Shown here one piece after another: positions 1 to 24,032 of a stretch of DNA of 24,032 nucleotides. The DNA is taken from positions 1 through 24,032 of the forward strand of contig CAZECW010000184.1 of the NCBI GenBank assembly GCA_964510585.1. The letters are read 5' to 3'. Under the pieces are notes generated by a model, which was given only the letters and a program-made list of their open reading frames with translations, was not told the DNA's origin and made no database searches. How positions within the stretch are numbered: position 1 is the stretch's first letter; each line of letters starts with the position of its first letter. This DNA comes from an uncultured archaeon. Lineage in GTDB: Archaea; Asgardarchaeota; Jordiarchaeia; Jordiarchaeales; Jordiarchaeaceae. The position numbers and the translations under genes are program-made.

Positions 1-138
1 CCCCATGAGGGTGCCAACATAGACGCCGTTCCCTTGAGGGAAGGGCGTGTTAACTGGGTGATGGCACACCCATTGCTTCGAAGGCTCCCGATGAGCCAGA
101 AGCAAGAATCTCCCGACTTTAGTCGCGGAGAGTGTCAA
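1..138 (+). mobile_element. Right part of a non-autonomous IS200/IS605-family element (copy 1, truncated by the window edge)
   Basis: Near-identical to 18221-18359 and to the reverse complement of 11935-12073. It ends in GAAT + subterminal hairpin (cgactttagtcg) + gagtgTCAA; this copy has a 1-nt loss in the hairpin stem. Confidence 0.9.
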
Positions 139-202
139 ATACAATGATTGTATTTATCTACTAACAATTTCTTCTTCGTCTCTTTTCTAAGTGAATTTAG
201 TC

Positions 203-1441
203 TTAGTATGACTGAAGTTTTTTAGGGGCATCAGGATTTTCGGGTCCCATGTGCTTTAGCACGACTAGGTTCTCATTTAAGCTCTCATTAACTATCTCCA
301 CACCATCTTTCGCTGCTTCAACGGTTACAAACAGCTCATCGCTTGTTAGGTCGCCGTACCCTATCATCATTGGTGCTTCAACCCTAAATTTGCCTATTCT
401 ACCGCGCCCCTGTATAACAATAAGGCCATACGCTGCCTTATCAAATATCTTCACACGTTTGCCTGGGTAAACTGTGAGCTCTTTCGCGCTGAACTCATTT
501 GAACCGTATATTACCCATTTCTCCTCATAACCTAGACTTTTGAATTCTTCTGGGTCTATGGCTGGGATGGGCTCAATATAATGGTGCCTTTTAAATTCTG
601 GGTCTATGTTCCCTCCCCAATCTATCATGTTAACAATATAGTCTAAGTCACGATGGTGCTCTTTAGGAACATCTTTCACAAGTAAATCCCAGGGTACGGG
701 TTTATCTTCAAGCATAGACTGGTACATTGCAAAAACATCCGACGCCTTCTGAACCTCATATGTTACGAGTGTTCCCGGGGCGTGAAGAATACCTGCTGGA
801 ACAAGCCATCCTGTTCCAGGCTTAAGCTTATAGGCTTTTGAGAAATACAAGATGCCATTATCGCCCATATTCCATCTCTCAATGCACCTTTTAATGTCCT
901 CTTTTGTTGTACCAGGTTCTAGACCAAAGAAAGTATATGGAAACCTCCCTTCAACGATATTAAGTTGTGGCGGGAAGTAGTAGGCCTCAGGCTTTGGAAG
1001 CCTATTGACCCTACGCGCTTGCTCCTCCATCTGGTGCAGATGCAGCGGTATTGGACATGAATTATCAAAGAATTTGGTCAAAACAGTCCATCCACCATAC
1101 TTTCGCATAACGTCTTTTCCAAGAAACTTTTCCCCTAAGATGTTGATCGCTTCCTTTAAGAGAACCTTATTTATTTTTGAACCTTCTTGGATGACAATAT
1201 AGCTTAGACCCTCGTCCTCAGGCGCCCCTGGGTTATCGGCCTTGGTTGTTGATGCAAGCCACCTCTCGTCAATTCCACCTCTTTCAACTCCTAAAGCATA
1301 AATGCCTTCAGGGGCTAGCTTAAGCCGTCTTCCCGGTGAAAGGAAGCTTCTCGGAACCCACGCCGGGGCTAGTCTGACAATTCCTTCACCGCTCCCAAGC
1401 GCATCTGAAACAATCGCTTCAACATTCAAGTTAACCACCAA
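203..1441 (-). CDS. Cupin-fold protein, type I mannose-6-phosphate isomerase-like
   Basis: 412 aa ORF with cupin metal-binding motifs PLHLHQ...KPEAYYF and VPAGILHAPG...YEVQ. The substrate is not determinable from sequence. Confidence 0.7.
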   Translation of the reverse strand: MVVNLNVEAIVSDALGSGEGIVRLAPAWVPRSFLSPGRRLKLAPEGIYALGVERGGIDERWLASTTKADNPGAPEDEGLSYIVIQEGSKINKVLLKEAINILGEKFLGKDVMRKYGGWTVLTKFFDNSCPIPLHLHQMEEQARRVNRLPKPEAYYFPPQLNIVEGRFPYTFFGLEPGTTKEDIKRCIERWNMGDNGILYFSKAYKLKPGTGWLVPAGILHAPGTLVTYEVQKASDVFAMYQSMLEDKPVPWDLLVKDVPKEHHRDLDYIVNMIDWGGNIDPEFKRHHYIEPIPAIDPEEFKSLGYEEKWVIYGSNEFSAKELTVYPGKRVKIFDKAAYGLIVIQGRGRIGKFRVEAPMMIGYGDLTSDELFVTVEAAKDGVEIVNESLNENLVVLKHMGPENPDAPKKLQSY

Positions 1442-1668
1442 GATATTATTAGTCTTCTAAAATAATATTTATTTATTATTAGGGCCTCCGGGGCGTAGGA
1501 TGGTGACAAAAATATTTTTTAAAATTGAATAAAAAGTTCGACTCTGTGTGGTTTAGGCCTCCTACTATTAAAGTTAAATGGCATGTTTGTTTCTATATTC
1601 ATCGATTCCAGCCTAGGAGATAATATTATATCTAATAAATTTTATGAATAAGGAAGAATTAATATTAG

Positions 1669-3783
1669 TTGGTTTTCCCTATGAAAAATAAAAATGTGTA
1701 CTGGTATGAAAAGAGCTATCGAAGGAATCTTGTAGACATGCATATTGAAGAGTGGGATGATAGATTTCTGTCTCAATTAGACTCTGCAACCTATGTTAGA
1801 ATGTTGAAGATTGCGAAGGTTAAGTCAGCTATGGTTTACGCGAATTCTCATGTAGGTTACTGTTATTGGCCAACTAAGACAGGACACATGCATAAGGGTC
1901 TAAATGGAAGAGATTTTTTAGGCGAAGTTATTAACTTATGCCATAGAGAGGGGATCGACGTAATTATTTATTACAGCTTAATTTTCAACAATTGGGCTTA
2001 CGAGCAGAATCCTGAATGGCGAGCAGTAGATATTTATGGGAAAGCTTCAAGGGAAATACCCATCCGAACAATAGTGTCTGGACGTTACGGCGTTTGCTGT
2101 CCTAACTCTCCCGGATACAGAAGGTTTGTCTTGGATCAGATTGAGGAGTTATGTCAAAACTATGACTTTGAAGGAATATTCTTCGACATGACATTCTGGC
2201 CTAGAGTGTGTTACTGTTCAAACTGTAAAGGAAGATACAAAGAGGAAGCTGGGGAAGAACTTCCTACAATCATTAACTGGGATGATCCATCTTGGATCAA
2301 ATTTCAGAAAAGGCGAGAAGAATGGTTAGCTGAGTTTGCAGCAATGGTTACCTCTTCAGTCAAAAAGTATAAGCCAGAAGTAACAGTTGAGCATCAATCT
2401 GCCACAGTACCCCACACATGGGTGATTGGCGTATCTTCTCTACTATTCAATGCAGAGTGCTGCGATTTTGTTGGCGGTGACTTCTATGGAGGTGCTTTGG
2501 AGCAATCCTTCATCTGTAAACTATATTACAACCTTACACCAAAGATGCCGTTTGAGTTTATGACTTCCATCTGTTATCCGGGTTTGCAAGAACACACTAC
2601 AACAAAATCTAAAGAGCTGATAGAGAACCGCGCTTTTATGACGATTGCTAATGGTGGTGCCTTTCAGGTTATTGACGCTATTGATCCAGTGGGTACTTTA
2701 GAAGAAAGGAGATACAAATTGATAGGTGAAGTGTTCAATGAAGTAAGCAAGTACGAAAAATATCTTGGAGGGGAACTCTGTCAGGATGTAGCGATATACT
2801 TCAGCTTCGACTCAAAGATTAACTTCGCTGAAAATGGTAAGAGAGCAACGCCAGAAGTTCTTGTGCAGTTCGCCCAGAACCTGCCTCATGTAAATGCCGC
2901 GTTAGGTGCCGCAGAAGCCTTAAGAACCAATCACATCCCGTTTGGCGTGATTACCAAGAAGAACCTAAAGGATTTATCGCGTCACCAGATTATAATATTT
3001 CCAAATGTGCTAAGACTTTCTGATGAGGAGGTTAGTGCAATAAGAGACTACGTAGTCAACGGTGGAAGCGTGTATGCCAGCAAGTTTACCTTGAGATCGA
3101 AGCTATCAGAAATGCTTGGTATAACTTCCATAGAAGAAACGCCTGAAAAGTTCACATATATCGCACCCACATTAGAAGGTAAGATGCTCCTGCCTGAAGT
3201 TACTAAAGAATGTCCATTATCAATATCTGATTCACAAATTAAGGCAGATCTCTCATCAAGAGAGGGGGTGATGGCAACCATCACGTTGCCTTACACCAAT
3301 CCTGATGACGTAACAAAGTTTGCCTCCATCCACTCTGATCCACCGGGGATTCCCACCAATTACCCCGCCATAATCCTTAAAAACATTGGAAAAGGAAAAA
3401 TCCTCTGGTCATCAGCATCAATAGAAACATATGCTACTCAATCTCTAAAACATAGGTCCATATTTGCAAATATTATAAAAACCTTAGCCCGAAAACCCTT
3501 CTCCTTCGAGGCTAACGCCCCAGGATGCGTTGAAATTATCCAATTTAATAAACCTGACGAAAAGAGATACTTAATCAATATTATCAACTTTCAATCCGAA
3601 ATTGGAGCACCAAACATTCCAATTAACGACATTTTACTAAAAGTGAGAGTTAAAGGAAAGACCTTAAGAGTTATTGCCTTACCAGATGAAACGCCGATTC
3701 CATTTAACCAAGACGGAGAAACTGTTAGGATAAATGTCCCAACATTACAGACGTTCCACATGTTAGCACTGGACTACAAATGA
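1669..3783 (+). CDS. Glycoside hydrolase, GHL6 / GH42-like catalytic domain plus beta-galactosidase trimerisation-like domain
   Basis: 704 aa. It has an N-terminal RRNLVDMHI motif, a TIM-barrel segment YDFEGIFFDM followed by CYCSNC (GH42-like Zn site), and a GATase-like middle domain (VAIYFS...LRTNHIPFGVI...IIIFPNV...YVVNGGSVYAS). An alternative ATG start is at 1681. No signal peptide is visible. Confidence 0.75.
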   Translation: MVFPMKNKNVYWYEKSYRRNLVDMHIEEWDDRFLSQLDSATYVRMLKIAKVKSAMVYANSHVGYCYWPTKTGHMHKGLNGRDFLGEVINLCHREGIDVIIYYSLIFNNWAYEQNPEWRAVDIYGKASREIPIRTIVSGRYGVCCPNSPGYRRFVLDQIEELCQNYDFEGIFFDMTFWPRVCYCSNCKGRYKEEAGEELPTIINWDDPSWIKFQKRREEWLAEFAAMVTSSVKKYKPEVTVEHQSATVPHTWVIGVSSLLFNAECCDFVGGDFYGGALEQSFICKLYYNLTPKMPFEFMTSICYPGLQEHTTTKSKELIENRAFMTIANGGAFQVIDAIDPVGTLEERRYKLIGEVFNEVSKYEKYLGGELCQDVAIYFSFDSKINFAENGKRATPEVLVQFAQNLPHVNAALGAAEALRTNHIPFGVITKKNLKDLSRHQIIIFPNVLRLSDEEVSAIRDYVVNGGSVYASKFTLRSKLSEMLGITSIEETPEKFTYIAPTLEGKMLLPEVTKECPLSISDSQIKADLSSREGVMATITLPYTNPDDVTKFASIHSDPPGIPTNYPAIILKNIGKGKILWSSASIETYATQSLKHRSIFANIIKTLARKPFSFEANAPGCVEIIQFNKPDEKRYLINIINFQSEIGAPNIPINDILLKVRVKGKTLRVIALPDETPIPFNQDGETVRINVPTLQTFHMLALDYK

Positions 3784-3909
3784 CAAAAATGCAAAAAAGT
3801 ATGGCAGTTCTCTACGATCTACATCTTCCATTCGAAAACTTAGTGCCTTAGGCATGTGAGCGTTTATCCAAATTCTTCATTAAGCAACTTGTATAATGTT
3901 ACGTGTAAG

Positions 3910-3917
3910 TTATAAAT
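3910..3917 (+). promoter_or_regulatory. Putative TATA box upstream of the PIG-L gene
   Basis: TTATAAAT in an AT-rich intergenic region about 90 bp upstream of 4005. Motif match only. Confidence 0.35.
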
Positions 3918-4004
3918 AGTTAATTAGTTTCTTTATGTAAACAATATTCATTGATAGTGCCTTTGTACTAATTTATTTCCAATTTTGTTTGGGGGTATTT
4001 ACCC

Positions 4005-4697
4005 TTGAGCGGAGCGAAATCGGTTCTTGTTGTGGCTGGCCATTCAGATGATGCGGATTATGCTTGTGGTGGAACTTTGGTGAAATTTGCAAGGGAAGAT
4101 GCCAACATTGTTTTGGTGGTGGTTACTCGGGGCGAGAAGGGAACCCTTGACCCCCATATAGATACAGATGCGTTTGCCAGGATTCGAAGAGAGGAACAGG
4201 AAAACTCTGCAAAAATACTAGGTGTTAACAAGGTCATCTATCTCGGTTACTCTGACCACGACGTTTTGCCCACACATGAGTTTCGAGCCAAGCTCATTAA
4301 AGAGATTTGCAGGTATAAGCCGGACATTGTGATGACCCATGATCCCTGGAAAAGGTATGAGTGTCATCCGGATCACCGTCACACTGGTATGATGGCGATT
4401 GAGGCTGCGAGTTTCTCCATGTATTCCACGGAGATTAAGCCCGCCGATCCTCTCCTTGAACCTCACTTAGTTCCGGAGATATGGTTGTTCAACACTGATA
4501 ATCCCAATCACTGGGTGGACATAACTGACACCATCGATAGAAAACTGGATGCCCTGAGACAGCACAAGAGCCAGCTGGGGGAGGAAATGGCCAAATTTGC
4601 CCAGAAGGCAAACGCCAAGATAGGGGCAAAGTATGGGGTAGAATTTGCGGAGGATTTTCGAATTCTGAGGCGTGGATTCCCATATTTGTACGAATAA
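4005..4697 (+). CDS. PIG-L / LmbE-family N-acetyl deacetylase
   Basis: 230 aa with GHSDD (HPDD-like), TRGEKG, RREEQENSAKILG and HPDH motifs. Confidence 0.9.
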   Translation: MSGAKSVLVVAGHSDDADYACGGTLVKFAREDANIVLVVVTRGEKGTLDPHIDTDAFARIRREEQENSAKILGVNKVIYLGYSDHDVLPTHEFRAKLIKEICRYKPDIVMTHDPWKRYECHPDHRHTGMMAIEAASFSMYSTEIKPADPLLEPHLVPEIWLFNTDNPNHWVDITDTIDRKLDALRQHKSQLGEEMAKFAQKANAKIGAKYGVEFAEDFRILRRGFPYLYE

Positions 4698-4788
4698 GTT
4701 AAATTCAAGGGAAGCTTAGTTTAACTTAAATACGCTGTAACTTAAAGTTTTATAAAATCTATTCAGTAACTATATATAGGGTATTAAT

Positions 4789-5025
4789 ATGTCTATGGAG
4801 AAGTTGTTGAAGGAAAAAGAGGCTTACAGAGAGTTGAGGTTAGAACTCTTAGAAAAGGCTAAGGGTAAATGGGTTGCAATATTTGAGGGTAGAGTGGTGG
4901 TTCAAGGTGATGAATTCGGTGAGGTGGTCAAAAGGGCTTTTGAGGTTACTGGGGGGAAAGTATTTTACGTAACCAAAGTTGGGGAAGAGCAGAAGGTTGA
5001 ACGCAGAATATACCGGAATAGATGA
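4789..5025 (+). CDS. Small DUF5678-like protein
   Basis: 78 aa. The segment ELLEKAKGKWVAIFEGRVVVQGDE...VVKRA...FYVTKVGEE matches the pattern I recognise for DUF5678. Confidence 0.7.
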   Translation: MSMEKLLKEKEAYRELRLELLEKAKGKWVAIFEGRVVVQGDEFGEVVKRAFEVTGGKVFYVTKVGEEQKVERRIYRNR

Positions 5026-5389
5026 AACCTATTATCCTCCCTTTCCTTGGTGTTTGGTCAGGATTCATAATCTGGCTAAAACAAGGGAAGTGACTGTGAG
5101 AGGTTATGTGGACACCGGAAGCGATGGGACAGTTGTAACCATAGACATCGGTAAAAAATTAAATCTGCACAAGCAACCAGTCACCACGGCTGAAACATTG
5201 AGTATTGGTGGAAAACCAGAATTAAGAATACTTTACGCCGCGATTTTTATCGTGAAGAGAGTGGAGGTGGTGGCAGCCGTGGATGTAAGGGATGATGTTA
5301 AAGAAGTCCTGCTGGGCCGTGACATTCTTCAACATCTGAGGCTAAGTATAGACTGGAAGAAAGGAACTGTTGACCTTAGAGATCCCTAA
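4997..5389 (+). CDS. Single-domain clan AA (retropepsin-like) aspartic protease
   Basis: Catalytic VDTGSDGT and C-terminal LLGRDIL motifs, with an N-terminal YYPPFP. The start is probably the TTG at 4997 (ORF track gives 4979), overlapping the upstream gene. Confidence 0.8.
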   Translation: MNAEYTGIDETYYPPFPWCLVRIHNLAKTREVTVRGYVDTGSDGTVVTIDIGKKLNLHKQPVTTAETLSIGGKPELRILYAAIFIVKRVEVVAAVDVRDDVKEVLLGRDILQHLRLSIDWKKGTVDLRDP

Positions 5390-5642
5390 AGAAAGTTTAG
5401 GGGAAAGAAGAAAAGATCATAAGAAAATTAGTATTTTTGATTTTTATCATATGTATTTTCTAAAATTTGTACGTGTCCTGCGAATATAATATGTCCGCAG
5501 AAGAAAGCTGTGGAGTACATAAAAACTAAAAATAAATCTTTTTATCCTTTTAATTTCTCTGTAGCTTCCGAAGTTCTTTTGCAAAACTATAAAAAGTAGA
5601 AAATTCCTATATTGAGATTAACTTGTTTAAGAGGCATTTTTA

Positions 5643-7220
5643 ATGGCGAAGAAAAAAAGGAAGACCGAGAAGAAGGAGAAAGGGAAGACCCGCTCATTGG
5701 TAACACTGGGATCTGCTTTCTTCACCTATAATGCTGACGTTCAAGCGTTTCCTGTTTATTATACTTCTATGGGAAGAGACTTGGGTACTTCTCGGGCTGC
5801 TCTGGGATTCATAGATACCACTAGGGGAGCTCTGCAGGCCTTTCTTACGCCCTTCTGGGGATTTCTAGCAGACAGATATTCTCGTAAGAAGGTTCTAACT
5901 ATAGGCTGCTTGGTCTGGGGGATTGCTACCATTCTCCTCTCCCTTGCCGGAAATTACACTACTCTTGCCCTTCTAAGAATAGTTACTGCCCTGGGACTGG
6001 CAACCATGGTTCCAACCGGCTTCTCACTTATTGCGGACATGTATCCCTTGGAAAGCAGAGGAAAATACTATGCGGTTTATGGAGCCATAGGAATAGTGGG
6101 TTTAATGTTAATTATACCAATACTGGGATTTCTGGACGCTCCAAGTCTCACGGGAGGATTAGAGTCAGACCTCTATAGACTAGCAGTATACCAGGCGGTT
6201 TATCCCGACACAATGCTTATTCTGAGGAATATTTTACAGCTGGACGCGCTTGCAAAAAGCACACTTTACAATGGGGTGTGGAGAAACGGCTTCATAGTTA
6301 TGGGAGGCATAAGCATTGGAGTCGCTGGGCTAGTAACACTATTTGTGAAGGAACCCCCGAGGGGAGCTGCAGAAAAAGAACTTAAAGGCGTTGTCACCGA
6401 AGAAACAACAGAAAAGTACAGGATAAAACGCAGCGCATTTAAGGAAATTTTGAGCACCCGCACCATGCTGGTAATCATTGGACAGGGAATAATGGGATAC
6501 TTTCCCTACGTCGTACTCCAATTCTGGTTCATCCACTGGTTTGAAACCGCTAGGCAAATTCCCCCATTTCAAGCCACCATAATTTTCGCAATACTGGTCA
6601 TGGGCTCGGCTCTCGGTAACCTAGTGGGTGGACTCCTCGGTGACCGCATGGAGAGGAGAAGCCCAGCAAAAGGCAGAATTATGGTTGCCCAAATATCAAC
6701 CTCCTCAGGAATACCGTTGGTGCTTCTAATCCTATTTGTCAGAATGGACTTACTTTTATACATTGGTATCGCGTTTTTCACCGCAATTATGATGAGCTGG
6801 AGCGGAGTGGGCGCGGTTGAGCCCATAGTCTCCGCAGTTAATAAGCCAGAAACACGTAGCACCGCCTGGGCTCTAGAGCAAATGTTTGAACAGGGCTTCG
6901 CAGCCTTCGGAGTAGTCATAACGGGTTGGATTGCTGACAACATAAACCTGGGAGTATCAGGAATAGCCATGCAGTGGATAACGCCCTATCTTAGTTATTG
7001 GCTCTATTTCGCCGATATAGGGTTCCTTCTCTATATTATGTGGCTATCCGGCGAGTCACTAACACTCGCCATGGCCCTAACAGTCTCTATTCCCTGGACC
7101 TTTTGCGTACTCATATGGTCACTAGCATACCGAACCTACTACAAAGATAAAAGTAAAATCCAACAGTTTCTGGAACAGAGAAGGAAAGAAATCACAAAAA
7201 GGGATTATCAGAATAGATAA
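5643..7220 (+). CDS. MFS transporter (MFS_1, Spinster-like)
   Basis: 525 aa with multiple hydrophobic helices, MFS motif A GFLADRYSRK, and its repeat GLLGDRMERR in the C-terminal half. Confidence 0.9.
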   Translation: MAKKKRKTEKKEKGKTRSLVTLGSAFFTYNADVQAFPVYYTSMGRDLGTSRAALGFIDTTRGALQAFLTPFWGFLADRYSRKKVLTIGCLVWGIATILLSLAGNYTTLALLRIVTALGLATMVPTGFSLIADMYPLESRGKYYAVYGAIGIVGLMLIIPILGFLDAPSLTGGLESDLYRLAVYQAVYPDTMLILRNILQLDALAKSTLYNGVWRNGFIVMGGISIGVAGLVTLFVKEPPRGAAEKELKGVVTEETTEKYRIKRSAFKEILSTRTMLVIIGQGIMGYFPYVVLQFWFIHWFETARQIPPFQATIIFAILVMGSALGNLVGGLLGDRMERRSPAKGRIMVAQISTSSGIPLVLLILFVRMDLLLYIGIAFFTAIMMSWSGVGAVEPIVSAVNKPETRSTAWALEQMFEQGFAAFGVVITGWIADNINLGVSGIAMQWITPYLSYWLYFADIGFLLYIMWLSGESLTLAMALTVSIPWTFCVLIWSLAYRTYYKDKSKIQQFLEQRRKEITKRDYQNR

Positions 7221-7548
7221 TCCATACCTTCTCTTTTTAAACCATATATTAGGGGTTGATAGTTTTTAGAATTAGGTAAAAATCAAAATTTATAGGACTC
7301 ACACAGTTGGCCGGGTATTTGTGTGTGGGACTTGGTGGATTTAACTTAGTTCTCTATTTTAATCATTTTTGGCATTTTCTTAGAAATAGGAACAAAAAAT
7401 TCTTGTTTTTACCAATTCAGGGTAAAAAAATGGGAATTTAACATTCCGCAGGTGCAATCCGCCCACAAATCAACCTTCAACTGTGTAACTCCTAATTTAT
7501 TAGGTATCTCAACATTTTGAAGAATACCTTAATGCCCATAGAAAATAA

Positions 7549-7686
7549 GATTTGCAGGTTAACCCCTCAAAATTTCCCAAATACTATCACACAACCAACG
7601 ACGCCCCAGAAAATTTAGACTACAACCAACTAGCAAGCGTAGTAAAGGTCTGCCTAGAATTCATAAAGCAAATAGACCAATCATAA
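7549..7686 (+). pseudogene. C-terminal remnant of an M28-family peptidase
   Basis: My translation gives DLQVNPSKFPKYYHTTNDAPENLDYNQLASVVKVCLEFIKQIDQS*. YHTxxD...LDY followed by a helix is the M28 C-terminal motif. The upstream frame is blocked by stops (TAA 7546-7548) and no start codon is present. Confidence 0.5.
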
Positions 7687-7867
7687 ACCCATAATCTGAA
7701 CGTTTTGAGAAATAGTGGTTGCCACCCCGGGCTGTAATAGAACGTGGGTGACATTAACATTTTTATCTCTCCGAGCATTCTTTTAAAATTGACCAGATTG
7801 CCTACTTTGTTGGGAATAGTGGTCAAGTTGCTAAAAACTTCTGACTGGCCAAGTTGATGGATTAGGG

Positions 7868-9592
7868 GTGAATAAGTTGAAGTTTTCCGTTCTCGCCAAG
7901 TGTTTTGAAGATTTAGAAGGTACTTCCAGCCGGCTTGAAATGACTGACATTCTCGCGAATCTTTTCAAGGACTGCACAACCGAGGAAATCGATAAGGTTG
8001 TCTATATGCTTCAGGGCACTGTGGCTCCCCCATTTAGGGGCATAGAGATTGGTATGGGGGAAAAATTCGTTCAGCAAGCGGTTTCCAACGCCTCCGGCGT
8101 TCCGAAGGAGGAGGTGGTTAACCAGTATAAAACTCTTGGTGACTTGGGCACCGTTGCTTCAAACATTCTTCCCAAAAAGGAGGGGGTTCTAACTGTTTCC
8201 CAAGTTTATGACGCCTTTATGAAAATCGCCACGGCCTCGGGCAAAGGCACACAAGAGGTGAGAATAAACGCCCTAACAGATCTCTTAAAGAATTCTTCAC
8301 CTGAGGAAGCAAAGTATCTGGTTAGGATACCTTTGGGAAAACTCAGGCTGGGTGTGGGAGACGCAACCATAATAGATGCCCTATCGGTTAGGACAGTGGG
8401 AGACAAGTCCATGAGGGAGGAGATTGAGAGGGCGTACAATCTCTGCTGCGACATGGGCCTAGTGGCAAAAACACTCTACACCGACAGGAATGCAATAACC
8501 AATTTTCAAATTAGGGTGGGCAACCCCATAAAGCCAGCACTGGCAGAGAGACTCTCAAGCGCGGAGGAAATCATTGAAAAAATTGGCGAGTGCTACGTTG
8601 AGGCAAAGTACGACGGTTTCAGAATCCAACTCCACAAAGAAGGAGACAAAATCGAATTATTCTCGAGAAGAATTGAGAGAATGACCCACATGTTCCCAGA
8701 AATAGTCAAAGCAGCCAAAGAACAAATAAAGGGAGACGCCATAATTGAGGGAGAAACCATAAGCTACGACGAATCCACAGGCGAATTCCTACCATTCCAA
8801 TTCACCATCCGCAGAAAAAGAAAACACGGAGTAGAAGAAATGGCGGAACAGTACCCCGCAATATACTTCGCCTTCGACATACTCTACAACGGCAAAGACC
8901 TAACCCAAAAACCCTACCTCGAAAGAAGAAGCATCCTAGAACAAACAATCACCGAAGGAGAAATCATAAAAATCTCGGAAAAAATCAGAACAGGAGACCC
9001 CCAAGAGTTGATGCGATTCTTCAACGAAAACATTGGAAGAGGACTGGAAGGCATAGTAGCAAAAGACCTAAAAGCGCCATACATTGCAGGAGCAAGAAAA
9101 TTCGCCTGGATAAAACTGAAGCGATCCTACAAGGGAGAACTAGCAGACACAGTAGACGTCACCATAGTAGGATACCTGGCAGGCAGAGGAGCCAGAGCAA
9201 AAATGGTGGGAGCCCTACTAGGAGCAGTCTACGATGAAGAAACAGAAACATTCAAAACAGTAGCCAAAATCGGCAGCGGAATGACAGAAGAACAAATGAT
9301 AAACCTAAAGAAAATGCTCGACCAAATAAAAGTAGAAAAAAAGCCCAAAAACGTCGACTCCCTCATAACACCAGACGTCTGGACCCAGCCCCAATACGTA
9401 ATCACAGTATCCGCAGACGAAATAACCCTATCACCATCACACACCTGCGGAAGAACCAAAGACCTAGGATACGCACTCAGATTCCCCAGAATGGTAAGCT
9501 GGATAAGACAAGACAAAAAACCAGAAGACTCCACCACAGTAAAAGAAATAATACAAATGTACAACATGCAAAAACACGCAAAAACAGAATAA
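7868..9592 (+). CDS. lig: ATP-dependent DNA ligase (archaeal/eukaryotic LigI type)
   Basis: 574 aa with an N-terminal DNA-binding domain, motif I EAKYDGFRIQLH, then FAFDILY, EGIVAK, WIKLKRSY, and motif VI ALRFPRM. Confidence 0.97.
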   Translation: MNKLKFSVLAKCFEDLEGTSSRLEMTDILANLFKDCTTEEIDKVVYMLQGTVAPPFRGIEIGMGEKFVQQAVSNASGVPKEEVVNQYKTLGDLGTVASNILPKKEGVLTVSQVYDAFMKIATASGKGTQEVRINALTDLLKNSSPEEAKYLVRIPLGKLRLGVGDATIIDALSVRTVGDKSMREEIERAYNLCCDMGLVAKTLYTDRNAITNFQIRVGNPIKPALAERLSSAEEIIEKIGECYVEAKYDGFRIQLHKEGDKIELFSRRIERMTHMFPEIVKAAKEQIKGDAIIEGETISYDESTGEFLPFQFTIRRKRKHGVEEMAEQYPAIYFAFDILYNGKDLTQKPYLERRSILEQTITEGEIIKISEKIRTGDPQELMRFFNENIGRGLEGIVAKDLKAPYIAGARKFAWIKLKRSYKGELADTVDVTIVGYLAGRGARAKMVGALLGAVYDEETETFKTVAKIGSGMTEEQMINLKKMLDQIKVEKKPKNVDSLITPDVWTQPQYVITVSADEITLSPSHTCGRTKDLGYALRFPRMVSWIRQDKKPEDSTTVKEIIQMYNMQKHAKTE

Positions 9593-9645
9593 AAAGGGAA
9601 AAGAAGAAACAAACCCCTCAGAGACAAGCCGAATTCTGGGGACAA

Positions 9646-11652
9646 TCAAGTTCTCTTAGCTAGAATCACTGCAGCCGCCACAACCGCAATCAATAGAAGA
9701 ACAGCAACCCCACCAAACATCAAATTCGAAGAAGCCTGCTGACCCGCCAACAACTGACTCAAACCAGTCAACATGAAAAGATCCAAAGGCTCAATTTCCC
9801 ACACAGTGATCCTATTCTGAGAAGCATTATAAGCAGGATCAACTTCCCCACCCTGATGAACCATAAGATAATTCACCAAGCCCAGCCACTCTGGAATAGG
9901 GGTAGATGTGCTCGTATTAACCAAAATCTGGGAAACATACTCTTTTGGATCAGTTGGTAGAGGATGCCCCTCTGAGTCCATCATTGTTACTGCGAACATG
10001 GGATACAATTTCCCTATTTCGGGAATTAGGAGCGCTCCCTCCAAGTTAATGCATACCCTGTACAGTTTGGTGTCATTTATTGGGGCGTAGGTTCCATTTT
10101 GGAAATCTTGCTCAATGCTAACTATCCTTGAGCCAGGAGGACCCAGAGTAGTATAAGTCAATCTTAGCCCTGAAATTTGCATGAAGTAGTCGCCGCCCGC
10201 ATAAACGCAAAACTCCATCGCCTTTTTAACATCACTACCAGTGAGGTAGAAACTGGTCAAAAGCCAACCATAATAAGGCCCCTGGTAAGGCACACCTCCT
10301 AAAGGCACCACACTCACCGCATCATAGAGCGTTATGTTCCCACTTGCGGGTTCCAACCCATGCCTTATGACACCGCTCGGCACAAGTGCAAAGTCCACAT
10401 AAGGATCACTGTCTGAAACATTATTGGCCTGCCACCTTATAGCATCCGCCACCAAATCTCCAATCGGAGTCTCACCACCAGGAATATAGCCTGCACCAGG
10501 AACACCAGTAGCAGTAGTAGCAATCACTGTACCAGTTGGAGGTATATCCATACCACCAAGATTAGCGTCTATTCCCAATTGATACACTGCAATTAGATCC
10601 TTCACATCTTGGTATTCTGCTGTTGTGTCGTTTATGTGTATGGGAGTCCAAGTTCTGACTGTGACTCCTTTGCCGGGAATGTTATCGGGAGTTACTGTTA
10701 TTTCTAGTTTGCCCAAATATTCGCCATAAGCCTTTGCGTCAACTATGGTTGTATTTCCCACACGTATTGGTGTTGGTGTCAACTCGTGGTCGTGGCCACT
10801 AAGTATTAAGTCGACGCCTGGAACCTGTTGCGCTAGAACCATATCTTCTTTCCATCCGCTGTGGCTGAGGCATATGATGAGGTCAACGTCTGGGTCAGAC
10901 TTTAAGTAATTTACTTGCTGTCGAGCAGTCTCTATTGGGTCTAAGATATTATAATGTCCCGTGAAGAACATTGTGGCGATTGCCCCGTAGCCTATCACCG
11001 AGAAGAGACCAATCTTCACACCGTTTACTGTCATCGTTGCGTTAGGCTTTATAAATGCCCCGAGATTGTAAACATCGTTGGTTAAATCCAAGTTGGAACA
11101 CAGTATACGTGGCATTTTTGCAAGTCCACCAAGAGTAGAATTAGTATTGTTGAGAATAAGTGATAGTCCATGGTCACTATAGTCGAATTCATGGTTCCCT
11201 AAACATAAAGCAGTATAATTCAGGAAGTCAGGACTCATTATGTGGAGTTCGGGTGAAGCTTGGATTGGACCAGCCCATGAAAAGGGTGTGCCCATGAGAA
11301 AGTCACCGACCTCAAACACTAGAACCGGTTCCTTAGCATTGTCCCTTATATCATTTATAACGGTGCCTATGCGTGCCATTCCGCCAACGGTTTTATTCTT
11401 GTAGGCGTCCGAAAGATAGTCGGCTAGGGGCCAGGGTAAGAGTTCTGAGTGTAGGTCGCTGTGGAACAGAATTGTCATATTTACCAGGCTGCTTTTGCTC
11501 TGCATTGGGCTGTTGGTCTGTGTTCCGTAGTTGTAGGCTGCTGTGAATATGCCTATATTGAGAGTGCTGGATGTTGATGTGATGATTGGAGCTGCGAGGG
11601 CTAGAATGAATAGTGTTGATACTATGAGAGCTGCAATTTTTGTTCTTTTCAT
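9646..11652 (-). CDS. Secreted, C-terminally membrane-anchored 5'-nucleotidase / calcineurin-like metallophosphoesterase
   Basis: 668 aa. It has an N-terminal signal peptide, SDLH, GDF, GNHEFD, SHSG and GHDH metal motifs, a 5'-nucleotidase C domain (GETPIGDLVADA, SGVIR, QISGL), and a C-terminal hydrophobic helix followed by KRT. Confidence 0.9.
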   Translation of the reverse strand: MKRTKIAALIVSTLFILALAAPIITSTSSTLNIGIFTAAYNYGTQTNSPMQSKSSLVNMTILFHSDLHSELLPWPLADYLSDAYKNKTVGGMARIGTVINDIRDNAKEPVLVFEVGDFLMGTPFSWAGPIQASPELHIMSPDFLNYTALCLGNHEFDYSDHGLSLILNNTNSTLGGLAKMPRILCSNLDLTNDVYNLGAFIKPNATMTVNGVKIGLFSVIGYGAIATMFFTGHYNILDPIETARQQVNYLKSDPDVDLIICLSHSGWKEDMVLAQQVPGVDLILSGHDHELTPTPIRVGNTTIVDAKAYGEYLGKLEITVTPDNIPGKGVTVRTWTPIHINDTTAEYQDVKDLIAVYQLGIDANLGGMDIPPTGTVIATTATGVPGAGYIPGGETPIGDLVADAIRWQANNVSDSDPYVDFALVPSGVIRHGLEPASGNITLYDAVSVVPLGGVPYQGPYYGWLLTSFYLTGSDVKKAMEFCVYAGGDYFMQISGLRLTYTTLGPPGSRIVSIEQDFQNGTYAPINDTKLYRVCINLEGALLIPEIGKLYPMFAVTMMDSEGHPLPTDPKEYVSQILVNTSTSTPIPEWLGLVNYLMVHQGGEVDPAYNASQNRITVWEIEPLDLFMLTGLSQLLAGQQASSNLMFGGVAVLLLIAVVAAAVILAKRT

Positions 11653-11934
11653 TTTTTCTCTCCCTTACCTTTTTTGTTGAAGTTGGGAAGGGCTCGCAGA
11701 TTAAAACAAGTAGTTTATTCAACTTTTTAAACCGAGCATATTTCATGTGTTCTTTTAGCCCTTCTCCAAGGCTTTATTATGCGTTTATTAAATATATAAA
11801 AGTTTAGTTTTCATTGTGTTGGGGATTTGGATTTATTTTGTTTCTTTCCCTTTTTTGGTTGAGGCTTCTAATTAGAGGGGTGGAGTTTTAACCGCTTCTT
11901 TTTTGAGTGGTGGGTGAACTATTCCTATGTGTTT

Positions 11935-12110
11935 TTGACACTCTCCGCGACTAAAGTCGCGGGGATTCTTGCTTCTGGCTCATCGGGAGCCTTAGGAAGC
12001 AATGGGTGTGCCATCACCCAGTTAACACGCCCTTCCCTCAAGGAAACGGCGTCTATGTTGGCACCCTCATGGGGGCTGCGTCTTGTTTAGCCTCCTTGAG
12101 CCCAAGCCAA
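11935..12110 (-). ncRNA. Putative TnpB omegaRNA (reRNA)-like scaffold within the element
   Basis: Nested stems: acgcc/ggcgt enclosing ttccct/agggaa-type, gggtg/caccc, ttgcttc/gaagcaa enclosing ggctc/gagcc, and the terminal RE hairpin. It lies at an IS605-type right end. The 5' boundary is estimated from the TATA position. Confidence 0.55.
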
Positions 12111-12130
12111 ACCCTTCAGCTACCAACAAC

Positions 12131-12140
12131 TATTTATATA
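12131..12140 (-). promoter_or_regulatory. Putative TATA box inside the element (TATATAAATA), pointing to the right end
   Basis: The motif lies about 195 nt upstream of the element right end. The equivalent site in copy 3 is TACATAAATA (18153-18162). Confidence 0.5.
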
Positions 12141-12302
12141 CCATACTTTCAAATAAACTTTCTGGAGATTCATCCCCACGACTAAAGTCGGGGGCTTTCT
12201 CGCCAAGGTTTTGTAAAGCCATCGGATAATTTTTAAAATGTGAAAAATGGGTTAAAGGTTGAATTCTTGGTTTCTTACCTAGAAAAGGGGAGAGGGTGTG
12301 TT

Positions 12303-12375
12303 GATTTGGTTAACTTTGGCTAAGTTTTGGGGATAAAACGTCACCTATTCTTTTCGGTTTTATTCCCCCCAAATC
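12303..12375 (-). promoter_or_regulatory. Structured 3'-UTR hairpin with tandem G.A (K-loop-like) core; candidate SECIS
   Basis: On the minus strand: GAUUUGG/CCAAAUC outer stem, GGGG-A-AUAAAAC/GUUUUAU-CCCC inner stem, apex C-CGA-A..9 nt..U-GA-C-G. It starts 4 nt after the stop of the TGA-containing gene. The function is inferred. Confidence 0.45.
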
Positions 12376-12379
12376 TTTT

Positions 12380-12838
12380 TTAATTTTTTAATTTTTTGAG
12401 GGTTTCCAGTATTTCTTCGGTTTTTGGTATGTCGTGCATGGAGTCGCTGTAGTAGGCGTATTTTATTGTTCCTTCCCTGTCTATTATTAGTAGTGCGGGC
12501 ATTCTTCCCAGTTTGCGTAGTATTATTTCTTGTTTTAGGAGTTTGGCGACTTTTTGGGTCTCATCATAGTATATGGGGTATTTTCTTTTGGCGTATTTTG
12601 TTTCCAGTTTTTTGGCGTTTTCAAGCTTGTCCACGGTAATGGGGTATAGTTCGGTGTTTAGTTGCTGGAACTCATTTATGTGGTTTGCTAGTCTGGCGAC
12701 GTGTCCTCTACAGTAGGGTCAGGAAATTCCTCTCAGTAAAACCAGCAAAACGTTTCTTTTCCCCTCAAAGTCTCGAATGTTGACTGTTTCCCCTCTCGAA
12801 TTAGGCAAGCTAAACTCAGGGATCCTTGTACCAACCAT
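12380..12838 (-). CDS. Peroxiredoxin-like (AhpC/TSA, thioredoxin-fold) protein with in-frame TGA; probable selenoprotein (UxxC)
   Basis: My translation from the ATG at 12838 gives MVGTRIPEFSLPNSRGETVNIRDFEGKRNVLLVLLRGIS(TGA)PYCRGHVARLA..., continuing in frame into the 84-aa ORF 12380-12634, 152 aa in total. The TGA (12719-12721, codon 40) sits at the first position of the redoxin CxxC motif. Confidence 0.88.
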
Positions 12839-12943
12839 TTGAAACTTGTCCTTCGTTCTACCACCACCTCCTCCACTAATTTAAAAAAATAGTATTTCAT
12901 ATTCATATGTTGGTTCGATATTTTTGGGCTTATGTACTTTTTA

Positions 12944-13819
12944 TTATTTTTTTAGGCCTAGGATTTCTCGTGCTTCGTCTGGGGTTGCTACTGGTCGTTG
13001 TAGTTCTTTGGCTATTCTTACCACTTTTGCTACGAGTTCGGCGTTGCTTTTTGCTAGAACGCCTTTTTCAAGGTAGATGTTGTCTTCCATGCCTACTCTT
13101 ACGTGTCCTCCGAGGAGTATGGCTCCTGTGGCCATTTCCATCTCGAATCTTCCGGGGGCGCAGACAGACCAGGTCCAGTTTTTTGGGATTTGGTCTACGC
13201 AGTAGATTAGGGTTTTGAGGTCGGGTGACATGCAGGAGAGTCCGCCGAACATTACGAATTGGATGTGTAGGGGTTCTTTTAGTGAGCCTTCGGCTACTAG
13301 CCTTTTGGCCGTGTTTATTTGTCCAGTGTCGTAGATTTCAAGTTCGGGTTTAACGTTGTTTTCATACATCCAGCCTGCCCACTTTACGATTGTGCTTACT
13401 GGGTTTCCGAAGATTACGTTTCTGAGGACTGGTAGTCCCATGTCCTCCCAGAGGTTGAGTGAGCCCATGTTTAGTGATGAGAGGTCTTGCTTGAAGGTCA
13501 TCCTCTCCTTCATTATTTCGTCCATTTTTTCTGGGTCGACTCTGCCCCCTCCAGTTGTGATGTTTATGATTAGGTCTGAGGCCTCACTCTCCCTTATTCT
13601 TTTAACGTACTCTTTTAGAACTGGGTTTGGGTCTTTTGCCGAGCCGCCTGTTTCCGGGTCTTTGGCGTGGAGATGAACCACTGAGGCACCAGCCTTCCTG
13701 CATTTTACGCATTCCTCAATAACTTCGTCAATTGTTGCGGGAACATGTGGTGTCTGGGCTCTGGAAATGAATTCTCCGCCAGTAAGGGCGGCTGTTATTA
13801 TGAGTTTCTCCCTAGCCAT
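12944..13819 (-). CDS. 3-keto-5-aminohexanoate cleavage enzyme family (BKACE / DUF849)
   Basis: KLIITAALTG, HLHAKD (Zn-binding HxH), KPELEIYD and GGHVRVGMEDN motifs. The ATG at 13819 follows a GGAGGTGG RBS (ORF track gives 13840). The specific substrate is not assignable. Confidence 0.9.
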   Translation of the reverse strand: MAREKLIITAALTGGEFISRAQTPHVPATIDEVIEECVKCRKAGASVVHLHAKDPETGGSAKDPNPVLKEYVKRIRESEASDLIINITTGGGRVDPEKMDEIMKERMTFKQDLSSLNMGSLNLWEDMGLPVLRNVIFGNPVSTIVKWAGWMYENNVKPELEIYDTGQINTAKRLVAEGSLKEPLHIQFVMFGGLSCMSPDLKTLIYCVDQIPKNWTWSVCAPGRFEMEMATGAILLGGHVRVGMEDNIYLEKGVLAKSNAELVAKVVRIAKELQRPVATPDEAREILGLKK

Positions 13820-14023
13820 AATTCCACCTCCACAATTCATTATTTTATATTATTTAATGGTTTTAGTACATTTATATTATTTCTACTCTTCAATAATTTA
13901 AAATTATTTCCTATAAAAACTCAGTTCTCATAGTTTGCTACGAAAAAGCTTTTCATACTTTATCTGAGACGCTTCCAGCGTATAGGGGTTTGCTATGAAA
14001 AAGCTTTAGCGTATGTAGGTTTT

Positions 14024-14830
14024 TTACTCTTTTTTTGGGTGTGGTTCGTCTAGGAGCGCTATTACTTCTTTGTATTGTTTTAAATTTGAGGGTATGCTTA
14101 GCTGTATTTCTTCTATGAAGTCGGCGTATTTTTGCGGGTCTAAAACGCTGTATAGGAAGTTTTTGATTTTGCGGGCGGTCTTTATTCCTTCTTGACCGCA
14201 TTTTTCAACAAGTAGTAGGAAGGCGTCGGCGGAGGAGGCTGCTACTGCGTCTTGGAACTGTTTTCCCCTGTCTGGAATCTTTTCTCTTATTTTCCATATG
14301 GATTCGAATAGTTTTAGGGCTTCCTCCATTTTTTCAATCATTTTTTCGCAGTTCATTGTGGAGGCCAAATCTATGAGTGCGATGCCCTTGCCGTAGAGGG
14401 CTAAGGCGTAGTCTGGAGCTATTTTTAAGGCTTCATCGTAACTGTTTATCGCTTCCTCGTATCTGCCCAAGTTTCCCAGGGCTAACCCCTTATTGTAGTG
14501 TGTGACAAAATTGTGGGGGTTTATGGCTAGAACTTTGTCGAAAAATGCTATGGCCTCCCCGTATTTTCCCATCCTTATGAGTAATCCGCCCTTGTTGTTT
14601 AAGGCCTCCTCATCTTTGGGATTTATTTCTAGAACCTTATCGAAACACTTCATTGCCTCTTCATGCCTGCCCAACTGGTCCAACGCTGTACCCTTGTTTG
14701 CTAGAGCCACAATGTCTTGGGGGTCAATCTCTAGAGCCTTATTGTAGAAGTCTATGGCTTCCTCAAATTTACCCTCATCCACAAGAGAATTGCCTTTGTT
14801 GACTAGGGCTTCCACCGATTCAGAATCCAT
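14024..14830 (-). CDS. Tetratricopeptide repeat protein with helical C-terminal extension
   Basis: About 4-5 consecutive 34-aa TPRs (ALxNKG...EEAI..FDKALEINP). The ATG at 14830 follows GGAGGG. Confidence 0.9.
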   Translation of the reverse strand: MDSESVEALVNKGNSLVDEGKFEEAIDFYNKALEIDPQDIVALANKGTALDQLGRHEEAMKCFDKVLEINPKDEEALNNKGGLLIRMGKYGEAIAFFDKVLAINPHNFVTHYNKGLALGNLGRYEEAINSYDEALKIAPDYALALYGKGIALIDLASTMNCEKMIEKMEEALKLFESIWKIREKIPDRGKQFQDAVAASSADAFLLLVEKCGQEGIKTARKIKNFLYSVLDPQKYADFIEEIQLSIPSNLKQYKEVIALLDEPHPKKE

Positions 14831-14966
14831 ACACAACCCTCCAACTTACCCAATGCAATTAACATTTATTAAAACCAGTATTTTATCCATAATTTTTTCC
14901 AGTTGGGGTTAAATAAGACTTTCCCAGCGCTGAACCGATTATTTATTCTTTTATGAAAAATTTTAC

Positions 14967-15746
14967 CTATTTTTGTTTAAGAATATCCCGGTACATTGTT
15001 GATTCGGGATGGATTTCCAGATTTGTCTTTTCGACGAATTCCCTGTATCCTTTATCCCCCAATATCTTTGTTAAAAGTTCTCTGATTCTCTCAACAGTTT
15101 TTGAGGCTTGTGCCCCGCAAACCTCAGCAAGATTCTGTATAACTTGAATCATGAGGTAGGGAACATCTGCCCTGAACCTCTTCACCATTTGGGGGGATAA
15201 TTTTTCCTGGCTCCATACAAGTTCTAGGGAGTCGATAACTGCGCCCACTTTTGAGATTGCTTCTTCACATTTTGAGGGTTTTGTGAAGACAAGGAGAGCA
15301 AGAGCCTTATTGAGGGAAGCTTCAGCGATTCCGGGGTTTAGGGATAATGCTTCATCAAACATTTGGGCGGCTTCCTCAAATCTGCCCATACGGAGGAGGA
15401 GATTGCCCCTATTGTAGAGGGTTTCAGCGTCCTTGGGATTAACCTCTAATGCTTTACTGTAGCATTCTAGGGCTTCCTTAAACTCTAAAAGGTTGAAAAG
15501 AACGTTACCCTTATTAGTTAAAGCTTCCCAGTCCCGAGGATTCAACTCTAAAACCCGATTAAAATAATTTAGGGCCTCCCCAAACCTGTGAAGCTCAAAG
15601 AGGGTAACACCCTTATTAAACAGAGCCTCGGAACATTTGGGACTCAAAGCTAACGCATCATCATAAAATTGGACAGCTTCTTTAAACTTCCCCAAATTAA
15701 AGAACTCGTTACCCTTGTTGACGAGCTCTCTAACCCTTGAATCCAT
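14967..15746 (-). CDS. Tetratricopeptide repeat protein, paralogue of 14024-14830
   Basis: Same MDS..V..LVNKGN start, TPR array and C-terminal region. The ATG at 15746 follows GGAGG. Confidence 0.9.
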   Translation of the reverse strand: MDSRVRELVNKGNEFFNLGKFKEAVQFYDDALALSPKCSEALFNKGVTLFELHRFGEALNYFNRVLELNPRDWEALTNKGNVLFNLLEFKEALECYSKALEVNPKDAETLYNRGNLLLRMGRFEEAAQMFDEALSLNPGIAEASLNKALALLVFTKPSKCEEAISKVGAVIDSLELVWSQEKLSPQMVKRFRADVPYLMIQVIQNLAEVCGAQASKTVERIRELLTKILGDKGYREFVEKTNLEIHPESTMYRDILKQK

Positions 15747-15884
15747 ACATGTGTCGCCTCCAACACAAAAACCAATCGGCACCTTTTACACTGAGTCTCC
15801 TAATAAAAAACAGCGGGCACCATCTTCTAAATCATCCCCAAAAATAGCCCCATAAACGTTCACATTCCCGTCATAAATAGGTGC

Positions 15885-15984
15885 GAACTATATTAAACCC
15901 TCTTCTACAAGTTTTGTATAATTAGCTGTTGCAGGAACTATATTAAACCCTCTTCTACAAGTTTTGTATAATTAGCTGTTGCAG
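15885..15984. repeat. Perfect tandem duplication, 2 x 50 bp
   Basis: gaactatattaaaccctcttctacaagttttgtataattagctgttgcag occurs at 15885-15934 and 15935-15984 with no spacer. Confidence 0.97.
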
Positions 15985-16219
15985 CTAGAAACTATTAAAT
16001 TTGACCCTGATTGCTGAAAGTTAAATATTTCATCTATTTTGATTGATCTCCCTCAGAATGGAAGAAAACGCCGAGAAACATTTCAGACAGAGAGAAATAA
16101 ATAGCGTATTGGCTTTATGGACTGTGTGTTTTCTTAGTTAATTTTAAATAAAAAGTGTGTTTTAGACTGTTTAAAGGTTTGACCTTTTTATTTTAGAATG
16201 GGAAGAGAGAGGATCAATA

Positions 16220-17974
16220 ATGAGTAAGAAGAGTAAGGCAAAGCCTAGCAAGGCAAAGAAAGCAGCAAAAATTGTGAAGCCCAAGGTAGAGAAGGAGTTA
16301 CCGGACTACATTAAAAATAAGATTTGGCTGAAGAAATACCCTCCAGACTTACCCAAAGAGGTTAAAATACCAACTGACAAGTCGATACCCGAACTGGCTG
16401 AGGAGGCCGCGGACAAGTGGCCAAATTCTGTAAACATAATATTTTATGGCAGAGAATTCACTCGAAAAGAGTTCAAGGATTACATTGACAGACTCACCAC
16501 GGCATTCCAAAAAAATCTGGGAATAAGGAAGGGGGACAAGATAGCCATATACCTGCCAAACTGTCCCCAATTCATCATCGCATACATGGCAGGACTGGCA
16601 GCTGGAGCCACAATGACCTGTATCAGTCCACTATTTGTGCCCCGAGAATTAGCTTACCAGTTAAAGGACAGCGGAGCAGAAACCCTAGTAACCATGGACA
16701 TGTTCTACAACAATGTGGGACAAATAAGAAACGAGGTTAAACTAAAAAACATCATCATCACCAACATATTTGGACAAACACCCAGCGTGCCCGAAAGCGT
16801 GGAACAAGGAATATACCACATGACCAACCTAATTAAAGACACCACTCCCGACATTACAAGGGTAAAAATTAACCCCAAAAAGGACATTGCAGTAATTCAA
16901 TACACTGGAGGCACAACGGGCATGCCTAAAGGCGCACTCCTCACCCACTACAACCTCATAGCCAACGCCCACCAAATCATACCCATAACAGAAGCACTGA
17001 AAAAGAGGTTCGGTGAGGAGAGGGTGAGATCCATAAGCGTACTGCCCTGGTATCACATATATGGACAAACCTGCGAAATAGTTGCGGGAAACCTGATAGA
17101 TTCAACAGCGGTGCTTTTCGCCCAGTTTGACCCGGGAGCCATTCTTGACGCCATTAACAAGTATAAACCCTGGCTCTTCTTAGGAGTTTCAGCTTTGCTC
17201 ATAGCACTTATGAACCACCCCAAAGCCAAAGAAACAGATTTCAGCTGCCTCAAATATGTTAATATGGGAGCCGCTCCAACCCCAGACGAAGTTGCAAGGC
17301 AATGGAAAAAATTATCTGGACACCCGCTGAGCGAAGGCTACGGGCTAACCGAAACCAGCCCTGTAACCCACACTCGACCAGCCCAACTTTTCGGCGAGAA
17401 ACTGGGAAGCATCGGCCCACCGATTCCCAACACGCTGGCAGGCATAGTAGACCCAGATACCAATGAGTTTCTACCCATAGGTGAACTGGGAGAACTGGTG
17501 ATTAGCGGTCCCCAAGTTATGCTTGGTTACTATAACAGGCCTAAGGATACCGAGGCAGTCTTCTTCGAGGCAGGGGGATACAAGTGGCTTAAAACCGGAG
17601 ACCTAGCCCGAATGGACGAAGACGGATACTTCTACATTGTTGACCGCACCAAAGACATAATAAAATATAAGGGTCACAGCGTATATCCCAGGGAAATTGA
17701 GGAGGTTATATTTGAGCACCCCGCAGTGCTGGAATGCGCAGTTATCGGCGTACCGGATCCTGAGGCAGGAGAAAACATAAAAGCATACATATCACTTAAA
17801 CCGGATTACAAAGGCAAGATAACGGAGGAGGAGATGAAGAACTGGATTAAAGAACGAGTCGCCGCCTACAAGTACCCCAGATACGTGGAGTTCATAGACG
17901 TTATCCCCAAGACCATCGTAGGCAAAGTTCTGAGACGAGCACTAAGAGAGAAAGAGGGCGTAAAGTCGGGATAA
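16220..17974 (+). CDS. Long-chain fatty acid-CoA ligase (FadD-like)
   Basis: AMP-binding motif QYTGGTTGMPKG, EGYGLTE, WLKTGDL, IVDRTKDII, and C-terminal PKTIVGKVLRR. Confidence 0.93.
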   Translation: MSKKSKAKPSKAKKAAKIVKPKVEKELPDYIKNKIWLKKYPPDLPKEVKIPTDKSIPELAEEAADKWPNSVNIIFYGREFTRKEFKDYIDRLTTAFQKNLGIRKGDKIAIYLPNCPQFIIAYMAGLAAGATMTCISPLFVPRELAYQLKDSGAETLVTMDMFYNNVGQIRNEVKLKNIIITNIFGQTPSVPESVEQGIYHMTNLIKDTTPDITRVKINPKKDIAVIQYTGGTTGMPKGALLTHYNLIANAHQIIPITEALKKRFGEERVRSISVLPWYHIYGQTCEIVAGNLIDSTAVLFAQFDPGAILDAINKYKPWLFLGVSALLIALMNHPKAKETDFSCLKYVNMGAAPTPDEVARQWKKLSGHPLSEGYGLTETSPVTHTRPAQLFGEKLGSIGPPIPNTLAGIVDPDTNEFLPIGELGELVISGPQVMLGYYNRPKDTEAVFFEAGGYKWLKTGDLARMDEDGYFYIVDRTKDIIKYKGHSVYPREIEEVIFEHPAVLECAVIGVPDPEAGENIKAYISLKPDYKGKITEEEMKNWIKERVAAYKYPRYVEFIDVIPKTIVGKVLRRALREKEGVKSG

Positions 17975-17991
17975 CTAACTTTACCATTCCC

Positions 17992-18004
17992 TCCTTTTTT
18001 GTTT
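17992..18004 (+). terminator. Possible archaeal oligo-T terminator after the first acyl-CoA ligase
   Basis: tccttttttgttt about 20 nt after the stop. Motif only. Confidence 0.35.
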
Positions 18005-18079
18005 AAGTGATTCGATTGAAACTAAGTTCTTATGAAAAGAGGATAGAAAATCCCTCAAGAGGATTTGGAGACATTTTAC

Positions 18080-18359
18080 AAAACCTTGGCGAGAAAGCCC
18101 CCGACTTCAAGTTGTGGGGATGAATCGCCAAAAAGCTTATTTGAAAGTAGGGTACATAAATAGTTGTTGGTAGCTGAAGGATTTGGCTTGGGCTCAAGGA
18201 GGCTAAACAAGACGCAGCCCCCATGAAGGGTGCCAACATAGACGCCGTTCCCTTGAGGGAAGGGCGTGTTAACTGGGTGATGGCACACCCATTGCTTCCT
18301 AAGGCTCCCGATGAGCCAGAAGCAAGAATCCCCGCGACTTTAGTCGCGGAGAGTGTCAA
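18080..18359 (+). mobile_element. Non-autonomous IS200/IS605-family element (copy 3, complete, 280 bp)
   Basis: TTTAC at 18075-18079, AAAG at 18094-18097 before the LE hairpin, GAAT at 18326-18329 before the RE hairpin, and terminal TCAA at 18356-18359. It is near-identical to copy 2. Confidence 0.92.
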
Positions 18360-18460
18360 TGATACCACAACCTGAATTTTTATGTGGGCTGTGTGAAAAA
18401 GGTCAAAATCCTCACATGTTCAATTTATACCTAAGAACAATGCAGTGAGTGGAATTATAC

Positions 18461-20161
18461 ATGTTTAGATTTAAAAAATCAAAACTTCCAGACTACGTTA
18501 AAAAGAAGATATGGTTGAAGAGCTACCCTCCAGATTTCCCTAAGAAGATTAAGATTCCCAAGAAGCCTTTGCCCGAGGTGTTTAGGGAAGCGGCGGAAAA
18601 GTCTGGCGACGTGGTTAGTCTCATTTTTTATGGTAAGGAGTATACACGCAAACAGATTATGGATTGGTCTGATAGGTTGGCTACTGCCCTCCACAATATG
18701 GGTGTAAGAAAGGGTGACGTCGTAGCGATTTATCTACCCAATAGTGTGCAGTTTTTGGTGGCATACTATGGCATTCTAGCAGCGGGAGCTACGGTTACTG
18801 CCATAAGCCCACTTTTTGTGCCGCGTGAGGTTGCCTTCCAGCTAAAGGACAGCGGAGCGGAAACCATAATTACAATGGACCTCTTCTACGAGAACGTGAA
18901 ACAGATTAAAGATGAAACTCCTCTAAAAAATATTATTGTGTGTAACCTTATGGGGGAGAAGCTTCGAGTTGAAAGAGAAGACTTGGATAAAATAATAAAC
19001 TACCATGAACTAATTGAGAGAACCCCTCCCAAACCTCCCAAAATAAAGATAAACCCCACGGAGGACGTGGCGGTGCTGCAGTATACTGGTGGAACAACCG
19101 GCCTACCAAAGGGTGCCATGCTTACCCACTACAATATGTTAGCCAACGCCCTACAAGTTGTCCCCATTACGGAAACATTAAACAAAAGGTTGGGTATTGA
19201 TAGAACTATTGCGATCTCAGTTTTACCTTGGTACCACAGCTATGGCCAAACAGTGGAAATCGTGGCGGGCGCCCTGCTTAATAGTCTTGGCATATGTTTC
19301 TCCCAGTTTGACCCCGCCCCCATTCTTGAGGCAATCCAGAGGTATAAGCCTAACACTTTCATAGCGGTTCCTGCAATTTTGATTTTGTTGCTGAATCATC
19401 CCAAGTCTCGTGAAGTTGACTTTTCCTGTTTAAAGTACTTTAACATGGGTGCTGCCCCCACTCCTGTGGAGCTTGCCAGACAGTGGAAAGAGTTGTCAGG
19501 TAATCCTTTAAGCGAAGGTTATGGGTTGACCGAAGCCAGCCCAGTGACCCATAGTAGATGCGCCCAGCTTTTTGGCGAGATTCTGGGCTCAGTTGGTCCC
19601 CCCATTTTGAACACTCTGGCAGGAATAGTGGATCCAGACACCAACGAGTTTCTTCCTATCGGGCAGCTGGGTGAGCTGGTGGTCAGCGGTCCTCAAGTAA
19701 TGAAGGGCTACTGGAAACGTCCTGAGGAGACAAAGAAGGTGTTCTTTAAGGCTGGTGGCGTAACTTGGTTAAAGACCGGCGACCTTGCTCGTATGGATGA
19801 GAATGGCCATTTCTACATTTTGGATCGTACTAAAGACATAATAAAGTATAAGGGTCACAGCGTCTACCCGCGGGAACTTGAAGAAGTATTGTTTACCCAT
19901 GAAGCAATCATGGATGTTGCAGTGATTGGGGTGCCCGACCCCGATGTGGGTGAACAAATTAAGGCCTTTGTGGTCTTGAAGCCCGAATATAAGGGTAAAG
20001 TTACGGAAGATGACATACTATACTGGTGTAAAGAACACATGGCAGCCTTCAAATATCCCAGATACTTGCAGATCGTGGATTATCTTCCAAAGAGCATGGT
20101 GGGCAAAACTTTAAGAAGAGTGCTCAGAGAACAAGAAGCCCAAAGAATGGCAGAAACTTAA
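18461..20161 (+). CDS. Long-chain fatty acid-CoA ligase (FadD-like), tandem paralogue
   Basis: Same motifs (QYTGGTTGLPKG, EGYGLTE, WLKTGDL) and extensive identity to 16220-17974. The start is the ATG at 18461 or the GTG at 18449. Confidence 0.93.
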   Translation: MFRFKKSKLPDYVKKKIWLKSYPPDFPKKIKIPKKPLPEVFREAAEKSGDVVSLIFYGKEYTRKQIMDWSDRLATALHNMGVRKGDVVAIYLPNSVQFLVAYYGILAAGATVTAISPLFVPREVAFQLKDSGAETIITMDLFYENVKQIKDETPLKNIIVCNLMGEKLRVEREDLDKIINYHELIERTPPKPPKIKINPTEDVAVLQYTGGTTGLPKGAMLTHYNMLANALQVVPITETLNKRLGIDRTIAISVLPWYHSYGQTVEIVAGALLNSLGICFSQFDPAPILEAIQRYKPNTFIAVPAILILLLNHPKSREVDFSCLKYFNMGAAPTPVELARQWKELSGNPLSEGYGLTEASPVTHSRCAQLFGEILGSVGPPILNTLAGIVDPDTNEFLPIGQLGELVVSGPQVMKGYWKRPEETKKVFFKAGGVTWLKTGDLARMDENGHFYILDRTKDIIKYKGHSVYPRELEEVLFTHEAIMDVAVIGVPDPDVGEQIKAFVVLKPEYKGKVTEDDILYWCKEHMAAFKYPRYLQIVDYLPKSMVGKTLRRVLREQEAQRMAET

Positions 20162-20747
20162 AAAACGTTTTATTTCTCCATCTTTTTTCAACTGTAAAAG
20201 TATTGAAATCCATTTTAGGAGTTAACCATCAAACCAAAATTCAGAATAATGTTTAGGCCTTGTGGCTATGTTGGCTTTCAGCGTTGCGTTCTGTTCTGGG
20301 TTTGCGGCAATTCTCTAATTAAGGTTGAGAGGGGCAAAGGGAGTTTATTCTTTCCCGATCAGAATTCGGATCGGTGTTTGTTTGGGTGCTTTGCCTTAAT
20401 AATGTGCATTGTGGGGCTCTGACCGTTGGTACTAGCAACTTTTTACAATTTTAAGTCGACTTCCTCCCAGCTCTTCTGCATGAATATGCTTGCCTTATTT
20501 GAATATTGTTTTTGCTCATCTTTCCAAGAGGGTGTGCAATCTTTATCTGTTGGGTCAGCTAAAGCTCTTCTAAAACTGCTGGGTGCAAGAATGCATCAAG
20601 GGATTTCACATGTACCACAGAATATATATTTGAAAACCAGATAGAATAATGTATGTGGCTAGAAACTTGTTGGCTAGCCTAAAAATACATTTAAGGAAAC
20701 TAAATTAGCAATCTAAAAGTTTTTTCTGTATTTAGGTGGTGTGTTTT

Positions 20748-21548
20748 ATGCCCAGGTTTGAAACTGTCTTGTATGAGAAAAAGGGTAATGTGGCTGTTAT
20801 CACACTTAACCGTCCTGAGAAGTTGAATGCTTTGAATTCTCAGATGAATAGGGATTTGAAGTACGCCTTTAGGGAGGCTAGGGATGATCCTGAGGTTCGG
20901 GTGATTGTTCTCACTGGGGCGGGTAGGGGTTTCTGTTCTGGGGCGGACATTTCAGACTTTGCTGGTGGGGTTACCCTTGAAGATTTTAAGAGGATGACTG
21001 AGCAAGGTGTAGTGCCCGAAACAATCATTACACCATACGATTTGATTGATGTGCCTAAACCCATTATAGCGGCGGTTAACGGTGTGGCTGTGGGTTTCGG
21101 TATGAACGTTCTTTTAAACTGTGATATCATCATAGCTTCTGAGGCAGCAAGTTTTGGAGAATTCTTCATAAGGATGGGGTTAATTCCAGATATGAATGGA
21201 AGTTTACTACTCCCTATGCTGGTGGGGATTCACAAGGCTAAGGAGCTTATTTTCACTGGTGATAGAATAAGCGCTCAGGAAGCTTTGCGAATAGGACTGG
21301 TAAACCGGGTGGTTCCCCCTGATGAGTTGATGCCTACTGTGATGGAGCTGGCAAACAGGTTAGCTGAGGGACCCCCGCTGGCCTTGGCGATGTCTAAGAG
21401 GCTTATCCATGAGGGTTTCAGAAAAATTTTCGACGAAATGATTGTGAAGGAAGTCCAATATCAAGCCAAGCTCTACGCCTCAGAGGATCATAGGGAGGCT
21501 GCCCTGGCTTTCCTAGAAAAGAGGAAACCTGTTTTTAGGGGAAAATAA
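20748..21548 (+). CDS. Enoyl-CoA hydratase/isomerase (crotonase) family protein
   Basis: ITLNRPEKLNAL, FCSGADI, KPIIAAVNGVAVGFG and GLIPD motifs. The ATG at 20748 follows AGGTGGTG (ORF track gives 20736). Confidence 0.93.
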   Translation: MPRFETVLYEKKGNVAVITLNRPEKLNALNSQMNRDLKYAFREARDDPEVRVIVLTGAGRGFCSGADISDFAGGVTLEDFKRMTEQGVVPETIITPYDLIDVPKPIIAAVNGVAVGFGMNVLLNCDIIIASEAASFGEFFIRMGLIPDMNGSLLLPMLVGIHKAKELIFTGDRISAQEALRIGLVNRVVPPDELMPTVMELANRLAEGPPLALAMSKRLIHEGFRKIFDEMIVKEVQYQAKLYASEDHREAALAFLEKRKPVFRGK

Positions 21549-21579
21549 TTTTCTGACCCTTTATCCTTTCTTCTTTTAC

Positions 21580-22368
21580 CTATTTTTCTTTTCTGTTTTG
21601 GGTTGTGGTTTGGTTTTGGATGCCTAGAAACTTGTAAAGTGTTTTTTTGAGTTCGGGGAATCCTTTGGCTACGGCTTTGGCTCCGTATTTGTTTCCGTTG
21701 GGGTTTCCTTGCCAGTCTATCCATATGGCGTCTATGCCGGCGGCCTTGGCTCCTTTTATGTCTGTTTCTTGGTTGTCCCCCACGTGTACTGCTTGTTCCC
21801 TTTTGACGTTTAGTCTTTTCAGAACTTCTAGGAAGGGTTGGGGGCTGGGTTTAGCTTCGGGATTTGTTTCTCCCGCAACTACTAGGATGTCAAAATAGTC
21901 TGCTAGACCGGAAGCTTTGAACCTTTTTTCCTTCCATCCTGGAGCGAAGTCTGTGTCGCTGAGTAGGCCAAGCTTGTATCCTTTTTGTTTAAGTTCTTTT
22001 AGGAGCTCCGGTGCACCTTCATAGATTTTGGTTGTGTCTTTTAGTATTTCCCAATAAGTGTTGGTTAGTTTGGTGATGAAGTCCGGTGGAACGTCAGTTA
22101 CATTGTACTCTTTCAGGATTTGTTTCCACCATTCATCTCTGCTCCGTGACAGCCTTTTTTCCCTCTCCTCCTCGGTTTTTATCACCTTTTTCAGTATGGT
22201 TTCATAATCTGCATCTATTCCTCTACCTTTCAGGAACTCAGTTATGAGTTCCGCCACCTTCCTGTGGGAATGTATACGATTGCTAAAGGAGTCTACGAGA
22301 GTACCATCAAAGTCAAATATTACAAGTTTCTTCAACTCATAATCCCCTTCATCTTTTAGACTTATCAT
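21580..22368 (-). CDS. HAD-superfamily hydrolase (subfamily IA)
   Basis: Motif I FDFDGTL, motif II LLSD, motif III AKP, motif IV HVGDNQETD. The true start may be the TTG near 22335. Confidence 0.92.
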   Translation of the reverse strand: MISLKDEGDYELKKLVIFDFDGTLVDSFSNRIHSHRKVAELITEFLKGRGIDADYETILKKVIKTEEEREKRLSRSRDEWWKQILKEYNVTDVPPDFITKLTNTYWEILKDTTKIYEGAPELLKELKQKGYKLGLLSDTDFAPGWKEKRFKASGLADYFDILVVAGETNPEAKPSPQPFLEVLKRLNVKREQAVHVGDNQETDIKGAKAAGIDAIWIDWQGNPNGNKYGAKAVAKGFPELKKTLYKFLGIQNQTTTQNRKEK

Positions 22369-22633
22369 TAATACGCCCTATCAAATGGGAATCGTAACCA
22401 TTTAAACCTTGCGAGGGGACACATACCAAAATAGTATAAGAAAACGCACTTTCCAATGGAGGCGCGGCAAAACGAAAAGAATCCAAACGATTAGATGAAA
22501 AAAGAAGAAGGTAAAAATGGGTTTTGCCCGCCCAAAAAGGATGGTGTAGCGTTCACTAATTGGGATGACAATCCAACCATAATACTGTGGGCAGCAAGAC
22601 ACAAGTATGCTTGACGCACAGAATATTTTGGAT

Positions 22634-23803
22634 TTACCTGTATTTTCCATATTTTAGGGCGGCGTCAAACATGGCCACTATGTTCTGTGGGGGCACATCT
22701 CCTTGGAGGTTGTGTGAGGGGGCTAATATGTATCCCCCATTCTTTCCCAGTATTTCAATAACCCTCTTTACTTCGGCCTCAACTTCTTGGGGTGTGCCGT
22801 TGGGCAAGAGTTTTTGGGCGTCTATTCCTCCACAAAAAGTTATGCGGTTTCCATAGGTTCTTTTGAGTGCTTCCGCATCCATTCCTTTGGCGAGGGGCTG
22901 TATGGGATTTAGGACGTCCACCCCTATATCTATGAAGTGTTCTATAAGGGGGAATACTGCTCCGCAACTGTGAAAGTATATTCTGGCATCTGTAACCGAT
23001 TTAACCCTATCTATTAACCCCTTATGGTACGGCTTCATGTATATTTTGTATTCCTCAGGTGAAACAAAGGGTGCCTGTTGCGTACCCATATCGTCTCCTA
23101 ACAGGGCGAAATCGATGTAGTCTCCACATTCAGAGAAGAAGGCTTCTACTATGGAGCCGTGGATGTCTAGGATGGTGCTGGCAAGGTATCGGAAGATTTC
23201 AGGATTCTTCTTCATGTCAATAAACATCTGTGAGAAGCCCCGCAGATAGGAGTAGTGGTGAAAAATGTTTTCAGCCATTGTGGGAACCCCCACTATTGCC
23301 CTGCTGGTTTTCCTCCTCAACTCTTTAACTTCACTCCTCACATTCTCAAGGATCACAGGATCCTCAGGGTCGGGAGTCTCAAGACTGTCAATGTCTTTAA
23401 AAGTAATCTTAGGCTTTCTCAAAGGGCCATCAAATATCTCCCAGTAGTAGCCCACCATTTTAGCCTTTATCCCCCACGCAATGACGACGGTACCATCACT
23501 CAGCATTTTGTCCTGCCCACGTGGAGCCCTCATAACGTATGATACGAAGTCAACCCCAAAACGGTCCAATAACCTATCGTCAAACAATGTCACACAGTTT
23601 GAGGGCAGCATCTGAGGCTGAGACAAATCCTTAAAGCCCAGATAGTTGACCAGAGCACTGTAACCATATTTGGGACTTATAGGCCAATAAAACGGCTTCT
23701 CATAAATAGTATTATTAACCCCTCCAAATTCTATGGGCACCCGATCCGGCTCCTCATGGTTCAGAGCCATCTCGATGCGCTCCCTATGTGATAATTCACC
23801 CAT
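22634..23803 (-). CDS. Uroporphyrinogen decarboxylase family protein (MtaA/CmuA methyltransferase-like)
   Basis: ALNHEEPDRVP, GDDMGTQ, FHSCG, GVDVLNPIQP and GGYILAPSHN...VPPQNI motifs. Confidence 0.88.
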   Translation of the reverse strand: MGELSHRERIEMALNHEEPDRVPIEFGGVNNTIYEKPFYWPISPKYGYSALVNYLGFKDLSQPQMLPSNCVTLFDDRLLDRFGVDFVSYVMRAPRGQDKMLSDGTVVIAWGIKAKMVGYYWEIFDGPLRKPKITFKDIDSLETPDPEDPVILENVRSEVKELRRKTSRAIVGVPTMAENIFHHYSYLRGFSQMFIDMKKNPEIFRYLASTILDIHGSIVEAFFSECGDYIDFALLGDDMGTQQAPFVSPEEYKIYMKPYHKGLIDRVKSVTDARIYFHSCGAVFPLIEHFIDIGVDVLNPIQPLAKGMDAEALKRTYGNRITFCGGIDAQKLLPNGTPQEVEAEVKRVIEILGKNGGYILAPSHNLQGDVPPQNIVAMFDAALKYGKYR

Positions 23804-24032
23804 ATTTAACTACCACTCCCTAACTACTTAATAGCCTTGATATGAACACAATGCCCATCTTGAAATATTTATCTAGAAAATGCTGTTCATAATTTGACAC
23901 TTGACTATGTTTATTTTAGGGGTTTCCCATTTAGAGGATAGTGGTCGGAAAAACCCTCCGTGGGGATTTTCGGGCGCCGATTTAGGCGACCCCCATTGAC
24001 ACTTCAATTTAAGGAGGGTAACCGCGCCACCC

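What the first reader, a model, noticed from the sequence alone, without database searches (positions are those of the whole stretch)
11935..12212. ORF-less IS605-type elements that look like self-contained omegaRNA expression cassettes (3 copies in 24 kb)
Seen: copies at 1-138, 11935-12212 (-) and 18080-18359 (+). The two complete copies have TTAC just outside the left end, AAAG before the LE hairpin, GAAT before the RE hairpin and a terminal TCAA. Established: these are the same four tetranucleotides as the ISHp608 cleavage/guide code (CL TTAC/GL AAAG, CR TCAA/GR GAAT), and IS605 right ends encode the TnpB guide RNA scaffold. Here tnpA and tnpB are absent, yet a TATA box is followed by about 175 nt of nested stems. 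The C/T difference in the ttccct/agggaa stem keeps pairing as G.U. Inference: a mobile, guide-RNA-only element that is moved by TnpA and loads TnpB, or a nuclease-dead derivative, in trans. PATE-like non-autonomous elements are known, but a dispersed family with its own promoter plus intact scaffold in this lineage would merit study.
Basis: partly seen in the sequence, partly recalled or inferred. Interest (0 to 1): 0.8.

Follow-up and report, generated by a model that had tools for sequence, protein, structure and literature searches.

The report
Gene-less IS605 mini-transposon carrying guide RNA
The flagged stretch is one of about 80 copies of a 280-base, protein-free offshoot of an IS200/IS605 transposon in a hot-spring Asgard archaeon that keeps both transposon ends, a likely promoter and the whole folded guide-RNA scaffold of the TnpB nuclease; it is a large, clean example of a kind of element already described.

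Summary
The window has three copies (1-138, cut by the contig start; 11935-12212 minus; 18080-18359 plus), 96% alike. Each complete copy has TTAC outside the left end, AAAG and GAAT before the two hairpins, and a terminal TCAA.

- **Copy number:** the genome, a Jordarchaeia-type Asgard MAG, holds 32 full copies plus 89 contig ends that stop inside the element, so about 80 copies.
- **Mobility:** two congeneric genomes have the flanks of copy C abutted exactly at TTTTAC|GATACC. It is therefore a real insertion 3' of TTAC with no duplication.
- **Parent:** resident tnpA-tnpB elements share the left end (90-96%). The element's last ~145 nt are the tnpB 3' tail plus right end (72-77%).
- **RNA scaffold:** across 37 archaeal tnpB tails and gene-less elements, 92% of cells pair. 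29 of 37 pairs show compensatory changes, including a pseudoknot next to the guide.
- **Distribution:** in five sister genomes, 25 of 30 scaffold matches are gene-less, each with a left end and a TATA-like box.

Transcription and TnpB loading are not shown. Stand-alone omegaRNAs and omegaRNA-bearing PATEs are already published, and this scan reached the same reading on other pieces of this genome. It is a new member of a known kind.

The parts
18076..18079 (+). TTAC target/left cleavage tetranucleotide (CL; predicted TnpB TAM) just outside copy C
   Evidence: All 29 full copies have T-TAC here. It is retained at the empty sites in G001 and G004.
18080..18359 (+). Copy C, complete 280-bp gene-less element (left end, spacer with TATA-like box, omegaRNA scaffold, right end)
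   Evidence: It is precisely absent from the orthologous site in two congeneric genomes.
18094..18119 (+). Left guide tetranucleotide AAAG (18094-18097) plus left subterminal hairpin with a bulged T on the 3' arm (18098-18119). The foot lies 18 nt from TTAC.
   Evidence: DNA fold. 90-96% identical to the left end beside resident tnpA genes. IS608 geometry from PMC3201880.
18153..18162 (+). TATA-like box (TACATAAATA here; consensus TATATAAATA), homologous to the box 29 nt upstream of the tnpA ATG in the parent; candidate archaeal promoter
   Evidence: Alignment with parents. A TATA-like box at the matching place in independent gene-less families. It is the most variable part among copies. Promoter activity is not tested.
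18211..18359 (+). omegaRNA scaffold module, derived from the tnpB 3' tail (from the RuvC-III RD codons) plus the right end. Helices: H2 18242-18267, H3 18274-18291, variable hairpin 18294-18323, right-end hairpin 18332-18349 with a UUUA loop. Pseudoknot halves 18281-18285 and 18354-18358.
   Evidence: Homology. Model R1. Covariation. Comparison with ISDra2 omegaRNA from PMC10097598.
18326..18329 (+). Right guide tetranucleotide GAAT, directly 5' of the right-end hairpin
   Evidence: Relatives that end in TCAG have GAAC here.
18356..18359 (+). TCAA right cleavage site, the last four bases of the element
   Evidence: The empty-site junction falls exactly after it.
18360..18379 (+). Predicted guide segment of the copy-C omegaRNA (flanking DNA). 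The matching target would be the empty donor joint, TTAC followed by this sequence.
   Evidence: Inference from the TnpB/omegaRNA mechanism (PMC10055086). The empty-site sequence is seen in G001 and G004.
11935..12212 (-). Copy B, complete 278-bp element on the minus strand (the flagged interval). TTAC lies at 12216-12213 just outside; TCAA at 11938-11935.
   Evidence: R1 scores 184.9 bits on 11935-12087.
1..138 (+). Copy A, right half only (scaffold from H1 onward plus right end), cut by the contig start. It carries the commoner right-hairpin variant with a bulged C.
   Evidence: R1 matches 1-131.

Best explanation
This is a non-autonomous IS200/IS605 element (a PATE/MITE) of the IS608 type. 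It consists of three parts:
- a left end (TTAC target, AAAG guide, bulged hairpin) that also carries the parent's tnpA TATA box;
- a short spacer;
- the last ~145 nt of the parent (tnpB 3' tail plus right end), which is the complete TnpB omegaRNA scaffold.

Shown here: it is gene-less, it has about 80 copies, it inserts 3' of TTAC without duplication, it shares its ends with resident tnpA-tnpB elements, and it keeps every covarying helix of the scaffold.

Inferred:
1. The resident Y1 TnpA moves it in trans as single-stranded DNA.
2. The left-end promoter, or read-through, produces an RNA of about 175 nt plus a guide copied from the right flank.
3. TnpB made by the few autonomous copies loads that RNA and cuts the scarless empty donor joint (TTAC plus flank).
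4. Recombination with a sister chromosome then restores the element. This retention would explain why the scaffold is kept in gene-less derivatives.
For: **Mobility and boundaries.** G001:C571 and G004:C13 have the two flanks of copy C directly abutted at TTTTAC|(T/A)GATACC. All copies have TTAC on the left and TCAA at the end.

**Parentage.**
- The left end is 90-96% identical to the sequence beside three Y1 tnpA genes (PF01797, E about 1e-35).
- Positions ~140-283 align with the tnpB tail (RDVAGALNIG...NW.MAHPL) plus right end at 72-77%.

**RNA structure.**
- Model R1 finds 37 relatives. On that alignment 92% of cells pair against 35-48% when partners are slid by 1-3 columns. 29 of 37 pairs have double changes, and 0 of 500 shuffles reach this.
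- Between the element and IS-A, the outer H2 stem differs by two compensatory pairs (ACGCC/GGCGT against GTGCC/GGCAC). The variable hairpin is replaced by a different hairpin.
- The pseudoknot UGGCA/UGUCA is 97% paired, with G.U, A-U and G-C at the middle pair and no mismatch. A UUUA loop sits at -21..-18. ISDra2 has a pseudoknot at -5..-3 and UUUA at -20..-17 (PMC10097598).

**Retention of the scaffold.**
- Several distinct gene-less families all keep the left end plus the whole scaffold. They are MITE-1 and MITE-2 in this genome, and others in G001 and G003-G005. In G003, G004 and G005 the 5' boundary falls just upstream of H2.
- IS608 TnpA needs only about 45 nt of right end (PMC3201880).
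- Within the family the scaffold is the least variable region: 1.7% against 2.8% for the left end and 4.5% for the spacer.

**Promoter.** The TATA-like box aligns with the parent's box 29 nt upstream of the tnpA ATG. Sister families have TTTAAATA-type boxes about 23 nt before the scaffold start.

**Literature.** Stand-alone omegaRNAs act in trans (PMC10691335). PATEs often encode omegaRNAs (PMC10055086).
Against: - No proof of transcription. The only RNA-library evidence is one 217-nt contig at depth 3.4. It comes from a relative's copy in a mat metatranscriptome and could be DNA carry-over.
- The TATA region is the most variable part of the element.
- Private, post-insertion mutations are no rarer in stems than in loops (0.25% against 0.31%, p = 0.59). 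Selection on individual copies is therefore not demonstrated.
- The scaffold is only 72-77% identical to that of the resident IS-A, and its variable hairpin is of a different type, closer to IS-B on C81. Compatibility with a resident TnpB is unproven.
- The IS-A tnpB genes are broken across contig ends, so their intactness in this genome is unknown.
- The whole TnpB clade has Gly in place of the RuvC-II Glu. The literature predicts such enzymes are active but has not tested them (PMC10691335).
- The covariation alignment was fitted to the model, and part of the signal comes from autonomous elements.
Confidence: 0.62

Rival explanations
1. It is a passive deletion derivative. The element is a PATE moved by TnpA, but the omegaRNA-like segment is inherited baggage of a recent burst. 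It is not expressed, or not used by any TnpB, and will decay.
For: - Copies are young (92-97% alike), so conservation within the family needs no selection.
- Private mutations are not depleted in stems.
- The TATA region varies.
- No solid RNA evidence.
Against: - Several independent gene-less families in the genus all keep the full ~120-190-nt scaffold. Three of them share the same 5' boundary, although TnpA needs only about 45 nt of right end (PMC3201880).
- The element differs from its nearest parent by compensatory, not random, changes in H2, and by a hairpin-for-hairpin replacement.
- A diverged old copy (C49:13534-13680, 84% identical) carries a U-A to C-G double change in H3.
Confidence: 0.25
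2. The long structured right part is needed in cis as single-stranded DNA for TnpA-mediated excision or integration in this archaeal lineage. It would be an extended right end, not an RNA.
For: - The helices would also form in the transposed top-strand DNA.
- The left and right hairpins are clearly TnpA signals.
Against: - G.U-type pairs (G.T in DNA) are common in the covarying helices, and the pseudoknot middle pair is G.U in 21 sequences. This fits RNA better than DNA.
- The same helices lie in the region shown to be omegaRNA in ISDra2 (PMC10097598).
- IS608 needs only hairpin, guide and cleavage site (PMC3201880).
Confidence: 0.05
3. It is a domesticated guide library. The cassettes feed a nuclease-impaired TnpB (TldR-like) that binds rather than cuts, regulating genes or competing elements.
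For: - The resident TnpB clade has Gly at the RuvC-II Glu. The QZM (G004) copy reads GNL and IS-B reads GRL where most of the clade has GDL or GEL.
- Gene-less cassettes outnumber tnpB about 20 to 1.
Against: - The Gly variant is clade-wide, these tnpB genes sit beside tnpA in IS ends, and the literature predicts an alternative Glu (PMC10691335).
- Guides are simply the flanks of random intergenic insertions, with no orientation bias to genes (15 same, 12 opposite).
- A search for TTAC plus guide elsewhere found one exact site and two weak ones among 71 guides.
Confidence: 0.06

Closest known systems
PATEs / PATE-like non-autonomous IS200/IS605 elements (Haloquadratum walsbyi; Geobacillus stearothermophilus, Meers et al. 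2023, PMC10055086)
   Same: - Gene-less, bounded by the same left-end and right-end hairpins, guide and cleavage motifs as autonomous elements in the same genome.
- Presumed to be moved in trans by TnpA.
[quoted passage not shown]
   Different: - The host is an Asgard archaeon.
- Copy number is very high (about 80 in 3.8 Mb, roughly 20 per autonomous copy).
- The left end brings an archaeal TATA-type promoter next to the scaffold.
- No experiment here.
Stand-alone omegaRNAs of OMEGA systems (Altae-Tran et al. 2021, as summarised in PMC10691335)
   Same: - Mobilised guide-RNA loci without effector or transposase, in genomes that also hold effector-bearing loci.
- Shown there to work in trans with compatible effectors.
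   Different: Function in trans was demonstrated for those systems. Here it is inferred from homology, covariation and retention only.
ISHp608 (IS608) of Helicobacter pylori
   Same: - Identical code: TTAC target/left cleavage site, AAAG left guide, TCAA right cleavage site (PMC3201880); GAAT right guide from my own recollection of Barabas et al. 2008.
- Near-identical geometry: TTAC 18 nt (IS608: 19 nt) from the left hairpin foot; TCAA ends 10 nt from the right hairpin foot.
- Bulged base in the hairpins.
- Insertion without duplication.
   Different: - IS608 is autonomous (tnpA plus tnpB) and bacterial.
- The sequences are otherwise unrelated.
ISDra2 TnpB omegaRNA (PMC10097598)
   Same: - Scaffold made of the tnpB 3' end plus right end.
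- Several stems.
- Last stem with a UUUA tetraloop about 20 nt from the guide.
- Pseudoknot using the nucleotides just 5' of the guide.
- Guide taken from flanking DNA.
   Different: - The pseudoknot partner lies in the H3 loop at about -79..-75, not -105..-103.
- The TAM would be TTAC, not TTGAT.
- There is no sequence similarity.
- Here the RNA gene stands without tnpB.

Membership tests
IS200/IS605 non-autonomous element (PATE/MITE) | Subterminal imperfect hairpins at both ends, not terminal inverted repeats | tested here: met
   DNA folds of both ends. The left and right hairpins are alike, with a bulged base on the 3' arm in the left end and in the commoner right-end variant.
IS200/IS605 non-autonomous element (PATE/MITE) | Insertion 3' of a specific tetranucleotide, with no target duplication and scarless empty sites | tested here: met
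   TTAC flanks all 29 full copies. The orthologous sites in G001 and G004 read TTTTAC followed directly by the right flank.
IS200/IS605 non-autonomous element (PATE/MITE) | Guide tetranucleotides 5' of each hairpin foot that match the cleavage sites (IS608 code) | tested here: met
   AAAG and GAAT lie directly 5' of the hairpins, with TTAC and TCAA at the cleavage sites. Relatives ending in TCAG carry GAAC. Reference: PMC3201880.
IS200/IS605 non-autonomous element (PATE/MITE) | No transposase or other conserved ORF | tested here: met
   No frame is open in all copies.
IS200/IS605 non-autonomous element (PATE/MITE) | An autonomous partner with the same ends and a Y1 TnpA in the same genome | tested here: met
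   Three tnpA genes (PF01797) lie next to a left end 89-97% identical to the element's.
IS200/IS605 non-autonomous element (PATE/MITE) | Excision and integration catalysed by TnpA in trans | not testable with these tools
   Needs an excision assay. The presence/absence polymorphism shows only that it has moved.
TnpB omegaRNA (stand-alone form) | Derived from the tnpB 3' end plus right end, ending at the transposon boundary so that the guide is flank DNA | tested here: met
   Alignments with IS-A, IS-B and 16 other archaeal tnpB tails.
TnpB omegaRNA (stand-alone form) | Conserved secondary structure supported by covariation | tested here: met
   92% of cells paired, 29 of 37 pairs with double changes, 0 of 500 shuffles, slid controls 35-48%. 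Caveat: the alignment was fitted to the model.
TnpB omegaRNA (stand-alone form) | Pseudoknot involving the nucleotides just 5' of the guide | tested here: met
   UGGCA (H3 loop) with UGUCA (-6..-2): 97% paired. Middle pair G.U 21, A-U 6, G-C 2. One double change. Two of the five pairs show no compatible variation (one unpaired cell each), so support is moderate.
TnpB omegaRNA (stand-alone form) | Transcribed, with a defined 5' end and a guide-bearing 3' end | tested here: inconclusive
   One metatranscriptome contig (depth 3.4) covers 18205-18359 plus 12 nt of another flank. Contigs cannot show strand, ends or level.
TnpB omegaRNA (stand-alone form) | Bound and used by a TnpB encoded elsewhere | not testable with these tools
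   Needs RIP-seq and a TAM or cleavage assay.
TldR-type nuclease-dead TnpB system | Loss of RuvC catalytic residues in the partner protein | tested here: inconclusive
   The RuvC-I and RuvC-III Asp residues are present. The RuvC-II Glu is Gly across the whole clade, which PMC10691335 interprets as a rearranged, probably active site.

The most novel reading that the evidence does not exclude
In this Asgard genus, gene-less cassettes (left-end promoter plus omegaRNA) have become the main form of the transposon: 25 of 30 scaffold loci in sister genomes and about 80 copies here. They could act as a dispersed, self-expressing guide library for a few RuvC-II-rearranged TnpB proteins. That would be a natural step between transposon homing and a multi-guide, CRISPR-like or regulatory system, with roles beyond self-retention.
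Probability: 0.1. Interest if true: 0.7.

Novelty: new member of a known kind. Interest (0 to 1): 0.38.

Why it matters
It offers a natural, compact archaeal example in which the three modules of IS605 biology are physically separated at a ratio near 20:1. The modules are the TnpA substrate ends, a promoter, and the TnpB guide RNA.

This is useful material for three tests:
- whether omegaRNA-bearing mini-elements are retained by TnpB in trans;
- what the minimal scaffold is (about 120 nt in the sister families);
- whether a RuvC-II-rearranged archaeal TnpB is active with a TTAC TAM.

It also explains a fifth of the contig breaks in this assembly. It does not reveal a new principle.

Tried and rejected
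- **Rfam.** A scan of the whole window at E <= 1 gave only a chance hit to PK-repBA at 16796-16855 and no family for the element.
- **Expression.** The one RNA run (X10) gave a single low-depth contig from a relative's copy. I do not count it as evidence of transcription.
- **Empty sites in reads.** DNA-run contigs showed no joint across copy C. Their summed depths are not a copy number.
- **Empty sites within the genome.** Joining the flanks of each full copy found no spanning hit.
- **Copy B.** It has no clean empty site in sister genomes because the intergenic region has diverged.
- **Assembly walking.** Looking for contig-end overlaps to rebuild a full IS-A in this genome found none. The middle of its tnpB is unassembled.
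- **Closing helix.** A closing helix GACGC/GUGUC (P0) was modelled first. It pairs less well (87%) than the pseudoknot that uses the same 3' nucleotides (97%), so I prefer the pseudoknot.
- **Long-range pairing.** In copy C alone, GGAUUUGGCUU pairs with the 3' side of the variable hairpin in the MFE. It is not kept in the family consensus fold.
- **Orientation.** No bias relative to neighbouring genes: 15 same, 12 opposite.
- **Minus-strand ORF.** The 112-aa ORF at 18030-18368 is not conserved.
- **Stems versus loops.** The test on private mutations had too few events to decide.
- **Not run.** Structure prediction and complex prediction were not used, because no protein-protein claim is made.

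Full report
**1. What is in the window.**

- Copy C is 18080-18359 (+) and copy B is 11935-12212 (-).
- Copy A (1-138) is the right half of a third copy, cut by the contig start.
- Both complete copies are preceded by TTAC and end in TCAA.
- AAAG sits directly 5' of the left hairpin and GAAT directly 5' of the right hairpin.
- The C/T difference in the TTCCC/GGGAA stem keeps a G.U pair.

Both complete copies are intergenic. Copy C lies between two tandem AMP-binding (acyl-CoA-synthetase-like) paralogues. Copy B lies between a 5'-nucleotidase/metallophosphoesterase gene and a BKACE gene.

**2. Family size and host.**

The window is contig C184 of a 3.78-Mb, 217-contig genome. blastn finds 32 full copies, 50 left halves and 39 right halves that stop at contig ends.
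- That makes about 80 copies.
- 89 of 434 contig ends lie in the element, so it is a main cause of the fragmented assembly.
- All full copies are intergenic, with no orientation bias to neighbouring genes.
- No reading frame is shared by the copies.

Record titles of related loci place a sister genome (G004) in 'Candidatus Jordarchaeia' (Asgard archaea), and the DNA occurs in hot-spring metagenomes.

**3. It is mobile, and the boundaries are exact.**

In two congeneric genomes the flanks of copy C are directly abutted. G001:C571 reads ...TTTTAC|TGATACCACAACC and G004:C13 reads ...TTTTAC|AGATACCACAACC. The window has the 280-bp element between TTAC and TGATACC.

This is insertion 3' of TTAC without duplication, as in IS608. 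In IS608, TTAC lies 19 nt from the left hairpin foot and TCAA 10 nt beyond the right one (PMC3201880). Here the distances are 18 and 10 nt.

**4. The parent.**

The genome has Y1 tnpA genes on C7, C169 and C162. Each is preceded by a left end 89-97% identical to positions 1-64 of the element, after which the sequences diverge. tnpB 3' ends on C8, C54, C152 and C45 are followed by a right end 76-78% identical to positions 185-283.

A complete copy (left end, a tnpA-sized gap with no intact ORF, tnpB, right end) is in G004 (L051:1450-3178, minus). The element's positions ~140-283 are recognisably the tnpB tail from the RuvC-III 'RD' codons onward, now without a frame.

A second autonomous lineage (IS-B, C81) has a right end whose variable hairpin base resembles the element's more closely. 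The element is therefore not a simple deletion of the resident IS-A.

**5. The retained tail is an omegaRNA scaffold.**

Tails of 17 archaeal tnpB genes (Jordarchaeia, Borr-, Wukong-, Heimdall-, Hodarchaeota, Archaeoglobaceae, Methanolliviera) share one layout:
- hairpin H2;
- TAAC, then hairpin H3 with a GUGGCA loop;
- a variable hairpin;
- AGAAYC;
- the right-end hairpin with a UUUA-type loop;
- ...GUCA(A/G).

I built covariance model R1 on the element plus IS-A and aligned 37 matches.
- 92% of cells pair, against 35-48% when partners are slid by 1-3 columns.
- 29 of 37 pairs have compensatory double changes.
- 0 of 500 shuffles reach this.

Following a lead from earlier notes of this scan, I tested a pseudoknot between the H3 loop (UGGCA) and the last nucleotides before the guide (UGUCA). 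It is 97% paired, with G.U, A-U or G-C at the middle pair and one double change. That is better than my alternative closing helix at 87%.

This matches the published ISDra2 omegaRNA: a 116-nt scaffold with four stems, a pseudoknot using -5..-3, and a UUUA loop at -20..-17 (PMC10097598). Here UUUA is at -21..-18.

The element keeps every helix. Against IS-A its outer H2 stem differs by two compensatory pairs, and its variable hairpin is a different hairpin at the same place.

**6. Retention looks selected at the level of families, not of copies.**

- R1 finds 85 places in this genome. They include a second gene-less family of about 345 bp (C107, C58, C32).
- In the five sister genomes, 25 of 30 matches have no tnpB (longest entering frame 75 aa or less). 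Nearly all have their own TTAC, left end and TATA-like box.
- In the G003, G004 and G005 families the retained tail starts at the same point just 5' of H2, about 120 nt from the end.
- Outside the genus, 24 of 101 sampled genomes of the phylum have matches. About half of the best loci are gene-less, but none approaches this genome's count.
- IS608 TnpA needs only about 45 nt of right end (PMC3201880), so repeated retention of the full scaffold argues for function.

Within the family the scaffold is the least variable part (1.7%; left end 2.8%; spacer 4.5%). Shared variants are fewer in paired positions. Private mutations show no stem/loop difference, so selection on individual copies is not shown.

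**7. Promoter.**

The TATA-like box of the element aligns with the parent's box, which lies 29 nt upstream of the tnpA ATG. That spacing would give a leaderless mRNA. Sister families carry TTTAAATA-type boxes about 23 nt before the scaffold start.

This supports the 'self-contained cassette' idea by inference only. The box is also the most variable part of the element.

**8. Expression.**

One search for sequencing runs and one read-laying were allowed. DNA runs from hot springs hold the locus. The single RNA run gave one 217-nt contig (depth 3.4) from a related copy covering 18205-18359 plus another flank. This does not establish transcription.

**9. The partner nuclease.**

- Resident TnpB fragments carry OrfB_IS605 and the zinc-ribbon TNB domain.
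- The RuvC-I and RuvC-III aspartates are present.
- The RuvC-II glutamate is glycine throughout this archaeal clade. The literature describes this state as a rearranged, probably active site that has not been tested (PMC10691335).
- The IS-A genes of this genome are split over contig ends.

**10. What is known already.**

[quoted passage not shown] Altae-Tran et al. state that stand-alone, mobilised omegaRNAs exist and function in trans (PMC10691335).

Earlier follow-ups of this scan reached the same conclusion on other contigs of this genome. The present element is therefore a new, unusually abundant archaeal member of a known kind.

**11. Verdict.**

- IS200/IS605 PATE: near certain.
- Carries a complete omegaRNA scaffold: strongly supported.
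- Expressed from its own promoter and used by TnpB in trans for retention: likely (about 0.6) but untested.

Noticed in passing
G000:C81:5075-6787 (-) (locus L034:214-1926): A single 571-aa open frame holds Y1_Tnp, OrfB_IS605 and the TNB zinc ribbon. tnpA and tnpB of a second IS605 lineage (IS-B) are therefore in one frame without a stop. Its right end has a ~65-nt longer variable hairpin.
   Followed up: partly
G000:C107:~6905-7233 (+), C58:~28240-28557 (+), C32:13043-~13390 (-), C21:205-398 (+, left end missing): A second gene-less family of about 345 bp. It has its own TTAC, left end and TTTAAAGG box, and a scaffold with a long variable hairpin.
   Followed up: partly
G000:C12:8956-8975 and G000:C154:2119-2321: The predicted guide of the copy at C12:8677-8955 has an exact TTAC-flanked match on C154. 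The right flanks are 98% alike over 198 bp, starting exactly at the junction, but the left flanks are unrelated. Possible causes are recombination between copies, transduction of flank DNA, or strain mixture. Unexplained.
   Followed up: partly
L105 (G004:C84), element ending at G004:C84:8305: A sister-genome mini-element has another short element, with its own inverted ends, inserted in the loop of its left hairpin.
   Followed up: no
tnpB relatives L062-L081, G000:C81: The whole archaeal TnpB clade reads G-(D/E/N/R)-(L/V) where canonical TnpB has the RuvC-II catalytic Glu (E-D-L). This is the rearranged-site state described in PMC10691335.
   Followed up: partly
window 16220-17974 and 18449-20161: The two genes flanking copy C are tandem AMP-binding paralogues. 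The sister genome G005 has further paralogues in tandem at the same locus.
   Followed up: no
right flanks of 71 copies genome-wide: The first base after TCAA is A in 40 of 71 copies (T 16, C 14, G 1). This suggests a target preference that extends beyond TTAC.
   Followed up: no
window 203-1441 (-): A 412-aa ORF next to truncated copy A has no Pfam match at E <= 1e-5.
   Followed up: no
right-end hairpin, all copies (e.g. window 18330-18349 against window 110-128): The right hairpin has two linked variants. One is CTCC-CGAC...GTCG[C]GGAG with a bulged C (22 of 29 full copies, and copy A). The other is CCCCGCGAC...GTCGCGG without the bulge (7 of 29, including copies B and C). The variants appear in mosaic combinations with other polymorphisms, which suggests exchange between copies.
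   Followed up: partly

What the first reader, a model, noticed from the sequence alone, without database searches (positions are those of the whole stretch)
12380..12838. Hidden selenoprotein: peroxiredoxin-like redoxin with a U-P-Y-C active site
Seen: the ORF caller reports only the last 84 aa, but the frame is open for 152 codons apart from a single TGA, and both halves are redoxin-like (P.FSLPNSRGETV...VLLVLLRG before; MPALLIIDREGTIKYAY after). The TGA falls at the redox-active first position of CxxC. Established: UxxC thioredoxin-fold proteins are a classic selenoprotein class, and Sec usage including Prx-like proteins has been reported in Asgard archaea. Standard annotation would call this truncated or a pseudogene.
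Basis: partly seen in the sequence, partly recalled or inferred. Interest (0 to 1): 0.78.

Follow-up and report, generated by a model that had tools for sequence, protein, structure and literature searches.

The report
Known Asgard Prx-like selenoprotein gene
The in-frame TGA really does sit in an intact thioredoxin-fold redox gene that almost certainly encodes selenocysteine, but this selenoprotein family (PrxL) is already published for Asgard archaea, including this lineage.

Summary
Window 12380-12838 (-) is one 152-codon frame with a single TGA (12719-12721) in the box ...LLRGIS-U-PYC-RGH. The read-through protein is a full AhpC/TSA-Redoxin domain with a confident peroxiredoxin-like model.

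- **Conservation:** all 80 fetched relatives carry TGA at this column. They span nine or so Asgard lineages and six Anaerolineae, at 38-87% identity.
- **Sec/Cys pair:** more distant homologues have Cys at this column.
- **TGA is still a stop:** it ends the neighbouring gene and 13 of 72 Asgard orthologues.
- **Purifying selection:** a sister strain differs at 11 codons. Ten changes are synonymous, and nine of those lie upstream of the TGA.
- **Sec machinery:** the genome has PSTK, EFSec, SepSecS, a Sec-containing SelD and a two-intron tRNA-Sec. Standard tools missed the tRNA.

The gene is the orthologue (82% identity) of the Jordarchaeum PrxL sequence in Huang et al. 2024. PrxL was also reported by Mariotti 2016, Sun 2021 and Valentin-Alvarado 2024.

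One point is possibly new. The conserved 3'-UTR element is a covariation-supported three-way junction. It lacks the AUGA/GA core that the SelD and VhuD SECIS elements of this genome have.

The parts
12380..12838 (-). prxL coding sequence: ATG 12836-12838, 152 residues with Sec at residue 40, stop TAA 12380-12382
   Evidence: Translation. Pfam AhpC-TSA 3e-23 and Redoxin 6e-18 over the whole length. AlphaFold model pLDDT 91, with peroxiredoxins as nearest folds at TM 0.85-0.88.
12719..12721 (-). In-frame TGA read as selenocysteine (U40), first position of the U-P-Y-C redox box
   Evidence: TGA at this column in 80/80 related loci. Cys at this column in 16 of 21 more distant homologues aligned. 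No variant in contigs of 4 metagenome runs.
12710..12712 (-). TGT, Cys43: the only Cys of the protein and the second position of the redox box. It aligns with the peroxidatic Cys of BCP peroxiredoxin.
   Evidence: Alignment to PDB 2cx3 and 3hdc. 59 of 72 Asgard orthologues have exactly one Cys and 12 have none.
12839..12856 (-). Six conserved codons (T-K-D-K-F-Q) upstream of the ATG. ACG 12854-12856 aligns with the ATG/TTG start of other Asgard orthologues, so it is a possible non-AUG start giving a 158-aa protein.
   Evidence: Codon alignment of upstream regions. ACG is kept in the window and in L027-L032. The KDKF codons vary only synonymously among the closest relatives. Inference; not shown.
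12861..12874 (-). GGAGGAGGUGGUGG, a Shine-Dalgarno-like purine run. It ends 4 nt before the ACG and 22 nt before the ATG.
   Evidence: Sequence. Conserved as GGAGGAGGTGGT in L027-L029.
12303..12375 (-). Conserved 3'-UTR three-way junction, the candidate SECIS. Outer stem 12369-12375 / 12303-12309. Hairpin 1 stem 12357-12367 / 12329-12339 with a 17-nt loop 12340-12356 (CGAAAAGAAUAGGUGAC). Hairpin 2 stem 12323-12326 / 12312-12315 with loop UAGCCAA.
   Evidence: On 69 orthologous 3' UTRs, 91% of cells are paired, 21 of 22 pairs have compensatory changes, and 0 of 500 shuffles reach the observed values. Covariance model R1 scores 75.6 bits here. All six strain differences inside 12303-12376 fall at unpaired positions.

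Best explanation
This is the prxL gene of a hot-spring Asgard archaeon of the Jordarchaeia/Freyarchaeia lineage. It encodes a cytoplasmic thioredoxin/peroxiredoxin-fold redox protein of 152 aa, or 158 aa if translation starts at ACG. Its UGA codon 40 is decoded as selenocysteine.

**Shown:**
- One intact, conserved frame spans the TGA.
- TGA or Cys occupies this column across the family.
- The genome has a full archaeal/eukaryotic-type Sec pathway: SelD, PSTK, SepSecS, EFSec and tRNA-Sec.
- TGA is otherwise a stop codon here.
- A covariation-supported structured RNA begins 5 nt after the stop codon.

**Inferred, recoding:** EFSec-Sec-tRNA(Sec) is recruited to UGA40 by the 3'-UTR element. Its hairpin 1 is an 11-bp stem with an A-rich loop ending in UGA. 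This matches the stem-loop of the published lokiSECIS in size and position, but it sits in a three-way junction without the AUGA/GA kink-turn core.

**Inferred, chemistry:**
- Sec40 lies at the N-cap of the active-site helix and is the attacking nucleophile.
- Cys43 resolves it into a selenenylsulfide, which an external thiol or thioredoxin system then reduces.
- I favour a peroxide or sulfenate-reducing (peroxidase-like) role at about 0.5, against a protein-disulfide reductase role at about 0.35. The reasons are that the fold is closest to BCP/AhpE peroxiredoxins and that 12 orthologues keep Sec but have lost every Cys.
For: - **Frame and domain:**
- **TGA column:** kept in 80/80 loci, covering Jordarchaeia, Freyarchaeia, Atabeyarchaeia, Loki-, Hel-, Hermod-, Hod-, Sigyn- and Borrarchaeum lineages and 6 Anaerolineae.
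- **Cys in distant homologues:**. The PDB protein 3hdc has WCPYC aligned to SUPYC.
- **'W' homologues:** they are TGA read under code 4.
- **TGA as a stop:** it ends 2 of 14 long ORFs in the window, including the next gene, and 13 of 72 Asgard orthologues.
- **Strain comparison:** 10 of 11 changed codons are synonymous, 9 of them upstream of the TGA.
- **Sec machinery:** SepSecS 435 bits, SelB/EFSec 302 bits, PSTK 207 bits, all on C146. SelD scores 228 bits and carries a TGA.
- **tRNA-Sec:** at C146:17106-17256. ARAGORN calls it tRNA-SeC(tca) once two inserts are removed in silico.
- **3'-UTR element:**. It is absent from a non-Sec paralogue (L125) and from the bacterial orthologues. Those have a hairpin about 20 nt after the UGA instead.
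- **Literature:** PMC4989117, PMC9723677, PMC11291895, PMC11227280.
Against: - There is no direct evidence of Sec insertion: no proteomics and no 75Se labelling.
- The 3'-UTR element lacks the AUGA...GA core. That core defines published Asgard SECIS elements and is present after SelD and two VhuD genes of the same genome. Its role as a SECIS is therefore inferred from position and conservation only.
- The enzymatic activity of the PrxL family has never been measured (stated in PMC4989117).
- The active site lacks the PxxxT/SxxC peroxiredoxin motif.
Confidence: 0.93

Rival explanations
1. It is a pseudogene or truncated gene. The TGA is a real stop, and at most the 84-aa C-terminal ORF (12380-12634) is made.
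For: This is what ORF callers and public annotation produce. Examples are the 84-aa ORF and the 103-aa 'redoxin domain-containing protein' annotated in a Freyarchaeota MAG.
Against: - The N-terminal 39 codons are conserved in 80 species with the TGA in place.
- 9 of 9 strain differences upstream of the TGA are synonymous.
- The 84-aa piece would lack the redox box and half of the fold.
Confidence: 0.02
2. The TGA is read as a standard amino acid, either Trp (as in code 4 or 25) or by near-cognate read-through, and not as Sec.
For: Many database homologues show W at this column.
Against: - Where the DNA could be read, the W is a TGA codon, and it is the only TGA or TGG codon in that protein.
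- TGA terminates neighbouring genes and 13 orthologues.
- Distant homologues have Cys, not Trp, at the first position of a CxxC box.
- A complete Sec pathway is present.
Confidence: 0.02
3. It is a true selenoprotein, but the three-way junction is not its SECIS. It would be, for example, a terminator or stability element, with the real signal lying elsewhere or being a weak canonical element that I missed.
For: The junction has no AUGA/GA kink-turn core. Published surveys describe prxL SECIS elements as type I eSECIS-like with that core.
Against: - No canonical AUGA/GUGA-stem-GA element exists within 400 nt downstream in the window, and only chance-like matches occur in the orthologues. The same script finds the elements after SelD and VhuD.
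- The junction is the only conserved structure. It follows the stop codon directly in every Asgard orthologue and in both tandem paralogues of Borrarchaeum.
- It is missing from the bacterial orthologues and from a non-Sec paralogue.
Confidence: 0.2

Closest known systems
Asgard PrxL selenoprotein ('Prx-like thiol:disulfide oxidoreductase'): PrxL.2 type of Mariotti et al. 2016 (PMC4989117). The Jordarchaeum madagascariense sequence GCA_019056875 is in Huang et al. 2024 (PMC11227280). Also listed for Jordarchaeia (PMC9723677) and for Freyarchaeia/Atabeyarchaeia (PMC11291895).
   Same: Same gene. It is 82% identical to the J. madagascariense locus L030 and 86-87% identical to three other Jordarchaeia/Freyarchaeota MAGs. 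It shares the U-P-Y-C box, has a single Cys, is the same length, and has the same BKACE / prxL / 5'-nucleotidase / DNA ligase neighbourhood.
   Different: Nothing of substance. This copy is unannotated in its assembly. The start position seems to be ACG in this clade.
Bacterial Prx-like selenoproteins (Zhang and Gladyshev 2008, cited in PMC4989117). Here: six Anaerolineae/Chloroflexota orthologues, L101-L106.
   Same: 38-42% identity, a U-P-(Y/F/H)-C box at the same column, and a single Cys.
   Different: The bacterial genes have a stem-loop about 20 nt after the UGA, inside the coding sequence (bacterial SECIS position). They have no 3'-UTR junction.
BCP/PrxQ and AhpE peroxiredoxins (PDB 2cx3, 3drn, 3hjp, 1xxu)
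   Same: Overall fold, with TM 0.84-0.88, and sequence E 4e-8 to 2cx3. Cys43 aligns with the peroxidatic Cys.
   Different: Peroxiredoxins have P-x-x-x-T/S-x-x-C. Here Sec occupies the T/S position, giving a thioredoxin-type U-x-x-C box, and the Pro is replaced.
TlpA/ResA-type thioredoxin-family proteins with a W-C-P-Y-C box (PDB 3hdc, 3c71)
   Same: The identical -CPYC- box aligns to -UPYC-. The R-x-P motif ahead of the ...IDR.G strand also aligns.
   Different: These proteins have Cys instead of Sec, and they are mostly exported and membrane-anchored. This protein has no signal peptide or anchor in its sequence.
lokiSECIS / Asgard type I eSECIS-like element (PMC4989117, PMC11227280)
   Same: It lies directly after the stop codon. 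It has a 9-11-bp stem with a 12-17-nt A-rich loop. The loops of the Lokiarchaeum and Promethearchaeum prxL elements (GUAAACCnnUGG) resemble the loop of a VhuD SECIS in this genome (GUAAACCUUUGA).
   Different: There is no AUGA before the stem and no GA after it. Those positions are Watson-Crick pairs that covary. The hairpin is one arm of a three-way junction whose second arm carries a nearly invariant UAGCC loop.

Membership tests
Asgard PrxL selenoprotein family | Thioredoxin-fold AhpC/TSA-Redoxin domain | tested here: met
   Pfam AhpC-TSA 3e-23 and Redoxin 6e-18. Model pLDDT 91, with peroxiredoxin neighbours at TM 0.85-0.88.
Asgard PrxL selenoprotein family | U-x-x-C redox box in place of the T/S-x-x-C of true peroxiredoxins, with Sec at the first position | tested here: met
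   The box reads ...GIS-U-PYC-RGH. U aligns with the Ser of SPVC in 2cx3 and with the first Cys of WCPYC in 3hdc.
Asgard PrxL selenoprotein family | The in-frame TGA is conserved in orthologues, and Cys-containing homologues exist (Sec/Cys pair) | tested here: met
   80/80 loci have TGA. Cys is at the column in 16 of 21 distant homologues. Halobacterial CPKC homologues appear in the published alignment.
Asgard PrxL selenoprotein family | No Cys outside the redox box | tested here: met
   The window protein has a single Cys (C43). 59 of 72 Asgard orthologues have one Cys and 12 have none.
Asgard PrxL selenoprotein family | The genome encodes the archaeal/eukaryotic Sec pathway (SelD/SPS, PSTK, SepSecS, EFSec, tRNA-Sec) | tested here: met
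   for the proteins. tRNA-Sec lies at C146:17106-17256 and was recognised only after in-silico removal of two inserts.
Asgard PrxL selenoprotein family | Orthology to a published member | tested here: met
   82% identity over 152 residues to the J. madagascariense locus L030. The same protein text appears in the supplementary alignment of Huang et al. 2024. Synteny with Freyarchaeota MAGs.
Asgard PrxL selenoprotein family | Selenocysteine actually inserted (protein-level evidence) | not testable with these tools
   No proteomic data were available and no RNA run is listed. By the literature read, the family itself has never been characterised experimentally.
Typical peroxiredoxin (Prx) | P-x-x-x-T/S-x-x-C peroxidatic motif | tested here: not met
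   Aligned to 2cx3 (FFPAAFSPVC), the window has LLRGISUPYC: Arg in place of Pro and Sec in place of Ser/Thr.
Typical peroxiredoxin (Prx) | Conserved active-site Arg before the ...F(I/V)ID strand | tested here: inconclusive
   The Arg of 2cx3 aligns with P114. An invariant R112 lies two residues earlier, in G-R-M-P. No side-chain geometry was analysed.
lokiSECIS / type I eSECIS-like element | AUGA (or GUGA) immediately 5' of a 7-15-bp stem and GA/AA immediately 3' (kink-turn core) | tested here: not met
   The pattern search found none within 400 nt of the stop in the window, and only chance-like hits in the orthologues. The same search finds the elements after SelD and two VhuD genes. The flanking positions are covarying Watson-Crick pairs.
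lokiSECIS / type I eSECIS-like element | About a 9-bp stem with about an 11-nt A-rich apical loop, located just after the stop codon | tested here: met
   Hairpin 1 has an 11-bp stem and a 17-nt loop in the window, and a 9-bp stem with a 12-nt loop in the Loki-type orthologues. It starts 5-25 nt after the stop.

The most novel reading that the evidence does not exclude
The recoding signal of prxL is a distinct SECIS architecture. It is a three-way junction, conserved in every Asgard class sampled, in which the kink-turn AUGA/GA core of the canonical Asgard/eukaryote-like SECIS is replaced by ordinary base pairs. Its conserved single-stranded features are an A-rich hairpin loop that often closes with GA...UGA, and a nearly invariant UAGCC loop on a second arm. 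If it works as a SECIS, Sec insertion in Asgard archaea does not strictly need the kink-turn core. That bears on how the core, later read by SBP2 in eukaryotes, came to be required. I could not check whether the published prxL SECIS calls already correspond to this hairpin, because their tables were not readable here.
Probability: 0.3. Interest if true: 0.55.

Novelty: already known. Interest (0 to 1): 0.2.

Why it matters
**For annotation.** The gene is systematically mis-called. Public records hold either 84-103-aa fragments or full-length proteins with a false Trp produced by code-4 gene calling. A redox enzyme found across all the Asgard lineages sampled here is therefore hidden or misrepresented in databases.

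**For biology.** The selenoprotein adds nothing new, since the family and this lineage's orthologue are published.

**What may be worth a specialist's look.**
- The 3'-UTR three-way junction lacks a kink-turn core.
- The start position appears to be a conserved ACG.
- tRNA-Sec carries two introns, and it sits inside the Sec gene cluster. The introns explain why Sec-trait surveys that require a detectable tRNA-Sec can miss this lineage.

Tried and rejected
- **Rfam on the window:** the gathering-threshold scan gave no hits, and none to any SECIS family.
- **Direct tRNA-Sec searches failed:** Rfam RF01852 on the whole genome, ARAGORN with and without introns, and Rfam at E<=1 on the Sec cluster. 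Only 5-7 tRNAs of any kind are detectable in the 3.78-Mb assembly, so those blanks meant nothing. The gene was then found by homology to a weak hit in a complete Freyarchaeia genome.
- **Canonical SECIS search:** the AUGA/GUGA-stem-loop-GA/AA pattern found nothing downstream of prxL.
- **Model R1 on the whole genome:** it found only the prxL copy. However, only 150 of 3353 first-look candidates were scored, so other copies are not excluded.
- **Supplementary SECIS tables:** those of Mariotti 2016 and Huang 2024 are not held as text. I could not compare my element with their prxL SECIS coordinates.
- **RNA evidence:** no RNA holder is listed for this stretch, so expression could not be examined.
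- **One protein's contig:** the DNA was not retrievable.
- **k-junction reading of the junction:** rejected. The G and A at the foot of hairpin 1 pair and covary with C and U.
- **Methanogen-type GAA/A SECIS reading of hairpin 1:** rejected. There is no second stem above the GAA.

Full report
**Observation.**
- On the minus strand, the frame from ATG 12836-12838 to TAA 12380-12382 is open for 152 residues, apart from one TGA at 12719-12721.
- The mechanical ORF list gives only the 84-aa tail, 12380-12634.
- Read through, the protein is VGTRIPEFSLPNSRGETV...VLLVLLRGIS-U-PYC-RGHV...GRMPALLIIDREGTIKYAYY....
- Pfam AhpC-TSA covers residues 2-127 over profile positions 1-123 of 124 (E 3e-23), and Redoxin covers residues 2-143 (E 6e-18). 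The two 'halves' are therefore one domain.

**Is the TGA a sense codon?**
- A scan of one genome per prokaryotic species returned 450 confirmed relatives. The best 80 were kept.
- All 80 have TGA at the same column.
- They come from Jordarchaeia and Freyarchaeota MAGs (82-87% identity) and complete Freyarchaeia and Atabeyarchaeia genomes (66-72%). They also come from many Loki-, Hel-, Hermod-, Hod-, Sigyn- and Borrarchaeum genomes, including the cultured Lokiarchaeum ossiferum and Promethearchaeum syntrophicum (49-63%), and from six Anaerolineae (38-42%).
- The box is UPYC in 46, UPFC in 19, UPHC in 2, and UPYA, UPHA, UPYS or UPYT in 13.
- Full-length database homologues carry 'W' at this column. 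Where the DNA could be read, the gene translates only with TGA=W, and that TGA is the only TGA or TGG codon in it. The W is therefore an artefact of code-4 gene calling on short contigs.
- More distant homologues (27-35% identity) have Cys there, inside a CxxC box, in 16 of 21 aligned.
- TGA is not reassigned. It ends 2 of 14 long ORFs in the window, including the neighbouring 5'-nucleotidase gene, and it is the true stop of 13 of 72 Asgard orthologues.
- Contigs of four hot-spring metagenome runs from four studies, one of which may be the source, show no difference at 12719-12721.
- A sister strain about 96% identical differs at 11 codons. Ten changes are synonymous, and nine of those lie upstream of the TGA. 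The part that ORF callers drop is under purifying selection as coding sequence.

**Sec machinery.**
- The genome is 3.78 Mb in 217 contigs and 96% complete.
- Contig C146 encodes PSTK (207 bits), EFSec/SelB (302 bits) and SepSecS (435 bits).
- C193 encodes SelD (228 bits), which has its own in-frame TGA in G-U-S-C-K.
- tRNA-Sec was not found by Rfam or ARAGORN. Only 5-7 tRNAs of any kind are detectable in this assembly. The Jordarchaeum type MAG is likewise described with 6 tRNAs (PMC9723677).
- A weak 116-nt Rfam hit in the complete Freyarchaeia genome carries the CUUCAAA anticodon loop. It matches C146:17150-17258 at 88% identity.
- The full gene is C146:17106-17256 (-), 1.1 kb beyond SepSecS. 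It has a 9-bp acceptor stem (GGCGGACUG/CAGUCCGCC) and is interrupted by about 28 nt in the D-loop and about 31-34 nt in the T-loop.
- After in-silico removal of both inserts, ARAGORN calls tRNA-SeC(tca) for every plausible border. The exact borders are not established.

**Fold and chemistry.**
- The AlphaFold model is confident (pLDDT 91, pTM 0.87). U40 sits just before helix 41-52.
- The nearest solved folds are BCP/PrxQ, AhpE and Prx6 peroxiredoxins, at TM 0.84-0.88.
- By sequence, Cys43 aligns with the peroxidatic Cys of Aeropyrum BCP, and U40 aligns with the Ser of its S-P-V-C motif.
- Against the thioredoxin-family protein 3hdc, -SUPYC- aligns with -WCPYC-.
- This is exactly the 'Prx-like' definition of Mariotti et al. 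2016: a thioredoxin-type CxxC box in a Prx scaffold, with Sec at the first Cys.
- The protein has no other Cys, and 12 orthologues have none at all.
- I infer that Sec40 is the attacking nucleophile and Cys43 the resolving residue.
- I lean to a peroxide or sulfenate-reducing role rather than a dithiol-disulfide reductase role, because Sec is kept where the resolving Cys is lost. No activity has been measured for any member.

**The 3' UTR.**
- A structured element begins 5 nt after the stop and spans 12303-12375.
- It has a 7-bp outer stem (GAUUUGG/CCAAAUC).
- Hairpin 1 has an 11-bp stem and the 17-nt loop CGAAAAGAAUAGGUGAC.
- Hairpin 2 has a 4-bp stem and the loop UAGCCAA.
- On 69 non-identical orthologous 3' UTRs, 91% of cells pair and 21 of 22 pairs show compensatory changes. 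No shuffle out of 500 reaches the observed values, and sliding the partners by 1-3 columns collapses pairing to 35-57%.
- The UAGCCA loop is present in 61 of 69. Hairpin 1's loop ends in UGA(N) in 48 of 69 and begins (N)GAA in 30 of 69.
- All six strain differences inside the element fall at unpaired positions.
- A covariance model of the element also finds it after each of two tandem prxL paralogues (UGHU and UPYC) in Borrarchaeum weybense.
- The model does not find it in a non-Sec paralogue, in the six bacterial orthologues, or after SelD or VhuD. The bacterial genes instead have a covarying hairpin about 20 nt after the UGA.
- In this same genome, SelD and two VhuD genes carry the canonical Asgard element: AUGA or GUGA, then a 9-bp stem, a 12-16-nt loop, and GA.
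- prxL has no such element within 400 nt. The positions that would be AUGA/GA at the foot of hairpin 1 are covarying Watson-Crick pairs.
- Hairpin 1 nevertheless has the size and loop character of the lokiSECIS. The Lokiarchaeum and Promethearchaeum prxL loops read GUAAACCnnUGG, against GUAAACCUUUGA in a VhuD element here.
- I therefore take the junction to be the prxL SECIS, with confidence of about 0.75. It is a variant that lacks the kink-turn core.
- Published surveys describe prxL elements as type I with an AUGA_GA core. Their tables were not readable here, so I cannot say whether this difference has been noticed.
My fold of the VhuD 3' UTR is compatible with that.

**Comparison with the literature.**
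- PrxL is one of five selenoprotein families found in Lokiarchaeota in 2016 (PMC4989117).
- It is listed among the three selenoproteins of Jordarchaeia and Sifarchaeia (PMC9723677).
- It is listed among those of Freyarchaeia and Atabeyarchaeia (PMC11291895).
- It was found in 43% of Sec-using Asgard genomes (PMC11227280).
- The supplementary alignment of that last paper contains the Jordarchaeum madagascariense orthologue (...VVIVLLRGIT-X-PYCRGHVARLANHIHEF...). It corresponds to locus L030, which is 82% identical to the window protein.
- The neighbourhood TPR / TPR / BKACE / prxL / 5'-nucleotidase / DNA ligase is shared with Freyarchaeota MAGs.

**Verdict.** The gene is a real and very probably functional selenoprotein gene. 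It is an already-known family in an already-reported lineage, so interest is low. The residual interest lies in three side observations: the kink-turn-less three-way-junction element, the conserved ACG at the ancestral start position, and the doubly interrupted tRNA-Sec.

Noticed in passing
own genome G000:C146:17106-17256 (-), in locus L022 at about 13107-13257: A tRNA-Sec gene lies inside the Sec gene cluster, 1.1 kb past SepSecS. It is interrupted by two inserts, about 28 nt in the D-loop and about 31-34 nt in the T-loop. Rfam and ARAGORN miss it until the inserts are removed in silico. A homologous interrupted gene exists in the complete Freyarchaeia genome CP147778 (L129).
   Followed up: yes
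window 12854-12856 (-), with 12861-12874: At the position where other Asgard prxL genes start (ATG or TTG, then K-D-K-F), the window and six Jordarchaeia/Freyarchaeia/Atabeyarchaeia relatives have ACG. It is preceded at SD-like distance by GGAGGAGGUGGU. The following KDKF codons are conserved with synonymous variation among the closest relatives. This suggests a conserved non-AUG (ACG) start, 6 codons upstream of the ATG.
   Followed up: partly
L003 (G000:C193:53368-54288 region): The SelD gene has the expected Sec codon (G-U-S-C-K). It also has a 10-codon insert (NVNHNDLHA*) with an in-frame TAA, inside the conserved NDVY/A(M/I)GG motif. I did not test that.
   Followed up: no
whole genome G000: Only 5-7 tRNA genes are detectable in a 96%-complete 3.78-Mb assembly, and most of those are 93-107 nt long, so they probably carry introns. 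The tRNA-Sec case suggests that many tRNA genes here are hidden by non-canonical introns rather than missing.
   Followed up: partly
L123 (Borrarchaeum weybense, G005:C4:673253-674380): Two tandem prxL paralogues lie on one strand. The upstream one has a U-G-H-U box (two Sec) and the downstream one has U-P-Y-C. Each is followed by its own copy of the three-way-junction element (76 and 75 bits with model R1).
   Followed up: partly
L101-L106 (Anaerolineae / Chloroflexota MAGs): These are bacterial orthologues at 38-42% identity with TGA at the same column. Each has a covarying hairpin about 20 nt downstream of the UGA (for example CUCGCGC-AGUU-GCGCGAG). One protein family is thus recoded by domain-specific signals in archaea and bacteria. 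The direction of any transfer was not examined.
   Followed up: partly
protein database hits P0001-P0040: The full-length 'homologues with Trp' on short metagenomic contigs are selenoprotein genes translated under code 4. On long contigs and NCBI MAGs, the same gene is annotated as an 84-103-aa fragment.
   Followed up: yes
window 12278-12300 (-): A pyrimidine-rich tract ending in UUUU (CCCUCUCCCCUUUUCU) follows the junction. Similar T-runs follow it in most orthologues. This may be the transcript end.
   Followed up: no

Follow-up and report, generated by a model that had tools for sequence, protein, structure and literature searches.

A family of protein-free transposons occurs in the genome of an Asgard archaeon (G000, 3.78 Mb), and it is probable, at about 0.65 in our own estimate from the comparative analysis, that these mini elements guide the nuclease TnpB in trans to their own empty sites. 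Genome-wide, 79 left ends and 68 right ends of the family were counted, with 27 copies assembled in full (271-280 nt, mean identity 96%), and contig breaks often fall inside repeat copies. Three copies lie in the window, that is, the whole 24,032-nt stretch analysed (contig C184), and their parts are collected in Table 1. The minis are non-autonomous IS605-family transposons of the PATE type: they hold no protein-coding gene and are too short for a transposase, with only C-terminal codon remnants of tnpB left; both ends carry subterminal hairpins and terminal inverted repeats are absent; insertion takes place 3' of a fixed TTAC without target duplication, and the ends are common to a Y1 TnpA-encoding element of the same genome. 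PATEs with an omegaRNA, as well as the principle of self-retention, have already been published (PMC10055086, PMC10691335).

The minis have ends of the IS608 type and insert precisely 3' of TTAC with neither duplication nor loss, so that a different host sequence comes to lie beside each copy. According to the proposed model, from a retained putative promoter an RNA of ~195 nt would be made that runs past TCAA into this flank, and TnpB produced elsewhere would load the mini RNA and cut TTAC plus flank, a target found only on chromosomes without that copy; repair from the occupied chromosome would restore or spread the copy. Each guide would serve one site, its own, and the ~80 guides would be a by-product of 80 insertions. 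The "capture" of a guide follows from insertion itself: wherever an IS200/IS605 element inserts, the adjoining sequence becomes a potential guide. Host-derived flanks, a clean TTAC junction, the scaffold, and TnpA and TnpB with matching ends together make self-retention the model to be expected.

Table 1. Copies of the mini element in the window and their parts (positions of the window)
Feature	Position	Strand	Remarks
Complete 280-nt protein-free IS605-family element (PATE)	18080..18359	+	G001 and G004 lack it at the orthologous site; same-species assemblies L014 and L017 carry it
Target tetranucleotide TTAC (left cleavage site; presumed TnpB TAM)	18076..18079	+	77/79 left ends; kept in the empty site
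Left end	18080..18131	+	DNA guide AAAG 18094-18097; subterminal hairpin 18099-18119; outer stem 18086-18092 with 18125-18131
Putative BRE/TATA-like promoter motif	18130..18143	+	Placed like the motif before tnpA in the full element; predicted RNA start near 18166
5' structured RNA domain, not recognisably tnpB-derived	18166..18237	+	Predicted fold; stems 99-100% paired across copies
OmegaRNA-like core, tnpB 3'-end homologue	18242..18359	+	H1 18242-18267; H2 18274-18291; H3 18292-18325
Core, 3' part	18326..18359	+	DNA guide GAAT 18326-18329; right-end hairpin 18332-18349; terminal TCAA 18356-18359
Predicted pseudoknot in core	18281-18286 with 18353-18358	+	H2 loop with terminal GTGTCA
Right-end flank (predicted guide)	18360..18379	+	Intergenic host DNA, with an acyl-CoA ligase gene downstream; directly follows TTTTAC in G001 and G004
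Second complete copy, 278 nt	11935..12212	-	TTAC at 12216-12213; same junctions in assembly L133
Flank (predicted guide) of second copy	11915..11934	-	Right-end junction
Third copy, 3' half	1..138	+	Truncated by contig start
Flank (predicted guide) of third copy	139..158	+	Right-end junction

The three flanks of Table 1 had been quoted in an earlier, sequence-only reading of this DNA, correctly in coordinates and letters, together with the claims that the identity of the copies stops at TCAA and that a TTTAC motif precedes them. Comparison of the copies bears out the first claim, TCAA standing at 68/68 right ends. TTTAC is indeed found before both complete window copies (18075-18079; 12217-12213 on the minus strand), but it does not hold as a strict motif across the genome, where the base before TTAC is T in 44, C in 15, A in 10 and G in 8 cases (n=77). 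Strict TTTAC is ruled out: the invariant motif is TTAC, and T at the fifth base (position -5; 44/77 against 30.7 expected from a GC-matched background, p=0.002) is only a soft preference. The sequence-only reading had held that a lack of the 5' TT(T)AC in other copies would speak against it; for TTAC such a lack is not seen, since 77 of the 79 left ends are preceded by it.

All 68 right-end flanks differ from each other in their first 10 nt, and their first base is A in 40, T in 14, C in 13 and G in 1 (expected 18.5, 21, 19.4 and 9.1; p=6e-8). In IS608, which has TTAC and TCAA with the DNA guides AAAG and GAAT, the base preferred at +1 is the one that starts its own left end (PMC5934647). In the mini, AAAG and GAAT sit at the feet of hairpins, as in IS608, and the first base of the element is A, so the motif and the +1 bias fit a choice of target by TnpA. 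The family is therefore like Helicobacter pylori IS608 in TTAC/TCAA, AAAG/GAAT, subterminal hairpins and a +1 preference equal to its own first base, but unlike the autonomous IS608, which favours C at +1 (PMC5934647), the Asgard family prefers A there, with the soft T at -5. By analogy with other IS605 systems, the TAM of TnpB would be the same motif as the target of TnpA. A run of five T within 16 nt is present in only 4/68 flanks.

The last 120 nt of the mini are homologous to the 3' end of tnpB. H1, H2, H3, the right-end hairpin and the predicted pseudoknot recur in the present family (family A), in a second family of G000 (family B), in minis of the congener G004 and in tnpB-bearing elements, with pairs swapped between families (H1 outer stem ACGCC/GGCGT, GTGCC/GGCAC or ATCCC/GGGAT; H2 T-A to C-G). 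Within family A 98.5-100% of cells are paired and three copies show the compensatory H2 change of T-A to C-G; the predicted pseudoknot is paired in 99.8% of cells and nearly invariant. A pseudoknot to the terminal bases is described for the ISDra2 omegaRNA (PMC10097598). The view that the mini carries an omegaRNA-like scaffold ending at TCAA is supported by the homology to tnpB 3' ends and the compensatory changes. A search of the element against Rfam 15 gave no match at E<=1, which counts little against the scaffold since Rfam covers few omegaRNA clades. A long-range minimum-energy fold was dropped for the local H3 hairpin common to all families. The RNA is predicted to start near 18166, the first base of the folded 5' domain; a diverged relative occurs in G004 (L112), its arms altered and its pairing kept as judged by eye. 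The left end with AAAG is common to minis and tnpA-bearing elements.

Several further minis were observed. Family B (C21:~50-400, C32, C58:~28220-28560, C107:~6900-7233 and C40 of G000) is longer, protein-free, has the TTAC/TCAA ends and the H1-H2-pseudoknot core of family A, and possesses its own 5' hairpin domain. In G004, independently derived minis of ~210 nt (L104, L107, L118, L120, L122, L124, L126) have kept no more than the left end and the final 110 nt of the RNA; with the same query none of this type was found in the complete genome G005. Finally, there are terminal-only elements of ~50 nt without the RNA, in which the left and right hairpins are fused; they are diverged and lie in G000 (C3, C19, C40, C55, C92, C157, C173) and G003 (L106, L116, L131).

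The main rival to self-targeting is that the elements spread only because TnpA recognises their two DNA ends, the RNA part being an unused leftover of tnpB and the flanks just flanks. The copies are young, as their 96% identity indicates, and in young copies an intact scaffold needs no selection. Although variability is lower in the RNA region (0.012-0.015) than in the left end (0.026) and the spacer (0.073), within the family stems do not differ significantly from loops (23/110 against 26/80, p=0.09), so that inheritance, and not selection, may account for the scaffold. Elements of 50 nt without the RNA persist as well, which counts against self-targeting, and so do empty alleles. Against a passive relic stands the observation that families A and B of G000 and a further mini family in G004, independent of one another, have all kept H1-H2-H3-pseudoknot with swapped pairs; moreover, the RNA-bearing family has ~80 similar copies as opposed to ~10 diverged RNA-less forms, and an additional folded domain is present at the 5' side in family A. 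A passive origin is, on this balance, a serious though rather unlikely explanation, and self-targeting is preferred.

Self-targeting also needs helpers, and both Y1 tnpA and tnpB genes were found in the genome. On contigs C7, C169 and C162 the left end of the family is followed by TnpA and then TnpB, and the elements on C8, C45, C54 and C152 finish with its right end; we strongly infer that the minis are moved in trans by the Y1 TnpA of a co-resident tnpA+tnpB element, for which the polymorphism of insertions within the species speaks indirectly. In G000 contig ends interrupt the cognate tnpB, and the copy on C7 is frameshifted. A full-length TnpB of 393 aa (P0001) adjoins tnpA in L165, a metagenome which also holds minis; it matches the G000 pieces at 94-100% and scores 160.8 bits against NF040570 (cut-off 100). 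At the RuvC-II position P0001 carries glycine, with a glutamate further on, an arrangement described for TnpBs of the rearranged RIIr-5 clade, which are predicted to be active (PMC10691335). As read from the sequence, P0001 and a second TnpB on C81 (an open 424-aa frame, 45% identical to P0001) keep the D of RuvC-I, the D of RuvC-III and the alternative E of the rearranged RIIr type. The C81 gene lies in an IS605 element (C81:5075-6790, minus strand) in which a degenerate tnpA and the intact-looking 424-aa tnpB share one open frame of 571 codons. A parent tnpB with exactly the H1 of the family was not found among 30 metagenome matches.

The minis outnumber the full elements by ~8:1 (79 left ends against about 9), and one could suppose that their RNAs mainly bind TnpB as decoys, dilute the guides of the full-length element and damp its homing while cutting little. 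This is hardly credible as the main role, because guiding, too, would be expected of an RNA in which the pseudoknot is kept and which continues into the flank, and direct signs of a decoy role were not seen.

At the site orthologous to the 18080-18359 insertion, between two acyl-CoA ligase genes, G001 has TTTTAC followed by the 18360 flank, the first 14 nt of which are identical, and G004 has the same apart from one substitution at +1; the junction shows 0 duplication and 0 deletion in both, while same-species assemblies are occupied. The flank is thus vertically inherited host DNA, in keeping with the earlier claim that the guides are host-derived. For the 11935-12212 copy the empty site was not recovered, the intergenic region of the congeners being too diverged, and no orthologue of the 139-700 flank was found in five congeners.

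In 4/30 metagenome element loci the right flank is uninterrupted in G000, each time after TTAC and in one case after TTTAC, and C154 is a fifth such TTAC-flank case. The empty alleles of G000 (C154, C130, C105, C9, C125) correspond to insertions in G000 or in other assemblies of the species, and those on C154 and C130 are exact with both sides of the junction matched. A clean junction of motif and flank, which the sequence-only reading had predicted for TTTAC, was accordingly seen for TTAC in G001 and G004, and TTAC directly adjoins the flank at five sites of G000. Insertions of the family are thus clean, and they vary within the species. Empty and occupied alleles even occur together in one bin (C154/C12, C130/C98), so any drive would be incomplete, unless the bin mixes strains.

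A stronger version of self-targeting would regard the ~80 RNA-only cassettes, sharing one or few TnpB genes, as genome-wide allele-specific drives, which would convert incoming or sister empty alleles, select escape alleles and possibly drive rearrangements by recombination between copies, the 5' domain being adapted to work in trans. As a whole this extension is improbable.

Some junctions are irregular. The copy at C12:8680-8955 joins a left and a right flank which assembly L152 places 2 kb from each other; there, the C154 segment (1-2321) is bracketed by two directly oriented copies. The C12 junction is either chimeric assembly or a true deletion that arose when copies recombined. Unrelated flanks are likewise joined at C98 and L136. 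On C75 (minus strand, about 15960 from the end) a site related to the left flank of C66 and the right flank of C62 has TTAC, two extra A and the C62 flank. The element may have been lost there imprecisely at an AA microhomology, in a way that would escape the guide, or the site is simply a paralogue.

It was also proposed at the outset that the copies form a dispersed guide library, whose guides would target other host loci, viruses or plasmids and be kept for that effect. Certainly 68 distinct guides could share one nuclease, and when the TAM is strong, mismatches are tolerated by a related TnpB from an archaeon (PMC11043419). Nevertheless, TTAC plus seed matches of 6-12 nt for the 68 guides numbered 843, 209, 55, 18, 2, 1 and 1 genome-wide, and those of matched pseudo-guide controls 776, 213, 60, 17, 5, 2 and 2, which is the level of chance, with neither enrichment nor depletion, although the depletion test is weak above 9 nt. 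The single full-register match above 9 nt, an apparent off-target of the C12 guide on C154, is in fact an empty allele, the site being occupied in assembly L152. The window guides reach at most a seed of 8-9 nt and 14-15/20 matches, below the 13-14 bp which SisTnpB7 needs (PMC11043419), and the 18360 flank is, as described, host DNA by vertical inheritance. Among IMG/VR viral contigs the three window guides had no exact TTAC+16-nt match and the element itself had no copy; plasmids gave no match either. The window holds no second TTAC + 8-nt seed even with one mismatch, as the sequence-only reading had noted by eye, and with 0.13-0.20 expected by chance this absence says little. A wider guide library is unsupported, and it appears very improbable that the guides are kept for such effects.

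PATEs often encode omegaRNAs on which TnpB from other elements would act in trans (Meers et al., PMC10055086), and in the Geobacillus stearothermophilus model TnpB cuts the empty donor site and so retains the element (PMC10055086). The Asgard minis are like the IS200/IS605 PATEs of that bacterium in being protein-free, in keeping both ends, in having these ends in common with tnpA/tnpB elements and in carrying an omegaRNA-like part that TnpB would use in trans, and unlike them in their Asgard host, in forming one homogeneous family of ~80 copies instead of several families and in the extra 5' RNA domain. With the PATEs of Haloquadratum walsbyi (PMC3119063) they share the lack of inverted terminal repeats, near-terminal palindromes, the absence of target duplication, homogeneous high-copy families, strain-specific insertions and terminal-only derivatives of ~50 nt. 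Those PATEs were defined before guide RNA was known, and their end sequences differ from the Asgard family. According to the summary in PMC10691335, the standalone omegaRNAs of OMEGA systems are likewise RNA-only mobilised loci with the effector in the same genome and a flank-derived guide; trans activity was shown for them, whereas for the Asgard minis we infer it, and their biological role is given there as unknown.

If the minis guide TnpB, their ~80 guides would offer a natural test set for the role of standalone omegaRNAs. Alleles with and without the element are known from the same population, and a candidate thermophilic TnpB whose motif, TTAC, is short would be at hand. Site-specific homing would then influence how frequent alleles are at dozens of loci of this Asgard archaeon.

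A few observations concern the remaining window. The element at 18080-18359 is flanked by two tandem paralogous acyl-CoA ligase genes (16220-17974 and 18449-20161), after which comes an enoyl-CoA hydratase-like gene, and an exact 50-nt tandem duplication lies in the intergenic DNA before the first of the two (15885-15984). An ATP-dependent DNA ligase-like protein (7868-9592) is 97-98% identical to those of Jordarchaeia/Freyarchaeota MAGs, the nearest named relatives by this protein, which places the host among the Asgard archaea; its nearest matches outside Freyarchaeia in this analysis are in DPANN archaea (Micrarchaeota, Pacearchaeota) at 55-60%, and there is a hint that this gene may have been transferred horizontally.
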